From IMG/VR virus record IMGVR_UViG_3300042141_000203: DNA of 64,000 nucleotides. One strand, 5' to 3'. Each line of letters starts with the position of its first letter. Position 1 is the first letter of the stretch. This DNA comes from an uncultured virus (IMG/VR IMGVR_UViG_3300042141_000203). Lineage: Duplodnaviria > Heunggongvirae > Uroviricota > Caudoviricetes. The notes beneath the pieces were generated by a model, which saw nothing but the letters and a program-made list of their open reading frames with translations, was not told the DNA's origin and did not search any database. The position numbers were made by a program, and so were the translations under genes. Shown here one piece after another: positions 1-64,000 of the stretch.

Positions 1-2
1 TG

Positions 3-1061
3 TTCGACGTCGGCCCGGTCCTGCGGCCGGCCTACCCAGCGACCGAGACGTTCGTCAGCCGCCGGGCGCTGGAGATGGCGAAGCGTGCCATGTACGCCGC
101 TGGCGACTTCGTGGCCTGGGACGGCGGTGTCGGCCGCATCGAGTACGTCATGGCCGAGGGCACGATTGGCGACTATTCGGAGGAGCCGATCGAGGCCACG
201 CCTGACGATCCGGCCGCCCTGGTGCGGAAGTACGACTTCGAGGACGGCGTCTGGGAGGAGTCGGACTACTTCGTTGCCAAGAAGATGAGCGAACTGGTTT
301 CGGCCAGCAACATCATGGGCGAGGCCCCGGCGTTCATCGACCAGCGGGCCGTCGGCCTCAAGCCCACAGCGGGCATGGCCGCAGCCGCCAAGCGCGGCCT
401 GCGGCTGCACGAGGAAGGCAAGTCCGGGGACGGCCTGAAGCCGGAGACCGTGGCCCGCGCCAACAAGATCGCCCGCCGCGAGGAACTGACCGAAGACCAT
501 GTCCGCGAGATGAACGCGTGGTTCGCACGTCACGAGTCGGCGAGCAAGTCGCCCGGCTGGGACAAGGCCGGCGAGGAGAAGCCCGGGTTCGTGGCGTGGC
601 TGCTGTGGGGCGGCACGCCGGCGAAGAACTGGGCGTCTCGCAAGGTGGCGGCCATGGAGTCGGCCGGCCGCGCCGAGCCGCAGGCTGACGTCGAGGTCCG
701 CGCCGAGGAAGATCCGATGGAGACCCTGTCTCCGGCCAACTTCGCGCTCTACGAGGCCATCGAGCAGATTGCCGTCGAGAACGGCCCGTGGCCGCAGGAA
801 GGACCCGACGGCGCCCACTACATGACCGAGAATCCGTTCGCCGAGCGCGGCATGAAGTGCCAGAACTGCATCTTCTGGAACGAGGGCGGCTCGTGCGACG
901 TCGTTGACGGGCAGATCGACCCCAACGCCGTCTGCAAACTCTGGGTCATCCCCGAGGAGCGGCTCGCGCAGCCTGCGAAGCGCAGCGTGGATCCGGCGGC
1001 AGAGGCGGCCCGCCTCAAGGCCAAGGCACTGGAGACGGCCGCGCATGGACGTCCTCGCTGA
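3..1061 (+). CDS. HK97-family prohead protease (5' truncated) with long multidomain C-terminal extension
   Basis: Frame open from nt 3 reads FDVGPVLRPAYPATET (protease C-terminal motif) and continues in frame into the 75..1061 ORF; extension ends in a CxxC...C...C HiPIP-like domain. Confidence 0.8.
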   Translation, partial: FDVGPVLRPAYPATETFVSRRALEMAKRAMYAAGDFVAWDGGVGRIEYVMAEGTIGDYSEEPIEATPDDPAALVRKYDFEDGVWEESDYFVAKKMSELVSASNIMGEAPAFIDQRAVGLKPTAGMAAAAKRGLRLHEEGKSGDGLKPETVARANKIARREELTEDHVREMNAWFARHESASKSPGWDKAGEEKPGFVAWLLWGGTPAKNWASRKVAAMESAGRAEPQADVEVRAEEDPMETLSPANFALYEAIEQIAVENGPWPQEGPDGAHYMTENPFAERGMKCQNCIFWNEGGSCDVVDGQIDPNAVCKLWVIPEERLAQPAKRSVDPAAEAARLKAKALETAAHGRPR

Positions 1062-2598
1062 ACTGCGGGCCGCCCTGGAGCGGCTTGCGGAGTTTCGCCG
1101 CCGCGGCGGCGGCCCTCGCAAGCAGAAGAAGGTCAAGGCTGCCAATCGCCGGCCCGCCAAGATGGGCGCGTCGGCTGGCTGCGGCACAGGAGCCGGCGGC
1201 TTCAAGGCCGGCAACAACTGCGCCACCGAGGACGGCATTCCGCAGAAGCCGCTCTCGCAGGGTGGCGCGCTGAAGCAGGGCAACGCCAAGGACGACTTGG
1301 CCCGCGCCAAGGCGATGCGCGAGAAGGCCGCCGCCAAGAAGGCCAGGAAGGAAGCGGCCGACAGGGCCAAGTCAGAGGCCGCGCGGCCGCAGCGCGAGGC
1401 CAAAGCCAAGGGCAAAAAGATCGAGTACCTGCGGCGCAAGGCTGCCGAGCGCAAAGCCCAGAAGGGCGAACGTGACGCCGCCGAGAAGCAGGCCGCCGCA
1501 GAGGCCGCCGCCAAGAAGCGCGCCGCCATGCTGCAGAAGATCCGCGTCAAGAAGGCGAACGAGCGACTCGCGGTCGTCGACAAGCCTCCGTCGGTGTTTT
1601 CTGGAAGGGGCGACGAGTCTGCGGTTCAGAAGCAGGGAGAACTCAAGACCGAGTTTCTCAAGCGCAAATACCAGAAAGACCTCGACACCTACCACTCCGA
1701 GGCCGCAAAGATCGAGGCCCGGTACGAAAAGCAACTTTCTGAAGCGAAGAAAGATCAAGACGACGCGTATGCGGCGTACAGAACGAATGGGTCAAGCGCA
1801 ATGCTTGACAAATACAACTCTGCGCAAAAGCGTCTTGAGGAACTGAAAGGCCAGCGGGACAGCGAACTGCATGACTTGGTTGGCGAGTTCACGCTCGCGC
1901 ACGCTGGCGCGCTTGCTAGAACCGATTCTCTTGCGTCGTCCGCAAGTGTCTTTGTTCAAAGCGCCGTCGCCACATCTAGGCAGGGTGCCGAGATTGCGAA
2001 AAAGGAGATAGCGAGGGCCTGGAATTGGCTGTCGCGTGTTGCCGCCAAGAAGCACGAAGAAAGGATTCTTGGCGCCACAATCCGGTTGCGACCCGGCGGC
2101 GGCGGATCGCACCAAGCGATGAACGGGAAAAACGACATCACGATTGGCGTTGATGATTCAGGCGACGGAATAAGAAAAACAACTGCCCACGAGTATGGCC
2201 ACGCCATCGAGACGGCAAACAAAGACACGCTTCGAGCGCTGACGGAGGACTACAGGGCAAGGGCGGCTGACTTTTTGGCTTCAAACGCAGGCGCCAAATA
2301 CAAAGCGCTAAGGGACGCCCCGAACTATGACGCAATCCACAAGGCCGGAGAGAAGGTAGACGACTACAACATTTATGCCCCGAGTTACCTTGGGTACGCA
2401 CGAAGATACTCTGACGCCGGATTCAAAGAGTCGATGGTGAGAGACTACGCAAATCACCCGGATGCAGCGCGCGTTGACAAGGGGACTGAAGTATTCTCAA
2501 CTGGAATTGAGTCGGTGTACCACGAGCCGTCGGCATTTCGCAATCGGGCGAGGCACGGCTTTGACATCTCACTCCTCGTCTTGGCTGGGCTGCTATGA
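1045..2598 (+). CDS. Head-region protein with C-terminal zincin (HExxH) metallopeptidase domain; polymorphic-toxin-like
   Basis: ATG 1045; basic N-terminus, CGTGAGGFKAGNNC motif, coiled coil, TTAHEYGHAIE and downstream TEVFSTGIE. Confidence 0.65.
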   Translation: MDVLAELRAALERLAEFRRRGGGPRKQKKVKAANRRPAKMGASAGCGTGAGGFKAGNNCATEDGIPQKPLSQGGALKQGNAKDDLARAKAMREKAAAKKARKEAADRAKSEAARPQREAKAKGKKIEYLRRKAAERKAQKGERDAAEKQAAAEAAAKKRAAMLQKIRVKKANERLAVVDKPPSVFSGRGDESAVQKQGELKTEFLKRKYQKDLDTYHSEAAKIEARYEKQLSEAKKDQDDAYAAYRTNGSSAMLDKYNSAQKRLEELKGQRDSELHDLVGEFTLAHAGALARTDSLASSASVFVQSAVATSRQGAEIAKKEIARAWNWLSRVAAKKHEERILGATIRLRPGGGGSHQAMNGKNDITIGVDDSGDGIRKTTAHEYGHAIETANKDTLRALTEDYRARAADFLASNAGAKYKALRDAPNYDAIHKAGEKVDDYNIYAPSYLGYARRYSDAGFKESMVRDYANHPDAARVDKGTEVFSTGIESVYHEPSAFRNRARHGFDISLLVLAGLL

Positions 2599-2894
2599 AG
2601 CGAACCACCCTCTCCGGAAGCGGCTGGACTATCTACGTCGACGATGAGGCCGGCGTGTGGCGAGGCGAAGGAGCCGGCGTGGACGTTCCGCTCACAATGC
2701 TGCTCGGCCACTTCTCGCCGGAAAGCATCAGCGGCTACGCCGACTCGTCGACGTATCTCGGCCGGCGATACGGGATGCTTTATCCGGATGCGGCAGAGTT
2801 TTTGAGGAAGTGGGGCATCGCGTGCGACATCGAGAATCTTCAGCCCATTATTCACGAAGCGATGGAGCCGCCTGACATCGGCCCCGCCGACTGA
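2595..2894 (+). CDS. Small acidic protein, possible immunity/inhibitor partner
   Basis: 99 aa, ATGA overlap with upstream HExxH gene. Confidence 0.5.
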   Translation: MKRTTLSGSGWTIYVDDEAGVWRGEGAGVDVPLTMLLGHFSPESISGYADSSTYLGRRYGMLYPDAAEFLRKWGIACDIENLQPIIHEAMEPPDIGPAD

Positions 2895-2895
2895 C

Positions 2896-2925
2896 TTGCA
2901 CGCCTACGGCGTCATTGTGTAGGCT
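2896..2925 (+). promoter_or_regulatory. Putative sigma70-type promoter for capsid operon
   Basis: TTGCAC-18 bp-TAGGCT with TGTG just upstream of the -10. Confidence 0.45.
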
Positions 2926-3068
2926 ACAGAGAGACATAACCGCTCCGCGATGGATTTCGCGGAGAGCAGTGCGAGCGACTTGAGGATTCTTGTCGCGGCG
3001 TGCTTGCGGGATACCCCGCCAGCCGCCGCTTTTGCGTTTGGCTGGCTCAAAAAAGGAGCAACAGCCAA

Positions 3069-4412
3069 ATGGCTTCCAACCTCAAGCGTCTTCAGGACCG
3101 TGCCGCGGCCATCGCCGCCCGCCTCAACGAACTCGCCGACTGCGAGGAGCGTTCCGAGGAGCAGACCGTCGAACTCCGTCGCCTGACGGAGGAGGCCGAC
3201 AAGGTCAAGTCGGACCTGGAGTTCGAGCAGAAGTTGGCCGCCAAGGAGGCGGAACTGCGTTCGGTCGTCGAGCGGGCCGCCCCCGCCCCGGCGCCCGCGG
3301 CCGCCCCGGCCGAGGAGCCGAAGAAGGTCGAGATCCGGGCCATCAACCCGCATCACACGAGCCTGCGGGCCTTCAATGACGGCCCCGACGCCGTCGAGAG
3401 CGCCTACCGCTGCGGCCGCTGGCTGCGGGCGACGGTGTTCCGCAACCAGGAAGACCTGCGGTGGTGCCGCGACCACGGCGTCGAGAGCCGCGCCCTGAAC
3501 GAGGGCAGCAATTCGGCCGGCGGCGCGCTGGTTCCCGAAGAGTTCGCCAACCGCGTCATCCGGCTCGTCGAGACCTACGGCACCTTCCCCGGTGCCGCCG
3601 AGAACGTCTCGATGAACCGCGACACGATGGTGGTGCCTAAGCGGCTGACGGGCACGACGGCCTACTTCATCGGTGAGGGGTCGAGCATCAGCGAGAGCGA
3701 GCCGACCTACGGCAACGTGTCTCTCGTCGCCAAGAAGTTGGGCGTGTCCTGCCGCATGTCGACGGAGGTCGTCGAGGACGCCCTGGTGTCGCTGGCCGAC
3801 AGCGTGGCCGCAGAGTTCGCGACCTCGCTGGCCTACAAGATCGACACCTGCGGCTGGCTTGGTGACGGCACCAGCACCTACGGCGGCATCAACGGCATCG
3901 TGAACAAGATCAACGACGGCACGCACACTGCCAGCGTTGTGACGGCCGCCTCCGGCAACACGGGCTTCGAGACCCTCGACATCGAGGACTTCCTCGGCGT
4001 CATCGGCAAGTTGCCGCTCTACGCCCGCCAGGGCGCTGCGTGGTACGTCTCGCCGGCCGGCTACGCCGCGTCGATCAGCCGCCTGAAGTACGCGGCCGGT
4101 GGCAACACGGCTGGCGACCTCGGTGCCGGCGCGACCGACAGTTGGCTCGGCTACCCCGTGCGGCTGGTTCATGTGATGAACAGCACGCTCGGTGCCGACG
4201 CCAGCAAGGTGAAGGTGCTGTTCGGCAACATGGGCCTGTCCAGCATCTACGCCCGGCGTCGTGACTTCTCGGTGCGGCTGTTCGATCAGGTGTACGCCAC
4301 CACGGATCAACTGCTGCTCCAGGGGACCATGCGGTTCGACATCAACCACCACAGCCTCGGCAGCACTTCGGAGGTCGGCCCGGTCGTCGCCCTCAAGTCT
4401 GCCGCGTCGTGA
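3069..4412 (+). CDS. Major capsid protein, HK97 fold
   Basis: AAGGAG RBS, coiled-coil delta domain, GGALVPEEF and downstream HK97 capsid motifs. Confidence 0.95.
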   Translation: MASNLKRLQDRAAAIAARLNELADCEERSEEQTVELRRLTEEADKVKSDLEFEQKLAAKEAELRSVVERAAPAPAPAAAPAEEPKKVEIRAINPHHTSLRAFNDGPDAVESAYRCGRWLRATVFRNQEDLRWCRDHGVESRALNEGSNSAGGALVPEEFANRVIRLVETYGTFPGAAENVSMNRDTMVVPKRLTGTTAYFIGEGSSISESEPTYGNVSLVAKKLGVSCRMSTEVVEDALVSLADSVAAEFATSLAYKIDTCGWLGDGTSTYGGINGIVNKINDGTHTASVVTAASGNTGFETLDIEDFLGVIGKLPLYARQGAAWYVSPAGYAASISRLKYAAGGNTAGDLGAGATDSWLGYPVRLVHVMNSTLGADASKVKVLFGNMGLSSIYARRRDFSVRLFDQVYATTDQLLLQGTMRFDINHHSLGSTSEVGPVVALKSAAS

Positions 4413-4430
4413 TAAAGGAGCCAAAAGCAA

Positions 4431-4874
4431 ATGATTCACGCCCAGAACCATAAGGTCGTCGCCGAACTGCCCACCGCGGCCGTTGGCGCCACCGCGACCG
4501 CCACGCTGACGATCGACACCCTCGGGTACGACCACGCCAGCGTGACCGTCCTGCGGGCCAGCAACGCCAGCACGGTGTTCGCAAACGTCGTGAAGGTCGA
4601 GGAGTCGGACGACAACTCGTCCTACTCGAACGTCACGGCTCTTGTCGGCGGCGGCACTGGCGGCTTCAGCATCCCTGCCGTGAGCGCGGCTGGGACGGCT
4701 TCGGCTGCGATCCTGAAGTTGGACATCGACACGAAGGCGAAGAAGCGCTACCTCAAGGTGTCCTACACCCCGGGTGCGTCCGCCACCGTGGCGATCGTCG
4801 GCCGGCTGGGCCGCGCCGAGGAGTCGCCCGTGTCGAACTCCGACGCTGGTGTCATCGGCCGGGTCATTGGCTAG
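4431..4874 (+). CDS. Putative capsid decoration/cement protein
   Basis: Immediately after capsid gene, strong RBS, beta-rich, KKRYLKV motif. Confidence 0.55.
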   Translation: MIHAQNHKVVAELPTAAVGATATATLTIDTLGYDHASVTVLRASNASTVFANVVKVEESDDNSSYSNVTALVGGGTGGFSIPAVSAAGTASAAILKLDIDTKAKKRYLKVSYTPGASATVAIVGRLGRAEESPVSNSDAGVIGRVIG

Positions 4875-4950
4875 TCCCGTACAAGCGGGACGGCCATGAC
4901 GGCCGACAAAGGCGCAAGGATGCGCGCCCGCTCCTCACAAGGAGCGAACC

Positions 4951-5679
4951 ATGCTGCTGCGTGTCGGTAACTGTGAAGCCGAGGTGAAGGTAGCCGCTCT
5001 CATGAGCGTCCCTCGCCTCGGCTTCACTGATAATTTCTTCTGCATCTCACAAGCGCTGGCTCCGCACGGCATCGCCCCGATCAAGCACACGGGCGTGTTT
5101 TGGGGGCAGTGCGTGCAGCGGTGCCTTGAGCAAGTTATCGACACGCACGACGTCGTCCTGACGATCGACTACGACACGATCTTCACCGCGAAGACGGTCG
5201 AGGCGTTGCTGGCGCTGCTGATGCACTCTGGATTCGACGCGATCGCCCCGCTTCAGACCAAGCGGGAAGCCAACACGGTCATGTTCGCCCTGCCAGGAAT
5301 TACGCCAGACGAGAAGACGACCGTCGAGAACGACTGGTTCTCGAAGCCCGTGCAGTTGGCAGAGACTGCCCACTTTGGCTGCACGTTCATTCGCACGGCC
5401 GCCATCAAGAAGATGGCGAAACCGTGGTTCCTGCACGAGGCCAACGCCGAAGGCACGTTCACGGGCGGGCATGTGGACGAGGACATTTACTTCTGGAAGA
5501 AGTTCTCGGCCAGCGGCAACCGGCTTGGGATCGCCACGCACGTTAGCGTCGGCCACGCCGAACTGATGATCACATGGCCGTCCCGGAGCGCCGAGGGCGG
5601 AAAGGTGCAGCAGCACACGACGGAGTTCTGGAGCAACGGCAAGGCGCCGCCGGAGAGTGCCTGGGGGTTCATCGCATGA
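4951..5679 (+). CDS. GT-A fold (GT2-like) glycosyltransferase
   Basis: TIDYD (DxD), HFGCTFIR, DEDIYFW and VSVGH motifs. Confidence 0.7.
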   Translation: MLLRVGNCEAEVKVAALMSVPRLGFTDNFFCISQALAPHGIAPIKHTGVFWGQCVQRCLEQVIDTHDVVLTIDYDTIFTAKTVEALLALLMHSGFDAIAPLQTKREANTVMFALPGITPDEKTTVENDWFSKPVQLAETAHFGCTFIRTAAIKKMAKPWFLHEANAEGTFTGGHVDEDIYFWKKFSASGNRLGIATHVSVGHAELMITWPSRSAEGGKVQQHTTEFWSNGKAPPESAWGFIA

Positions 5680-5870
5680 AAGTCAGGGTCGTGAAGCCGT
5701 TCGGCGGCTACAAGGCGGGGCGCGAGTTTGATTGGGGCGACGGCATGGCCCGCGTTCTGATCGCGAGAGGGCTTGTCGAGAAGGTTGAGGACAGGGACCA
5801 GGAAACGGCGGCCGTCGAGGTCAGGGTCGAGCGCGCCGTGCAGCCGCAAGGAAAGAAGAGGAACAAGTGA
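5676..5870 (+). CDS. Small ribosomal-L9-N-terminal-like phage protein
   Basis: MKVRVVKPFGGYKAG...ARVLIARGLVE pattern; ATGA overlap. Confidence 0.5.
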   Translation: MKVRVVKPFGGYKAGREFDWGDGMARVLIARGLVEKVEDRDQETAAVEVRVERAVQPQGKKRNK

Positions 5871-6511
5871 CTGTCACCATCCGCTACGGGTCGCCGCAGC
5901 AGCCGGACTCCGGAATCACGCCGTACCGCAGCCTCCGCAGACACACGGCCCCGGCCGTCGAGCCGGTCACGCTTGCAGAAGCCAAAGTGCAGTGCCGCGT
6001 CGATACGAGCGACGATGACGCCTACATCTCCACCCTGATCTCCACGGCTAGAGAGTACGTCGAGGACGTCCTCGACATCTCCATGATTTCGACTGTCTGG
6101 GAGGCCCGCTACGACACGTTCCCGCTGTGGGAAATCATCCTGCCGCGGCCGCCGATGCAGAACCAGACGGTCACGATCGTCTACCGCGACGAGGGCGGAA
6201 CGAACCAGACGCTCACGAGTGCCACCGGAGCGTTCCAGATTGACTTCTACGTCACGCCTGGGCGGGCATTCCCTGTGTACGGCGGCGTGTGGCCGGCCGC
6301 TCGCGGCGACGAAAACAGCGTCACCGTGAGTTGGACCGCCGGCTACGGCGCCTCCGGCGCGTCCGTCCCGGGCGTTCTCAAGCATCTGATTCTGCTGCTT
6401 GTGGCCCACTGGTACGAGGCTCGCCAGCCCGTCGTGCAGGGGATGCAGATGCCGATTCCGGCGACCTTCGAGACGCTGCTGGCGGTGTCAGGCTGGGGCG
6501 GATACCGATGA
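5867..6511 (+). CDS. Head-tail connector (gp6-like)
   Basis: PAVEPVTLAEAKVQCRVD and LLLVAHWYEAR motifs. Confidence 0.9.
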   Translation: MTVTIRYGSPQQPDSGITPYRSLRRHTAPAVEPVTLAEAKVQCRVDTSDDDAYISTLISTAREYVEDVLDISMISTVWEARYDTFPLWEIILPRPPMQNQTVTIVYRDEGGTNQTLTSATGAFQIDFYVTPGRAFPVYGGVWPAARGDENSVTVSWTAGYGASGASVPGVLKHLILLLVAHWYEARQPVVQGMQMPIPATFETLLAVSGWGGYR

Positions 6512-6993
6512 CGCTGATCGCAAAAGCCACGGCAAGCATCACGGCCCGATCGACGTCGTCGGCGGGGCTGACGCAATCGCTCACCGAAAGTCCGCTTTCG
6601 TTCTCGTTCGACGTAGGCGACTGCACGACGGTATGGAGCGACCGCCGGACGTTCTCCGGAGGGTATGACGAAATCGACTTTGCCGCAGTCGGCATCTCGA
6701 CCGTGAAACTCCTGTGCATCAAGAACCTGTCGGCCACCCACCAGATCGCCCTGTCTGCCGGCTGGACTGGCAGCCAGTTCAGCCTGTTTCGCCAGGACGT
6801 CTCGTCGTGGAACTTCAGTCCGATGATCAACCTCGGATCGCTGACGCTTCGTGGCTACCCGATCCGCGAGGGCGGCGCGATGCTGCTCTGCTGCCCGAAC
6901 TCGATCGGATTCGGCACGACGGTCGGCGGCAGCATCCTCCGCATCGGCGGCACTGCCGGGCAGCAGTACGAAATCTACGTCATGGGGACCTGA
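6508..6993 (+). CDS. Hypothetical virion protein
   Basis: ATGA overlap; beta-rich; resembles 6997..7449. Confidence 0.6.
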   Translation: MTLIAKATASITARSTSSAGLTQSLTESPLSFSFDVGDCTTVWSDRRTFSGGYDEIDFAAVGISTVKLLCIKNLSATHQIALSAGWTGSQFSLFRQDVSSWNFSPMINLGSLTLRGYPIREGGAMLLCCPNSIGFGTTVGGSILRIGGTAGQQYEIYVMGT

Positions 6994-6996
6994 CAG

Positions 6997-7449
6997 ATGG
7001 CATTCTCTTCGCAGATCGTCCTTTCGCTTGTCGCCCACGAGTCGTCTGCCGGTGACATTTCCCGCACGCTGCGGACGACGCCTGTTTCCTATGCGCTGTC
7101 CATCGGAGATGGCGCTGGGGCCGGGCAGGCGCAGGTCGCCTGGAGCGGCACAAAGACTCTTGCCGCCGCCTCCGAAGTCCTCAATCTCGCCTCCCTGCCT
7201 GACACAAGGGACGGATCGCCGGCCACGGTGACCATCACGGCGGTCAAGGGTTGGTATGTCCGGAACTCCGGCACGGCGACCCTGACGTTCTCTGGCTCGC
7301 CGTTCTCCGGCCAGACGGTCGCCCCAGGTGCCGCGGCCGCGCAGTTCGACCCTTCAGCCGCCGGAATGGCGGCCTCCGGAGTCACGGTCACTGGATCCGC
7401 AGGCGCGTCCTACGACATCGTCCTCATCGGCGAGGGCACGGTGGCATGA
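6997..7449 (+). CDS. Hypothetical virion protein (similar to 38064..38573)
   Basis: GDGAGAGQAQVAW vs ANGTGAGQANVAW in segment B. Confidence 0.65.
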   Translation: MAFSSQIVLSLVAHESSAGDISRTLRTTPVSYALSIGDGAGAGQAQVAWSGTKTLAAASEVLNLASLPDTRDGSPATVTITAVKGWYVRNSGTATLTFSGSPFSGQTVAPGAAAAQFDPSAAGMAASGVTVTGSAGASYDIVLIGEGTVA

Positions 7450-7760
7450 TCATCGGCAAGATGCGGGAGCGCGTGACGATTCAGTCGCCGTCGGAAAGCC
7501 GGACGACGACCGGAGACACGACCCTGTCGTGGGCCAACGTCGCGACGGTCTGGGCCAGCGCAGACGGCCTATCGACGCGGGACATCCTGCAGGCCCAGCA
7601 GGCCAACCTGATCGCCACGCACCGCTTTCGCATCCGCTACCGCCCCAGCGTCACCCACACCCAGCGGCTGATTTGGCGTGGGCGCACAATGGAGATAGCC
7701 AGCGTTGTCGAGCGGGACAACCGCACGGCCCTGGAAATCCTTGCCCGAGAGGTGCAGTGA
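7446..7760 (+). CDS. Head closure / head-tail adaptor (SPP1 gp16-like)
   Basis: IGKMRERVTIQ...W.NVATVWA...THRFRIRY. Confidence 0.9.
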   Translation: MIIGKMRERVTIQSPSESRTTTGDTTLSWANVATVWASADGLSTRDILQAQQANLIATHRFRIRYRPSVTHTQRLIWRGRTMEIASVVERDNRTALEILAREVQ

Positions 7761-8479
7761 TGGCTGTAGACAACTTTGGGCGCGCGCAGGCGTTTATCCG
7801 CATTGGCGTCGAGGGCGTCCGGCCGGTGCTGGACACGCTCGAAAATATCGCCGGAGTGCTGTCGGCCGGCGAGGAACTGGAGAAGATCCTGCGCCGGGCC
7901 GCGAGGCCGATCCGGGACACCTACCGGGCGGCCGCCCTGCGGCACGACGCCACTGGCAACCTCGCCAAAAGCACGACCATCAAGACAAAGACGTATCGGC
8001 CGGGCGTGTCCGTGGCGATCGCCGGCCCGCGGCACACCGGCAGCGTGGGGGCCACTGGTCAGCAGGCCAGCGGCAATCACAGTTGGCTGGTCGAGTTCGG
8101 GTCGAACGGCCGCCGCAGGCCGTCCACCCGCGGCACCAGAAAGACGTACATCAACGTCCACCAGTCCATCAATATGCGGATGACCAAGGTCGCAAAACTA
8201 GAGGATAGCGACAAGTTTGCTGCCCGGTCCCGCGGCTACTACTTCCTCATGTCTTCGTGGCGGGAGCCGACGCGGCAGGCGCGGGCCGGCAGGGGGTATA
8301 CGCACGACTTCCTGCCAGACGGCGGCGTCTTCACGCTTCATCCCGGCGAGGACTACGGAGAGATGCCCGGATACCACTTGATGGAAAATACGATCACGGC
8401 CCGCCGCTCCCAGGCCCAGGCCATCATTCGCAACGGCCTGATCGAGGCCATCAATAGCGCCGTCGCGGGGGCCTTGTAA
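7760..8479 (+). CDS. HK97 gp10-like neck protein
   Basis: Position; TGNLAKS, HSWLVEFG motifs. Confidence 0.7.
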   Translation: MAVDNFGRAQAFIRIGVEGVRPVLDTLENIAGVLSAGEELEKILRRAARPIRDTYRAAALRHDATGNLAKSTTIKTKTYRPGVSVAIAGPRHTGSVGATGQQASGNHSWLVEFGSNGRRRPSTRGTRKTYINVHQSINMRMTKVAKLEDSDKFAARSRGYYFLMSSWREPTRQARAGRGYTHDFLPDGGVFTLHPGEDYGEMPGYHLMENTITARRSQAQAIIRNGLIEAINSAVAGAL

Positions 8480-8907
8480 TGCTTTTGCTCCCAGAGCAGC
8501 ACATCTACATGAAACTCGTCTCGTCCCCGGCAGTGGCCCGGCTGGTTGGGTTTCAGGTCTACCCGATCGCCGTCCCCAAGGGGGCGTCGATGCCGTTCAT
8601 CATCTACAAGCGGGCCAACGTGCGCCGCGAGGGCACCCTCACCAACACCCCGTTGTTCATGCCAGAGGCATCGCTCCAGGTGGCCTCCTGGGCGCTGACC
8701 TACGAAGGCGCCAAGGCTCTGTCAGACGAGGTGCGGCTGGCCCTGGATTGCCACACCGGGACGCTGTCCGGGGTTACAATACATGATATGAGGCTAGTCT
8801 CCGAAGTGGACGACTTCCTCGACCCCACGGCGGTTGGGGCACAACTGCCGCCGGCATACGAAGTCAGACAACTTTTTCAGGTTCGCTGGTCAGAGGCGAC
8901 CGGCTAA
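8479..8907 (+). CDS. Tail terminator/completion protein (DUF3168-like)
   Basis: VYPIAVPKGASMPFIIYKR...LQVASWA..YEGAKAL..EVRLALD. Confidence 0.8.
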   Translation: MLLLPEQHIYMKLVSSPAVARLVGFQVYPIAVPKGASMPFIIYKRANVRREGTLTNTPLFMPEASLQVASWALTYEGAKALSDEVRLALDCHTGTLSGVTIHDMRLVSEVDDFLDPTAVGAQLPPAYEVRQLFQVRWSEATG

Positions 8908-8934
8908 CACAATCGCGCAAGGAGGCGCACCAGA

Positions 8935-9267
8935 ATGTCAACGTCGGCACAGGGACTTACGTTCACGTTTGGCGGTACGACTATCACCGTCACTTCGGTG
9001 CAGGTCAATGACACGCAGGACCTCCTCGACGCGACCCACCTCGGCGTTGCCCCGAACGCTCGCCGGATCTTCGTCGGCGGCTTCGCCACCGACCGCGAGG
9101 TGCAGATCGACTACTACAACAGCACGATTCTCACCGCTGGCCTGTCCGGCGCCCTGTCCATCACCGGCCCTTTGTCCTTCAGCGGCAACGCGACGATCTC
9201 CAGCGCGTCCCTTGGCGGCTCGGTCGGCGACTTCGTGCGAGGTTCTGCGACCTTCCGGCTCGCCTGA
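8935..9267 (+). CDS. Putative minimal tail tube protein 1
   Basis: Position after terminator, AAGGAGG RBS, DATHL motif, ends GSATFRL. Confidence 0.65.
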   Translation: MSTSAQGLTFTFGGTTITVTSVQVNDTQDLLDATHLGVAPNARRIFVGGFATDREVQIDYYNSTILTAGLSGALSITGPLSFSGNATISSASLGGSVGDFVRGSATFRLA

Positions 9268-9282
9268 CGACCGGAGGGTCCG

Positions 9283-9663
9283 ATGGCCTTATCTGCTCAA
9301 GGCGCAACCTTCACGTTTGCCGGTTCGCTGGGCAGTTTCCAGGCGAGCATCGTCGGCATCAGCGTCGAAACGCCGGTTGCGGAGGTCGTCGACATGACGT
9401 CTCCGTCCGACCCAGCGGGCTACGCCGTCCTCGTGCCGACCGGCGAGTGGTCTGGCGGAAGCGTGTCGCTGGACTTCTTGGCCACGCCGGCGACTGGAGA
9501 CGTCCAGGCGATCGTCCGCGGCGTCGGCCAGTTGACGTTTTCGTCGCCGTCTTGGTCGGTCACAAGGCGCGCGATCCTTGAGTCTGCAAACACGGAGGCC
9601 CGCGTTGGTGAGTTGGTGCGCGGGTCTGCGACTTTTCGCCTTACCGACTACCAGGGGACCTGA
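9283..9663 (+). CDS. Putative tail tube paralog 2
   Basis: Shares SAQG.TFTF.G start and VG..VRGSATFRL end with 8935..9267. Confidence 0.6.
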   Translation: MALSAQGATFTFAGSLGSFQASIVGISVETPVAEVVDMTSPSDPAGYAVLVPTGEWSGGSVSLDFLATPATGDVQAIVRGVGQLTFSSPSWSVTRRAILESANTEARVGELVRGSATFRLTDYQGT

Positions 9664-9666
9664 CAG

Positions 9667-10041
9667 ATGGCTTTGAGCAAGGCTGCGATTCTGGCGGCGA
9701 AGGACGTTCGGTTGAGTGACGCGATCAAGGTCCCGGAGTGGGGCGGCGACGTCTACATCAAGACGCTCTCCGGCCTGGAGCGGGACGCGTTCGAGGAGTC
9801 CTACGCCGAGCAGAAGATGAAGTCGTTCCGCGTCCGCTTTCTCCTGCTGACGCTGTGCGACGACTCTGGCGACCGACTGTTCGGCGACGACGACCTGGAC
9901 CTGCTCGGCAAGAAGTCCAGCGTGGTGATCAACCGTCTGTTCGAGAAGGCATGGAGCCACAACGCCCTGACGTCGGAGGCTGTGGAAAGCCTGGGAAAAG
10001 ATTCACCGACCGACCAGAGCGGAGGTTCTATTTCCGCCTAG
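9667..10041 (+). CDS. Tail assembly chaperone (gpG-like)
   Basis: VPEWGGDVYIK motif; precedes tape measure; slippery site near 3' end. Confidence 0.85.
   Translation: MALSKAAILAAKDVRLSDAIKVPEWGGDVYIKTLSGLERDAFEESYAEQKMKSFRVRFLLLTLCDDSGDRLFGDDDLDLLGKKSSVVINRLFEKAWSHNALTSEAVESLGKDSPTDQSGGSISA
9993..9999 (+). other. -1 programmed frameshift slippery site G GGA AAA
   Basis: In-phase X XXY YYZ heptamer; -1 frame continues into the gpT-like ORF. Confidence 0.85.
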
Positions 10042-10298
10042 CGCTGGCGCTGGGCATGACGGTGAAGCGGCTCCTGACGGAGTGCGACTCCGAGGAGTTG
10101 AGCGAGTGGTATGCCTACGATCAGCGCTGGCCACTGCCCGATCCTTGGTGGCAGACGGCGAGGCTGTGTCGGACGGTGATGGCGGCGAGCGGAAACTACA
10201 AGCGGGTGCCAGAGGAAAACATTTTCATTCCATCGACTGCGAAGCCACACCAGTCGGTTGACCAAATGTTTGACGAACTCAAGAAACTTCAAGGATGA
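9999..10298 (+). CDS. Tail assembly chaperone frameshift extension (gpT-like)
   Basis: RRFYFRLALALGMTVKRLL...SEELSEWYAY in the -1 frame. Confidence 0.8.
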   Translation, partial: RFTDRPERRFYFRLALALGMTVKRLLTECDSEELSEWYAYDQRWPLPDPWWQTARLCRTVMAASGNYKRVPEENIFIPSTAKPHQSVDQMFDELKKLQG

Positions 10299-10301
10299 GG
10301 C

Positions 10302-13300
10302 ATGGCCCTGCTCGGCAAAATCTCCGCGGTCCTGACTGCGAACACGCAGGACTTCACGCGCCGGATCGGCGAGTCCCGGCGTGAACTGCAGGATTTTGCG
10401 CGCCAGGCCCGCGGCGTCCAGTTCAACCTCAACACCAGGGCGCTGGACGGCACGCTGACCCAGTTGCAGCGGTTTCAGCGGACGCTGCGCGAGATCCAGC
10501 AACTCCAGGCCAGGGGCGTCGACGCCGGCCTGCCGAATGTCGGCCGCCTGCGCGACCAGTTTCGCGCCTTCGAGGACATCGGCCGCCCGCTGACGAACGT
10601 CAAGAACCAGATCGAAGGCCTGTCTTCCGCGATCCAGGCAGAGTTGTATCCGGAACTGGAGAAGATCCAGGCCGGTTTTCGCAACTTCTACCGCGACCTT
10701 GAGGCTGGCTCCACGACGTTCGATCGGTCTGCCGCGCGCGTTGATAACCTTCAGCGGCGGCTGCAGTCGCTGTCCCGCGCGACGGCCGCGGCCGCCGACT
10801 TCAGCGGCCTGCGGCGTACCCTTGACGCAGACAACACCGGAGCGTCATTTTTCCAGGCCAGGGCGCGTGAAGCGCTGCAGCGAACAATTTCTCTAAGAGG
10901 CCAGGCGCAGAACGTCCCTGCAGCCTTTCGCGGAGGCGTCTTTGCCGATTTGTCCGTGCAGGCAGAGGAAAACGCCCAGCGAATCGAGCAGGCAGCCGCG
11001 CGGGTAGCCAGGGCACAGTTGCGGATTGCAAGCGGCGGCTCTGGTGGCGGCGCCACTCCGCGCAACATCCAGGCCAGGGGGCAGGCGCAGGCAGAGTTGG
11101 ATGCGCTCACCAGAAGGCAGAACGCCATCAACCTGTCATTTCAGCGCGAAATGGAGTCTGCCGCCATTCAGCAGATCGTGGCCCCGGGAGCCGAGCGGCA
11201 GGTCACATCGCTTCGCGAGCGACTTTCTGGATTGGCTACAGAACTCCGAGCCATCAACAGCCAGCAGTTCAACGGATTGATTTCCAGCGCCGCGGCAGTC
11301 GTAGAGCAATTCAACCGCGGCGCTGCCTCGGCCAGGGAGGCCAAGCAGGCCGTCGACGCGCTCGCCGCATCGCTCTCGGCCGCAAACACGACGCGCGGCC
11401 TGCAGCAGCAGACAGAGTCGCTCCTATTCACCCCGCGAGACCTCGCGAGGCGCAGCATACAACGCGACTTCGATCGTCAGGTCTCTAATCTCGCGCAAGG
11501 AGATCCTCGGCGGCGGCGTGCGGAAATTGAGCGAGACATCAATCTGACTCGCGAAAATCTCAATGCGGAGATAATTCCTAGGACGCAGGCGGCGGCGCAG
11601 TCTGCGCGTTCGCTTGGAACGCCAGAGGCAGAGCGGCAGGCGAACCGCATTCTTGAAATCAACCGTCAGATCAACGCTGAACTCACGAGAGCCACAAACC
11701 TCAACAACAACAACAATCAGCGCGACGCAACGAGTCGGCTGCAGAGGATCGCTGCCCTGCTTGCCGAACAACGGAGAGTCGAAGCCGAGATCACGGATCA
11801 GGTCGAGATCCGCAATGCAGCGCGTCGGCAGGAAGAACTCTTCCTCCGCGCGTCTGGCGGCAGCGCGGAGCAACTGTCGCAAGGCGGCCGTGACGCGGCC
11901 GCCGACCTGTCTGTGGCAAGGCAGTTTCGAGGTCAGATTTCCAACGGTCTGTCTCGCATTCAGATCCAAGGCGAAATCGACCGAGTCACTGCGAGCGTCG
12001 TCGCGCTGCAGCAGCAAATGGCCAGAGTCGCCGCAAGCGACATGGGGCTCGACGAAAGGGCGGCTGAACTCGATAGGCTCGACAACGAGATCCGGCAATC
12101 GACAAGAGGTCTTGCAGAGTTCGTAGCCGCAAGAAGCGGCGGCGCGTTCGGCACGCGTCAGATCGAAGATGCCATGCGCCGTGCGCGGAATCAAGCGGGG
12201 TCGCTCACTGCCTCCGGCGCGCAGACAGCGCAACTGGCGTTTCAGCAGGCTCTGTTTGCAATCGACGACCTCGTGTCGTCGACCGGTGGGCTGGAATATA
12301 AGTTGCGCGCGGTTGGGAACAACATCACGCAATTGGGGCTGCTGCTCGGCCAATCTGGCGTCATCCCCGGTCTTTCGGCCACGACAGGGCTTTTTATTGG
12401 CTTGTCGACTGTGCTTGGCGGTCAGGCCATCAGTGCCCTATTGCGGTACGTTTCTGGATCGCAGCAACTTGAGGACCGGACGAAGGGCCTCAACAGCGCT
12501 CTTTCTGCGCAGCGTGCGCTGCTGCAGCAGATAACGCAGGGGTTTGCGTCAATTGGGCAAGGAATTGTTGCGGATGGGTTCTCTTCGGCCGCCAAGTCAG
12601 CAAACGAACTGGCGCTCGCGCTGGAGCGGATCGCCAGACAGCAGCAAGAACTGAAGGCCAAAGAGTTGCTGGCAACGAGCGCGGGCGCCGTTGAGCAAAT
12701 CGGCCTTCAGGAGAGGATTGGCCAGCGCCTTGAGGCGTCAGACAATCCTGGGCAGGCGATCGCGAGGCGAAGGCTGCAGGCAGAGTTGCGCAGGTCAGAG
12801 TTTGAGACAGGGAGAGCGCTTCTAGACGCGCCGCCGCCGTCCGGCACTGACGTTAGAAACTCTCTTTCGGCAGCCGCCGCGCGACTCCGATTTACAGAGT
12901 CGACGCTCACCGGAAGCGTCGGCACGAGCAACGCAATTGCGTCTCGCGGCTTCTTCGGCGCACTGCAAGTCCCGCAGGCATTTTTTGGATTTCGTAGGCG
13001 AGATCCGGTCCTTTCGGCAACAGCCCTTCAGGCCGAGCGACTCGCGGCAAGCGTTCCACTCGGTGCCACCAATGAAGACAGGCGAGCGCAGATCGCCGCG
13101 CTTGACGACATCATCGAGCGACTCAAGGGCGTGGCCGATCGGCCGAACGTCCTCGGGTTCCGCACATCAGCGGCCACCGAAGCCAGTAACACCATCCGCG
13201 AACTGGAGCAGCAGAGACTGCGTCTCATCGGAGACACGGGTCTGGCCGACTATTTCAAGAAGGCAGCCGCCGGCGCTAGGTCTCTGGCGGAAGCACAAGA

Positions 13301-14663
13301 ACTTGCCGCCAAGGCCCTGTCGGACGGTATACCCGAGGCCGCAGCGCTGCAATCGCGGCTCGACGGGCTTGCGGAGCAAATCCGCCAGTCGGAGGCAAGG
13401 ATAGCGGAGGCAAACGCCCTTCTTGAGGCCGAGAAGATAACGCCTTCCCGCAGAAACGAAATCGTTGATGAGGAAAGCAGAAAAATCGAGGCCGGACGTC
13501 GAGGCAGGGGCGCTGCCCTCGCGGACGCGCGCGCCGCTGAGCGGCGCCGGCAGGTGGACGGGCAGTCGCTGTTTGCCTCCCGCGCTGATAGGGCACGCGC
13601 AAACTTGCAGGCGTCGGGGGCAGAGTCTGGCGTGATTGCACGCCGGCTCCGCGAGTTGGAGGCGCGCCGCGCTGAAATCATTACAGATCTGTCGCGCACT
13701 CCCGGTGACAAAAACGCGCAGCAGGCCCTCGAAGCCACAAACAGGCAAATTGCGGAAATCGAGGCCGCCACGCTCGGGCTGAAGCGATTCTCGGAGGCGC
13801 TGGCCCGCGCCACGGCCGAGGCAGAAAGCAACCTGCAGGCAGCACAGCAGCGCGACGACGACATCCGCCGGCAGCGCCTTGCTCCAGGCCGTGGCGCAGA
13901 TATTCCGACGCGGGCGGACAGGGATCGCGCCAGGCGGAATGTTGAAGAACAGAGGGTGGCCAATAGGGCGGTGGAGGAGTCGGTCGCTAGGGAGCGAGAC
14001 CGACTGGAGCGCCTTGCGCAGGACCCAAACAATCCGCTCAATCAGACGTTCGCGCGGCTTCGCGAAATCGACGAGCAATTGAACTCCGGAACGACCCAAG
14101 ACAGGCAGGCCCTCATCGAGGAGCGGAGGCGTCTGCAGGATCAGGTCGATCGGCAAATCGACGAGTCACCGGCTGTTCGCGCGGCCAGAGACAACAGCAC
14201 TCGCATTGAGCAGCGGCAATTGGCCGAGAACCGCGGCAGGGAACTGCTCCTTCGCCCCGGCCAGCGAGCGCGTCGCGAACTCGATCAGCAGTTGCGTGAC
14301 TTGGACGCAGAGATTAATCAACGCACGGCCGAAGCAGTCTTGGCCAGAAGGTTCGGCGACATCCCCGGCATCCGGAACGAGGGAGACCAGGCGCGCAGGA
14401 GGCTGCAAGAGGAGGCATCCCGCCAGCAAGCCCCAACCATCTTCAGTCTCGCCGACCAAGTCCAGAACGCCATCCTGCGCGGCCCGTCGCGCGCAGCCCT
14501 CAATGTCACCGACGCCTCGACGGTCGAAGGCTCGCGGGAACTGTCCCGCCTGCTTCGCGGCGACGACGCGGCGAGGGATCAGAACAGCCTCGTGGAACTC
14601 CAAAAGGAGGCCAATCGCCTTCTGGACCTCATCGCCAACAACCCAGCACACATCGCCAACTAA
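10302..14663 (+). CDS. Tape measure protein (1453 aa)
   Basis: Follows chaperones; long Ala/Gln/Arg-rich helical protein with a hydrophobic central segment. Confidence 0.85.
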   Translation: MALLGKISAVLTANTQDFTRRIGESRRELQDFARQARGVQFNLNTRALDGTLTQLQRFQRTLREIQQLQARGVDAGLPNVGRLRDQFRAFEDIGRPLTNVKNQIEGLSSAIQAELYPELEKIQAGFRNFYRDLEAGSTTFDRSAARVDNLQRRLQSLSRATAAAADFSGLRRTLDADNTGASFFQARAREALQRTISLRGQAQNVPAAFRGGVFADLSVQAEENAQRIEQAAARVARAQLRIASGGSGGGATPRNIQARGQAQAELDALTRRQNAINLSFQREMESAAIQQIVAPGAERQVTSLRERLSGLATELRAINSQQFNGLISSAAAVVEQFNRGAASAREAKQAVDALAASLSAANTTRGLQQQTESLLFTPRDLARRSIQRDFDRQVSNLAQGDPRRRRAEIERDINLTRENLNAEIIPRTQAAAQSARSLGTPEAERQANRILEINRQINAELTRATNLNNNNNQRDATSRLQRIAALLAEQRRVEAEITDQVEIRNAARRQEELFLRASGGSAEQLSQGGRDAAADLSVARQFRGQISNGLSRIQIQGEIDRVTASVVALQQQMARVAASDMGLDERAAELDRLDNEIRQSTRGLAEFVAARSGGAFGTRQIEDAMRRARNQAGSLTASGAQTAQLAFQQALFAIDDLVSSTGGLEYKLRAVGNNITQLGLLLGQSGVIPGLSATTGLFIGLSTVLGGQAISALLRYVSGSQQLEDRTKGLNSALSAQRALLQQITQGFASIGQGIVADGFSSAAKSANELALALERIARQQQELKAKELLATSAGAVEQIGLQERIGQRLEASDNPGQAIARRRLQAELRRSEFETGRALLDAPPPSGTDVRNSLSAAAARLRFTESTLTGSVGTSNAIASRGFFGALQVPQAFFGFRRRDPVLSATALQAERLAASVPLGATNEDRRAQIAALDDIIERLKGVADRPNVLGFRTSAATEASNTIRELEQQRLRLIGDTGLADYFKKAAAGARSLAEAQELAAKALSDGIPEAAALQSRLDGLAEQIRQSEARIAEANALLEAEKITPSRRNEIVDEESRKIEAGRRGRGAALADARAAERRRQVDGQSLFASRADRARANLQASGAESGVIARRLRELEARRAEIITDLSRTPGDKNAQQALEATNRQIAEIEAATLGLKRFSEALARATAEAESNLQAAQQRDDDIRRQRLAPGRGADIPTRADRDRARRNVEEQRVANRAVEESVARERDRLERLAQDPNNPLNQTFARLREIDEQLNSGTTQDRQALIEERRRLQDQVDRQIDESPAVRAARDNSTRIEQRQLAENRGRELLLRPGQRARRELDQQLRDLDAEINQRTAEAVLARRFGDIPGIRNEGDQARRRLQEEASRQQAPTIFSLADQVQNAILRGPSRAALNVTDASTVEGSRELSRLLRGDDAARDQNSLVELQKEANRLLDLIANNPAHIAN

Positions 14664-14675
14664 AGGAGCAGGCCA

Positions 14676-15044
14676 GTGGCAGACATCACATACAGCATCT
14701 CGTACCGCGTCTCCAAGGATTTCCTCAACTCACAGGTTCTCGCCAGCAACGTCACGGCGAACATGAGCCTGACTGGGCTTCAGAGCCAAACGCTCACGTT
14801 GTCCACGAACGCAGTGAGCATCTCGACGGCGAACCTCGGCAGCGTGGGCATCGCCTTCATGCAAAATCTCTCGACCGCCGCGGCCTCTACATGCGCCGTT
14901 GGAATCGACGCTGGCGGGTCGTTCATCGGCTTCACAACTCTTCGCGCTGGCGAGCCGGCAGTCATGCGGCTCACGCCCGGGACGCCGTACTACGCCAAAG
15001 GCGTGGCCGGCACGCGGCTCCGCGTTGACATTACGGAGGGCTGA
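14676..15044 (+). CDS. Hypothetical tail protein
   Basis: GGAG RBS, GTG start, tail operon. Confidence 0.6.
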   Translation: MADITYSISYRVSKDFLNSQVLASNVTANMSLTGLQSQTLTLSTNAVSISTANLGSVGIAFMQNLSTAAASTCAVGIDAGGSFIGFTTLRAGEPAVMRLTPGTPYYAKGVAGTRLRVDITEG

Positions 15045-15046
15045 TC

Positions 15047-16162
15047 ATGCCCAAGTTAGTCTCGGAAGTAACTTCCGGCTCGCAGTTCACGCGGTCGATG
15101 CAGGACGGCAGCGTGGCCGACAGCCAAGTGCGAGTGTTCAAGATCATCTTGAGCGCTCCAAGCGAGGTTGTTGACCCACAGGATCACTGCAGCATTCGCG
15201 TCGGCGATCGGCATCCGATCAACACGAACATCACTTGCAAGTCGTTTGACGTGCGCTTCGACGGCGACAGTCGTCTGGTGATGATCGTCACGTTCAACTA
15301 CGAGTCGCAAGCCCACACATCCCAGACTGATCAAAACAACAAGCCACCGGACTTGCGGGCCGCGAACTGGACCACGAGTACGTCTCTGATGGAGACTCCA
15401 GTGTATTCGTGGCGAAAAATGCTAAACGCGGCCGGCGGGATTCCCGGGATCGACGATTTTGCTATTGAAGGCCCGGCCGTCAACGCGGCCGGAGACGCCT
15501 ACGACGGGGTGACGAAGTTGACCGCCGTCGTGAACATAAGCATTGAGCAATTCGAGTTGCAAGACCCGACTCGGCACTGCATTTATGCCGGGTACATCAA
15601 CCGAAACGAAATGACGCTCGGCACCCTCGTGATGAGCAAGCACACTGTCATGTTTCGCGGGGTGTCGTCGCAGCCACACGTCGAGAGTTGGGGCGGTGAG
15701 ATTAGGCGTGGGTGGAAAGCGACATACGAGTTCGCATTCAAGCGGAATGTAACAAAGATTTTTCTGCCCGGATTTGCGGTTGGTGGTGGCGGCGAACAAG
15801 AAGTCGCCATCGGCTGGGACATCGCCGTGCCGCAGACTGGATTCAATGTCAAGGCGTTTGCGCCTCCTGGAGGCAACGACGACGACGTACACGGGCAACC
15901 CCTGAAGCATGCGGCCGGGAGGATTGTCCCAATCCTTGCCTTACCAGTTGGCATAGCGCCAGGCGAAAGAGTGCGTGGCATGGTTCGGGTCTTTGAGTAT
16001 GAGGATGGCGGTACATCGCAGGCGCCATCGGCCTCCCCCATCCCACTCAATGACAACGGGCGGCCGAGAATCGAGTCGGCAAATCCGAAAGTCCTGGTCT
16101 ACGCCTATCAGGTCCAGCCGGAACTCGACCTAACACAGACCCTGCAACTACGGCTTCAGTAA
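15047..16162 (+). CDS. Putative tail hub/distal tail protein
   Basis: Position after tape measure; VNAAGDAYD and NDNGRP motifs. Confidence 0.55.
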   Translation: MPKLVSEVTSGSQFTRSMQDGSVADSQVRVFKIILSAPSEVVDPQDHCSIRVGDRHPINTNITCKSFDVRFDGDSRLVMIVTFNYESQAHTSQTDQNNKPPDLRAANWTTSTSLMETPVYSWRKMLNAAGGIPGIDDFAIEGPAVNAAGDAYDGVTKLTAVVNISIEQFELQDPTRHCIYAGYINRNEMTLGTLVMSKHTVMFRGVSSQPHVESWGGEIRRGWKATYEFAFKRNVTKIFLPGFAVGGGGEQEVAIGWDIAVPQTGFNVKAFAPPGGNDDDVHGQPLKHAAGRIVPILALPVGIAPGERVRGMVRVFEYEDGGTSQAPSASPIPLNDNGRPRIESANPKVLVYAYQVQPELDLTQTLQLRLQ

Positions 16163-16656
16163 TGGCGCGGCAGGAACGCTACTTCATCGGTCCGTCGCTG
16201 TTGAGCGAAATCCGCGGGACCATCACGCGGGTGGACGCCATTGCGCCGAAGACGAGCGGCGCCGAGCAGCCAGTGCGATTGCAAGACTTGCAGCGTCCGG
16301 GCGGCGCCATCAAAGCCTGCACCTTCACAGGCTCGTGGAACATCAACGAAACCAAGACGCTGACGTTTCAGAGCGACACCTCCAGAACAGTGGTCGCGAC
16401 CAATCAACTGTTCACCATCGGAGACGCCTGCGAAACCCAGGTCGCCTACATTGGCCGGGTATCGTCTCCGAAACCGCAAGGCGCGACCGCATCGTGGCAC
16501 TTGCTGAACGTGCAGCACCACGAGACGGCATTCTTCACAAGCGTGACTCTGACCACGGCCGCCCTTGAGTTCACCCGCATACTCGCCTGGGTGCCGTACC
16601 CCGGCCAGACGTCCACAATGTCGATCACCTTGGCGACGGCGACATCATGCTCCTAG
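16162..16656 (+). CDS. Hypothetical tail protein
   Basis: Translationally coupled ORF in tail operon. Confidence 0.55.
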   Translation: MARQERYFIGPSLLSEIRGTITRVDAIAPKTSGAEQPVRLQDLQRPGGAIKACTFTGSWNINETKTLTFQSDTSRTVVATNQLFTIGDACETQVAYIGRVSSPKPQGATASWHLLNVQHHETAFFTSVTLTTAALEFTRILAWVPYPGQTSTMSITLATATSCS

Positions 16657-18707
16657 TCAACGGCGCTCTGGCGGCATTCAATGGGATGCTCGTCGCCACC
16701 AGAAAGTTCTGGTGCGAGTGCGTCCTCGGCGGCGTCTGCTGCGAGGGCGAGTGCCATTGCGAAGCAGGCCGCTGCTGCGGCGATGTTTGGCACCCGGACG
16801 CGGACCCAGACGGTCCATGCCAAGAGGGCAAAAAGTTTTTCGAGTGGGGCGTGAACGATCAGTGCTGCGGCTGCCTGCCGGAGCAAATCTTCGACGGCCG
16901 CGTCCAGGGGTTGGTCAACACGGCTGACGTATTGGCAGACTTGTGTTGCCCCGTGTGCGACCCTTTGGCGCCGCTATTGCCGTTTGACCTTCAAGGCAAC
17001 TTCGTTGGTTGCAAGGGCCGGTGCTGTGACGGCATCCAGTGCAGCGAAACACTCCAGGCAGACTGCGCTCACGAATGGTCGGCGGTGCATTGCTGCGAGG
17101 AGGGCTGCCCAAAGTCTTGCTGCACAGAAGACGCCAGCGGAAACGTCTTCTGTCAGAAGACAGAGCAGAACGCCTGCGCCGGCACGCTTGATGACGAGCC
17201 GTGCGAGACGGCGTGCAAGGGGGCGTGCTGCTACTATGACGAAGAAGGAAACTACGTCACCATCGAGGGGTCGCCTATGACGAAGGCGGCTTGCGATGCC
17301 GCCGATGGCGAGTTTCAGGGCATTGGCACGACCGAATGCCGCATGTGCGAGGAGCCTGGGTTTGATGACGACTTCCGCTGCCGCGAGCCGCTGACGGCCT
17401 GCTGCTGCGAGGAGAAAACAAGCACGGGGGCTGGGCTGACGTTCACGCAGCCGAGAAACAAGCGGCTGCCGCCGATCTCGGATACCGTGCAAGTTACGGT
17501 CACCGTCTCCACCATTTCTGACATCCTCGTTCACGGCGAATACATCACAGGCGGCCCATACGGCAAGTGCAACGAGACAATCACGTTCTTGATGTGCTGG
17601 GACGCCTTCAACGTCGAGCCGGTGCCGTGCGGCTCGAACTTCGCCGGCCTCGACATCAAGGTCTGCTGGGACCAAGAGGCCACCGACACCGAGACGCTCA
17701 AGTTTTCTGGCTGCAACAACATCACCGTATGGCTTGGCAACTGCGAATACGACTGCGTTACCACTCTGCTCTACACGGGTGTGGGTCACACGAGCAACGC
17801 CACAATCCTGATGCGCGGTGACGCCGTAATTGACTCTAGCGGGATTGGGCCGCTCGTGCTGACCACTCCGATCACGCACGCAGGAGACTGCGCCAGGACG
17901 CTGACGCTCACCGGCACGAATACCGGCGACAACGAGATAGCGGGGGCGATCAGCGATCGTTCTGGGTCTTATGCCACGACGGTTTTCAAGCGCGGCGTTG
18001 GCCTCTGGGTTCTGGGTGGTGCAAATACGTTCACCCAGCCGCTGCAAGTGAAGCAGGGGACGCTGGTCGCCGGTCGCGACAGCCTGACATCAAATGGCGC
18101 GTTTGGCGCGGCTAGTGTGCCGTATGTGCTTGTTGGCGATGATGCGCCTAGCATCAGCGGAACGGCCACGCTGCTCATCGACGCAGGCTTTTCGACCGAC
18201 AAGGTCGTCGATATTCAAGCGTCTGGATCAGGCGGGCAGCAGATTGTCGTCATCGGCGGCCGCGGTTCCGGCACGGTCGATTACCAGAACGATCTGTGGC
18301 TTGGCAGGGGCGTGACGCTGGTGGCTGACAATGGCTCCACGACGTTCTTCTCCGGCTTTCTGAAGGGTGCCGCCGGAAGTGGCGATCCAACGGTAGACAT
18401 CAAGTTCGGCATCCCCGGCTACACGGGGGAGGTGCGGATGCTTCGCACGCTCAATACCAGCGGCACCGTGTCGTTTCTGCACGGCACGGTGGTATTCACG
18501 AACATCAAGACGAATCCAGGCGACCTTGCGGCGTCGGCTACGTTCAGCAGCAGCGCGCTGACGGTTGATTTCACTGGCGACCCGTCCCCAGGTTCGCAGT
18601 ACGTCATATTCGGCGGCGTCACGCAGCAGACCTACGCGCCAGTGCTGACCGGCACGAGCGCCACAGGCACCTACAACTCCGCAACGTCCACCCTCACGAT
18701 TGACTAG
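16647..18707 (+). CDS. Cys-rich tail/receptor-binding protein with autotransporter-associated beta-strand repeat
   Basis: Many GxCC repeats in the N-terminal half; VFKRGVGLWVLGGANTFT...VKQGTL repeat. Confidence 0.7.
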   Translation: MLLVNGALAAFNGMLVATRKFWCECVLGGVCCEGECHCEAGRCCGDVWHPDADPDGPCQEGKKFFEWGVNDQCCGCLPEQIFDGRVQGLVNTADVLADLCCPVCDPLAPLLPFDLQGNFVGCKGRCCDGIQCSETLQADCAHEWSAVHCCEEGCPKSCCTEDASGNVFCQKTEQNACAGTLDDEPCETACKGACCYYDEEGNYVTIEGSPMTKAACDAADGEFQGIGTTECRMCEEPGFDDDFRCREPLTACCCEEKTSTGAGLTFTQPRNKRLPPISDTVQVTVTVSTISDILVHGEYITGGPYGKCNETITFLMCWDAFNVEPVPCGSNFAGLDIKVCWDQEATDTETLKFSGCNNITVWLGNCEYDCVTTLLYTGVGHTSNATILMRGDAVIDSSGIGPLVLTTPITHAGDCARTLTLTGTNTGDNEIAGAISDRSGSYATTVFKRGVGLWVLGGANTFTQPLQVKQGTLVAGRDSLTSNGAFGAASVPYVLVGDDAPSISGTATLLIDAGFSTDKVVDIQASGSGGQQIVVIGGRGSGTVDYQNDLWLGRGVTLVADNGSTTFFSGFLKGAAGSGDPTVDIKFGIPGYTGEVRMLRTLNTSGTVSFLHGTVVFTNIKTNPGDLAASATFSSSALTVDFTGDPSPGSQYVIFGGVTQQTYAPVLTGTSATGTYNSATSTLTID

Positions 18708-18709
18708 CC

Positions 18710-19084
18710 ATGGGATGCGTCGAAAAAGTCATTGAAGGCGGCCAAGTGCTGTACCGCGACTGTAAAACCGGCAAGCCGGCCGCGCCGCAGCCACCGCAGT
18801 CGCAGGATGGTCCTGGGACGGAACTCAAGGCGATTCTCCTCAAGTGGTTCGGCATCAAGGCCAGCCTCGGCTGCTCGTGCAATGCGATGGCGCGCCGGAT
18901 GAACGAAAACGGGCCAGACTGGTGCGAGGGTCCGGGGATGCCGGAAATCCTGTCAGCCATGCGGACGGAGCATGGCAAGCGAAAGACCATCTTGCCGTGG
19001 AGCGAAGCCGCGGCGAAATGGCTGATTAGGAAAGCCTGCCGGGCTGCGCGAGATAAGGCACGCAGCGCAGACATGGACAAATAA
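18710..19084 (+). CDS. Hypothetical protein with CxC motif
   Basis: GPGTELKAIL...GCSCNAMARRMN; positional counterpart of 35080..35376. Confidence 0.6.
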   Translation: MGCVEKVIEGGQVLYRDCKTGKPAAPQPPQSQDGPGTELKAILLKWFGIKASLGCSCNAMARRMNENGPDWCEGPGMPEILSAMRTEHGKRKTILPWSEAAAKWLIRKACRAARDKARSADMDK

Positions 19085-19109
19085 AAGGCCACATGGCAAC
19101 ATATTGCCC

Positions 19110-19409
19110 ATGACCGGCGACCATCACTTCCTCATTCACGGCGTCCGCTGGCTGCTGCGATTCACAAGGCTGCGCGGCAATGCCTACGGGTGGACGTACC
19201 TCCCAGACGCCAAGTCGCCGCGAGTCCGCCCGAAGATCTTGATCGACAGCCGCCTGGAAGGCCGCAAACGCCTGGAGATCATCTTCCATGAACTCATCCA
19301 TGTCTCGTTCCCAACGGCATCGGAGGACCATGTCACCGAAGCGGCCCGCGACATCACCAGAGTCGTCTGGAGCCTTGGCTACAGGCTCGACGAAACCGAG
19401 GCTCCTTGA
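19110..19409 (+). CDS. Small HExxH metallopeptidase-like protein
   Basis: IIFHELIHVSFP; similar to 35373..35663. Confidence 0.65.
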   Translation: MTGDHHFLIHGVRWLLRFTRLRGNAYGWTYLPDAKSPRVRPKILIDSRLEGRKRLEIIFHELIHVSFPTASEDHVTEAARDITRVVWSLGYRLDETEAP

Positions 19410-19638
19410 CGCCGTCATGGCCGCGCTGCCTGCGACGTACAACAACTCCAAAACGTGGATCGACGCCATTCCTGCCGGCGAGCGGCAAGAACTTGAGGAC
19501 ATCAAGCGGGCGTTTCGCGACCGAACGCTGGTCACGCCGCTTCGATCCCTCGCCAGGGCGATTTCCAAGTCCCTGCAAGAGCGCGGCCTGTCGAACATCG
19601 GATTCCCAGGAGTTGAGTCGTGGCTAAGACGACCCTGA
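19375..19638 (+). CDS. Hypothetical helical protein (homolog of 35664..35906)
   Basis: LARAISKSLQERG..IG..GVESWL matches LANSIAKALQSRG.PIG..GVQSWL; TTG start inferred. Confidence 0.6.
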   Translation: MATGSTKPRLLDAVMAALPATYNNSKTWIDAIPAGERQELEDIKRAFRDRTLVTPLRSLARAISKSLQERGLSNIGFPGVESWLRRP

Positions 19639-20771
19639 AGGCCGACGTTCTTGCGGCCACGACTCCCGTGACGCCCGACGCCGAGCAGGTGACGCAACGG
19701 CGAGATGGCGACACGCTGGAGGCCAAAAGCACATCCCGCCGGATCAAGACCGTCGAGGACTTGCTCCGGCACATCGAAGCCGACATGACTCGCTACGAGG
19801 TGGCCGCGAGCGAGGCCACCAAGTGGGAGTGCGGCGATGGCAGTGGTGGTGCCGTCGAACTCCACCGCGTCTTCGTGCGGCTCAAGCCAAAGGCAGGCCC
19901 GGGCGTGCTGGAGTGCGTCGAGGCCATGATCGCCGCGGCGGCCAAGGACCTGCGCAGAAAGAGCGTGCCGCGGCCGGCGAAGCGGAACGGCCTGTGGCAA
20001 GTCGTCGTCGTGTCAGACGTTCATTTCGGCAATTACGCCTACAAGGGCACGACCGGCGGCGCGAACTACGACCTCTACATCGCCGAGAAGATCGTGCGGC
20101 AGGTGTCCGGCGAACTGCTCGCCGTCGGAGACGCAATGAAGCCGGCGCGTCGGACGATTGCGTTTCTGGGCGACATCCTGCATTACGACAACCCCCGCGG
20201 GCAGACCACCTCTGGCACACAGTTGGAGCGAGACGGCCGGCTGCAGAAGATGCTCCAGATCGGCTGGGACACGCTCTTGGAGGTGGTGGAGCGGTCGGCA
20301 GCGACAGCGCCGACGGACGTTCTGGTCGTCAACGGGAACCACGACGAAACGCTTTCGTGGGCGTGGCAGCGCGTGCTGATGGAGCGGTTTCGCAACGACG
20401 GCCGCGTGACGGTGTCGGACGCACACACGGGCAGGCAGTACGCCACGCACGGGCGGAATCTTCTGGGCTTCGCCCATGGCCACAAGGCCAAGAGGAAACT
20501 GGGGCAGATCATGGCCCTGGAGCAGCCGAAGCACTGGAGCAACGCCGCCTGCCGAGAATGGCACACCGGGCACTATCACTCCCAGGCCGCGGAGTGGCAG
20601 CGGCCCATCGAGACGATTGACGGCGTGATCGTCAGGACCGCCCCGGCCATCTGCCCGCCGGACGATTGGCACGCCGAAAACGGGTTCATCGGGTCTCGGC
20701 GGGCCATGGAGACGTTTCTCTACCGCCCCGAGGGCGGACTCGTGTCCATGCACGTTGCGGGTGTTGACTGA
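19620..20771 (+). CDS. Calcineurin-like metallophosphoesterase
   Basis: SDVHFG, LGDILH, GNHD, AHGH, GHYH motifs. Confidence 0.85.
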   Translation: MAKTTLKADVLAATTPVTPDAEQVTQRRDGDTLEAKSTSRRIKTVEDLLRHIEADMTRYEVAASEATKWECGDGSGGAVELHRVFVRLKPKAGPGVLECVEAMIAAAAKDLRRKSVPRPAKRNGLWQVVVVSDVHFGNYAYKGTTGGANYDLYIAEKIVRQVSGELLAVGDAMKPARRTIAFLGDILHYDNPRGQTTSGTQLERDGRLQKMLQIGWDTLLEVVERSAATAPTDVLVVNGNHDETLSWAWQRVLMERFRNDGRVTVSDAHTGRQYATHGRNLLGFAHGHKAKRKLGQIMALEQPKHWSNAACREWHTGHYHSQAAEWQRPIETIDGVIVRTAPAICPPDDWHAENGFIGSRRAMETFLYRPEGGLVSMHVAGVD

Positions 20772-21274
20772 TGGCTGCGATTGACTACACGCCGCCGCTG
20801 GAGTGGCTGCGGATCGCCGCCCAGGAGGCCGCCTCCGGCAGCGATGACCCGCACACGCAGAACGGTGCAGTTCTGGTTCCTGCGACTGCGTCCTACGTCT
20901 GCATCGGAGTCAACAGGGTGCCGTCGGGCGTGTGGGCCGCGCCGGGCAGGCTGCGGAGGCCGGAGAAGTACGGCTACATCGAACACGCAGAGCGGGCAGC
21001 AATCTACGCCGCCGCGCGGGTAGGCACGCCGACGCTGGGTGCGACTCTCTACTGCCCATGGTTCTCCTGCATGGACTGTGCCAGAGCGATCATCATGGCC
21101 GGCATATCGGAGGTGGTGGGCCATGTTCGGCCGCGGGCGGCAACGCCGGATCGGTGGACCGAACAGATCGTCAAGGCCGAGGCCATGCTGGTTGAGGCGA
21201 GGGTCAATATCCGCTGGCTCGCTGGTCCGCTTGGGGTGACGATTCGATTCAACGGAGAGGAGATGGAACTGTGA
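20771..21274 (+). CDS. dCMP deaminase family protein
   Basis: HAERAAI and CMDCARAII Zn motifs; SDDPHTQNGAV. Confidence 0.85.
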   Translation: MAAIDYTPPLEWLRIAAQEAASGSDDPHTQNGAVLVPATASYVCIGVNRVPSGVWAAPGRLRRPEKYGYIEHAERAAIYAAARVGTPTLGATLYCPWFSCMDCARAIIMAGISEVVGHVRPRAATPDRWTEQIVKAEAMLVEARVNIRWLAGPLGVTIRFNGEEMEL

Positions 21275-21828
21275 TCATTGGACTCTGCGGGGCGGCTGGG
21301 GCCGGGAAGAACAGCGTTGCGGAGCGGCTGTGCCTAGAACACCAGTTTGTGCCGCTGGCATTTGCGGATCCTCTGTACGCCGCCGTGTCGGCCATCACGG
21401 GCCTGACGGTCGGGCAGTTGCAGGACAGGAGCCGGAAGGAAAAAGCCCTTGGGTTCATCAGTTGCTCACCCAGGCGGCTGCTCCAAACCCTCGGCACCGA
21501 CTGGGGCCGGAACATGATCCACCCGGAAATATGGGTCATGGCGACGATGCGGAAGATTGAGGAACACCCGGAGTTCAACTACTGCATCACCGATGTACGA
21601 TTCGCCAACGAGGCCGCCGCCGTGAAGGCCCGAGGCGGGGTCGTGTGGCGCGTGATTCGCCCAGGCTTCTCGACTCTGGCGGGATCGACGGCATCGCACG
21701 AGAGCGAGCGCGGGATCCCTGACGAATACGTCGACGGCGAGATTGTCAATTCTGGCTCGCTGCTCCACCTTTCGGCTGCCGTCGACTGCGCCATCCGTGG
21801 GCTACAGAACGCTACAATTGAGGTATAG
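21271..21828 (+). CDS. Deoxynucleoside monophosphate kinase
   Basis: IIGLCGAAGAGK, FADPL, RRLLQTLGTDWGR, ITDVRFANE, HESE. Confidence 0.9.
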   Translation: MIIGLCGAAGAGKNSVAERLCLEHQFVPLAFADPLYAAVSAITGLTVGQLQDRSRKEKALGFISCSPRRLLQTLGTDWGRNMIHPEIWVMATMRKIEEHPEFNYCITDVRFANEAAAVKARGGVVWRVIRPGFSTLAGSTASHESERGIPDEYVDGEIVNSGSLLHLSAAVDCAIRGLQNATIEV

Positions 21829-21850
21829 ACACTGCGCGCACAAAACGACG

Positions 21851-22084
21851 ATGAGCGAGACAGTGAAGTACCTCCTGGAGCGATACGGATTGCCAACCCT
21901 CGTGGCGTGCGCTGCCATGTGGGTTTTGAGGAATGACGTTCTCCTGCCGCTAGTGGACCAGCACTCACAGTTCCTGCGGACGATTGGCGACTCGCAGAAG
22001 GAGATCGCGCAAGCGGTTCAGGAGCAGGCCAGAATCTTGTACGCACTTCAGAAGGAGCCGAAAAATGGCTTGGCAGGACAGTGA
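21851..22084 (+). CDS. Small membrane protein, possible holin
   Basis: One hydrophobic helix then coiled coil. Confidence 0.45.
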   Translation: MSETVKYLLERYGLPTLVACAAMWVLRNDVLLPLVDQHSQFLRTIGDSQKEIAQAVQEQARILYALQKEPKNGLAGQ

Positions 22085-22556
22085 CATCTCCGGCGGGAAG
22101 GTCCGCCTCAAGCATTCGCCAACAGCCGCAGAAACCATCGCGGCTGACGGCCTCGTGCCGGGAGAGGTCGCAATCAACACCGCCGACGGCAAACTCTACT
22201 ACAAGTCGGCGTCGGGCGTCCTGTCGATTCCTGGTGTCAAGGTCGCGACCCTGACCTACGCCGCCACCGTCACGACGAATGCCGCCTCCGGCGACATCTT
22301 CGACCTGACGCTGACCGGCAACGTCACGCTCGCCAATCCAACGAACGGCGTGAACGGCCAGACCATCCGCTGGCGCATCCGCCAGGACGCCACCGGCAGC
22401 CGGACGATCACACTGGGGAACAAGTTCCAGATTCCGTCGTCAGCGACCACGCCGTTGGCGTGGAGTACGGCCGCGAACGCGATGGACATCCTCGCAGCGA
22501 CCTATCACGCGGGCCGTGATAAGTGGGATGTTGTCGCGCTCGTCACTGGGTACTAG
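22065..22556 (+). CDS. Short tail fibre-type protein
   Basis: L.PGEVAINTADGKLYYK fibre N-terminal motif; IRQDATGSRTIT C-terminal domain. Confidence 0.7.
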   Translation: MAWQDSDISGGKVRLKHSPTAAETIAADGLVPGEVAINTADGKLYYKSASGVLSIPGVKVATLTYAATVTTNAASGDIFDLTLTGNVTLANPTNGVNGQTIRWRIRQDATGSRTITLGNKFQIPSSATTPLAWSTAANAMDILAATYHAGRDKWDVVALVTGY

Positions 22557-22570
22557 GAGTAATCGCAACA

Positions 22571-23533
22571 ATGGCAACTCTCTATTTCAACGACACCTCT
22601 TCCGGCGACGGTGATTGGGGCAACTATGACGAGAACTGGTGGACTAACGAAGCGGCGACCGTTGGGGCTACCGGTCTGCCGACGAGCGCGGACAGCGTTG
22701 TGCTGCAAACGTCTGTGTTGGGGAACAGCGGCAGCACTCCTACGGTCGTCAACCTTGAGGCGGCGGGCTATGCGAGGCTTGAAATACAAACCGTTGTCAC
22801 TGGCACAGCGACGTTCAAGGACAACGCAGAACTGAATGCCGCGATGACAGGTAATTGCGTCTTTCAGGACTCCGCACTGCTGAAATCATCGGCGGAAGTG
22901 ACCGGGAATGTCACGTTCGGCGGCAGCACGCAGTTGCAGGGAGCGACCGTTCATGGGAACGCGACGTTCAACGACTCATCGCAAATGATTGACGGCACCA
23001 TTGACACCGGGAACGCCACGTTCAACGGCTCCAGCAAGTACGTTCGGCCAAACTCCGCCGGTTCTCTTGTGCTTGCTGCAACCTTCAACGACAGTTCCAA
23101 GTGCTGCGGGCGGACGGATGCACTGGCAACCTTCAACGGAAGTGCCGTTGCGCTCGCTGGATCAGCCGATGGGTCGGAAGTCAGCGATTGCTATCTGGCG
23201 GGAAATGCTGTGTTCAACGGCACCAGCAGCCTAAACGGGTATGCCAACGCAAACGTCACCATGCGGGACTCGTCGTACATCTATTGGTGGGGATATGTGT
23301 ACGGAACCGCCACTCTGTACCACTCCTCCTACATTCTCGGGCAGGGAGGGCCGGGTCCAAAGCCAGTTCTCAATAGCGTGAACTTCTACGACAACTCCTT
23401 GTCCATGAACACCTCCGATGGCTACGGCAACGCGACCTACTACGACAATTCTTCTCACCAGACGAACTGGTACTCGGTCACGCCGAAGCACGGCAGGGGC
23501 ATCAACGGGTCTAGTATATTGGGGTTCGCATGA
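22571..23533 (+). CDS. Beta-helix repeat protein (putative adhesin/spike)
   Basis: Repeated GNATFNxSS units. Confidence 0.65.
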   Translation: MATLYFNDTSSGDGDWGNYDENWWTNEAATVGATGLPTSADSVVLQTSVLGNSGSTPTVVNLEAAGYARLEIQTVVTGTATFKDNAELNAAMTGNCVFQDSALLKSSAEVTGNVTFGGSTQLQGATVHGNATFNDSSQMIDGTIDTGNATFNGSSKYVRPNSAGSLVLAATFNDSSKCCGRTDALATFNGSAVALAGSADGSEVSDCYLAGNAVFNGTSSLNGYANANVTMRDSSYIYWWGYVYGTATLYHSSYILGQGGPGPKPVLNSVNFYDNSLSMNTSDGYGNATYYDNSSHQTNWYSVTPKHGRGINGSSILGFA

Positions 23534-23826
23534 TTAGTTTTGACGAGCCGATTGTAATCGTTCCGCCAGAGCGAACACTCCCGAACGGCGTGACGATGCA
23601 GCCGCCTGCGGTGACATGCCGCAGGCTGGATTTCGTCCTCACGGACGATAGCCGAAACCGAAAGGCGTCCGCGTGGGTGTACTTCGCGGACAAGCCCATC
23701 ACGCTCTGGGAGGGCGACGAGTACGACGCGGCTGGCGACTACACGCAGGCAGAGGCAGAGGCCCGGCTGCTGGAGAAACTTGGGCCGGACATCAAGGCTG
23801 GGATCGAGGCGTTATTTGTTCGATAA
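23530..23826 (+). CDS. Hypothetical protein
   Basis: ATGA-type overlap; LWEGDEYDAAGDYTQ motif. Confidence 0.6.
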   Translation: MISFDEPIVIVPPERTLPNGVTMQPPAVTCRRLDFVLTDDSRNRKASAWVYFADKPITLWEGDEYDAAGDYTQAEAEARLLEKLGPDIKAGIEALFVR

Positions 23827-23927
23827 GCGCCGGACGCCGGCGGCTGCGTCCAGCCAATTCCGCTGTCCTGTTCTTGCCGGACAAAACCCGCCTTGCCAGC
23901 CGCGTCCGATAGTGTACGAATGTTCTC

Positions 23928-24971
23928 ATGATTGAACACCTGCACGCGGTGGCGACGCACGCGTACTACTGCGGGGAGCTGGATGCCGGCCGCCGCGCGT
24001 GCGAGCGGCTACTGCGGCATGAGCTGCCGCCAGGAATGGAGCGAATCGTGCGGCGGAATCGGACCTGGTACACGCACCGCCTGGAGGAATTGGCGAGCAC
24101 GCGATTTATCCGCCTGGACGCCGAGACATATACGGGCTGGTCGCTATTCAACCCGTCCATCGTGGCGACCGATGCCGGCTGGGTCTGTAACGTCCGCAGC
24201 TCGAACTACCGCATCGTCAACGGATGCTACGAGATGCCGGCGGCCGACAACGGGGTGATCCGCACGGAAAACGTCCTGCTCTACCTGGCGGACGATTTCG
24301 TGACGCGTTCGGCCGTCCGCGTCCTGCAGGACTACGAGCGGACCGACTTCCCTGTGGACGGCCTCGAGGACATTCGTCTGAACGTCGTCGACGGCCAAAA
24401 ACTGCTCTCGGCGACCGTGCGGAACTTCGCACCGCATGACGGGACCTGCCGCATCGCCACGACGAGCCTATCCGGCACGATCGTCTGCCCGCCGACCGAG
24501 CCAGGCCGCCACGAAAAGAACTGGATGCCGATACTCGGCCGGGCGGAGTGGTTGTATGCCTGCCACAACGCCGGCCACGTCGCCACGGTCCGCGAGGACG
24601 GCGGCTACTGGCAGGTCACGAATCATGCCGCGGCTCCCTACCTTGCCAGGGGGTTCCGCGGCGGGTCGCAGCTCGTGCCTGTCGGAAACGGCCACTGGCT
24701 CGCGCTCGTCCATGAGGTTGCCGAGGACGACACCGAGGGCGGGCGGCGCATCTACGAACATCGTTTCGTAAAGTTCGACGAGGGGGCCGGCTGGGCGATC
24801 GCTGGAGTCTCGCCGCCCTTCTCTTTCATGGAACCGAGGGCCATCGAGTTCGCGGCCGGCCTGGCCCGCAAGGGCGATCGCATCGTGGCGTCGTTCGGCC
24901 TACGCGATGCCGAGGCGTGGCTGGTGGAAATGACGCTCGGCGAGGTCTTGAATCTCGTGGTGCCGCTGTGA
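23928..24971 (+). CDS. Beta-propeller glycoside hydrolase/phosphorylase-like protein
   Basis: FNPSI, GLEDIRL, HEKNWMP, FRGGS, IEFAAGL motifs. Confidence 0.65.
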   Translation: MIEHLHAVATHAYYCGELDAGRRACERLLRHELPPGMERIVRRNRTWYTHRLEELASTRFIRLDAETYTGWSLFNPSIVATDAGWVCNVRSSNYRIVNGCYEMPAADNGVIRTENVLLYLADDFVTRSAVRVLQDYERTDFPVDGLEDIRLNVVDGQKLLSATVRNFAPHDGTCRIATTSLSGTIVCPPTEPGRHEKNWMPILGRAEWLYACHNAGHVATVREDGGYWQVTNHAAAPYLARGFRGGSQLVPVGNGHWLALVHEVAEDDTEGGRRIYEHRFVKFDEGAGWAIAGVSPPFSFMEPRAIEFAAGLARKGDRIVASFGLRDAEAWLVEMTLGEVLNLVVPL

Positions 24972-25525
24972 AAACGGTGAATCTCTCCGTCTACGACCGC
25001 GTGAAGGCATTACTCGAAGCCAACTGGCGCGAGAACGATTGGTTTTTCTGCGACTCCCAGGTGATCGGCCACTACGCGATGAAGGCGGCCATATGCGGCC
25101 GCTACAACCCGCGCCGCGTCATCGAAATCGGCACCCGCTGCGGCTATTCCCTGCTCGCCTTCAACTCCGTCGCGCCGCGGGCGAGTTTCCTCTGTGTCGA
25201 CGGCTGCATGGACGAGGATTCCCTGGATTGCCTCGCGCACGCCAAGAACTTGATTGAGCGGCACCAGATCGAGGCGGACCTGGTGATCGTGGATTCGCAC
25301 GCCATCAAAAGCCTGCCGCCGGCCTGCTTTGCCCACGTTGACGGCGACCACTCCTATGCCGGGGCCCTGGCGGACCTGCGGCTCGTCGCCCACTGCCGGG
25401 CGATCCTGGCCGACGACTGCGACAATTTAGAGGTCCGCCGGGCGGTCGAGCAGTTCGCGCGTGAGCAAAACCGCACGGTCGAGTTCATCAACGACGGCCT
25501 GCGGCTTGCCGGGGTCCTGACGTGA
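24968..25525 (+). CDS. Class I SAM-dependent methyltransferase (Methyltransf_24-like)
   Basis: VIEIGTRCGYS and HVDGDHSY..ALADL. Confidence 0.85.
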   Translation: MKTVNLSVYDRVKALLEANWRENDWFFCDSQVIGHYAMKAAICGRYNPRRVIEIGTRCGYSLLAFNSVAPRASFLCVDGCMDEDSLDCLAHAKNLIERHQIEADLVIVDSHAIKSLPPACFAHVDGDHSYAGALADLRLVAHCRAILADDCDNLEVRRAVEQFAREQNRTVEFINDGLRLAGVLT

Positions 25526-26577
25526 AAGTCGGAATCTACGCACTGGCGAAGAACGAGTCGGCAAACGTGCCCGCCTGGGAGGCGAGCTGCCGGGAGGCGG
25601 ACGTGCGCGTCGTGACCGACACGGGATCGACCGACAACACGGTTGAGCTGCTGGAGGCCGCCGGCGTGACGGTCGCCCGCGGGGCCCCGGTCCCGTGGCG
25701 CTGGGACGACGCCCATAACCTGTCCCTCTATCACCTGCCGGCCGACGTGGACGTGGCGATCCGCCTGGACCTGGATGAAGTCCTCGATCCCGGCTGGCGG
25801 GCGGCCCTCGAGGCCGCGTGGAAGCCGGAAACGACCAATCTGCGGTATTGGTATCAGTGGTCGGAGGCGGTGCGGTTTATGTCGGACCGCGTTCATAGGC
25901 GGGCCGGCTATCGCTGGGTGGGCGCGACGCACGAGGGGCTTGCCTGCTGGTCCGGCACCGAGGTCCAGGCTATCTCCGACACGTTCTCCATCCGCCACCA
26001 TCGGCAGCCTGGGAAAACCCACAAAACCGATCTGACGCTGCTTCGCCAGGCGGTGCGCGAGTACCCGCTGGACACCCGGCTGCACTGGTATCTCGCCCGT
26101 GAGCTGGACTATGCGGGCGACCCGGAGGCCGCCGCCGCCTTCGAGCGTTACCTGGCGATGCCGGGGGGCTCGCCGACCGAGCGGGCGTATTCGTTTCGGA
26201 TGCTCGCCAAGATCGAGCCGGACAAGGCGAAGGCCCGGCTTCTGGAGGCGATCATGTCGTCACCGCAGGAGCCGGAAGCGTTCCTGTGCCTGGCCGAGCT
26301 GGCCGAGAAGATGGGCGATTTCGTTTCGACCCTCTACTACGCTCGCCATGCGTCATTCTGCCCGGCAGGGCACCAGACGCACGCAAGCGATCCGCGGGCC
26401 TACGGGCCGCGGGCCCCTGACCTGGCGTGCGTGGCTGCCTCGCGGCTGGGCCTGCACAAAGAGGCCTTGCAGCACGCCCGAGAGGCCCATCGACGCGACC
26501 CGTCGGATGGCCGCATGGCCGAGAATCTGGCGCTCCTTGAACGACAATCACAGGAGGCGGGCCCCAAGGCCGCGTAG
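25522..26577 (+). CDS. GT2 glycosyltransferase with TPR-like C-terminus
   Basis: KNE, DTGSTDNT, LDLDE, THE motifs; helical repeats. Confidence 0.85.
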   Translation: MKVGIYALAKNESANVPAWEASCREADVRVVTDTGSTDNTVELLEAAGVTVARGAPVPWRWDDAHNLSLYHLPADVDVAIRLDLDEVLDPGWRAALEAAWKPETTNLRYWYQWSEAVRFMSDRVHRRAGYRWVGATHEGLACWSGTEVQAISDTFSIRHHRQPGKTHKTDLTLLRQAVREYPLDTRLHWYLARELDYAGDPEAAAAFERYLAMPGGSPTERAYSFRMLAKIEPDKAKARLLEAIMSSPQEPEAFLCLAELAEKMGDFVSTLYYARHASFCPAGHQTHASDPRAYGPRAPDLACVAASRLGLHKEALQHAREAHRRDPSDGRMAENLALLERQSQEAGPKAA

Positions 26578-26579
26578 TC

Positions 26580-27053
26580 ATGCCCAATTCCGTCGCTATC
26601 GAAATATCCGACGCCCTGGCGGCCGGCATCTCGGCCTACGAGTTCTCGGCCCCCTACGCGTCCGTCGATGCCGTCCGCCGCTACCTGCCCGACTACGAGG
26701 GCCCGCAGCTCCGCACCCTGCAGGTGTCGGTCGTGCCGGGGCCGGTCGAAACGGAGCGGTCCTCGCGAGGCCAGGACCTATTCACGCACGAAATCATGGT
26801 CGTGATCGCGAAAAGCGTGGACGGCAGCAATTCGGACATCGACGAGCTGACGAATCTGGCCGAGGAAATGGTCGATGCGATCCGCAGCAACCTCCTGGTC
26901 ATGCCGACCATGCCGGAAAACGCCAAGTATTTCGGTGCGGCGATGCAGACGACCTTCGACCGCGACTCACTGATGGATCGCCGCGTATTCCTGGCACAGA
27001 TCAACGTGACGTATCGGGTGCCGCGCGACCATCTGACTCCGACGGGGGTATAG
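26580..27053 (+). CDS. Putative tail terminator/completion protein
   Basis: Size, position before neck and tube genes. Confidence 0.55.
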   Translation: MPNSVAIEISDALAAGISAYEFSAPYASVDAVRRYLPDYEGPQLRTLQVSVVPGPVETERSSRGQDLFTHEIMVVIAKSVDGSNSDIDELTNLAEEMVDAIRSNLLVMPTMPENAKYFGAAMQTTFDRDSLMDRRVFLAQINVTYRVPRDHLTPTGV

Positions 27054-27055
27054 GC

Positions 27056-27829
27056 ATGGCGATATTCCCGACCGGCAACCTGTTCCCAGGCATGGGGGGC
27101 GGCATCCGCATCCCCGGCGTGGCGATGCAGGCGAAGATCAGCAATTTCTTCGATCGTTCTTCCGTGCTCGGCGCGTTGAACGACATGGAGAAACGCTGTT
27201 TCATCAAGGGTTCGCTAAAGATCAAGGACAAGGCCCGAAAGTCCATCAAGAAGATGGGCATGGCGAAGCCGAAGCTCAAGGTGGCCGTGGCGAATCCAGG
27301 CCTTAGTCTCCGCGAGCTGTATCGGCTGCCGGGCCTGCGGCCGCACACGAAGAAAGCGATCCTCGAGCGGGTGCGGGAGATCAAGACGCGGCCGGCATCG
27401 CTGCCAGGCCATCCGCCGCACACGCACGTTCCCTACGGCCACATGCTCGGCTTCCGCCGAAACCTGTGGAACTTCTACGATCCGATGAACCACTCGGCGG
27501 TCGTCGGACCAAGCCGCAAGGGCAAGCAGCTCCCCTACCTGCACGAGTTCGGCGGCAGCCAGGTGCTCCAGACCTGGGCCTACGTTCCGCAGTACCAGGG
27601 CAACTACTCCCCGATCATCTGGCGGCTCGGCCAGGGGCAGACCCCGCGGAACACCGGCAAGTGGGCCATGGTCGGCGGGCCGCGGTCTGCCGTGTACCCG
27701 GAGCGGCCGTTCATGTACCCGGCGATGCAGTGGGCCGTTTCCAGCGGCACGCTCGCCAAAATCTTCCAGGGGCAATTCCGCGTTTCGCAGGCCGGACGCG
27801 GTGTGTCGATCGGCCGACGCGGGCCGTGA
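27056..27829 (+). CDS. Putative neck/virion morphogenesis protein
   Basis: Basic; S.PG.PPHTH, LHEFGG, YPERPFMYPA motifs. Confidence 0.65.
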   Translation: MAIFPTGNLFPGMGGGIRIPGVAMQAKISNFFDRSSVLGALNDMEKRCFIKGSLKIKDKARKSIKKMGMAKPKLKVAVANPGLSLRELYRLPGLRPHTKKAILERVREIKTRPASLPGHPPHTHVPYGHMLGFRRNLWNFYDPMNHSAVVGPSRKGKQLPYLHEFGGSQVLQTWAYVPQYQGNYSPIIWRLGQGQTPRNTGKWAMVGGPRSAVYPERPFMYPAMQWAVSSGTLAKIFQGQFRVSQAGRGVSIGRRGP

Positions 27830-27887
27830 TTAGGTATACTGACGTACAGATAGGCGATTTCCGCCGCACACAGGAGCAACCGACCAA

Positions 27888-28271
27888 ATGCCCGCCGTCG
27901 CACACAAGTATTATCTCGGCAAAGACTGCTCGTTTTCGTTCGCGAGCGGCAAGATCGAAAACAAGGACGTAAAGACGGTCACGATCAGCCGCGAGACTGC
28001 CGCGGAGGCGGACGTGACGACCCGCGGGTCGGGCAACGAGCAGGAGTTCGCGTTCGTCCGTGCCAACACGACGATCGAGGTTGTGGTCCTCGATCATTCG
28101 GCGACGGTCGGCGACACCGGGGCCATCACCATGACGCTGCCGACGGGTTCCAGCGGTCCGGTGCAGCCAACGGGCACCTTCCAGGTCATGAGCATTTCGG
28201 AGCCGCAGGAGTTGGACGGCGCGATCGAGTTCACGATCAGCCTCCGAAAGACTCCGACTGTCACCGGCTGA
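27888..28271 (+). CDS. Putative minimal tail tube protein 1
   Basis: EADVTTRGS and SEPQELDGAIEFTISL tube-like motifs. Confidence 0.7.
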   Translation: MPAVAHKYYLGKDCSFSFASGKIENKDVKTVTISRETAAEADVTTRGSGNEQEFAFVRANTTIEVVVLDHSATVGDTGAITMTLPTGSSGPVQPTGTFQVMSISEPQELDGAIEFTISLRKTPTVTG

Positions 28272-28283
28272 TAGGGGTGACGC

Positions 28284-28661
28284 GTGCCAAGTTCGACAGA
28301 CAGGTTCCGCCTGGGGCGAGAGTGCGTATTCGCCCTGGACGGCCTCATACTGTCTGGCGTGCGGGACGTGTTCGTGCAACGGCGGACGACCGAAGTGGAC
28401 GCGACCGGGTACGGGCACTCGGCGCAGTCCACGGCCGTCATTCACCGCACCTACGAGCTGCAGGTTTCGGTCATCAAGCCGGCGGACGTGGCGAAATTGC
28501 GCGACGCCGAGGTTGACGGCAAGGCCGTAACTGTCACAACGACGAATGGCCTGCGAGAAGTGTCCGCAGACTTCGTTGTGGCGGAGAGTTCCGCCGACGA
28601 ACCGCTCAACGATGCAGTGCTGGCGACGTTCACTCTCAAGCAGTGGATGCACGGCAAATAA
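28284..28661 (+). CDS. Putative tail tube paralog 2
   Basis: LGRECVF / EVDAT / DEPLND parallel the upstream gene. Confidence 0.6.
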   Translation: MPSSTDRFRLGRECVFALDGLILSGVRDVFVQRRTTEVDATGYGHSAQSTAVIHRTYELQVSVIKPADVAKLRDAEVDGKAVTVTTTNGLREVSADFVVAESSADEPLNDAVLATFTLKQWMHGK

Positions 28662-28663
28662 CC

Positions 28664-29221
28664 ATGAAAACATTCACCGACACCGAGGGCCGGCACTGGA
28701 ATATCAAGGGCACGCTCGGGGCCTTCGAGCGCGTCAAGACGGCCTGCGACGTGGATATGCTCGACCTGCCGACGACGCAGACCTGCCTACAGAAAATCTC
28801 GGACGTGTTCACACTGGGTCGCGTCCTCTATGTGCTCTGCGAGGACCAGGCCGTGCAACGTGGCATCACGCCAGAACAGTTTGCCGATGGGTTCAACGCG
28901 GACGTGCTGCACGCGGCCAGCGAAGCCTTGATCGAGGAAGTGATTTTTTTTTGCCGGAAAGACCTGCGGCCGGCGCTGGAGATGGCGTTCGAAAAAGCAC
29001 GCCAGGCGGACCGGAGGATGGTGGAGACACTGCAGGGGAGGATCGGCAGCATAGGCCGCGAGATGGATGCGGCGATGGAGAAGTTCCTGACATCTACCGA
29101 CTCTGCTACGAGCTTGCCGGAATCATCGGGGTCCACCCCGGAGAATGGACGCTCCGCGGCCTCGTCTGGGCGTCGCGCAGCCGCCAGAAAGAAAGCTGGA
29201 ACCATACCAGCAGCGTCATAG
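28664..29221 (+). CDS. Tail assembly chaperone
   Basis: MKTFTDTEGRHW...EEVIFF; between tube and tape measure genes. Confidence 0.75.
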   Translation: MKTFTDTEGRHWNIKGTLGAFERVKTACDVDMLDLPTTQTCLQKISDVFTLGRVLYVLCEDQAVQRGITPEQFADGFNADVLHAASEALIEEVIFFCRKDLRPALEMAFEKARQADRRMVETLQGRIGSIGREMDAAMEKFLTSTDSATSLPESSGSTPENGRSAASSGRRAAARKKAGTIPAAS

Positions 29222-29358
29222 CCCAACAGTATTCGATCCACCGCGACCCGAAGAAACGACGCTCGCCCTATCAGCCTCACGAGTTCAACCCGTTCTACGA
29301 GCCGCCCAAGCCGCGGCTGATTACTCCGCAGATTTTGGACGAGATTTTCAAGGACTAA
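29080..29358 (+). CDS. Tail chaperone -1 frame extension (start undefined)
   Basis: YELAGIIGVHPGEWTLRGL...FNPF in the -1 frame, overlapping the chaperone 3' end. Confidence 0.6.
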   Translation, partial: EVPDIYRLCYELAGIIGVHPGEWTLRGLVWASRSRQKESWNHTSSVIAQQYSIHRDPKKRRSPYQPHEFNPFYEPPKPRLITPQILDEIFKD

Positions 29359-29364
29359 CCGGGT

Positions 29365-31686
29365 ATGGCAACGGCAGGAAGTGTCAGAGCTGGAGGCGCC
29401 TTCGTCGAGATTTTCGCGAAGGACGGCGCATTCCAGCAGGCCATGACTCGCGTGCAGGCTAGGCTCAAGGCCGTCGGCGCGTCGATGCAACAGTTCGGCA
29501 CCAAGATGATGCTCGGCGGTACGGCCGTCGGGCTGCCGCTGGTGCTCGCCGCCCGCCAGGCCGCCACGTTCGAGGATGCCCTGCTCGGGATGCGGGCGGC
29601 CGCCGGCCTGTCGGCCGACCAGGTGGCGGTCATGGAGGCCGAGGCCCTTCGCCTGTCAAAGACGATGGGGGTTTCGCCGGCCAAGATTGCCAACGCGATG
29701 CTCGAGCTGGCGAAGGCCGGCATGGACGTGAAGGACGTGCTCGGCGGCGCCGCGGAAAGCGCCATCCAGTTCGCCCGCGTGTCCGGCGTCGAAATGGCAG
29801 ACGCGGCCGTGTTCATGAAAGTTGCCATGAACAGCTTTGGCGTTTCGGCCGTCGAGGCGGTCGATACCCTGTCGGCCGCCGCCGACGCGTCCGAAACGTC
29901 GATTGCGGCGATGGTGGAATCGTTCGCGCTCGTGGGCTCCGCCGGGGCACTATTCAACCAATCGCTTTTCGATATTTCGCAAGGCCTCGCCATCCTCGCC
30001 AGGTTCGGCATCCGCGGCGAGGAGGCCGGCACGGGCATCAAGACGATGCTCGTGCGGCTGACTTCGCCGAGCAACGAGGCGCGGGAGGCCTTGGCGAAAA
30101 TCGGGCTGACCATGGGCGACTTTCGCGACCAGGCCGGCAAGCTGCTGCCCATCGGGCAGATCGTCGACATTCTTGCGCGGAAGTTGGGGCAGGTCGACAA
30201 GATGGCGGGCGACGAAATCCTGACGACCGTGTTCGGCGATCGCGGCATCCGCGTTATCGGCGCGTTCCTGCAGGTCGGGCAGCAGGGATTCACGAGCATG
30301 GCCGACGCGATGGAGAGCAACCTGTCCGTCGCAGCGAAGTTTCAAATCATCATGTCCGGCATCAGCGGCGCCTTCGACAAGCTGGGGGCGGCCGTGCAGC
30401 GGCTTTCCATTTCGTTCGCCAAGAGTCTCGGCGATTCGTTCGGGCCTGTGGTGTCTGGCATCACGTTCGTCCTCGACGCGATCGGGGCGCTCATCGAGCG
30501 TTTCCCGCTCATCACGAAACTGGTCGTCGGGGTCGTTGGCGGAATGTTCCTCCTAGGCGCGGCCGCGATCGTGGCTGGCCTCGCGCTCAAGGTGCTATCG
30601 GCCGCCGTCGGCGTGCTGTCGGCCGTGCTGGCGGCCATCGCCACCCCGATCGGGATGATGGCGGCCATCCTGGTCGGCGGCATCACGCTGGCAATCGTGG
30701 CGGCCAGGCAGTTGTCGCCGGCGTTTCGTCGCGAGTTCGACGCGATCATGGAGGCGCTGGCCGCGCTGGATTTCAGCCGCGCGTGGCAGCTCATGAAGCT
30801 CAATCTGGCTATCGCGATCACGCAAATGGCGAAGATCGCGCACGGCTTTTTCGCCTCCATCGGCAACGCGGCGGCTGCGGCCGGGTCCTACATCTCCGAC
30901 AAGATCATCGAGGGCCTGGACCGCCTTATGGGTGTGTTCGGCAGCGACATACTCGCCATGCAGTCAGCGTTTGAAAAGCTGGGCCTCTACCTGCGTGCAG
31001 CGTTTGATTGGAAGTTCGCCATTACCGGCCTGCGATCCGCCTTGGCGGAAGTCGACCGCGAAGTCGAGAAGCGGCGAAAGGCGTCGGGCACCGCCAACGA
31101 CAGGGCCAGGGCCCGGCGTGACGCCAGGCAGCAGGCCGCCGACGACAGGCAGCGGCAGGACGACGAGCGAAATGCCCAATACGACGCCACGATCGCCAAT
31201 CTCGTCGAGGAGCGGGATCGTGCGAAGATGCCACAGAAGCCGGCGCAGCGCGAGGACGAAAAAACCGCGGCGAAGCGTTCGGATTTTCGGAAGCCTGGGT
31301 TTGATTCGCCCGGGACCGGGCAGGCGGTCCCAGGATTCGGCGCGATGCTGGCGACGTTCTCGTCCGGCATCGCCGGCCAAATCGGCATTGGGCCCCAAGT
31401 CGACTTTGCCAAGGCAACCGCCGACAACACGAAGCGCACCGCCGACGGCATCCAGCAGCTCCTAAACGTCGGCGACTTCGGCAAGGGAGGTATCAAGAAC
31501 CTCGATCCCGCCGCGCTCCAGCAGGCGATCGCGCAGGTGGGGCAGCCGCCGCAGGCGCCGGTGGCACCAGACGACCGGGACCTGGTTTCGGCATCCGAAA
31601 AGACCGCCGCCGCGTCCGAGCGGCAGGTGCAGTTGCTAGACCAGATCGCCAGGGCCGTCCGCAGCGGCGGCCTCGCCTTCGCCTAG
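29365..31686 (+). CDS. Tape measure protein (TP901-family core)
   Basis: VRAGGAFVE start; GIRGEEAGTGIKTMLVRL core; hydrophobic segments. Confidence 0.9.
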   Translation: MATAGSVRAGGAFVEIFAKDGAFQQAMTRVQARLKAVGASMQQFGTKMMLGGTAVGLPLVLAARQAATFEDALLGMRAAAGLSADQVAVMEAEALRLSKTMGVSPAKIANAMLELAKAGMDVKDVLGGAAESAIQFARVSGVEMADAAVFMKVAMNSFGVSAVEAVDTLSAAADASETSIAAMVESFALVGSAGALFNQSLFDISQGLAILARFGIRGEEAGTGIKTMLVRLTSPSNEAREALAKIGLTMGDFRDQAGKLLPIGQIVDILARKLGQVDKMAGDEILTTVFGDRGIRVIGAFLQVGQQGFTSMADAMESNLSVAAKFQIIMSGISGAFDKLGAAVQRLSISFAKSLGDSFGPVVSGITFVLDAIGALIERFPLITKLVVGVVGGMFLLGAAAIVAGLALKVLSAAVGVLSAVLAAIATPIGMMAAILVGGITLAIVAARQLSPAFRREFDAIMEALAALDFSRAWQLMKLNLAIAITQMAKIAHGFFASIGNAAAAAGSYISDKIIEGLDRLMGVFGSDILAMQSAFEKLGLYLRAAFDWKFAITGLRSALAEVDREVEKRRKASGTANDRARARRDARQQAADDRQRQDDERNAQYDATIANLVEERDRAKMPQKPAQREDEKTAAKRSDFRKPGFDSPGTGQAVPGFGAMLATFSSGIAGQIGIGPQVDFAKATADNTKRTADGIQQLLNVGDFGKGGIKNLDPAALQQAIAQVGQPPQAPVAPDDRDLVSASEKTAAASERQVQLLDQIARAVRSGGLAFA

Positions 31687-31693
31687 GTGCATC

Positions 31694-32650
31694 ATGCCGT
31701 ATCCAGAGAAAATCGAGCTATTCGAAAGCGGCAGCGGCGGCCTGACGACGCAGGACAACGGCCTCCTCGAGCGGGAGGTCACGTTGAAGTGGCTCCTGCC
31801 GAATATGGTGAGCTACGCGGCCGCCGAAAAGAAGGGCGAGGAAATAGCGCCGCTGGACTACGGCGAGCATCGCCGGCGACGGCTGGACGTGCGAAGTCTC
31901 GGCAACAAGTGGTACGAAATTACCGCCGACTACCGGAAGTTCATGCCGGCGGACGACGAGAACGACAACAACAGCGATAGTGGAAACGATCCGTCGGCAA
32001 ACACGATTTCGTTCGACACGTCCGGCGGCACCGAGCATATTTCGCAGGCCTTCCAGCCCAACGGCGACACGTTCGGCGAGCAGGTTCCCGGTTCGTTCAC
32101 CGGCATCAAGGGCCAACTCGGCCACGGCCGTCCGAATGAGGGCGCCCTGGTGCCGGACCTGGAAGGGGCCATCAACGTCGAGGGCGACCAGGTGAAGGGT
32201 GTGGACAAGGTGGTCCCGCTATTCAACTTCTCGGAAACGTGGACGTTCCCGTCGCGATTCCTCGTGACGAGCTACATCGCGACGCTCTACCAGCTCACGG
32301 GCACCGTCAACAAGAACGATTGGCGCGTATTCAAGGGCGGCGAGGTCCTATTCATGGGCGCCCGCGGCGAAATCAACCGCAGTTCAGCGGCCGCCAGCGT
32401 CACGTTCTCGTTTTCCGCCAGGCCAAACCGCGGCACGTTCAAGGTCGGAGAAGTTGAGGTCACGGGCGGAAAGCTTGGGTGGGAGCAAATGAGCGTCATG
32501 TACGAAACGAGCGCCGGGCCTGCCACGATCATCCGGCGGCCAAAGTTCGTGTTCATCAACAGCGTCTATGGCGGCACAGACTTCTCGCGGCTTTCCATCG
32601 GCAACCAGTTCCCGGCCGTGTATCCGCCGCCAGGCACCTTCGCCCCCTGA
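31694..32650 (+). CDS. Putative tail hub/distal tail protein
   Basis: After tape measure; SFDTSGGTEHI, LTGTVN, GEVLFMGA motifs. Confidence 0.6.
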   Translation: MPYPEKIELFESGSGGLTTQDNGLLEREVTLKWLLPNMVSYAAAEKKGEEIAPLDYGEHRRRRLDVRSLGNKWYEITADYRKFMPADDENDNNSDSGNDPSANTISFDTSGGTEHISQAFQPNGDTFGEQVPGSFTGIKGQLGHGRPNEGALVPDLEGAINVEGDQVKGVDKVVPLFNFSETWTFPSRFLVTSYIATLYQLTGTVNKNDWRVFKGGEVLFMGARGEINRSSAAASVTFSFSARPNRGTFKVGEVEVTGGKLGWEQMSVMYETSAGPATIIRRPKFVFINSVYGGTDFSRLSIGNQFPAVYPPPGTFAP

Positions 32651-32652
32651 CC

Positions 32653-33240
32653 ATGGACCCATACCAGAAAGTGCAGCAGGGTGAGCGTCTTGTCATTCAC
32701 GCGCAGGCGTGGAACAAGATGCTCGACAGTATTTCGGTGCCGCAGCAAACGGGCGGCGAGCTGGCCGGCCTCGAGCCGGGCCCGAATATCGTGTGGGTCA
32801 AGAACAGTTCCGCCGGCGACGTGCCGAGGTTCGGGGTTCTCGGCATTGGCGGGGTGGCGATAGCGCCGACGGCGGGGGCGACGCAAGAGCTGGAGTTCGC
32901 CAGGCGGCCGGCCCTTCTCGGCGTGACGCCAACCGAGGCCTCGCACGCGGATCGTTTCGTCGTCTGCCTCGAGCCGATCAAGCAGAACGCTTTTGGCCGC
33001 GCGGCCATCGGCGGCGTGTTTGCCTGCAAAGTGTTTGTGCATAGCCCGCAGCACCGCTACGCGGGCATCCGCGACAACGACCGGACGCAGCTGCAATCGG
33101 CATCCTGCGGCCTGGTGCAACTGCTGTGGGTGCAAGCCACGGGGCCCGCCAACGCTGTCACGGGAGCCACCGGGCCGAGCGGCGTTACCGGGTCGACGGG
33201 CCCCACTGGAGCGTACAAGTGGGCCGTGGGGGTCATGTAG
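32653..33240 (+). CDS. Tail protein with short G-x-T collagen-like repeat
   Basis: VKNSSAGDVPRFGVLGI; C-terminal GATGPSGVTGSTGPTG. Confidence 0.6.
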   Translation: MDPYQKVQQGERLVIHAQAWNKMLDSISVPQQTGGELAGLEPGPNIVWVKNSSAGDVPRFGVLGIGGVAIAPTAGATQELEFARRPALLGVTPTEASHADRFVVCLEPIKQNAFGRAAIGGVFACKVFVHSPQHRYAGIRDNDRTQLQSASCGLVQLLWVQATGPANAVTGATGPSGVTGSTGPTGAYKWAVGVM

Positions 33241-33241
33241 C

Positions 33242-35083
33242 GTGCGCCGCGTCCAGAAGTGCCGCTGCTGCAAGTGCCTGGGCGACTGCCGCCGTCCGTA
33301 TCGTGTCGTCCGGCTTGTGGATCAGACGACCGATCCGGCCAAGGTGCCGCTGGAGATTCAGCCAGGCGTATTCGAGGATCGGTTCCAACGCTACGAGCTG
33401 GGGCCTGGGTTCAACGAGGCCTGCATCTGGCGCGTCAAGTCCGGCAGCGTGCAAATGCTGTCGTTTACCAGTGTGTTCAGCACCTCGCTGGCCGCCAGAA
33501 ATGCAATCGCCGAGATCGGGCTGAACTACCAATCCCTTTCGACGGGCACCGCGGCGGCCGCCACGGCGGCCATCGAGGCGGCGATCGCCTGGTACACGAC
33601 GAAGCAGCGGGCCGATTGGTGGAAGCGAGTCCTCCCGTTTTTCGGCCAGGTGTACGACCCGGCCGACGATTACGTTCCAATCGGCGGCTCCACGTCACTG
33701 TCGATGACGGCGCAGGGGACGAAGGTGGTCCGCGGCCCATTCTCCACCCCGCGGCATACGCTGCTGCTGCGGCTCTCTCCTACGACCGGGTCCTCCGTGC
33801 TCCCGGCGACTGTCGACGTGCTGATTGGCTGCAACGACGATGGGGAGTCGCCGGTAGCCACGCTACGGCTGCGAGTGGAGCACGGCACGCTCTATACCCA
33901 GTTGCCGCGGCTGTCTGGCAATCCATCCCTCGCCTCGCACGTCTTTGCGCTGCCGGCTGCCGGCCCAACGGAGTGCCGCATCGTCCTCGAGGTCTTAGAT
34001 TCGTCGGGAAGCGTGATTGAGTCGCGCGAAGTGCGAAACTTCCCCAACCCGCATTTCCCGCAAGCGCTCGTATCGAATAACGGCTGCCGCCTGCAAGGCC
34101 TGGCGTTGCGCGTCGCGGTCACGAACAAGCGCGGCCTTCGAATCGAGGCGATTTTGAACCAGTTGCCGGAAATCGTTGCCGACGGCATCGAGACAGGGGC
34201 GGCGGAGTGGTCGAACTACGGCCCCCCGATTCGGCACCTGTTTGAGCCGATCCCGTGGCCGAGCCAGCCGGAAACAGAATACGACATCAGCCGCATCGGC
34301 GTCGCCATGCCGCGAGCGACAAACCTCAACGTCGAGGTGAGTCACAGGCCGCTGGAGAGGAACGACGAAGGATCGCCAGAGTTTTACGACGTACCACAAG
34401 GCGGCGGGTGCGCCGACAGCGACGAGGCCAAGGACGCCATGCGGGCCGGCGAAAAAACGGTCTGCACGGCCTGGTCCAGACAGTGCCACGTTTCTCACTC
34501 CAGCGAGAACGAGTGTTTCACGGAGCTGGACGTTGAGATTGCCGGGACTGCCAACCCGGCCGCGGGCGGCCTTTTCTCCTATCCCGACCTGGCCGCCGTG
34601 CTGCAAGGCGCGTTCACGCTGGCAAACCTGGCTGCCGACGGCGCGCCGCTCATGCAAAACACGTTCTGGTTCGCCGACGATACCGACGTGACCGTTGGGA
34701 CTGCCACGCGGAAGCGGATCGAAATATCGGCGGTTATCGGTGCCCACTGGCCCGTCCCGGTGTGCATCGGATCGGAGCGGCCCGTGGAGATTGCGCTATT
34801 CGCCAGGGCGAACTTTCGGACGACGGATGGCGGGGCGCTGCCGTTTCCATTCGCCGCGAACGTCGACTACTCGATCGCGGCCGCGCTGCGGGCGAGGGTG
34901 TCGCAGCGGTTGTTGCTCGGACAGGTCGCGTCTCCATCGGTTGACGATTACTACACGGGAGTCATGCACTGGGACCTTGATTTCCCTTGGGGCACCGCAT
35001 TTTGGCAAACGGCCACCCAGCAGGCCGGCCAGGCCAACGCGATGCACATGAACCTTACGACCTGCAGGTTTCAGCTCCAATGA
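33242..35083 (+). CDS. Large hypothetical tail/receptor-binding protein
   Basis: GTG start inferred; N-terminal CRCCKC cluster; positional analogue of 16647..18707. Confidence 0.55.
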   Translation: MRRVQKCRCCKCLGDCRRPYRVVRLVDQTTDPAKVPLEIQPGVFEDRFQRYELGPGFNEACIWRVKSGSVQMLSFTSVFSTSLAARNAIAEIGLNYQSLSTGTAAAATAAIEAAIAWYTTKQRADWWKRVLPFFGQVYDPADDYVPIGGSTSLSMTAQGTKVVRGPFSTPRHTLLLRLSPTTGSSVLPATVDVLIGCNDDGESPVATLRLRVEHGTLYTQLPRLSGNPSLASHVFALPAAGPTECRIVLEVLDSSGSVIESREVRNFPNPHFPQALVSNNGCRLQGLALRVAVTNKRGLRIEAILNQLPEIVADGIETGAAEWSNYGPPIRHLFEPIPWPSQPETEYDISRIGVAMPRATNLNVEVSHRPLERNDEGSPEFYDVPQGGGCADSDEAKDAMRAGEKTVCTAWSRQCHVSHSSENECFTELDVEIAGTANPAAGGLFSYPDLAAVLQGAFTLANLAADGAPLMQNTFWFADDTDVTVGTATRKRIEISAVIGAHWPVPVCIGSERPVEIALFARANFRTTDGGALPFPFAANVDYSIAAALRARVSQRLLLGQVASPSVDDYYTGVMHWDLDFPWGTAFWQTATQQAGQANAMHMNLTTCRFQLQ

Positions 35084-35376
35084 ACTGCGCATTCGAGGCC
35101 GGCGCGTGCCGTCGCTGCGGCGCCAGGCGCGATCCCCCGTATCCGCTGCGACGCTGCACGCCGGGGATAGGCGACGCCGCCGCAATCGCACTCAAGGCGG
35201 TCGGCATAACGGAGTCGCGGGCGGAGAGGCTTGCTAGGCTCGCTGGGTATGCCTCGTGTGGCTGCCCCGGCAGGCGGGCCTATCTCAACCGTGTCGGCAG
35301 GTATTTCGGAATCGGTGATAGCACCGCCGAAACGGGGTTGACGGCCATTCCAGATAAGGCAGAACCGAAGAAATGA
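35080..35376 (+). CDS. Hypothetical Cys-containing protein
   Basis: PGIGDA...VGIT...CGCPGRRAYLN. Confidence 0.6.
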   Translation: MNCAFEAGACRRCGARRDPPYPLRRCTPGIGDAAAIALKAVGITESRAERLARLAGYASCGCPGRRAYLNRVGRYFGIGDSTAETGLTAIPDKAEPKK

Positions 35377-35663
35377 GCCCGAAGCGACGGAAGCCGAGCC
35401 GCGTCTACATCGGCGAGCGTCGCTGGTCCATCAAGCGAATCGACTACCCCCGCGATCGCGAGGGGGATTGCAACTGGGAGAAGCGGACCATCCGCGTCCA
35501 CCGCTCCATGCACGGAATTGCGCTCATGGACGTTTTGCTCCACGAAATACTCCATGCCAGGTTTCCAGACTTGGCGGAGGAAACGGTCGAGGAAGTGGCG
35601 AGCACCGCCGCCGCGATCCTTGACGCCGAGGGGTTCCGCCAGGCCGACGATCACGAGGACTGA
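35373..35663 (+). CDS. Small HExxH metallopeptidase-like protein
   Basis: VLLHEILHARFP. Confidence 0.65.
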   Translation: MSPKRRKPSRVYIGERRWSIKRIDYPRDREGDCNWEKRTIRVHRSMHGIALMDVLLHEILHARFPDLAEETVEEVASTAAAILDAEGFRQADDHED

Positions 35664-35906
35664 ATGAAAACTCCGCGACTGATCGACCAGGTTCGTGAGT
35701 CGATGCCCAAAAAGGGCATGGCCCCGTGGTACACGCAGATTTCACCCGCGCTCGCCGCCGAGCTGGAGGAAGTCGTGAAGTCGTTCAAGGCAGGAAAAAT
35801 CAAGGGCTCGAAAACCGGGCTGGCTAATTCCATCGCGAAGGCCCTGCAGTCGCGAGGAATCCCCATCGGCCTGCGAGGAGTGCAGTCATGGCTCGAGCGT
35901 CATTAG
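35664..35906 (+). CDS. Hypothetical helical protein (homolog of 19375..19638)
   Basis: Shared C-terminal motif. Confidence 0.6.
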   Translation: MKTPRLIDQVRESMPKKGMAPWYTQISPALAAELEEVVKSFKAGKIKGSKTGLANSIAKALQSRGIPIGLRGVQSWLERH

Positions 35907-36985
35907 CGAAAACCGTCGCTGCTGATCTGGCGTCGGGCGAGCGGCTGGCGGCGGATGCCGAAATCGCCAGACTGCGGGCCGAGGTCGCCGGACTGCGGGC
36001 ACGGCACAAAACCGCAGTGACGGCGCTGAACGCTGAACGCGACCGTATCGAGGCCCTTGTCGGGCTCTCGGGCGTCAAGTCGCAAAGGCCGGCTGCCATG
36101 AAGGGGGGCAAGAGTCGGCACGCGGCCACGGCCATCGTCGTCCTGTCCGATTGGCACGTCGAGGAAACCGTTGGCGACGAGGTTGGCGCGGCCGGCCAGT
36201 TCAATCGGTACAACCTGGAAATCGCCGACGCCAGGATCGCCGAGTTGGGGGAGCGTATCGCGACGCTCGTGGAGCATGAGCGGCAACTAGTGAAGGTCGA
36301 CAGGATCGTGATTGCCGCGCTGGGCGACTTCTGCAGCGGGCACATCCACGAGGAGCTGATGGAAACGACGAGCCTCGCCCCGATGGCGGCGATGCGGTGG
36401 GCGGCCGCCAGGCTCCGCGGCATCATCGACCTGGCGGCGGATATGGCGAAGGAAGTCATCGTCGTGACGCAGCCGGGCAATCACGGCCGCAGCAATCACG
36501 GCAAGCCGCGCGCGGCCACCGAGCACGAGCACAGTTTCGAGCAAAACCAGTACCTCATCATGGCGGCCGAGGAGCGGCGGAAAAACGTCACCTGGCAGGT
36601 GTCGGAGAGCTACTTGGGGTTTCTCGATCTGGATGGGTTCATCGTCCGGTATCACCATGGGCACGCCATCCGCTCGTTCGGTGCCATCGGCGGAATCACC
36701 ATCGCCGTCAACAAGGCGATCGCCCAATGGAACCGCAGCCAGGCGGCGGACCTGGACATATTCGGGCACTGGCATCAGTTCGGTTGGCTGCGCGGCCGTT
36801 ACGTTTCGAACGGGAGCGTAATCGGCATGAACGCATACGGAATCCGCATCAAGGCCGAGTTCGAGCCGCCATCGCAGTCGCTCGTCATTGTTGACGGCGG
36901 AAGGCGGGAGGTCACCAAGGCCCTGCCCATATTCTGCGACCGCGATCTGCAGCAACGGAGGGCCGAGCGTGCGGCCAGCCAGTGA
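35888..36985 (+). CDS. Calcineurin-like metallophosphoesterase
   Basis: SDWH, LGD, GNHGR, HHGH, GHWH motifs. Confidence 0.85.
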   Translation: MARASLAKTVAADLASGERLAADAEIARLRAEVAGLRARHKTAVTALNAERDRIEALVGLSGVKSQRPAAMKGGKSRHAATAIVVLSDWHVEETVGDEVGAAGQFNRYNLEIADARIAELGERIATLVEHERQLVKVDRIVIAALGDFCSGHIHEELMETTSLAPMAAMRWAAARLRGIIDLAADMAKEVIVVTQPGNHGRSNHGKPRAATEHEHSFEQNQYLIMAAEERRKNVTWQVSESYLGFLDLDGFIVRYHHGHAIRSFGAIGGITIAVNKAIAQWNRSQAADLDIFGHWHQFGWLRGRYVSNGSVIGMNAYGIRIKAEFEPPSQSLVIVDGGRREVTKALPIFCDRDLQQRRAERAASQ

Positions 36986-37748
36986 GCTACTGCCAGACGA
37001 CTACCTGCAGGCAGCCGAGCGGCGCGGCCGGCAATTCAGTGGAACATTCGACCAGGGCACCAGCGGCACGCTTGCCGCGGACTGCCTGCGACTTCTCAAG
37101 GAAAGGAAACTGCTGATGGGCACGATTTCGGACCTGGAGCACCAGAACGCCGCCTTGCGCGAGGCCGTCGAAAACCGGATCGCCTTCGCCGAGGCGGCCT
37201 GCTGCGAAGGGCAGCCGCTATGCCGTTCCATCGACACGAGGGGGCCGCTCGTCGACCCGGAAACCGTGATCGCCGAGGACGACGAGGCGATCGGCGGGCG
37301 GTGCGTTTCCGGGTTCAGCCAGGCGGAGGCGGAAAAGGCCTGGGAGGCCGTTCGCGAGCGGCACCAGGAAATGCACGCCGCCATTCGCCAGGAGCCCGCG
37401 GAGCCCGTCCGGCCGCAGCGGGTGTTTGGCGTGGCCGGGGCCCGCTTGCCGTCCGCCGACAAGGGCATCGAACTGCTGCGGCAGGCTATCGACACGATCG
37501 AGCAGCGTAGTGCGGTCTACGGCCCGCCGGCCAAGCATTTCAAAATCACCGTTGGCCTGCTCAACGCGGCCTTTGCCGAGCGGCTGCAGGAACGGATCGA
37601 GGATGGCCGCGAGCCGTTCGAGCTGGCGGATTGGCCGCTCATCATGATCTTGGACAAGGTGGCGCGGACGATGGGGCCCGTCGTGAATCCCGACACAGAC
37701 GTCGACCTGGCCGGCTACGCGGCGACGCGGGCGGCCTGCGCGGGCTGA
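36969..37748 (+). CDS. Protein with C-terminal DUF6378-like domain
   Basis: AIDTIEQRSAVYGPP..HF...LDKVAR...D.DVDLAGYAA; start uncertain. Confidence 0.65.
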   Translation: MRPASELLPDDYLQAAERRGRQFSGTFDQGTSGTLAADCLRLLKERKLLMGTISDLEHQNAALREAVENRIAFAEAACCEGQPLCRSIDTRGPLVDPETVIAEDDEAIGGRCVSGFSQAEAEKAWEAVRERHQEMHAAIRQEPAEPVRPQRVFGVAGARLPSADKGIELLRQAIDTIEQRSAVYGPPAKHFKITVGLLNAAFAERLQERIEDGREPFELADWPLIMILDKVARTMGPVVNPDTDVDLAGYAATRAACAG

Positions 37749-37829
37749 TTTCACAGGCGGTTTTCGTGGGAGCGTCACGCGCGGGAAACATGGTGAACAA
37801 ACGTACAATAGAAGCAGGAGCCCACGACG

Positions 37830-38063
37830 TTGATTTCTCGCGCGCGACCTGACGAGTCTGCATATCGGCATACGGCCCAAGGCCGCGAGCCGATTGCGCC
37901 TCCGAGCGGCGAGCACGTCCACTACACGCCGCGGCGAAGTGTGGGCATCGGTTCAATCACGAGTCGGTCGAGCAAGATCACGTTTTTCGAGCTGCTGGCC
38001 TACGAGCTGGGCTGCACGGTCACGACCGCAAAGCGACTCTACGAGGAAGGACTGATCCGCTAG
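37830..38063 (+). CDS. Hypothetical protein
   Basis: AGGAG RBS, TTG start, downstream of palindromic box. Confidence 0.55.
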   Translation: MISRARPDESAYRHTAQGREPIAPPSGEHVHYTPRRSVGIGSITSRSSKITFFELLAYELGCTVTTAKRLYEEGLIR

Positions 38064-38573
38064 ATGGCAACGACCCTTTCCGTCAGCGGCAATTCCCGCT
38101 GCACCTACTCGTTCTCCGACGGCCCGGCGATCGGCAGCCTCGCCGAGAGTGTCGAGATTCGCACCGCTCGCACGGTCGCCAACGGGACGGGCGCGGGCCA
38201 GGCAAACGTGGCGTGGCGCAACCGCGTCACGATCGCGGCCGGCCAGGCCTACTCGATGGACCTTCTGAACCTGGGGGCGACGGCCTTCGGGTTCGGCGGC
38301 AAGGTGGTCATCAACACGCTCAAGGAGCTGTTCGTCGTCGTCAATACGACGACCGCGAGCCGCTACGTCCTCGTGGGCGTCATCGGCCCCAACGACACGA
38401 CCGCCTACTCCGCCCGCGTCAACCGCGGCGGCGACTACCGCGTCGCCGACTACCAGGATGGTTGGGCCGTCACGAACAACGTGAACAACGTCGTCTACAT
38501 AGCCAATCCGTCGGGGGGCAGCGTCGAAATTGACGTTCTGGCCGTCGGCGTCGGGAGCACTGCCGATACATGA
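38064..38573 (+). CDS. Hypothetical virion protein (similar to 6997..7449)
   Basis: Shared G.GAGQA.VAW motif. Confidence 0.65.
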   Translation: MATTLSVSGNSRCTYSFSDGPAIGSLAESVEIRTARTVANGTGAGQANVAWRNRVTIAAGQAYSMDLLNLGATAFGFGGKVVINTLKELFVVVNTTTASRYVLVGVIGPNDTTAYSARVNRGGDYRVADYQDGWAVTNNVNNVVYIANPSGGSVEIDVLAVGVGSTADT

Positions 38574-38941
38574 TTTCCGACGCACCTGCTTTCGCTTCCT
38601 CTGGTCTGCCCGGCGTCGCCGAGAAGGTGCGGGCGTTTATCCAGACGGCATCGGCCGCGGCGGCCGGCGGCATCTCCGTGTCCGAGTTCGGCGAGCTGGT
38701 TGTCGCCCTGCTGCGCGTCGCCATGGCCGCCGTGGATTCGATGCCGGTGGACGGGGCCGAGAAAAAGGCCTGGGTCCTCGAGGCCGTCGGTCTGCTGTTC
38801 GATGCGGTAGCCGACAAGTGCGTTCCCGCCCTCGCCTATCCCGTCTGGATCGTCGTCCGCCCTGCCGTGCGTTCGCTCGTGCTGCTGGCGGCCGCTGGTG
38901 CCATCGAGTCGATGCTGCCCCTCGTTCGCAAGGCTGCCTAA
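38570..38941 (+). CDS. Hydrophobic protein, possible lysis component
   Basis: Amphipathic/hydrophobic helices, GAEKK motif. Confidence 0.5.
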   Translation: MISDAPAFASSGLPGVAEKVRAFIQTASAAAAGGISVSEFGELVVALLRVAMAAVDSMPVDGAEKKAWVLEAVGLLFDAVADKCVPALAYPVWIVVRPAVRSLVLLAAAGAIESMLPLVRKAA

Positions 38942-39501
38942 TGCTCGCCGCCATCTGTATCGGGTCCGCCGCCCTGCTGATCGCCTGGCCGTGGATCGCC
39001 GAGCGTGCCGCCACGTTCGCCGCCACCGGAGGCGTCGCCAAGATTGACCGCCGGCAGGCCGCCGCCGCGGTGCTGCTGGTCGCCGGGGCCTTGTCGTATT
39101 TCGGTGGCAACAAGCCGGCTGTCCCGACGCCCGCACCGCCGGCCCCCGACGCGAAACTGATCCTCAAGGGGAAGTTCGTCGGCCCCGACGCCGCCGTGGA
39201 CGCCGCGATCACGGCCGCGCTCATGGAGGAAGTGGCCGCGGAGCTGGAGTTCGACGCCGGGCTGCCGGAACCGCTGCTCCGCACCGGGCAGGCGATGGAC
39301 CAGCTCCGCCAGCGGGCCCGCCTGCTCCTGTGCCGTGGCGTCAGCCTGGGCGAGAAGCATCCTCGAGCCCGCGACGCCATCAAGGCCTACCTGGACGCGG
39401 CGGCCGGCGTCGCCGGCGGTCCGCTGTCGCCGGCCGAGCGGGCCGCGTGGGTTTCCGCCTACCGGGAAGTCGCGAGGGCTGCCGCTGATGCCAGCCGGTG
39501 A
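38941..39501 (+). CDS. Membrane protein (two N-terminal TM segments, Pro linker)
   Basis: Hydrophobic N-terminus, PTPAPPAP linker. Confidence 0.6.
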   Translation: MLAAICIGSAALLIAWPWIAERAATFAATGGVAKIDRRQAAAAVLLVAGALSYFGGNKPAVPTPAPPAPDAKLILKGKFVGPDAAVDAAITAALMEEVAAELEFDAGLPEPLLRTGQAMDQLRQRARLLLCRGVSLGEKHPRARDAIKAYLDAAAGVAGGPLSPAERAAWVSAYREVARAAADASR

Positions 39502-40636
39502 CATTCACTCCAATCGCCACCCGGCGCGACTGCTGGCGGCCTGCCTTCTGCTGGGTGTGGCGGTCGCGATCGCCCTGCACTCGTGGGAGTCGAGGCGTCC
39601 GCAGGAGCCAAAAAACTTCGGCTACGTTCCAGACCCGGCCGGTGCCGCCGCGTTCCTGGGTGAGTTTCGTCAGCCGTTTTTCGCGCAGGCCGCCGCCGAT
39701 TGCATGGCGCAGGCGAAGGGCGTGGACACGTTCCTGTACCGTCCGATGTACCGGGCGCACCAGGCTCGATACGGCAAGCCGTTCGTGGTTGGCCGGCAGC
39801 TCATTGGGTCGTGCGTCGCCTGGGGCGCCATGCACGCGGTTTTCTGCCAGGAAAGCGTGGCCTGGTCGCTGGGCGAGTCGGCCGAGCCCCCGCTGATGCC
39901 GAGCACGGAAGCTATCTATGGCGGGGCCAGGGTGCAGGCGATGGGGCGGGACTTCGCCGGCTGGTCCGATGGGGCCACGGGATTCGGCGCGGCAAAGTTC
40001 CTCAAGAACTGGGGCGTCGTTTACCGGCAGCCGTTCCCCGAAGTCGGCGTCGATCTGACGATCTACAACGCGACGACGGAAAAGAACTGGGGGGCCTACG
40101 GCCTGGGCGGCGAGAGCCACCGCAAGCAGTTCGATGCCATCGCCAAAAAGGCCCCCTGTCAGCACGTCGTAGCCGTCCGCACCTGGGCCGAGCTGGCCGC
40201 CGCCCTGGAGGCCGGGTTCCCTGTGACGCTGGCGAGTTCGCAGGGTTTCAACTCCCGCCTCGGACCGTCCGGCATCATGGAGGCCTCTGGTAGCTGGATG
40301 CACCAGATGGTTGCAATCGGGATTCGCTACAAGGCGACCGGATCGCCGGACGATTGCGTCCTCATTTTGAATAGCTGGGGCCCAAACTGGTGCGGTCCCT
40401 ACGAGAATCGCTGGCCGGACGATATGCCGCCGGGATCGTTTTGGGCGCGGCGTCGCGTCGTCGAGGGGATGCTTGGCGACGCGTGGGCCATCGGCAGCGT
40501 GAAAAACGGATTCAAGTGGCGGGACATTCACAACGGCAACTGGATGCAGCCGGCGCCGCCGGAAATCCGCCCCGCCAAGCCCGACAACCTGTTTGACGTT
40601 CCAGCCGTGCCGGCCTCGCTGCACCTCGCACCGTGA
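39488..40636 (+). CDS. Membrane-anchored papain-like (C1) cysteine peptidase
   Basis: Q..GSCVAWG, HQM, ILNSWG catalytic motifs; N-terminal TM helix. Confidence 0.8.
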   Translation: MPAGDIHSNRHPARLLAACLLLGVAVAIALHSWESRRPQEPKNFGYVPDPAGAAAFLGEFRQPFFAQAAADCMAQAKGVDTFLYRPMYRAHQARYGKPFVVGRQLIGSCVAWGAMHAVFCQESVAWSLGESAEPPLMPSTEAIYGGARVQAMGRDFAGWSDGATGFGAAKFLKNWGVVYRQPFPEVGVDLTIYNATTEKNWGAYGLGGESHRKQFDAIAKKAPCQHVVAVRTWAELAAALEAGFPVTLASSQGFNSRLGPSGIMEASGSWMHQMVAIGIRYKATGSPDDCVLILNSWGPNWCGPYENRWPDDMPPGSFWARRRVVEGMLGDAWAIGSVKNGFKWRDIHNGNWMQPAPPEIRPAKPDNLFDVPAVPASLHLAP

Positions 40637-40646
40637 GGGTATTTCG

Positions 40647-40919
40647 ATGATGGTCGACCGAAAGACTCTGCTGATTCTCGCCGCCGGCATCGCCGTTGGC
40701 TGGTTCGCGTTCAGTGGCAACGGGCTGCCGTCGCCGTTTCAGCCGGCCAAGGATCGCCCGTTTTTGCGGTTCATCGCCAAGGCCGCCAAGACGTTTCTGT
40801 GGGTCGCCATGTTCGCCGAGCAACCGCCGCAGCCGGCCGAGCAGGGCCGGCACCTGGTCCACTCGCCGGCGGTCGGCGAGGACGGCTATCCGCTGGTCGA
40901 TCACGGGCAGGGGTGGTGA
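40647..40919 (+). CDS. Small membrane protein
   Basis: Hydrophobic N-terminus. Confidence 0.55.
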   Translation: MMVDRKTLLILAAGIAVGWFAFSGNGLPSPFQPAKDRPFLRFIAKAAKTFLWVAMFAEQPPQPAEQGRHLVHSPAVGEDGYPLVDHGQGW

Positions 40920-41222
40920 ATGTCGTTCCTCGAATGGCTGATCGCGATCCTCGTATGGCTGACGGCCGATCCCGTCGAGCTAGACCGCCAGGCCCCGCGT
41001 GCCGCGGCCGCCGTGGCGGTCGCCATGGCCAGCATGACGCCGGACGACGCGGGCCCCTCCCCTGCCCCGAAGCCGCCGCAGGATTGCGTCTGCGGCCGCA
41101 CCTGCGTCAATGGCTACTGGAAGCCGGACGGGCGAATCCTGCAGGCGTGCAACTGCACCTGCGATCGGTGCCGGGCCAAGCCTGGCAAGCCATGCCCCGA
41201 CGGGAAATGCCCGGTGCGGTAA
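40920..41222 (+). CDS. Small Cys-rich exported/membrane protein
   Basis: Signal-like N-terminus; CxCxxxC...CxC..C...CPDGKCP. Confidence 0.6.
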   Translation: MSFLEWLIAILVWLTADPVELDRQAPRAAAAVAVAMASMTPDDAGPSPAPKPPQDCVCGRTCVNGYWKPDGRILQACNCTCDRCRAKPGKPCPDGKCPVR

Positions 41223-41596
41223 TGGCGGACGACGCCCTCGAACAGCTCACCGCCCACATTCGCCAAGCCTGCGGGAGCCGATCGGCAATCTGCGGCGCCA
41301 AGTTCGACGAGCTGGTTCGCCTGGTCGTTCGGCACTGGCCGCACCGCCACCTGGAGGCCATCGAGCGGGCCGGCGGAAAAAACCACAAGGCGATCGACCA
41401 TGCGGTCGCCCTCGTGCGGGCCCAGGTCCGCGAGCAGTGGGAGGCCCGGCACGGCATCGGGCCCTTGTGGCAGATGATCTATCGCGGGACGGCCGACGCT
41501 GTATCCACGGTCTGCCTGGAGCTGTGGTTCCGAGAGCCGACCATGAGGCTCGTCCTGCGCGGCCTGTCGGCCAGGCTGGCGGCGCGGCGGGACTAG
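41222..41596 (+). CDS. Hypothetical protein
   Basis: Coupled ORF ending the + strand operon. Confidence 0.55.
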   Translation: MADDALEQLTAHIRQACGSRSAICGAKFDELVRLVVRHWPHRHLEAIERAGGKNHKAIDHAVALVRAQVREQWEARHGIGPLWQMIYRGTADAVSTVCLELWFREPTMRLVLRGLSARLAARRD

Positions 41597-41847
41597 CGGA
41601 CGACGTTCAAGGCCGCATCGGCCACGTCGATCGCTGCCCGTCCCAGCTGGCGGAGGCGGCCGGTTGGCGGCATGGGTTCGGGGGCCATGGGTTGCCCGGC
41701 CGGCTGCCACGAGCCGGGTTGTCCGGCCGTGACAGTCCGATGGGCCAGGTCGATCGCGGCCAGGCTGAACCGGACCTCGATCAAGATGCCTGCGGCGGCG
41801 GCGAGCACGGCCACTGCGAGCACGGCACGAAAGGCGTCGCGGATCAT
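41593..41847 (-). CDS. Small membrane protein
   Basis: AGGAG RBS; hydrophobic N-terminus. Confidence 0.55.
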   Translation of the reverse strand: MIRDAFRAVLAVAVLAAAAGILIEVRFSLAAIDLAHRTVTAGQPGSWQPAGQPMAPEPMPPTGRLRQLGRAAIDVADAALNVVR

Positions 41848-42251
41848 GGCTGCGGCTCCTGTTTGGTTTTCGCTCGCTCGCCGTCGATGATCTTTTGCAG
41901 TCCGTCTAAAAACTCGTCCTCGCATCCGTCCACGGCGATTTCGGCGAGGTTCAAGACACTCTCGCCAAGGCTTTCGCCATTCGCGAGGTCGAAAACAATG
42001 TCCGCAATCAAGTCGGGGAGCGTCCACTTCGCCTCCCGGCTCAAGTCCTGAATGGAGCTGGTGATAGCATGCACGACATTCGCGGTATCGTCCCTCAAGG
42101 GAGCCGCGCACTTTTTTGCGTTTGCAACCCATTTCGGCGCCGGGTTGACCTGCCGTGCGATTGTCTTTCGAACCGCGAAGCAATCGCGGTGCGTTTCATC
42201 TTCGGAGTCGGCTGGGTTCCACTCTATGCGGATTGAGAAAAACGGTTTCAT
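41844..42251 (-). CDS. Hypothetical acidic protein
   Basis: AGGAG RBS, ATGA overlaps at both ends, lower GC. Confidence 0.6.
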   Translation of the reverse strand: MKPFFSIRIEWNPADSEDETHRDCFAVRKTIARQVNPAPKWVANAKKCAAPLRDDTANVVHAITSSIQDLSREAKWTLPDLIADIVFDLANGESLGESVLNLAEIAVDGCEDEFLDGLQKIIDGERAKTKQEPQP

Positions 42252-42745
42252 GCGTAGGCTCCTGCGAGTAGTTGAGCGGGAAACTCCGCCACCGGGCAAG
42301 CGTCCGGCGGGATGATCCATTCGTAGCGGCCGCCGGACGGGTGCCGGGACGGCGGGAGCACGGATTGAGCGGCGCGGCCGCCGAGCCGTATTTCGATCGC
42401 GTCCAGCTGGATAACGGCGGCGGGCGGCATCCACGGGGCCCAGCGGAATAGCCGGTGCTCGCCCCTGGCCGATCGCCAGGTCGGGGTCTGCAGGTCGGTT
42501 ATGCCGTAGGCGGCCAGTTGCTCGAGGCCGGCGGGCTCGTCGTATTCCACGTCGACCAGGCCGGAAGCCTCGCCGAGCAGCAAGCCGACGTTGCTACCGG
42601 CGGCGAGCCAGGCCTTGACGTATGTCAAGTCGGCGACGGATTTGGTCTGCCAGGCGGCGCCGAGCGGCCGTTTCTCGCCACGGGCGAGGCGGACGAATCG
42701 GGCACCGTTGGCGGCCAGGGTTGCCAGTTCGGGCAGGTTGTCCAT
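42248..42745 (-). CDS. Stand-alone bifunctional DNA primase/polymerase (Prim-Pol) domain
   Basis: GEKRP...W, NVGLLLG..SGLVDVEYD, T.RSARGEH, SVLPPSRHPSGGRYEW. Confidence 0.8.
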   Translation of the reverse strand: MDNLPELATLAANGARFVRLARGEKRPLGAAWQTKSVADLTYVKAWLAAGSNVGLLLGEASGLVDVEYDEPAGLEQLAAYGITDLQTPTWRSARGEHRLFRWAPWMPPAAVIQLDAIEIRLGGRAAQSVLPPSRHPSGGRYEWIIPPDACPVAEFPAQLLAGAYA

Positions 42746-42791
42746 GGGTTCGTGCTCCGGGGGTTGTGGCCGGGTTTGCCGGCCGGGTTGT

Positions 42792-43025
42792 CTACTGGTC
42801 GAGGAATGTTCCGGTGCGCGGCATCGGCCGGCCGGATGCGGCCACGAGCCGGCGGACCTGCCGGCGGATGCGTGCCGCGTATCGGTTGGCGATCGGGCAG
42901 CCGATCGAATCGTAGTTGTCGATGTTGTGCAGCTCGTCGGGCAGCTCGTGGCCGGCCAGGATGGCGGCCACGGTGTCGAGCACGAGCTGGTCGGGTCGGC
43001 GGCTGGTTGGGGCTGCGGTGGTCAT
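42792..43025 (-). CDS. Hypothetical protein
   Basis: Starts at the repeated GGAG..CGAACCCATG leader. Confidence 0.6.
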   Translation of the reverse strand: MTTAAPTSRRPDQLVLDTVAAILAGHELPDELHNIDNYDSIGCPIANRYAARIRRQVRRLVAASGRPMPRTGTFLDQ

Positions 43026-43063
43026 GGGTTCGGACTCCTTGGTGGTGGGGTGGGGCGGGCTGT

Positions 43064-43267
43064 CTAGGCCAGTTCGGCGAGCAAGGCATCGACCGCGGCC
43101 TCGCCGCAGCGGCGCTCGATGCTGTCAAGCATCATGGCGCGGGCTAGGCGGGCGTGCTCGTCGGCGGGGATGCCGGGGCCGAGCTGCCGCAACGCCGCGT
43201 AAAGCGTGGGCACGGGGCGAGCGTCGCAAGCGGCCTTCATCGCGTCAATTCTGTCTCGGAGGGTCAT
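43064..43267 (-). CDS. Hypothetical protein
   Basis: Leader variant GGAGCCCGAAAACATG; downstream of promoter 43314-43342. Confidence 0.6.
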   Translation of the reverse strand: MTLRDRIDAMKAACDARPVPTLYAALRQLGPGIPADEHARLARAMMLDSIERRCGEAAVDALLAELA

Positions 43268-43313
43268 GTTTTCGGGCTCCTTGGTTGGGCGGCGTTCGCC
43301 GCGGGTTGTCTGC

Positions 43314-43342
43314 ATACTATCCGGTCGGCAACTATCAGACAA
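43314..43342 (-). promoter_or_regulatory. sigma70 promoter with embedded operator (43317-43332)
   Basis: TTGTCT-17-TAGTAT, A/T tract upstream. Confidence 0.7.
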
Positions 43343-43373
43343 GGGGGTGAGAAAAAGTTTTTCGTTCGGGTGC

Positions 43374-43592
43374 CTAGTGGGCGTGCGATCCGCCGCGAGG
43401 GCGGCCTACTGTGGGCATCGTCTTAGCGTAGGATTCGACACTGCTACGCTTGGCAAACCATTGGTTGTCGATCTGCACGCCGGCGACGTGGCCGGCCTGG
43501 ACCAACTTTCGCATCCATAGGCGGCTGACGTTCGCCAGCTTGGCGGCGGTGCCGATCGTGCAGTATTGGTCGGGGTCGATTTTGGGTGCCAT
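43374..43592 (-). CDS. HTH_17/excisionase-like (MerR-type) DNA-binding protein, likely leaderless
   Basis: YCTIGTAAKLANVSRLWMRKLVQAG...QWF; ends PTVGRPR. Confidence 0.75.
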   Translation of the reverse strand: MAPKIDPDQYCTIGTAAKLANVSRLWMRKLVQAGHVAGVQIDNQWFAKRSSVESYAKTMPTVGRPRGGSHAH

Positions 43593-43599
43593 ATCGGCC

Positions 43600-43627
43600 A
43601 TTGTTGCCGATCGGTACCGGGCGTCAA
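43600..43627 (-). promoter_or_regulatory. Promoter with embedded operator (43603-43618)
   Basis: TTGACG-16-AACAAT, ATG 7 nt downstream. Confidence 0.55.
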
Positions 43628-43691
43628 GCGTCATGGGTTCGGGGTGGGTTGGCCGGCCGGCCAAGTTGGCCGGCCGGCACGGGTTCGGGCG

Positions 43692-43958
43692 TCATTCCTC
43701 AAGGCGGGCGGCGGGCTCGGATCGCGGGCGGATACGCTTCCCGCCCCGGCGGCGCCGCTCGAGTTCGACGGCCGCGTAGCTGATTTCGTCCTGGTAGGCT
43801 CCCGCGTTCGGCGAGTCCGGCCAGGCGGACAGGCTTTCCCGGCAGTCGGCGATAATGAAAAGCAACTCGGCCTCCGAAAGCCGGCGGCACCGGGCCGGAT
43901 AGTCTCGGTGGTCGATTACCTTTCCTGCGTAGTTGCTGATGATGGCATAGGCGGGCAT
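43692..43958 (-). CDS. Hypothetical protein
   Basis: Perfect GGAGCCCGAACCCATG leader. Confidence 0.65.
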   Translation of the reverse strand: MPAYAIISNYAGKVIDHRDYPARCRRLSEAELLFIIADCRESLSAWPDSPNAGAYQDEISYAAVELERRRRGGKRIRPRSEPAARLEE

Positions 43959-44065
43959 GGGTTCGGGCTCCTAGGTTCGGGCTATGGGTTGGGCGGTCGG
44001 GCGACGTACCAGGCCTTCCCCGGTGCCGCCAGCCACGGGCGCCGGCGGGGGCGGGGCGGGCCGGG

Positions 44066-44437
44066 CTAGGCTCGGGCCATGTAGTCGTGCGCGGTCGTCG
44101 CGCCTAACTCCTCGAGCACGGCCGCGGCCAGGTCGTCAACGGCCCAGCGGGCCGCGTCGCCGCTGCGGTCGTCCATCTGCAGAAATACGCTTGCCTCGTT
44201 GGCCGGACGGCGGCTGCGCGGGGCCGCGTCCATCGCGACTCTGACGATGCCGGCAGGGATTCCGGCGTCGGGCCTGGCCGGGAAGTCGCAATAGAAAATC
44301 TGCAGCTCATGGAACCAGGCCCCGCCCGCGGTTAGGTTCCGGTGGGCGCGGCTGGCGGCGTGCTGGTCGATCATCTGGCGGACAATATCGGCGGCAATTT
44401 CTGCGATCCCGTCGGTGTAGGTGTTCGCGGTGCTCAT
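44066..44437 (-). CDS. Hypothetical protein
   Basis: Perfect leader. Confidence 0.65.
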   Translation of the reverse strand: MSTANTYTDGIAEIAADIVRQMIDQHAASRAHRNLTAGGAWFHELQIFYCDFPARPDAGIPAGIVRVAMDAAPRSRRPANEASVFLQMDDRSGDAARWAVDDLAAAVLEELGATTAHDYMARA

Positions 44438-44540
44438 GGGTTCGGGCTCCTGTTTCTATGGGGTCATGGGTTCGGGACGGTCGGAAGTCGGCCGGCCCCG
44501 GCGGGCCCGGCCAGGCGGCCAGGCGCGCGGCGGGCGGCCG

Positions 44541-45119
44541 TCATGCGGCCGCGGGTTCGGGTAGTGGCAGCTCCAGCCAAGCGTCATGGGTGAAGCCGGC
44601 CGCGGCGAAGCGGGCCACGTCCGCCGGGTCGGTGCGGTCGACCGCGGCCAGGCGGCCGGCGGCGTCGGCCGTGAGGTAGCTACACTCGGGCCGGCGTCCG
44701 GTCTGCCGATACCGATACTCCGCGGCGGCCTCGGCCGTGAGTCCGTCCGGCACGCGTGAGGCGGTGCGGGTCCATACGATACGGGCCTCCGTGGCCGCTG
44801 CCGCTGCGGCCGCTGCGGCCTCTCGGCGAGTCTGCCGGCGGACGGCTGGCCGCGAGCGGCGGCCGGCGTGCGGGCGGCCGGCCTCGTCGTAGGCGCCGGC
44901 CTCCTCGGCCTCTTGGCGGAGCTGGCGGGCGATCGTCGAGTCTCTGCGGCCGCTACGGGCCTCGGCGGCGCAGACGACGCCCCAGTATTGAACGTCACCA
45001 ACGGCGGCGCCGTCGGTGTCGATCAGCTCGACGGCGACGCGTCGAGCGGGGCAGTAGGTGCCGCATAGCTCACAGTGGCCGGCGGCGTCGGTGATTCCTA
45101 GTACGCGGAAGCGGTGCAT
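44541..45119 (-). CDS. Hypothetical protein with putative Zn site
   Basis: Perfect leader; GITD...CELCG...YWGVVCA. Confidence 0.65.
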   Translation of the reverse strand: MHRFRVLGITDAAGHCELCGTYCPARRVAVELIDTDGAAVGDVQYWGVVCAAEARSGRRDSTIARQLRQEAEEAGAYDEAGRPHAGRRSRPAVRRQTRREAAAAAAAAATEARIVWTRTASRVPDGLTAEAAAEYRYRQTGRRPECSYLTADAAGRLAAVDRTDPADVARFAAAGFTHDAWLELPLPEPAAA

Positions 45120-45164
45120 GGGTTCGGGCTCCTTGGGTTGTGGCCGTTGTGGCCTGGTTGGTTA

Positions 45165-45193
45165 GTTATATCCCGTGGGAAACAATAAGTCAA
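45165..45193 (-). promoter_or_regulatory. sigma70 promoter with embedded operator (45168-45183)
   Basis: TTGACT-17-TATAAC. Confidence 0.8.
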
Positions 45194-45205
45194 GCGGGCG
45201 GGTTG

Positions 45206-45445
45206 TCAGTCGGCGAACATTGGGACGCAACGGGCAACGGCCGGCCGGGCCGGGCCGACCGCGGCGCCGGCGGCGTCCAGGTCGAGTAGGAAGCGGTCCG
45301 CGGCGCGGCGGCCATCGGTGCCACGGGCGGCGTGGCGGTCGGCCTCGGCCGCATCGGCCAGGGCCAGGGCATCGACCGCCCGGCGAACGTCGGCGGGCAG
45401 GTTCGCGTATCGGGCGGCCAGGCGGCAGAATTGGGCGGCGGTCAT
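45206..45445 (-). CDS. Hypothetical protein
   Basis: Leader GGAGCCCGACCCCATG. Confidence 0.55.
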   Translation of the reverse strand: MTAAQFCRLAARYANLPADVRRAVDALALADAAEADRHAARGTDGRRAADRFLLDLDAAGAAVGPARPAVARCVPMFAD

Positions 45446-45516
45446 GGGGTCGGGCTCCTGTGGTGGTGGTGGCGGTCTGCCGGGCCCGGCCACGGCGGCC
45501 GGGCCCGGCGTCGGGG

Positions 45517-46470
45517 TCAAGCTTCAACGGGCTCGGCGGCCTCCTCGGCGGGCTCCTGGTCGGCGGCGCCGCCGGGCTGGAGCGAGTGCAGATAAGCGGC
45601 CGCCCGGCTGGCCGCGCTGGCCGCCGTGAATATGGCCCGCTTATCGGCCTTCAACACTTCCAGCCAAGCGGCCAGGTAGTTGACGTGCTCCGGGTGCGGG
45701 GAAGCCTCGAGCCCTAGGTCGGCGGCCAGGAAAGCCGCGGCCAGCTCGGCCACGAGTTCCTCCGCCGCGTACGCGTGCCGCTCAAACTTCCCCGCCAGGT
45801 CACGATCGAGCCGCGACGCGTGCCCGGTCCAGTGCGCCAGCTCGTGTAGGGTCGTGCAGGCATGGGCCTCGGCCGTTTCGAACGTGGCCGCGTGCGGCAC
45901 CTGGATATAGTCGCCGCTCGGCGAGTAGTAGGCGCGGGCGCCGCCGGCCCGTATCTCGGCCCCGGTGGCCGCGGCGAAAGCGGCGGCGGCCTCGTGCGGC
46001 TGCACGTCGCCGGCGGGCGGCGGGACCTGGGCCGTGTAATGCGCGGGGAGCCCGTCGCATTGTTCGGCATTGAACACGGTATACGCCTTCAAAAACGGGA
46101 TTTTCTTCTCGGCCGTTGTGCCGTCGGCGCGGGCCTCCTCTTTCGTGAACGTGGACGCGTAGACCACGGTCGTCCCCTTCTCTCCCTTGCGGACGTGGCC
46201 GCCCAGCTCTTGAGCCTGCTTGAACGTAAGCCAAAGCGGCGCCGTGTACCCGGCGGCCTCGGCGGCGATCCACAACACGAGCACGTTTACCCCCTGGTAC
46301 GGTTGGCCGTTGTGGCGCAGCGGGCGGGACACGGGGCCAGCGGCGTGCCCGGCCTTCCACGGCTTGTGCCAGGGGGCGACGTTGCCGGCCTCCAGGGCGG
46401 CGACGATTGAATCGGTTACGGTCTGGTACACGTCGGGGCGGGCGGTTCGGGTAGTGGTTCGGGCGGTCAT
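45517..46470 (-). CDS. ardC: ArdC-family antirestriction ssDNA-binding/zincin protein
   Basis: PWHKPW, YQGVNVLVLW, WLTFKQA..LGGHVRKGEKG, VFNAEQ, HELAHWTGH..RLDR, YAAEELVAE. Confidence 0.92.
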   Translation of the reverse strand: MTARTTTRTARPDVYQTVTDSIVAALEAGNVAPWHKPWKAGHAAGPVSRPLRHNGQPYQGVNVLVLWIAAEAAGYTAPLWLTFKQAQELGGHVRKGEKGTTVVYASTFTKEEARADGTTAEKKIPFLKAYTVFNAEQCDGLPAHYTAQVPPPAGDVQPHEAAAAFAAATGAEIRAGGARAYYSPSGDYIQVPHAATFETAEAHACTTLHELAHWTGHASRLDRDLAGKFERHAYAAEELVAELAAAFLAADLGLEASPHPEHVNYLAAWLEVLKADKRAIFTAASAASRAAAYLHSLQPGGAADQEPAEEAAEPVEA

Positions 46471-46575
46471 GGGTTCGGGCTCCTGGTTTGGTTCACGGGT
46501 TCGGGGTCGGGCGACGTGCCCGGCCGCCGGGCACCGGCCGCGGCTTGTGCCACGACCGGCGGCCGGGGGCCGCAG

Positions 46576-46914
46576 CTATCGGGCCAGGTCGGCGGCCTCG
46601 TCGGCGGCCAGGTAGGCGGCACGGGCGGCACGGAGCCGGGCGGCGGCCAGGTTGCGGCCGTGGGCGCCCTTGCGGCAGTTCCGGACGCGTGAGGCCTGGT
46701 CACGAGCGGCGGCCAGCTCGGCGGCCGTCGCCGCGTCGCGGGCGGCCTGGTTGCCGGCCTCAAGCCGGCGAATAAGGTCGCGGGCCTCGTCGCGAGTGTC
46801 GACCGTGGCGATCCACGAGCGGCGGCCGTCGGCCGTTACGCTTTCCACGTCAAAGAATGAAACGGCGCCGCGGCTGCGGGCGTCAGGGGTTCGGATGATG
46901 CGATAGGCGGCCAT
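46576..46914 (-). CDS. Hypothetical protein
   Basis: Leader GGAACCCGAACCCATG. Confidence 0.6.
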   Translation of the reverse strand: MAAYRIIRTPDARSRGAVSFFDVESVTADGRRSWIATVDTRDEARDLIRRLEAGNQAARDAATAAELAAARDQASRVRNCRKGAHGRNLAAARLRAARAAYLAADEAADLAR

Positions 46915-46973
46915 GGGTTCGGGTTCCTGGTTGGTTGGGGTTATGGGTTCGGAAACGGAAACGGGTTCGGGAT

Positions 46974-47201
46974 TCACGAACGGCGAATGACAACGGCCGG
47001 GCGGCCGTTCACGAGCATGGGCGGCACCGGCGGCGGCACCGGGCACGGGCGGCACAAGGCCGCCGCGGCACGTTCACGGGCAAGGCCGGACGGGGCGGCC
47101 AGCTCGGCGGCCAGCTCGTCCCGCCAGGCTTCGAGGGCCGCGGCGGAGTAGGTGAGGCCGGCCAGGATGGCACGAGCGAAAATGTCGGCAAGTGGTTGCA
47201 T
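46974..47201 (-). CDS. Hypothetical protein
   Basis: Perfect leader. Confidence 0.55.
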   Translation of the reverse strand: MQPLADIFARAILAGLTYSAAALEAWRDELAAELAAPSGLARERAAAALCRPCPVPPPVPPMLVNGRPAVVIRRS

Positions 47202-47287
47202 GGGTTCGGGCTCCGTTCAAGGTTCCCCGCCGTTTCGACCCGCGGCGGGTTCGGGTTGTCGGTAGGTTGTCGCCGATGGGCGACAAT

Positions 47288-47863
47288 TCAAAAGGGGGCG
47301 GGCTCCTGGTAGGCTCGGAAGCGGGGCCGGCCGGCCGTTGGGTGACGCTGGAAAAATGCCACGTCGGCCGCGGCCACGAGCCAGTTCCGGCCGGCCTTAC
47401 GGCCGCGGACCTTCCCGGCCTTGACGAGCTGGCGGAGCCATTGTTCGGTAATGTCGGCGGCCGCGGCGGCCTGGACGAGCGGCAGGTAGGTTTCGGCCAC
47501 GTCGCCGGCCGCGGCTAGGCGGTCGATGGTTTCCGCCATCACGTCGTCGGCCGGGCGGAGCGCAGGTGCTTCGCCGGCCAGCTCGTCGAAAAGCTGGTCG
47601 GCAGTCATGCCACGGTCCGCCGCCGTCACGTCGAGCCCGGCAATATAGGTCGCATCGCCGCCGCTGAACGCGGCCCGGTGCGCGGCCTTGAAGTGGCCGC
47701 CGTGAACGTCGCCCCGCTGCGCCCGATACGCGTCTCGACGGGCGGCCGCGCGCCGCTCCACATCGGCGGCCTCGAGCCCGCGAGCCTCACGATAGGCGGC
47801 CAGCACAACCGGCCATTCCAGGCCCGCGGCCGCCGCTCTTTCTTTGTGTTCGTTCGTGTTCAT
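47288..47863 (-). CDS. Protein with C-terminal HTH_17-like domain, likely leaderless
   Basis: QAAAAADITEQWLRQLVKAGKVRG...NWLV; ends HPTAGRPR; paralog of 43374..43592. Confidence 0.7.
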   Translation of the reverse strand: MNTNEHKERAAAAGLEWPVVLAAYREARGLEAADVERRAAARRDAYRAQRGDVHGGHFKAAHRAAFSGGDATYIAGLDVTAADRGMTADQLFDELAGEAPALRPADDVMAETIDRLAAAGDVAETYLPLVQAAAAADITEQWLRQLVKAGKVRGRKAGRNWLVAAADVAFFQRHPTAGRPRFRAYQEPAPF

Positions 47864-47869
47864 GCCCTA

Positions 47870-47898
47870 TTTGTATCCCATCGGCAACATGGCGTCAA
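47870..47898 (-). promoter_or_regulatory. sigma70 promoter with embedded operator (47873-47888)
   Basis: TTGACG-17-TACAAA, ATG 6 nt downstream; A/T tract 47909-47923 as UP element. Confidence 0.75.
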
Positions 47899-48476
47899 GT
47901 AGGGCAACAAAAAAAATTTTTTTCCGCACGTCAAGCGGGCGGCGCATGACGGACACTTGGTATCGTGAGAATCCGACCCGGCCGCGGGCGGGCTCGAGGC
48001 CTGGCCGCGGCAGGTCCGCCATCGGTCCGCGGCGGCCGCTGGTGCCAGCTCCAACGGCGGCCGGTCCGCCGGTCCGGTCCGCCATCGCGGCCGGCCATCG
48101 GGCGGACCTGGCCGGGCCCGGTGGCCGATGGCCGCCGATGGCGGCCGGCCTCACCTGGCCGATGGGCAGGAGCCCGGCGGCCACGTCACGAGCGGCCAGG
48201 CTATCGAAATACCATGGCCGGCCGGCCGGCGGCCTATCGAAATACTCGCGCGGCCGTTCGAAATACCCCCGTCGGGGGGTGGAGTGTACGAGCGTACACT
48301 ACCGCGCGGCGGGTCCTTCCGCCGCGAAACGCGGCGGCCCCCCGGCTTCGAACTCCCCATGATGCCATTTTCCGTGCGCGCACCGGCGGCAAAAGCCCGC
48401 AAACTCCGCATCGTGCCGCTATTCGCGGCCCGACGGCGGGGCCCTTGAGCAGAACTGTCAAGGCCCGAAACCGGCA

Positions 48477-49391
48477 TCAACCGGCGGCGGCCGGCGGCCC
48501 CGACAGGGGCCGCGGCGATACCCCGCGCCGGGCGGCGGCGACCTGGGCGGGATCGACGTAGCTCGCGTAGGCGATCTTCGACCCAGGAGCGTGCCCAAGG
48601 TGCCGCGGGGCCGAGCCGGGTTCTTGGATTTCGCAATCGGTCGCCCCCGTGCGGCGAATCCACTTCCAGGTGCCCGTGCGAATCCCGGCCTTGGCGACCA
48701 AAAGCCGCATCTGGTCGGAAAAAGTCTCGTGCGACCCGATCCAGGGCGTCGCCAGCTCTCGAGGGCAGCGAACGAGCGACGCCCGCAAGGCGTCCATCGT
48801 GTCGGGAGCCAACTGGCACACGACCACTCGGCCGGTCTTGTTCTGCCCCCAGGCGACGATGCCGTCCTCGCTGATCTGATCGACGCGGAGCCGCTTCACT
48901 TGATCCTCCCAGCGGAGGCCGCTGTCGTAGGACACGCGGATCGCCAGCGCCCACCACTCCGAACGCCGCAGGCCGCAGCGGTGCCAGCGTGGCATGGACC
49001 GGCACGCAACCAGCAACCGCTCGATCTCCTCGCGCGTCCAGGCCACGGGGGCCTTCCACGGGACGCGGACGGGCCGCACGCGTCGCATCAACGCCACCGG
49101 GTCACACAGGCCGTCGTCCACGGCCGACCGCCACAGGGACACGAGCTGCCGCCGCTTCGACCTGGCGGTCTGCGGGGCGACGGTCTTTCCGTACTCGGCG
49201 ATGAACTGCGACACGAGCGTCGCGTCCAGCTCGTCGAGCCGGACGTGGTGGCCGGCCCAGCGGTCAAAGAGGCGCACGGCGATCTCGTACTGCCGCACAC
49301 TCTCGGCATCGAGCGGGTGCGTCAACGCGTAGGTCGCGATGTAGTCGGCGAGCGTCTGCGGTGTGGTCTGGCGAATCATGGGGCGAACCAT
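48477..49391 (-). CDS. Tyrosine recombinase/integrase
   Basis: SGLRW (R), KTG, KWIRR (variant of HxxR), HLGH, C-terminal Y; N-terminal SAM-like domain; start may be 49379. Confidence 0.85.
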   Translation of the reverse strand: MVRPMIRQTTPQTLADYIATYALTHPLDAESVRQYEIAVRLFDRWAGHHVRLDELDATLVSQFIAEYGKTVAPQTARSKRRQLVSLWRSAVDDGLCDPVALMRRVRPVRVPWKAPVAWTREEIERLLVACRSMPRWHRCGLRRSEWWALAIRVSYDSGLRWEDQVKRLRVDQISEDGIVAWGQNKTGRVVVCQLAPDTMDALRASLVRCPRELATPWIGSHETFSDQMRLLVAKAGIRTGTWKWIRRTGATDCEIQEPGSAPRHLGHAPGSKIAYASYVDPAQVAAARRGVSPRPLSGPPAAAG

Positions 49392-49508
49392 TCATAGTTC
49401 GCGTTGTGCGGTAGGCGGGCCGCTCCATGCGGCACCGTTGGTCATGCCTTCTAGTTTGTGGTGAACAAATCAACACAACCGTCACAGGGGGCTAAACCCC
49501 CACATGCT

Positions 49509-49558
49509 GCATCGGTCTACGGAACCGAAGGTTGAAGGTTCGAGCCCTTCCGGGTGTA
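49509..49558 (+). other. attP-like 3' fragment of tRNA-Arg(ACG)
   Basis: Anticodon arm TCGGT-CTACGGA-ACCGA, T arm GAAGG-TTCGAGC-CCTTC, 3' acceptor strand; no D arm or 5' strand; next to integrase. Confidence 0.8.
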
Positions 49559-49562
49559 TCGG

Positions 49563-49590
49563 CTCCGCAGTTCACCCTAGGACTGCGGAG
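49563..49590 (+). terminator. Hairpin downstream of tRNA fragment
   Basis: CTCCGCAG...CTGCGGAG inverted repeat; no strong U tract. Confidence 0.4.
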
Positions 49591-49622
49591 TCGTGAAAGC
49601 AAATGATTTCACGGAGGGCGTC

Positions 49623-49922
49623 ATGCCGCACGTTCACGCCGCAGGAAAAACGGGCAGGCCGAGGAGCTGGCAGCCGTGCCAGATTGGGCGGAATATCGAA
49701 AGTGTCTGCGGTCGCCGCGGGGTCCGGCTAGAGGACCTGGCAAGTTCCGCCGGGGTCAGCCTGCCGACCCTGTACCGCATCGTGGGCGGCCTCACGCCGG
49801 ACCCCAAGGTATCGACGCTAAAAGCTATTGCCGACTCCCTCGACGTAACCGTGGATCGGCTGATTAGGAAAACAGCGGAGCCAGCCCGCGGGCGGACTCG
49901 ATCCGTTCGCAGGCCAGCTTGA
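49623..49922 (+). CDS. XRE-family HTH regulator
   Basis: LEDLASSAGVSLPTLYRI..G...DPKVSTLKAIADSLDVTVDRL. Confidence 0.85.
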   Translation: MPHVHAAGKTGRPRSWQPCQIGRNIESVCGRRGVRLEDLASSAGVSLPTLYRIVGGLTPDPKVSTLKAIADSLDVTVDRLIRKTAEPARGRTRSVRRPA

Positions 49923-51087
49923 CGTATTCGGGATTGAGTTCGCAGCCGATGCCGCTCCTGCCAAGCTCGGCGGCAACGGCCAGCGTTGTTCCGCTGCCGG
50001 CGAACGGGTCCAGCACAACGCACGGCACAGACTTTCCGGCATAGCACTGGCAGCCGGCCCGCCAGCCGGTAGTCGTTGTCTGCGTAACGTGTCGCTGCGG
50101 GTCGCGATTGCCGACGTGAAGATGATTCCAGCCGGCAGGCGGAGCGGCCTCATGATGCTTTCCGACTTTCGTGTCCAGCCCCGGCCGAGTCGCAAGCCGG
50201 GACTTCTCCACGACCCGCTCGAGCGGCGAGAGGCACGACGGGCAGCAACCCTCCTCGCTCGTGCCCGCCTTGATGCACGGTGCCACAAGGCCGGGAGGCA
50301 TGGTGGCAAAGTGCGCACCCTTGTACGGTTTTGTCGCCACCGTCCAGACAGAGCGGCGATTGCGGGTGTCTCCGCGAAAAACGACGGTTCCTGGCACCTG
50401 ATTTCCAGACGGCTTACGGTTCATACCGGCAGCCTGATAGCCGCCACCTCCGTGATCGACAGTAACGCGAGACTCACCGGCCGTTAGCGCCGCCTCGCTC
50501 ACAGCCTCCGCGTCGTAGAAATACCGCTCGCTCTTGGTGAGCAGAAAAACGTATTCGTGCGCCTTCGTGCAGCGGTCGCGCACGCTCTCGGGCATCGGGT
50601 TGGGCTTGTGCCAAATGATGTCCTGCCGCAGCCACCAGCCATCCGCCTGCAACGCGAAAGCGACGCGCCACGGGATGCCTACGAGGTCTTTGGCTTTCAG
50701 TCCAGGCGGCGTGTATCCGGGCCTTGCCTTCTTTCTGGCCTCTCCTTCGCGGACAGAAAATGCGTTCATCGCTCCCCAGGACTCGCCTTCCGCTCGCCGC
50801 TGGTTACATGGAGCATCGGGTGCGTACCCGCCTCCGCCGCAGTACGAATCTCCGAGGTTCAGCCACAGCGTCCCGTCCTCGCGCAGCACGCGACGCACCT
50901 CGCGGAACACTTCCACCATGCGGGCAACGTAGGCTTCCGGCGTGGACTCCAAGCCGATCTGCCCGTCGTGGCCGTAGTCCCGCAAGCCCCAGTAGGGCGG
51001 CGACGTGACGCAACAGTGAACGCTCGCGTCGGGCAGCGTCCGCAATCCTGCGATGCAGTCGCCCTCGATAACTCTGTGCGCAGTCAT
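49864..51087 (-). CDS. N4-cytosine/N6-adenine DNA methyltransferase (beta class)
   Basis: VTSPPYW, IIWHKPNPMPES, HFAT, VLDPFAGSGTT, IGCELN; AAGGA RBS. Confidence 0.92.
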   Translation of the reverse strand: MTAHRVIEGDCIAGLRTLPDASVHCCVTSPPYWGLRDYGHDGQIGLESTPEAYVARMVEVFREVRRVLREDGTLWLNLGDSYCGGGGYAPDAPCNQRRAEGESWGAMNAFSVREGEARKKARPGYTPPGLKAKDLVGIPWRVAFALQADGWWLRQDIIWHKPNPMPESVRDRCTKAHEYVFLLTKSERYFYDAEAVSEAALTAGESRVTVDHGGGGYQAAGMNRKPSGNQVPGTVVFRGDTRNRRSVWTVATKPYKGAHFATMPPGLVAPCIKAGTSEEGCCPSCLSPLERVVEKSRLATRPGLDTKVGKHHEAAPPAGWNHLHVGNRDPQRHVTQTTTTGWRAGCQCYAGKSVPCVVLDPFAGSGTTLAVAAELGRSGIGCELNPEYVKLACERIESARGLAPLFS

Positions 51088-51155
51088 GGCGGATTCCTTT
51101 CCTGCCACGATTTCTAGGCCACTGCACACGTTTTTGCAAGTTTGCGAAAATGCCC

Positions 51156-51184
51156 TTGACAGGTTTTCTCATGCCCGCAAGAAT
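51156..51184 (+). promoter_or_regulatory. sigma70 promoter of rightward early/replication operon
   Basis: TTGACA-17-AAGAAT. Confidence 0.65.
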
Positions 51185-51295
51185 CCCTCCCAACATCAGC
51201 CAAGGCGGCTGATGGAACCAATGGCGAGGGATTGCCGATGGCTTGGTTCAGTGGCAGGAAGCCGACGGCGGCCCTCCTTTCTCATGGAGGCCGAA

Positions 51296-51514
51296 ATGGA
51301 ACGCGACGGATCGCGGCTCGCAGTAACGGACGACGACGAGGCGGGGCGGCTGCCTCACGAGCCAACCAGGGCCGAAATCCGCGAGGCGTGCGAGCGGATA
51401 CGCGCAGGGTGGTCCCCGCGAATGTTGCGGGTGCGGGCGGGCATAACTCTCTGCAGACTGCAATCTCCGGTTTGCCCTTTCACGGCAGAAGGGCGGCCCT
51501 TGCTGATCGAGTGA
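51296..51514 (+). CDS. Hypothetical protein
   Basis: GGAGG RBS; EPTRAEIREACERIRAGWS. Confidence 0.55.
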   Translation: MERDGSRLAVTDDDEAGRLPHEPTRAEIREACERIRAGWSPRMLRVRAGITLCRLQSPVCPFTAEGRPLLIE

Positions 51515-51774
51515 TCCAGGTGGCAACCGTGCTCGGTAACCGTGCCCAGCTCGCGCGGCGCACGGTGCCGGCCACGGGGCCGGCGGAGTGGGCTCCGATC
51601 GACCTGACGATCGACCAGCGGATCGCGGCCTCTGACCCGGCCGGGTTCCACGACGCGATCGTCGAGGCGATCGGCTACCTGACGGCGGCGGCTGACGAGA
51701 TCGAGCGGGCCGTGATAGGTCCGGCGATGCGCGGCAGCCTGGCCCGGCTCGCGGCACTCAAGGAGGAAAACTAG
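51511..51774 (+). CDS. Hypothetical protein
   Basis: GTGA overlap; start uncertain. Confidence 0.5.
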   Translation: MIQVATVLGNRAQLARRTVPATGPAEWAPIDLTIDQRIAASDPAGFHDAIVEAIGYLTAAADEIERAVIGPAMRGSLARLAALKEEN

Positions 51775-52005
51775 GTGCTCGTCCTGACGCGAAAGGCTGC
51801 GGAGTCGGTCGTTTTCCCGGCCCTCAACATCACCGTGACGGTCGTGGACATTCGCGGCGATCGGGTGCGGCTTGGGATTTCTGGAGATAGCAGCATCGTC
51901 GCCATGCGCGACGAGCTGCTGGAGCGAATGACGAAGCGTGAATTGGGTGAGTTCTTGGAGCGGAAGGCCATGGAGGCGAGGAACGATGCTGGCACTGACC
52001 TATGA
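51775..52005 (+). CDS. csrA: Carbon storage regulator CsrA/RsmA-like RNA-binding protein
   Basis: MLVLTRK..ES....I.VTVV.I.GDRVRLGI......RDEL. Confidence 0.85.
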   Translation: MLVLTRKAAESVVFPALNITVTVVDIRGDRVRLGISGDSSIVAMRDELLERMTKRELGEFLERKAMEARNDAGTDL

Positions 52006-52207
52006 ACAGCGGGACGCGGAGCAGCGGGTCGCCACGAGGACCGCGAGGTTGCTCGAGGTCTATCACGCGGCAAAGCGGTTGACGGACGGCATGAAGCGGA
52101 TCGGCAACAAGGAGTACGAGGTCGAACCGGCCGCAGTGCTCTCGCTGCGGACGACGCTCACGGAAGCAGGGTTGTTTCTTCTCAAGGAAAGGAGACTCGA
52201 AAAATGA
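51986..52207 (+). CDS. Hypothetical protein
   Basis: GAGG RBS, coupled ORF. Confidence 0.5.
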   Translation: MLALTYEQRDAEQRVATRTARLLEVYHAAKRLTDGMKRIGNKEYEVEPAAVLSLRTTLTEAGLFLLKERRLEK

Positions 52208-53139
52208 CGATTCAGATTCGCAAGGCTCGCCGCTCGGCGACCAAGCTCCGCCTACTGCTGACCGGGCCGTCCGGCAGCGGAAAGACGTTCGGCGGCCTGC
52301 TGGTCGCCAAGGGGCTCGGCTGCCAGAACATCATCGTGATCGACACGGAGCAAGGGTCGAGCGATCTGTACGATTCGCTGGTCCCGTTCCAGGTGATCGA
52401 CCTGGCACCGCCGTTCACCCCGGAAGCCTACATCGAGGCGATCGACGCCGCGGAGCAGGCCGGGGCCGACGCCATAATCGTCGACTCCATCAGTCACGAG
52501 TGGAACGGCAAGGGCGGGTGCCTGGAGCTGGTGGACGAGTTGGCGCGGGCGAAGTTCCGCGGCAATACCTGGTCCGCCTACAGCGAAGTGACGCCGCGGC
52601 ACCGGGCGTTTATCGACCGGATGCTCCGATCCAGTGCCCACGTCATCGCCACGTCGCGGTCCAAGACCGAAACCGCCCAGGTGGACGAGGGCGGCAAGAA
52701 GAAGGTGGTGAAGCTCGGCATGAAGGCCGAGACGCGCGACGGGGTGGAATACGAGTTCACCTGCTGCCTCGATCTTGTCCACGACGGGCATTTCGCGGTG
52801 GCGAGCAAGGACCGGACGGGCCTATTCGGTGGCGACCCGAAGGCCATCACGGTCGAAACCGGACAACGGCTTGCCGCGTGGCTGGCCGGTGGCGAGGCCC
52901 TGCGGAATGTCGAGCCCGCAGCGGCCTCGTCCACGAAACAACGGTCGGTATGGCACGGCAAGGGTCTGTCGCTGCTGCAGAAGGCCACGACGACGGCGGA
53001 GGTTACCGACGCCGCCAAGCGGATCGACGCCCGCCTGCACAGCGGCGACCTGTCGCAAGAGGAGTGGGACGACCTTCACGAGCTGGTCGATCGCCGGCTG
53101 CATGAACTGTGCGCGACCGTGGAGGCCGCCAGTGAATAG
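52204..53139 (+). CDS. AAA_24 / Sak4-like recombination ATPase
   Basis: GPSGSGKT, VIDTEQGS, IIVDSISHEW, YEF motifs. Confidence 0.85.
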   Translation: MTIQIRKARRSATKLRLLLTGPSGSGKTFGGLLVAKGLGCQNIIVIDTEQGSSDLYDSLVPFQVIDLAPPFTPEAYIEAIDAAEQAGADAIIVDSISHEWNGKGGCLELVDELARAKFRGNTWSAYSEVTPRHRAFIDRMLRSSAHVIATSRSKTETAQVDEGGKKKVVKLGMKAETRDGVEYEFTCCLDLVHDGHFAVASKDRTGLFGGDPKAITVETGQRLAAWLAGGEALRNVEPAAASSTKQRSVWHGKGLSLLQKATTTAEVTDAAKRIDARLHSGDLSQEEWDDLHELVDRRLHELCATVEAASE

Positions 53140-53311
53140 CCCCGAAGAACTTGCGAACGCCAGGGCCAAGGCCCTCGAGCTGATAGCCGCGGTCAACAAG
53201 GGCGAAATGAGCCTCGACCGGGCCTTGGACGCGATCGTGGAAGTGTGGACGGGACAGGCCAGCCGCATCGTGCGGGTGGGTGAGACTCACAAACCGGAGG
53301 TGCAGACGTGA
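53132..53311 (+). CDS. Hypothetical protein
   Basis: GGAGG RBS, GTG start. Confidence 0.5.
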   Translation: MNSPEELANARAKALELIAAVNKGEMSLDRALDAIVEVWTGQASRIVRVGETHKPEVQT

Positions 53312-53805
53312 GATTCGATCAGCTCTGGAAGGAACCAGCGGCCCAGCAGGTGCCGGCGGAAAGCCTGCCGCACGTTCCCGACGGAACGCACGTCGGCGAA
53401 ATCAAGTTCGTTGACGAGCGAACGAAGGACTTCGTGAAGTGCGAGGCGAATCCGCAGGGGCACGTCATCCTTGTGCTCGTGGAAGTCTCGGGGTTCGCCC
53501 CGTTCTTCACCGACGTTCCGGCCCATCATCGCGGTGCCGTCGAGGCCCTGTGTCGTTCCGCCGGTGTGGACCCGCCGGACCCGTCGGCCGATTGGGACTG
53601 CCGCGTCCTCAAGGGCCGCACGGTGACGATGGAAACCGTCCACGGGGTCGGCAAGACGGGCAAGGACTACATACGCGTCGAGCGGTGGAAGCCGGGGCCG
53701 AAGCCGTTGCCGGCGGAAGTGCGCAACACTCCGCCGCGGACGCCTGCGAAGAAGGCCGACGCCATCGTGAAGGCGAACGGCGGCGACGACGACATTCCTT
53801 TTTGA
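53308..53805 (+). CDS. ssDNA-binding protein (DUF669-like)
   Basis: PDGTH.GEI; acidic DDDIPF tail; follows Sak4-like gene. Confidence 0.75.
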   Translation: MRFDQLWKEPAAQQVPAESLPHVPDGTHVGEIKFVDERTKDFVKCEANPQGHVILVLVEVSGFAPFFTDVPAHHRGAVEALCRSAGVDPPDPSADWDCRVLKGRTVTMETVHGVGKTGKDYIRVERWKPGPKPLPAEVRNTPPRTPAKKADAIVKANGGDDDIPF

Positions 53806-53816
53806 AAGGGGCCAGG

Positions 53817-54074
53817 ATGGCGACTCTCTACAAGATCAACGTGATGGATACGGGTTGCGGAGGAACATGGGCATCTTCCGGCGAGTCGTTACTGGTCGAG
53901 GGCCGGCAGATGGTTCGGCTGCCGCATGGTGCCATCCTGCCTGCCGACGGCTATCACGACACGATGGCCGCGGCCAAGCGAGCCGCGGCTGACGAGATCG
54001 ACGCTATTTGCCTGTCCCTGTCGAAGCAGGCTGCGAATCTGCGGCAGGAGGCCGGTGGGGAGCGTATGGCGTGA
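53817..54074 (+). CDS. Hypothetical protein
   Basis: ORF in operon. Confidence 0.5.
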   Translation: MATLYKINVMDTGCGGTWASSGESLLVEGRQMVRLPHGAILPADGYHDTMAAAKRAAADEIDAICLSLSKQAANLRQEAGGERMA

Positions 54075-54251
54075 ACCTGCGAAAGCCCCGCCGTGGGTGT
54101 AGTGGCAGTTGGTCATCCTGCCGCATCGGCCGCCAAGCAGTGAGAGGCGACGTATCCGCTGCAGCCGCCGACGCCTATCCGGGGCGGGCGACGGCAACCG
54201 CCCTCGAGCGGCGGGCCCGTGCGAGCCGGGCCGGGCGGGATGGAGGAAGCC

Positions 54252-54725
54252 ATGGATTTCAAGGACGCAATCCAAGCACTAGCAGGACGCAGGGCCGAGC
54301 TGCACGCCGGGCAGGCCAGCTCCAGGCCGTTGTCGGAGAACTACGAGGACGTGGGCATCGCCGGCGAGTTTGCGTTCGGCCAGTTCTGCGGGCTGATGCC
54401 CGACCTGGACGAACGGCCGGACGGCGATGGCGGAGTCGATTTCGTGCTGCCGCTGTTGTTCACCGTGGACGTGAAAACCGCCAGGAAGGCCCACAACCTC
54501 ATTCACGAGCAGGGAAAGCCGTTCGCTGACGTGTTCGTGCTCGCGGAGTATTTCGATGCAACTCGAAACGCCCGCCTTGTGGGCTGGGAATACGGCCGCA
54601 AGCTGGCCGCCGCGCCGGTCCGCGATTTCGGCTACGGGGTGTTGAATCACTACATCGCACGTTCGGAGCTGCGGCCAATGGACGAGCTGGCCGCCAGGAT
54701 CGCCAAGCAAGGAGTAAGGCAGTGA
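54252..54725 (+). CDS. Hypothetical protein, possible PD-(D/E)xK nuclease fold
   Basis: GIAGEFAF...DGGVDFV...VDVKT. Confidence 0.5.
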   Translation: MDFKDAIQALAGRRAELHAGQASSRPLSENYEDVGIAGEFAFGQFCGLMPDLDERPDGDGGVDFVLPLLFTVDVKTARKAHNLIHEQGKPFADVFVLAEYFDATRNARLVGWEYGRKLAAAPVRDFGYGVLNHYIARSELRPMDELAARIAKQGVRQ

Positions 54726-55645
54726 CACACTGGTTTCCACTATTCGGTCGCGACTTCCTCGCGGCCACGACGGGATGGACGGCCGAGGAGCGCGGCCACT
54801 ACATCACGCTGCTGATAGTCCAATGGGAACAAGGCGCCCTGCCGGACGACGTGAAGCGTCTGGAGCTGATTTCGCCAGGCATCCGCTCCTGCTGGAAGGC
54901 GATCGCCGACAAGTTCCCGATCTGGCAGGACGGCCGCCGGCGCAACACCAGGCTCGAGCACGAGCGTTCTAAGGCCGAGGGCCGCAGCGAGAAGGCTCGT
55001 CAGTCGGCATCGCGACTGTGGGCCGGCAAGCGTCCGGAAGCACCAAAGCAGGCCGATTGCCAACCTCCCGCAGAACCCCCATCCTGCCAGAATGGCATAT
55101 GCGATGGCATATGCGATGGCATATGCGAACGCATCAGCGAACGCACCAGCGAAGGCATATGCTCGGCACCATGCTCGGCGGATGCTTCCACAACCACATA
55201 TATTTCATCATCATCAACGCGCGAGAAAAACGTGGCCCCGGAGGGCTGGGAAGGCTTCCGCGAGGGGTGGAATACGGGGGCCTCCGCAGGACACCGGAGG
55301 CCATGGCTATCGGCCTCCCCGCCCCCTGCCCTGTCTGACCGCCTGGCGGAGCCCGGCTGGCTGGACGAGGCCGCCAGGGCCATGCCCATGCTCCAGGCCT
55401 GCCGGCGGTTCGCCTCGCCCGTCAGCCTGGGCCAGTTCTGCAAGCCGGGGTTCGTGGCCGAGGTCCTGGGCGGGTACTACCGCGACCGGCCGCGCGGCCG
55501 GCGGGAGCCCGACGCCCCTGCGGCTCCGCAGGTCGACCCGGCCTTTGAGGCCGCGGCACGGGCGACGATGGCGCGCGAGGAAGCCCGCCGCAAGGCGGAG
55601 CACCGCCGCCTGGACGAGCTGGCCGCCACGGGGGGCGACGCATGA
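54722..55645 (+). CDS. Replication initiator (DUF1376/YdaU-like N-terminus)
   Basis: WFPLF..DFLAAT..W..EERG.YI.LL..QW..G.LP; internal iterons. Confidence 0.8.
   Translation: MTHWFPLFGRDFLAATTGWTAEERGHYITLLIVQWEQGALPDDVKRLELISPGIRSCWKAIADKFPIWQDGRRRNTRLEHERSKAEGRSEKARQSASRLWAGKRPEAPKQADCQPPAEPPSCQNGICDGICDGICERISERTSEGICSAPCSADASTTTYISSSSTREKNVAPEGWEGFREGWNTGASAGHRRPWLSASPPPALSDRLAEPGWLDEAARAMPMLQACRRFASPVSLGQFCKPGFVAEVLGGYYRDRPRGRREPDAPAAPQVDPAFEAAARATMAREEARRKAEHRRLDELAATGGDA
55092..55215 (+). repeat. Iteron-like 12-bp tandem repeats plus AT-rich tract (putative origin)
   Basis: ATGGCATATGCG x3 followed by degenerate in-phase copies, then CATATATTTCATCATCAT. Confidence 0.75.
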
Positions 55646-55842
55646 CGCCGCGGCAGCGCGAGGTCTGCGACGCGATCGTCACGCTCACGGAGCGTATGGG
55701 CCATCCGCCGACGCTGCGCGAGGTCGGCGCGTTTCTCGGCACGCTGCCGAGTGACGTTCACCAGAAGCTCGCGCGGCTGCGCCGTGACGGGCGCGTCGAG
55801 TGGAAGCCGCATCAGTGCCGGACGCTGCGTGTGGTGAAATGA
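55642..55842 (+). CDS. Stand-alone LexA-type DNA-binding domain protein
   Basis: MTPRQREV.D.I......GHPPTLREVG..LG......VHQKL.RL.R.G......RTL; no peptidase domain. Confidence 0.8.
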   Translation: MTPRQREVCDAIVTLTERMGHPPTLREVGAFLGTLPSDVHQKLARLRRDGRVEWKPHQCRTLRVVK

Positions 55843-55885
55843 AAGTGTGCAACCGATGCAACGCGGAGAAGGAGACAAACGGGCT

Positions 55886-56116
55886 ATGTCAGAACTGCGG
55901 CAGTCCAGAGTTTCGGATAGCGTCGAGCACCCCGCCCACTACACGACGCACCCAAGCGGCATCGAGTGCATCACAATCGCGGAAGCGTTCAACTTCAACG
56001 TCGGCAACGCCATCAAGTACCTGTGGCGTGCCGGACTCAAAGGCGACGCCATCGAGGACCTGCGGAAAGCGGCGTGGTACATCAACCGCGAAATCGAAAG
56101 GCGCACCAGTGAGTGA
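55886..56116 (+). CDS. DUF3310 protein
   Basis: DSVEHPAHY...IECI...GNAIKYLWRAG.KG..EDLRKA.WY. Confidence 0.85.
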   Translation: MSELRQSRVSDSVEHPAHYTTHPSGIECITIAEAFNFNVGNAIKYLWRAGLKGDAIEDLRKAAWYINREIERRTSE

Positions 56117-56666
56117 TCTGGTCGATCGTCTACGCGAGAGCGTCAAGGCCTGCCGTGCATTGGATCGCTCGGCGCTGCTTGAGGAGGCGGCAGAGGAGAT
56201 TGAGCTACTGCGCCGCGAGCGTGACGCCACGATGGAGGACTACCGCAGGCTTTCGACGCGATGGGACACGGCGGTCGCCGAATGGGCAGCGGAAACGCGA
56301 AAACTTCATGCGATGATTGACGCCCTACGAGCCATTCACGACGCCGCGCCGGCGGCGATAGCCCGTACAGACGCCGACAGGGACCGCACCGATAAAGCGG
56401 CACCCCAACCCGGCGAGGGCACCGGCGATATTGTGACGCGGCTGCGGCAGACGCGGGCCAACATGATCGGCACCGATGACGAGGATCACTATTTCGACTG
56501 CCATGAGGCGGCGGCCGAGATTGAGCGATTGCGGTCGTGGGGCAGGCTCACCGACGAGGAGCGGGCGGCCGTTGCAGTCGCCATTGATGAGTGCGAGTCG
56601 ATGCCGGTGACACGATCCCGTGTCGCTGCCGATACGCTGCGGAGCGTTCTGGAGCGATTGAAGTGA
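56109..56666 (+). CDS. Hypothetical mosaic protein (DLVDRLR...EAA.EIE.LR repeats, LTDEER tail)
   Basis: Internal repeated motif; GTG start. Confidence 0.6.
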   Translation: MSDLVDRLRESVKACRALDRSALLEEAAEEIELLRRERDATMEDYRRLSTRWDTAVAEWAAETRKLHAMIDALRAIHDAAPAAIARTDADRDRTDKAAPQPGEGTGDIVTRLRQTRANMIGTDDEDHYFDCHEAAAEIERLRSWGRLTDEERAAVAVAIDECESMPVTRSRVAADTLRSVLERLK

Positions 56667-56714
56667 TAACGCCAGCGATCAGCGGCTCCGTCCGCTGCAT
56701 CGCGTGGTTCTCAC
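56663..56714 (-). mobile_element. attC site 1 (integron cassette recombination site), reverse orientation
   Basis: Minus strand: gtgagAAC-cacgc-gatGcagc...gctgatc-gctggc-GTTatcac, canonical R''-5-L''(8)/L'(7)-6-R' spacing. Confidence 0.8.
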
Positions 56715-56725
56715 AAGGAGCAAGC

Positions 56726-57043
56726 ATGGCTGACGGCAAAGGATGCAAGTGTGCGGCCCATTCGGAATCCGAGTGCGGCTGCGATGCCGATTGGACGCCG
56801 CAAGAGGTGTACGACCTGCGGGCCGAAAATGAGCGGCTCAAAAAAGCCATTCGCCGCATAGCAGAGCAGGACGCCACGCTGTCGGTATGCGACGGCAACG
56901 TGACAGTGACCATGGACGCCACGCTCACCGACGAGGAGCGGGAGGCGATTGCCTACGCTGCAAAAATAGTGCGGCTTTCTGGTAAAAAGGTAGACCGGAT
57001 GCGGTCGGATGTTATGGCGGCACTGCTCGCCAAATCTGAGTGA
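56726..57043 (+). CDS. Cassette-borne hypothetical protein (CxC motifs, LTDEER tail)
   Basis: AAGGAG RBS; lies between attC1 and attC2. Confidence 0.65.
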   Translation: MADGKGCKCAAHSESECGCDADWTPQEVYDLRAENERLKKAIRRIAEQDATLSVCDGNVTVTMDATLTDEEREAIAYAAKIVRLSGKKVDRMRSDVMAALLAKSE

Positions 57044-57129
57044 GAACACGGAAGATCAACGGCGGCCACGCGAGGACTCACCATGACACATGACGCTGAA
57101 GGGCCGTCCGTTGCATCGGCTGGTTCTAT
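57041..57129 (-). mobile_element. attC site 2, reverse orientation
   Basis: Minus strand: atagAAC-cagcc-gatGcaac-ggAcggcc...ggccgcc-gttgatc-ttccgt-GTTctca. Confidence 0.85.
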
Positions 57130-58183
57130 GCCGCTCACATTCGGGTCACTTTTCGCAGGCATTGGAGGCTTTGACCTTGGACTTGAACGCGCTGGGATGC
57201 GATGCGAATGGCAAGTCGAAATCGACCCATACGCCAGAGCCGTGCTCGCCAAGCACTGGCCCGACGTGCGCCGCTGGGAAGACGTGCGGACGTTCCCGCC
57301 GAAGGAAGGCGAGTGGGGCGTCGATGTCATCTGCGGCGGATTCCCCTGCCAAGACATCAGCGTTGCCGGAAAGGGTGCCGGCCTCGCCGGATCGAGGTCC
57401 GGTCTTTGGTACGAATACGCTCGGATCATTGGCGAGCTACGACCCCGCTACGTCATCGTGGAGAACGTCGCAGCTCTCCTTACTCGAGGGGCCGATGTTG
57501 TTCTCGGGACGCTGGCCTCGCTCGGGTATGACGCGGAATGGCACGTTATTCCAGCTTCAGCCGTTGGTGCGCCGCACCGACGGGACAGGCTCTGGATCAT
57601 TGCCTACGCCAACTGCGGACAAGTGCATCGGCTGCGAGCCGACCCCGGAGATGGCGGAGCGGTTCCGGCGCAAGGGCAGCAGCGGGAGTTTCGTCGAGGC
57701 GATGGCTGCGAAGATGTATCCGACACCATCGGCATCGCAGATGCCTTGCGAGGGGACGGTTCGGCTGGCTCGCCAGCGATGGCTGGACGGCGACTGCACG
57801 CTGGAGGAAGCCAACGCAATCGCGGGACGCGATGTGCGGGACAAGCAGGGCAAGGTGCCTGCGATGTGGCCGACGCCGAAGGCATCGGCCGCAGGGCCGG
57901 ACTTTGCCAAGACAACGCGGAGCAAGACGGGCATCAGCCTAGCGACGGCTGCGGCCATGTGGCCGACGCCGACCACGCAGGACGCATCGAACAACGGCGG
58001 CCCGAGCCAGTATCAGCGGAACAGCTTGCCGCTCAATGCGCCGGCTGGTGGAGCGTTGAACCCGACGTGGGTCGAGTGGCTCATGGGGTTCCCGCTCGGG
58101 TGGACCGTCTGCGATGCCTCGGGAACGCGGTCGTCCCGCAGATCGTCGAAGTCATCGGGCGAGCAATAGTTGAGGCGGCGTAA
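57083..58183 (+). CDS. C5 cytosine DNA methyltransferase (cassette-borne)
   Basis: SLFAGIGG, GGFPCQD, ENV, APHRRDR, LGNAV motifs. Confidence 0.92.
   Translation: MTHDAEGPSVASAGSMPLTFGSLFAGIGGFDLGLERAGMRCEWQVEIDPYARAVLAKHWPDVRRWEDVRTFPPKEGEWGVDVICGGFPCQDISVAGKGAGLAGSRSGLWYEYARIIGELRPRYVIVENVAALLTRGADVVLGTLASLGYDAEWHVIPASAVGAPHRRDRLWIIAYANCGQVHRLRADPGDGGAVPAQGQQREFRRGDGCEDVSDTIGIADALRGDGSAGSPAMAGRRLHAGGSQRNRGTRCAGQAGQGACDVADAEGIGRRAGLCQDNAEQDGHQPSDGCGHVADADHAGRIEQRRPEPVSAEQLAAQCAGWWSVEPDVGRVAHGVPARVDRLRCLGNAVVPQIVEVIGRAIVEAA
57090..58169 (+). CDS. Overlapping +1-frame ORF: putative second methyltransferase subunit (TRD repeats plus motif IX)
   Basis: Four xPTP repeats and LNPTWVEWLMGFPLGWT; true start unknown. 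Confidence 0.6.
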   Translation: MTLKGRPLHRLVLCRSHSGHFSQALEALTLDLNALGCDANGKSKSTHTPEPCSPSTGPTCAAGKTCGRSRRRKASGASMSSAADSPAKTSALPERVPASPDRGPVFGTNTLGSLASYDPATSSWRTSQLSLLEGPMLFSGRWPRSGMTRNGTLFQLQPLVRRTDGTGSGSLPTPTADKCIGCEPTPEMAERFRRKGSSGSFVEAMAAKMYPTPSASQMPCEGTVRLARQRWLDGDCTLEEANAIAGRDVRDKQGKVPAMWPTPKASAAGPDFAKTTRSKTGISLATAAAMWPTPTTQDASNNGGPSQYQRNSLPLNAPAGGALNPTWVEWLMGFPLGWTVCDASGTRSSRRSSKSSGEQ

Positions 58184-58304
58184 GGCATAGAACAAGAATT
58201 AGGCTGCGAACTGGCAGCCTAATTCGGCGGCGAGTGCGGTTATAGGCCGAGACGCAGCAGGCGGCCGGCGTTATCCGGCGAACACTGGACTAGGGGATTT
58301 TGAG

Positions 58305-58643
58305 ATGGGCCGCGCATCACGCGAGAAAGGCAAAAGAGGCGAGCGCGAGGCTGCGGCCGAATTGGGCGCGGCCCTTGGTGTCGCCGCGCGTCGTGGCGTC
58401 CAGTTTCACGGCGGCCCTGACTCGCCGGATGTGGTGATCGAGGCCGCGATCCACGTCGAGGCCAAGCGTGTTGAATCGCTGCAGCTCTACCCGGCCGTCG
58501 AGCAGGCGACGAGCGACGCGCCGCCTGGCAAGGTGCCGATCGTCTGGCACCGTCGAAACAACAAGCCGAGCGTGGTGATTGTGGAAACGTCGAGGCTCGT
58601 GGACCTGGCCCGCGCAATCGTGGCCGCGGCGGAGGGTCGCTAG
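58305..58643 (+). CDS. Holliday junction resolvase-like nuclease
   Basis: SREKGKRGEREAA...PDV...HVEAKR. Confidence 0.75.
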   Translation: MGRASREKGKRGEREAAAELGAALGVAARRGVQFHGGPDSPDVVIEAAIHVEAKRVESLQLYPAVEQATSDAPPGKVPIVWHRRNNKPSVVIVETSRLVDLARAIVAAAEGR

Positions 58644-60751
58644 TGGTCGCGAAATCGAAAGAGGCGATCGAGAACCGCCGCAAGGCGACGCTCGAGCGTG
58701 GCCGCGCGACGACGCGACTCGGCGCGGACATTGGGGCGATTCCAAAAACCGCGGTGCCGGACCGGCGCGACGCGTGCCGGCTCGACCTGGCGAAGTTCCT
58801 CGTGGAGTATTTCCCAAACTCCACCGGCCTCTCGCCATTCTCCGACGACCATCTGCGGGTGATCGGCAGGATTCAAGACTGCATCCTGCGCGGAGGCCGT
58901 TTCGTCAACGCGGTGTACCGCGGCTTCGCGAAATCGACGATCAGCGAAAACTCGCTCATTTGGGCGATGCTCTACGGGCATCGCCGATTCGGTGCGATCT
59001 TCGCGGCCGAGGCGGACCTGGCGGCGAAAGCCATCACGTCGATCAAGCTGGAGCTGGCCGAAAACGACCTGCTGTTTGAGGACTTTCCCGAGGTCTGCGT
59101 GCCTGTGCGGGCCCTGGAGGGAAAGCCGCAACGCTGCCTGTCGCAGACCTGCGGCGGCGAGCACACTCATATCCGCTGGAACGCCGATTCCATCGTCCTG
59201 CCGGCGATCAAGGGCTCGGCGAGTGCCGGGTCGATCATCTTCTCGCGCGGCCTCACGGGCTCGATCCTGGGACTGCGGCACAAGTCGCCGGACGGCACCC
59301 AACTGCGGCCGGACTTCGTGATCGTGGACGATCCGCAGACGCGGGAAAGCGCGGCCTCCACGGTGCAGGTGCAGAAGCGGCTCGAAATACTTTCCAAGAG
59401 CGTGATGAAGCTCGCCGGGCACACGAAAAGCATCGCGTGCGTGGTCAATGCGACGGTGATCCAGGTCGACGATATGGTCGACCAGCTTCTCGACCCGCGG
59501 AAATACCCGGCCTACCAGGGCGAGCGTATTCCGATGGTCCGCTCGTGGTCCAAGGGTCACGAAGAACTGTGGCTCGGCAAGTATCGCGACCTACGCAACA
59601 CGTTCGACAAGGACAAGGTGGGCGACCAGGCCCGTGCCCATCGCGAGGCCAATGAGTTCTACTTGGCGAATCGCGTGGCGATGGACGAGGATTGTGCGGT
59701 GTCGTGGGCGAGCTGCTTCGACCCCGACGCGGAACACTCCGCGATCCAGCACGCGTACAACGCGCTGATCGACGACGGCGAGGACGTGTTCGCGAGCGAG
59801 TTCCAGCAAAAGCCGCTCGCCAACGAGGCGAAGTCGGCGGCCCTTGCCGGCGAGGACGTTCGCAGCCGCGCCGTGAACGTGCCGCGGTGGATCGTGCCGG
59901 CCGGACTCGACACGCTCACTGCCTTCGTGGACGTGCAGGAAAAGCTCCTCTACTGGTCGATCGTCGCCTGGGGTCACCAGCTCCGCGGCCACGTCGTCGC
60001 CTACGGCACCTACCCGGAGCAATCGCGCGCGTACTTCACGCTCCGCGACGCCCGTAAGACGCTGGTGGCGGCTGCTGGCGGGGCCGGCCTGGAGGCGGCG
60101 ATCCATGCCGGGCTCGAGCGGGTGGCTATCGAAATACTCGACCGCGAGTTTTCTCGCGAAACGGACGATGCGGTACTCCGGGTCGCGCAAATGTTCGTCG
60201 ATGCCAACTGGGCACAGACGGCCGGCGTGGTCCGCGACTTCGCCAGGCGGTCACAGTGGGGGCCGCGCGTGATCCCGACGCACGGGCGATTCGTGGGTGC
60301 GTCCGGCTCGACCCTCTCGGACAAGCGGCCTGACCGCGGCGAGCGAGTTGGGGCAAACTGGCGAACGAGCACGATCTTGAAGCAGCGGCACGTCTTGTAC
60401 GACACGAACGCGTGGAAGTCGTTTTTCGCCGCGCGGATGAAGCTGCCGGCGAGCGATCCGCAGGCCTTCACGATTCACGCCGGCAATCACGAGCTGCTGG
60501 CCGAGCACCTGACGAGCGAGTATCCGACTCGCGTGGAGGCTCGTGGCCGCGTCGTGGACGAGTGGCGGATGATCCCAGGCCGCGATAACCACTGGCTCGA
60601 TTGCGTGGTCGGCGCGGCCGTGGCCGCCTCGTTCACTGGCATTTCGGCCGTCGGTGCCGAGGCGCGGCCGCTGGCGACAGTGCGGCGGTCGATCTCGAAG
60701 GAGCAGATGGCGGCGAAGCGCGCCGAGCTTTTGGCCCGTTTAGGCCGCTAA
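58643..60751 (+). CDS. Terminase large subunit (GpA-like nuclease domain)
   Basis: RGFAKS Walker A, VIVDD Walker B, LTAFVDVQ..LYW...AW, DNHWLDC. Confidence 0.9.
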   Translation: MVAKSKEAIENRRKATLERGRATTRLGADIGAIPKTAVPDRRDACRLDLAKFLVEYFPNSTGLSPFSDDHLRVIGRIQDCILRGGRFVNAVYRGFAKSTISENSLIWAMLYGHRRFGAIFAAEADLAAKAITSIKLELAENDLLFEDFPEVCVPVRALEGKPQRCLSQTCGGEHTHIRWNADSIVLPAIKGSASAGSIIFSRGLTGSILGLRHKSPDGTQLRPDFVIVDDPQTRESAASTVQVQKRLEILSKSVMKLAGHTKSIACVVNATVIQVDDMVDQLLDPRKYPAYQGERIPMVRSWSKGHEELWLGKYRDLRNTFDKDKVGDQARAHREANEFYLANRVAMDEDCAVSWASCFDPDAEHSAIQHAYNALIDDGEDVFASEFQQKPLANEAKSAALAGEDVRSRAVNVPRWIVPAGLDTLTAFVDVQEKLLYWSIVAWGHQLRGHVVAYGTYPEQSRAYFTLRDARKTLVAAAGGAGLEAAIHAGLERVAIEILDREFSRETDDAVLRVAQMFVDANWAQTAGVVRDFARRSQWGPRVIPTHGRFVGASGSTLSDKRPDRGERVGANWRTSTILKQRHVLYDTNAWKSFFAARMKLPASDPQAFTIHAGNHELLAEHLTSEYPTRVEARGRVVDEWRMIPGRDNHWLDCVVGAAVAASFTGISAVGAEARPLATVRRSISKEQMAAKRAELLARLGR

Positions 60752-60813
60752 AGGCGAGGTGGACAATGGTACACTAACGGGTAGGCTTGCTGCTGACCCG
60801 TTAGAGGTGCCCA

Positions 60814-61032
60814 TTGGCAGACAACCAGGACGTGCTCGACGCCATCGCTGCAAATCTCGCGCAGCCGCGTCGTGCGCGGACGGACGCCGGCGAGGTTGAG
60901 CAACACGAGCTGCACCGCCAGGTCGAGGCTGCCAAGTTCGTGATGGGGCAGCGGGCCAACGCCAACGCCGCCAAGTCGCCGTGGCTGTCGATGCGGTTCG
61001 CCCGCCAAGAGTCTCCGGGGGCGATCGGCTGA
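60814..61032 (+). CDS. Small head-tail joining (gpW-like position) protein
   Basis: Between terminase and portal; GAGG RBS, TTG start. Confidence 0.55.
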   Translation: MADNQDVLDAIAANLAQPRRARTDAGEVEQHELHRQVEAAKFVMGQRANANAAKSPWLSMRFARQESPGAIG

Positions 61033-62798
61033 TGCCACGATCCACCCGAAAAACCGAAACCAAGGCCGAATTGCAGGCCACGGTCGCGAAGCAGAAGGTC
61101 GCGATCCAGACCATGCTCCGTGCCCGCTACGACGCGGCGCAGACGACGAACCTCAACCAGCGGCATTGGTCGATGGCGGATTACTACTCCGCCGACGCGG
61201 CTCTCGCCCCTGACGTGCGGCGGAAGATGCGGGCCCGCGCCCGCTACGAAATCGCCAACAACTCCTACGCGGCCGGCATGGCATCGACGTGGGCGAACGA
61301 CCTGGTGGGCACTGGCCCGCGGCTGCAGCTCGACCTAGGGCCGGACGCCGACCCGAATCGCGTCCGCCGCGTGGAGCTGGCGGTCTACGATTGGATGGTC
61401 GACATTGACCTGGCCCGAAAGCTGCGAATCTCCAAGATCGCCAAGTTTTCCGACGGCGAGGCCTTCGGCCTGTTGACGACGAACCGCCGCCTCCGCGGCG
61501 TGCAGCTCGACTTGAAGCTCGTCGAGGCCGATCAGATCGTCGACCCGCAGGGAGTTCCCAATCCCGGCGAGGTCGATGGCGTTCGTTTCGACACCGACGG
61601 CAACGTCACTGACTTCTGGATTACTCGGCATCATCCCGGCAGCCTACTCCCAGGCTGGTCCCTGGATGGCCGCTGGGAGAGTGCCGAGAACGTCCTGCAC
61701 TGGTTCCACGCGACGCGGCCCGGCCAGCATCGCGGCGTCGGCGAGATCGTCCCGGCCCTCGAGCTGTTCGCGATGCTCCGCCGCTACACGTTGGCGGTCG
61801 TGACCGCGGCGGAAACGGCGGCCGACTTCGCGGCGATCCTCAAGACGACGATGCCGGCCGACGGGGCCGGTGCCGCCGGCATCGACGCGTGGGAAACCAT
61901 GCCGATCGTCCGCGGCATGATGATGAGCGCACCGGAAGGCTGGGAGCCATACCAGCTCAAGCCCGAGCAACCGACGGGCACCTACGACTCGTTCGTGCGG
62001 CGGATTCTCAACGAAATCGCCCGTGCGGTGAATATGCCGTACATCGTCGCGGCGATGGATTCGTCGAGCGCGAATTACTCGTCGATGCGCGGCGACTACC
62101 TCGTCTACCGCAAGCACCAGGCGACCGAACGCGGCGACCTGGAGCGGGTGATGCTGGACCCCCTGCTGGCGAAGTGGCTCGACGAGGCGGCATTGGTGCC
62201 GGGCCTTCTGCCCGACGGCCTGCCGCCGGTGGCCGAGTGGAATTGGACGTGGACGTGGGACGGCCACGAGCACGTCGATCCGACGAAGGAGTCGGAAGCC
62301 GAGGCGATGCAGCTCGAAACAAACACGGCGACGCTCGCGGAGATTTGCGCGAAGCGCGGCCGCGATTGGCGTGTGGTCCTGCGGCAGCGTGCGGCCGAGC
62401 GGCAACTGGCCCGCGACCTGGGCCTGACGGCCGAGCCCGCCCCGGTGGCCGCGGAGGACGAGGACGTAGACCTGGAGGCCGCCGACGGCTATCGCCCGCC
62501 CCAGGCGGCTCGTGCCGCAGCTCGCCGCGGGCTCGACCTGCGGAGCGAGTACGGCCGCGGCGGGACTGCGGTGGGCATCGCGCGGGCTCGTGATATTGCC
62601 AACGGCCGGGCCCTCTCCATCGACACTATCGGCCGCATGGTGTCGTTCTTCGCCCGGCACGCGGCCTACAAGAAAAACCACACGGTCGACCCGCCCTCCA
62701 ACTCGTACATCTCGTGGCTCCTGTGGGGCGGTGACGCTGGCCGAGAGTGGGCGGAGCGTACCTGGAAGCGTGAGCAAGAAGCTGCGGAGGCAACATGA
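61032..62798 (+). CDS. Portal protein, lambda family, with extra C-terminal domain
   Basis: RARARYE..NNSYA, RPGQHRG, NYSSMR, HVDPTKE; C-terminal FFARH...WLLWGG domain. Confidence 0.9.
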   Translation: MPRSTRKTETKAELQATVAKQKVAIQTMLRARYDAAQTTNLNQRHWSMADYYSADAALAPDVRRKMRARARYEIANNSYAAGMASTWANDLVGTGPRLQLDLGPDADPNRVRRVELAVYDWMVDIDLARKLRISKIAKFSDGEAFGLLTTNRRLRGVQLDLKLVEADQIVDPQGVPNPGEVDGVRFDTDGNVTDFWITRHHPGSLLPGWSLDGRWESAENVLHWFHATRPGQHRGVGEIVPALELFAMLRRYTLAVVTAAETAADFAAILKTTMPADGAGAAGIDAWETMPIVRGMMMSAPEGWEPYQLKPEQPTGTYDSFVRRILNEIARAVNMPYIVAAMDSSSANYSSMRGDYLVYRKHQATERGDLERVMLDPLLAKWLDEAALVPGLLPDGLPPVAEWNWTWTWDGHEHVDPTKESEAEAMQLETNTATLAEICAKRGRDWRVVLRQRAAERQLARDLGLTAEPAPVAAEDEDVDLEAADGYRPPQAARAAARRGLDLRSEYGRGGTAVGIARARDIANGRALSIDTIGRMVSFFARHAAYKKNHTVDPPSNSYISWLLWGGDAGREWAERTWKREQEAAEAT

Positions 62799-64000
62799 AC
62801 GCGATGAACTTTTCCGCCGACTTCCGCCTCAAGGCCGCCGAAGGCGATGCCCCGTCGAATCCGACGTTTGAGATCACGGCCTACACGGGCCGGGCGATCC
62901 GGCAGTCGTGGTCCCGCAATCCGCTGGTCGTCGACCTGGCCGGCATGGACACGACCCGGCAGGCCATCCCGATCCTGTGGGGCCACGAGGCCAGCCTGGA
63001 TTCGCTGCTTGGGCAGTCCACCATCGTCGCCAACGACGGCGAGCAGATCACGCTCGCCGGCGAGTTGATCGGCGAGGGTCCGCTGGCCGACCGGGTTATT
63101 TCGCTCGCCAAGAAGGGCCTGCGGCTGCAGGCGTCGATCGGGGCCGACACCGGCCGCATCGAGAACGTGGCCCCCGGCGAGTCGGTCCAGGTCAACGGCC
63201 GCGAGTTCACCGGCCCTATTTCCGTTGTGCGGGCGAGTTCGCTCCGCGAGGTTTCGATTGTTCTGTTCGGTGCGGATGCCGCAACATCCGCCGCTATCGC
63301 CGCGGAGGCGAATGGGGATTTTTCCATGGCGGATAACGCCACCGAAACGCCCGTCGAGGCCGCCGTGCCGCAGACGGAAGCCCCGGCGATCGTCGCCGTG
63401 GAGAACCAGGCCCCGGCCGTCGAGGCCGTGGAGGAGAAGTCGATGGACGAGATCAAGGCGGAGATCGCCGGCGAGATCAAGGCGGAGCTGCTGCGGGACA
63501 TTCGTTCCAGCCGCGTCGCCGCTCCTGCGATCCATGTGGTCGAGAAGGTCGACGGCCCCGCGGTCGTCGAGGCGAGCCTGTGCCTCGCCGGTGGCCTTCC
63601 CGACGTGGAGAGGCGGTTCGACGCCCGCGTCCTCGAGGCCGCTGGCAAGAACCGGGGCGTGTCGCTGGGTGAAACGCTGCTGCAGGCCGCGCGTGCCAAT
63701 GGGTACGACGGCGGCAGCAACAAGATCACGCACGCCAACCTGCGGACGATCATGGCCGCCGCGTTCGCGACGCACACGATCAGCAACGTCCTTGCCGCGA
63801 CCTACGGCAAGTTCCTGCTGGCCGGGTTCAACGCGGTCGAGTCGGTGTGGGACCGCATCGCGTCGGTCCGCTCGGTGTCGGACTTCAAGACCGTCACCGG
63901 CGTTCGCCTCAACGGCGGTTTCGAGTTCGAGGAGGTCGGCAACGGCGGCGAGCTGAAGTCGGCTGACGCGAGCGACGAGACTCGCACGATCAAGGCCAAG
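62795..64000 (+). CDS. Prohead protease-major capsid (Mu gpT-like) fusion, 3' truncated
   Basis: Own translation from ATG 62795: AYTG, PILWGH, QASIGA, LREVSIV.FGAD, then SVSDFKT...EEVGNGGELK; open to window end. Confidence 0.85.
   Translation, partial: MNAMNFSADFRLKAAEGDAPSNPTFEITAYTGRAIRQSWSRNPLVVDLAGMDTTRQAIPILWGHEASLDSLLGQSTIVANDGEQITLAGELIGEGPLADRVISLAKKGLRLQASIGADTGRIENVAPGESVQVNGREFTGPISVVRASSLREVSIVLFGADAATSAAIAAEANGDFSMADNATETPVEAAVPQTEAPAIVAVENQAPAVEAVEEKSMDEIKAEIAGEIKAELLRDIRSSRVAAPAIHVVEKVDGPAVVEASLCLAGGLPDVERRFDARVLEAAGKNRGVSLGETLLQAARANGYDGGSNKITHANLRTIMAAAFATHTISNVLAATYGKFLLAGFNAVESVWDRIASVRSVSDFKTVTGVRLNGGFEFEEVGNGGELKSADASDETRTIKAK

Follow-up and report, generated by a model that had tools for sequence, protein, structure and literature searches.

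The 64,000-nucleotide stretch of phage DNA analysed here (hereafter the window) very probably carries two genuine integron cassettes of the Planctomycetota family, lodged as an integrase-less cluster of attC sites (CALIN) in a freshwater phage without an integrase of its own, with the integron integrase (IntI) of the host presumably acting in trans. Integrons are usually regarded as bacterial gene-capture devices.

Two attC hairpins in the window

The presence of two hairpins with attC features was confirmed. The first, attC1 (56663..56714, minus strand), is of a short type, with its AAC triplet at 56668-56670, its GTT triplet at 56707-56709 and unpaired bases at C 56698 and T 56691. The second, attC2 (57040..57130, minus strand), is of a long type, with AAC at 57045-57047, GTT at 57123-57125 and unpaired C 57114 and T 57107. 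The top strand of attC1 is the minus strand of the window, and its bottom, recombining strand is the plus strand. The covariance model of the hairpin family (R2), whose training set included about 25 chromosomal copies, scored attC1 at 58.5 bits (E 2e-17) and attC2 at 75.1 bits (E 3e-23), and these were its only two matches on both strands of the whole 64-kb window. The 24-nt right arms of the two sites are 88% identical, and the degenerate right-arm pattern occurred twice in the window against 0 occurrences in 100 shuffles. As the folding energies of the window elements were unexceptional (z -1.2 to -2.5), the case for attC rests on comparison and not on stability. An Rfam search of positions 54000-60000 gave no match, Rfam being without any attC family.

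The first-pass annotation had described both sites as canonical. They are real sites, with the AAC/GTT triplets and the unpaired-base geometry, but they depart from the class 1 consensus in R-box sequence, in the length of attC1 and in one unpaired base. Their R boxes read TGATAAC/GTTCTCA (attC1) and TGAGAAC/GTTCTAT (attC2), and neither fits the full consensus RYYYAAC/GTTRRRY beyond the AAC/GTT triplets. The long type, including attC2, measures 88-103 nt and lies inside the published range of 57-141 bp, whereas the short type (50-53 nt), including attC1 (about 50-52 nt), falls below it. The nearer unpaired base is C in the window sites, where G is usual.

Two inverted cassettes between conserved phage genes

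The two sites are spaced by 326 nt and no IntI is present in the 64-kb window, which makes the array a CALIN. Cassette 1 (56670..57046, minus strand, 377 nt) comprises attC1 and a small ORF, and cassette 2 (57047..58192, minus strand, 1146 nt) comprises attC2 and a C5 cytosine DNA methyltransferase gene. The ends of each cassette had been proposed to be self-complementary, and indeed GTTCTCAC (56707-56714) is complementary to GTGAGAAC (57040-57047) at 8/8 positions for cassette 1, as is GTTCTATGCC (57123-57132) to GGCATAGAAC (58184-58193) at 10/10 positions for cassette 2; GTGATAAC is located at 56663-56670. The array is closed by a terminal AGAAC half-site (58189..58193, unstranded), with the crossover between 58192 and 58193. 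Beyond it lies a constant flank, AAGAATTAGGCTGC...GCAGCCTAATTC (58194..58225, plus strand), which forms a 12-bp perfect hairpin (fold z about -3) and occupies the position where attI would be in the top-strand orientation.

The small ORF of cassette 1, orf105 (56726..57043, plus strand), is preceded by AAGGAG 6 nt ahead of its ATG and encodes a small protein with an 'LTDEER' motif, for which no Pfam family was found above cut-off. Over 33 nt, at 88% and with a period of 377, it is a paralogue of the C-terminal part of the ORF upstream, which encodes 185 aa belonging to no family (56109..56666, plus strand). The TGA stop codon of this upstream ORF (56664-56666) sits within the R box of attC1, and its 3' part (56336-56666) resembles a cassette ORF bearing its own attC in one relative (L078). 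In the same relative a tRNA was called by Rfam and none by ARAGORN. Further upstream of the cassette site, a gene for a 66-aa protein consisting of a LexA-type DNA-binding domain alone (55642..55842, plus strand; PF01726, E 1.4e-14) is kept in place in most relatives; a tie between this gene and the cassettes is speculative. On the other side, the first conserved phage gene past the array is a Holliday-junction-resolvase-like gene (58305..58643, plus strand; PHROG family 'RusA-like', PDDEXK_15 below cut-off), which is followed by the large terminase gene (58643-60751). The cassettes are placed between these two genes and a conserved early gene block.

The ORFs of the window and the model matches lie on one strand, so that the usual cassette layout, with a promoterless top-strand ORF upstream of attC, is not found here. 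In class 1 integrons, by contrast, the genes and the model matches to the attC sites of dfrA14, catB3 and aadA5 (E 1.7e-6 to 2.2e-4) were on opposite strands, and at a locus of a Kuenenia-labelled MAG the longer ORF was opposite the modelled strand in 7/7 cassettes. The first-pass annotation was right on polarity: the minus strand is the top strand of attC, and the bottom strand carries the genes. This placement means that the phage cassettes are inverted and would be read together with the phage operon.

Translation starts within attC loops

The methyltransferase gene (57083..58183, plus strand; PF00145, E 1.3e-45 over residues 19-177; phrog_363 and phrog_1008) has an unusual two-frame layout. 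The loop of attC2 had been said to hold its ribosome-binding site and start codon, and both GAGGA and the ATG at 57083 are present there; the 3' arm of the same site codes for the leader peptide PSVASAGS. Among the matches listed, a Shine-Dalgarno motif and an ATG were found in the loop of 44 of the 78 long phage elements, and 39 of these 44 loop ATGs open ORFs of at least 68 codons or ORFs that run off the locus.

A family of hairpins shared by many phages

At least 137 viral contig stretches contain the right-arm pattern, often with 2-4 copies per contig. The short type (51 nt) accounts for 59 of the 137 phage elements among the matches listed. An alignment of 146 elements, among them the two window sites, shows no variation in AAC and GTT (146/146), and the R-box pairs 6-110, 7-109 and 8-108 are constant throughout. 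Stem pairs 27-90, 28-89 and 29-88 each occur as four pair types, a sign of covariation. The default structure of RNAalifold contained 6 pairs, and a manual 23-pair structure was used instead. Pair cells were paired at 92.6% in the alignment, versus 26-43% when the 3' partners were slid. Columns 99 (C) and 92 (T, conserved), separated by 6 pairs, are unpaired; both belong to the arm that faces AAC, and they correspond to positions 16 and 23 when numbered, as here, from the outer end of the 7-nt R'' box.

For class 1 sites, Nivina et al. 2016 (PMC5027507) place the extrahelical bases (EHBs) at 16 and 23/24, describe a stem of 6 bp and a T that is conserved, and give the triplet as the sole stretch conserved among all attC. 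The phage sites resemble class 1 attC, as presented there, in the AAC/GTT triplets, a bottom-strand crossover at AA|C, unpaired bases that face the AAC arm, the 6-bp stem and the conserved T. They differ in their R boxes (AGAAC/GTTCT), in having C as first unpaired base, in an attC1 shorter than 57 bp and in a gene that is inverted relative to attC; the unpaired spacer is also of 3-4 nt in the phage sites versus the usual 5-6 in class 1.

In integron arrays the sites are chimeric, the first bases of a cassette pairing with its own R'' box, and we compared the flanks of successive sites. The right flank of a phage site pairs with the left flank of the following one over at least 4 nt in 23/36 cases, against 29/137 for the two flanks of the same site (among the matches listed); none of 2000 shuffles reached the observed cross-pair mean. 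Chromosomal arrays behave likewise, with 52/74 cross pairs versus 18/90 same-site pairs.

A DNA search in 'distant' mode against 50,697 deposited phage genomes returned methyltransferase matches only, and no record covered at least 80% of the query, indicating that no phage deposited there is a close relative.

Relationship with Planctomycetota integrons

A 20-mer scan of genome contigs gave 120 loci, of which 25 passed a strict left-arm test. The remaining loci were dropped, being mostly coding-sequence coincidences in Vicinamibacterales/Acidobacteriota or random matches without a left arm. An integrase matching TIGR02249 above cut-off was encoded in 5/5 Planctomycetota genomes that hold the full element, and one of these integrases is 53% identical to IntI1. 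Arrays of the hairpin family adjoin a TIGR02249-positive IntI in four of six IntI loci, with 10 copies at L271, 10 at L346, 2 at L345 and 34 within 20 kb at the Novipirellula locus L354. No array was found on the 3' side of IntI in G001, G003 and G005; that of G001 was found on the 5' side, and the contigs of G003 and G005 stop within about 0.5 kb 5' of IntI. The modelled strand points towards IntI in the chromosomal arrays. Among class 1 attC sites, the model recognised three with E < 0.001 and another three weakly, and missed that of dfrA17.

Sedentary chromosomal integrons with taxon-specific attC sites are described for Planctomycetota in Ghaly et al. 2021 (PMC8352920) and Cury et al. 2016 (PMC4889954). 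The phage arrays share with them the attC family, its geometry and the chimeric-site pattern. The chromosomal arrays stand beside IntI, have long-loop sites of about 90 nt and carry ORFs mostly on the top strand; the phage arrays, by contrast, are without IntI, include the 51-nt short type, have loops with translation starts and carry ORFs on the bottom strand. When the cargos of the phage loci were aligned with those of the chromosomal arrays examined, none was found in common (0 alignments of at least 130 nt). The sequence comparisons support the assignment of both window sites to the attC family of Planctomycetota integrons. Because their attC type is that of a single host phylum, the sites provide a host link for uncultured phages and point to the host IntI as the enzyme; Planctomycetota are, on this evidence, the likely bacterial hosts of the phage.

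The array had been described as lacking an integron integrase. None is present in the window, where no recombinase family was recognised among the 69 ORFs and the best tblastn hit with IntI had an E of 0.67, nor in the related phage records (TIGR02249 matches in 0/5). No tyrosine recombinase of any kind was detected in the phage records at E <= 0.001. From the absence of an integrase in the window and in 5/5 relatives we infer that a host IntI acts in trans.

Gain, loss and replacement of cassettes

The segment 57047-58192, proposed earlier to be a single cassette, behaves as one: exactly these 1146 nt are absent from L001, a near-identical contig (terminase 100% identical), whose junction reads ...GAGTGAGAAC|AAGAATTAGG... 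The same loss, a joint from 57042 to 58189 that skips 1146 nt, was found in contigs of two public lake runs from different studies (X1 and X17), and in run X1 cassette-bearing and cassette-less forms coexist. The junction lies inside AGAAC and is resolved to 5-6 nt. Other candidate joints (56710 to 57048, 56711 to 57043, 56713 to the 37037 region, 56363 to 56663 and similar ones) were not used, their short sides being of 21-25 nt and within repeated elements, and stretches without contig coverage were given no weight as evidence.

Replacement was seen in L004, where attC1 and attC2 are kept at 94% and 92% identity and both the ORF between the sites and the cargo behind attC2 differ from those of the window; the ends of the replacement cargo pair again (GTTCTACC...GGTAGAAC). 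Five different cassette ends, that of the window and four others in six contigs, meet one and the same flank at AAC|AAGAATTAGG. Conversely, the methyltransferase cassette has three other left flanks (L107, L124 and L152), in all of which it is surrounded by a compensatory end pair, GTTCTAAGCC...GGCTTAGAAC; in L107 it is followed by another attC. The first-pass annotation had suggested that relatives with empty or alternative cassettes might be found. Loss of cassette 2 and other cargos at the site were indeed observed, whereas a site emptied of both cassettes was seen in no relative. Judged from assembled contigs, cassettes really are gained, lost and replaced among related phages.

Discussion

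Several other origins of these structures were weighed. The hairpins could be regulatory modules of the phage, stem-loops for translation start or termination, shuffled by homologous recombination between conserved intergenic sequences; in T4-type phages, such shuffling has been put forward for the promoter-stem-loop cassettes. The elements are indeed more conserved (92-94% identity) than the flanking genes (about 81-85%), the start signals in so many loops suit a regulatory role, and mosaic breakpoints are found elsewhere too, for instance at 56336 inside an ORF. However, homologous recombination does not predict the complementary ends of each cargo with their compensatory changes, nor the joint loss of hairpin and cargo at AGAAC, and it leaves unexplained both the presence of the same family beside IntI in bacterial arrays, with ORFs on the other strand, and the fact that the model recognises class 1 attC. 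We consider it very unlikely. It also seems unlikely that attC-like sites are moved in these phages by another enzyme, be it an unrecognised recombinase encoded by the phage or a tyrosine recombinase of the host, Xer-type or other. The lack of IntI in every phage record examined, the inverted cassettes and the absence of cargo common with host arrays would fit such an enzyme, but in both sequence and geometry the sites are nearly the same as those of IntI-flanked arrays, the phage records yielded no tyrosine recombinase at the threshold used, and every one of the five genomes with the element encodes IntI.

That the hairpins arose by chance, or by tandem duplication of a small gene with its downstream stem-loop, is hardly credible. 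The fold z-scores are modest, and the paralogy of orf105 with the upstream ORF would be expected from a duplication; yet hundreds of copies with covariation exist in other phages and genomes, one site is of the short and the other of the long type, and in L004 both the ORF between the sites and the cargo behind attC2 are different from those of the window. Mechanisms of the IS200/IS605 or REP/RAYT type and a transposon with terminal inverted repeats were rejected, because there is one hairpin per unit and because, in the empty form of L001, the hairpin is missing along with the cargo. The 5-6 nt ambiguity of the junction counts against recombination by IntI to the extent that it also fits a deletion between AGAAC microhomologies.

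Integrase-less attC clusters in phages, some with methyltransferases, are already known: Qi et al. 2023 (PMC9892861) report 17 phage CALINs with 5 methyltransferases, and recombination by IntI1 of 5/6 phage attC sites tested, which demonstrated usable attC sites in a few cultured phages; section 3.4 of that paper names no planctomycete phage. The window resembles those CALINs, as described there, in having at least 2 attC sites, no IntI and a DNA methyltransferase as cargo. It differs from them, on the same description, in sites that match the attC of one host phylum, in genes on the bottom strand, in loops with a Shine-Dalgarno motif and ATG, and in natural gain, loss and replacement at the crossover in relatives and public runs. 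What is new here is the inversion of the cassettes, the use of attC loops as translation starts, and the fact that cassettes come and go naturally within a widespread lineage of lake phages.

Under the integron interpretation, the host IntI would, during infection, fold the bottom strand, which is the coding strand of the phage, and recombine attC x attC, leading to excision and reshuffling. For insertion, it would recombine an attC with the AAC|AAGAATT flank or with another GTT site. Loot et al. (bioRxiv 10.1101/2022.09.11.507474) describe how, in E. coli, IntI1 inserts cassettes at genomic sites other than att (attG). Entry at a simple G|WT site, followed by expression from a nearby promoter and re-excision, as shown there with IntI1 in E. 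coli, is a possible route into the phage, where the deduced target on the top strand is ...CTTG|TTATCA... Once inserted, the inverted cassettes would be read with the phage operon, many attC loops providing both start signals (ribosome-binding site and ATG) along with a short leader peptide; the inverted design with start signals in attC makes a Pc promoter unneeded. The orphan C5 methyltransferase may shield the phage DNA from host restriction.

A broader picture is put forward tentatively, as a real possibility. A widespread lineage of freshwater Planctomycetota phages might run an integrase-less 'phage integron' with inverted cassettes read by the operon, in which attC hairpins have been remodelled as translation-start modules (a Shine-Dalgarno motif and ATG in the loop, and an L''/R''-arm leader peptide common to unrelated proteins), a conserved hairpin flank beside the resolvase-like gene serves as the attI-like receptor, and an SOS-controlled host IntI cuts and joins during infection. 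If so, non-temperate phages too would gain site-specific swapping of anti-defence and small RNA genes.

The occurrence of both forms of the phage in one lake sample, together with different cassettes at one site in relatives, provides natural evidence at the population level and indicates cassette turnover in phage genomes. A recombination site that doubles as ribosome-binding site, start codon and leader of its cargo changes the picture of cassette expression, and more than 130 natural site variants are available for probing recognition by IntI other than that of class 1. Phages would thus use the integron system to exchange accessory genes, a DNA methyltransferase among them, with IntI as the probable agent.

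Two hairpin elements and their phage family

All genes lie on the plus strand from about 51.7 kb to the end of the window, whose G+C content is 60-73%. CsrA-like, AAA_24/Sak4-like and DUF1376 primosomal-like genes are followed by genes for a 66-aa LexA DNA-binding-domain protein (55642-55842), a DUF3310 protein (55847-56116), a 185-aa ORF (56109-56666), a 105-aa ORF (56726-57043), a C5 methyltransferase (57083-58183), a Holliday-junction-resolvase-like protein (58305-58643; PHROG family 'RusA-like', PDDEXK_15 endonuclease family below cut-off), the large terminase (58643-60751) and the portal (60981-62798). An ArdC-like anti-restriction protein (ArdcN and zincin peptidase domains) is encoded at 45517-46470 on the minus strand, in the same block as a Prim-Pol gene.

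The first-pass annotation had placed attC sites at 56663-56714 (element 1) and 57041-57129 (element 2; 57040-57130 in the present analysis), and every string that it quoted was found in place. The two elements have in common a 24-nt right arm at 88% identity, of which a degenerate pattern matched twice in the window and in 0 of 100 shuffles. Folded as single strands, both form imperfect hairpins of unremarkable energy (z -1.2 to -2.5), so that stability on its own is insufficient for the case. A 20-letter right-arm pattern was present in at least 137 stretches of viral contigs, often in 2-4 copies per contig, 320-1700 nt apart. Among the matches listed, 59 of 137 distinct phage elements were of a short type (50-53 nt) and 78 of long types (88-103 nt); a loop with both a Shine-Dalgarno motif and an ATG was present in 44 of these 78, of which 39 started an ORF of at least 68 codons or ran past the end of the locus. 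AAC and GTT were invariant across 146 aligned elements, and a 23-pair structure had 92.6% of its cells paired, versus 26-43% after the 3' partners had been shifted by 1-3 columns. Each of three inner-stem pairs occurred as four pair types, and the 3' arm had a T and a C, with six pairs between them, that were always unpaired. R2, a covariance model of this family, matched the 64-kb window at the two claimed sites and nowhere else; both attC-type sites are confirmed.

Relation to planctomycete integrons

Scanning species-representative genomes with the 20-mer returned 120 loci, most of which were dropped as coding coincidence (Vicinamibacterales, Acidobacteriota) or as random matches without a left arm. 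Loci with the full element were nearly all from Planctomycetota (Pirellulales, Planctomycetaceae, Rubripirellula, Novipirellula herctigrandis and MAGs labelled Kuenenia). Five of five full-element Planctomycetota genomes encoded an integron integrase above the curated cut-off of the TIGR02249 profile; that of locus L271 shares 53% identity with IntI1 across 313 residues. R2 revealed dense same-strand arrays in these genomes. L271 has 10 copies, the array ending 765 nt from IntI; a further genome has two IntI genes, with 10 (L346) and 2 (L345) copies next to them; and in Novipirellula (L354) the 20 kb upstream of IntI contain 34 copies. In the regions examined around three planctomycete IntI loci, G001, G003 and G005, no array lay on the 3' side of IntI; the G001 array is on the 5' side, and the G003 and G005 contigs, which end about 0.5 kb or less 5' of IntI, cover only the 3' side. 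Several chromosomal attC loops on Planctomycetota MAG contigs (L244, L238, L286, L260) also contain GGGAG and ATG, and these four genomes have the right flank GTTCTGCGTCCCCTGAAC in common. A reading frame begun at the chromosomal loop ATG would end after about 31 codons, and this ATG is therefore unlikely to be a gene start.

The phage itself was said to lack an integron integrase, and this stands: no recombinase family was detected among 69 window ORFs scanned, a tblastn search of the window with the L271 IntI gave a best E of 0.67, and TIGR02249 at E <= 0.001 matched none of five records from related phages, of which three are 96% complete or more. In a control of this profile, sub-threshold matches occurred in all 14 genomes.

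Inverted polarity of the cassettes

Passages of Nivina et al. 2016 (PMC5027507) place attC recombination between the A and C of AAC on the bottom strand. The arm opposite this triplet carries two or three extrahelical bases (position 16, as a rule G; position 23/24, a conserved T), and a 6-bp stem is required between the first and last of them (PMC5027507). In the plus strand of the window the 5' arm carries AAC, and the 3' arm has an unpaired C (56698; 57114) and T (56691; 57107) six pairs apart; these are positions 16 and 23 on the assumption that numbering starts with the outermost base of a 7-nt R'' box. The plus strand thus corresponds to the attC bottom strand, as had been claimed, and three independent checks agree. 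The modelled strand points towards the IntI end in four of four IntI-adjacent arrays. In chromosomal cassettes the model and the longer ORF are usually on opposite strands (7/7 at L288, 6/8 at L216, 7/11 at L256, 5/9 at L271). On three class 1 integron plasmids searched with filters off, R2 matched the attC of dfrA14 (E 1.7e-6), catB3 (2.8e-5) and aadA5 (2.2e-4), and weakly those of aac(6')-Ib-cr, OXA-1 and arr-3, missing that of dfrA17; every match was on the strand opposite the cassette genes. Since phage genes and model matches occupy one strand, the phage cassettes are inverted.

Cassette units and their turnover

In integron arrays each site is chimeric, and the first bases of a cassette pair with its own R'' box. 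We scored the contiguous complementarity, outside AAC/GTT, of the right flank of each site to the left flank of the next. In phage arrays it reached at least 4 nt in 23 of 36 cross pairs versus 29 of 137 same-site flanks, and the cross mean of 3.86 (shuffled, 2.14) was matched by 0 of 2000 shuffles. Chromosomal control arrays gave 52 of 74 and 18 of 90, with means of 4.23 (cross) and 0.96 (shuffled). The ends of the methyltransferase cassette changed in a compensatory manner, GTTCTATGCC...GGCATAGAAC in the window versus GTTCTAAGCC...GGCTTAGAAC in three phages (L107, L124, L152); further examples are GTTATGCC...GGCATAAC, GTTCACTGGC...GCCAGTGAAC and GTTAGCG...CGCTAAC.

Related phages were compared at 76 loci from viral contigs, retrieved with the terminase. 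In many, the LexA-like gene stands directly before the resolvase-like gene (in L007, the DUF1376 gene does); others have 0.5-1.3 kb of varied small genes at the same place. L001, whose terminase is 100% identical, is also 100% identical from 58189 onward. Hairpin 2 and the methyltransferase (57047-58192) are missing from it as one piece, its junction reading ...GAGTGAGAAC joined to AAGAATTAGG.... Left of this point L001 is only 88.8% identical, so the junction is a mosaic boundary too. L004 keeps element 1 at 94% and element 2 at 92%; the ORF between them and the cargo behind element 2 differ, the latter retaining the leader MTHD..GPSVASAGS and complementary ends, GTTCTACC...GGTAGAAC. A flank, AAC followed by AAGAATTAGGCTGC...GCAGCCTAAT, is common to six viral contigs and is preceded by the cassette ends GGCTGAGAAC, AAATAGAAC, GAGTGAGAAC and GTCGGCGAAC; a fifth is GGCATAGAAC of the window. 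In L054, L055 and L057 the two elements occupy another genomic place, downstream of the terminase.

Twenty metagenome runs of lake or freshwater origin, belonging to 14 coded studies, contained the stretch. When contigs of four runs were compared with 55800-58800, X1 and X17, runs of different studies, had a joint 57042->58189 by which 1146 nt are skipped (6 nt ambiguity), and X1 also contained cassette-bearing contigs with no differences from the window. As these data are contigs, they show presence and not frequency. The predicted 57047-58192 cassette is absent as a unit from L001 and from some of these contigs, and cassettes are naturally present, absent or replaced at AGAAC.

Cargo genes

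The methyltransferase has a two-frame layout. The frame of 57083 encodes motifs I-VIII and the +1 frame (ORF 57090-58169) the target-recognition part (WPTP repeats, LNPTWVEWLMGFPLGWT), and RVDRLRCLGNAVVPQ is again in the first frame, which is open end to end. Four other phages have the same layout (L107, L152, L124 and L355, GenBank MW202627.1), one of them annotated as a single CDS. The +1 reading matches 517 database proteins, most without any Pfam domain, and in P0119, a canonical relative, all parts are in one frame. A nested +1 small-domain gene within a large-domain gene is possible, as is +1 and -1 recoding.

In L078, a phage contig 98% identical to window 56336-57127, the cargo behind the attC2-type site (711-928, minus strand) is no protein gene; it comprises a 103-nt tRNA (Rfam RF00005, 52.3 bits) and then a DUF3800-VIII RNA motif (RF03075, 43.4 bits). 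ARAGORN found no tRNA in L078 although Rfam matches, so the tRNA probably carries an insertion. At this site the cassette cargo consists of RNA genes. The 3' 330 nt of the 185-aa ORF (56336-56666) match an L078 cassette ORF with its own start and long-type attC. That attC is missing from the window, where the ORF is joined to a different 76-codon 5' part at a breakpoint that falls within the gene rather than at an AAC site. Small proteins with an 'LTD(A/E)ERE' motif (56543-56575, 56920-56952) recur in tandem in the variable region of L002, L003, L009 and L016; the family is present within cassettes and also without any attC.

Proposed mechanism

These data support the integron-cassette interpretation, and we infer its dependence on IntI. 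A host IntI would act in trans on the folded plus strand, and units would be excised and reshuffled by attC x attC recombination. Insertion may use an existing attC or the constant flank, which lies where attI would be, in top-strand orientation; insertion by IntI1 at simple G/WT sites is known in E. coli (Loot et al., bioRxiv 10.1101/2022.09.11.507474). Cassettes would be expressed by read-through from the phage operon. The LexA DNA-binding domain is the entire 66-aa protein just 5' of the cassette site in the window and most relatives. Many integron integrases come under LexA/SOS control (compare PMC3108266), and it is conceivable that the phage LexA-like protein affects host intI expression.

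Integrase-less phage cassettes are already known in kind, since Qi et al. 2023 (PMC9892861) report 17 phage CALINs (attC clusters lacking an integron integrase), five methyltransferases as cargo of phage cassettes, and IntI1 recombination at five of six phage attC sites. In the literature searched, with subscription journals and supplements outside its scope, we found no report of planctomycete-phage cassettes, of inverted cassettes with an attC-loop start codon, or of natural cassette turnover among phage relatives. Phage orphan methyltransferases protect against restriction. Qi et al. 2023 (PMC9892861) argue for the same role. In the phage studied here, the orphan C5 methyltransferase carried by the second cassette would counter restriction.
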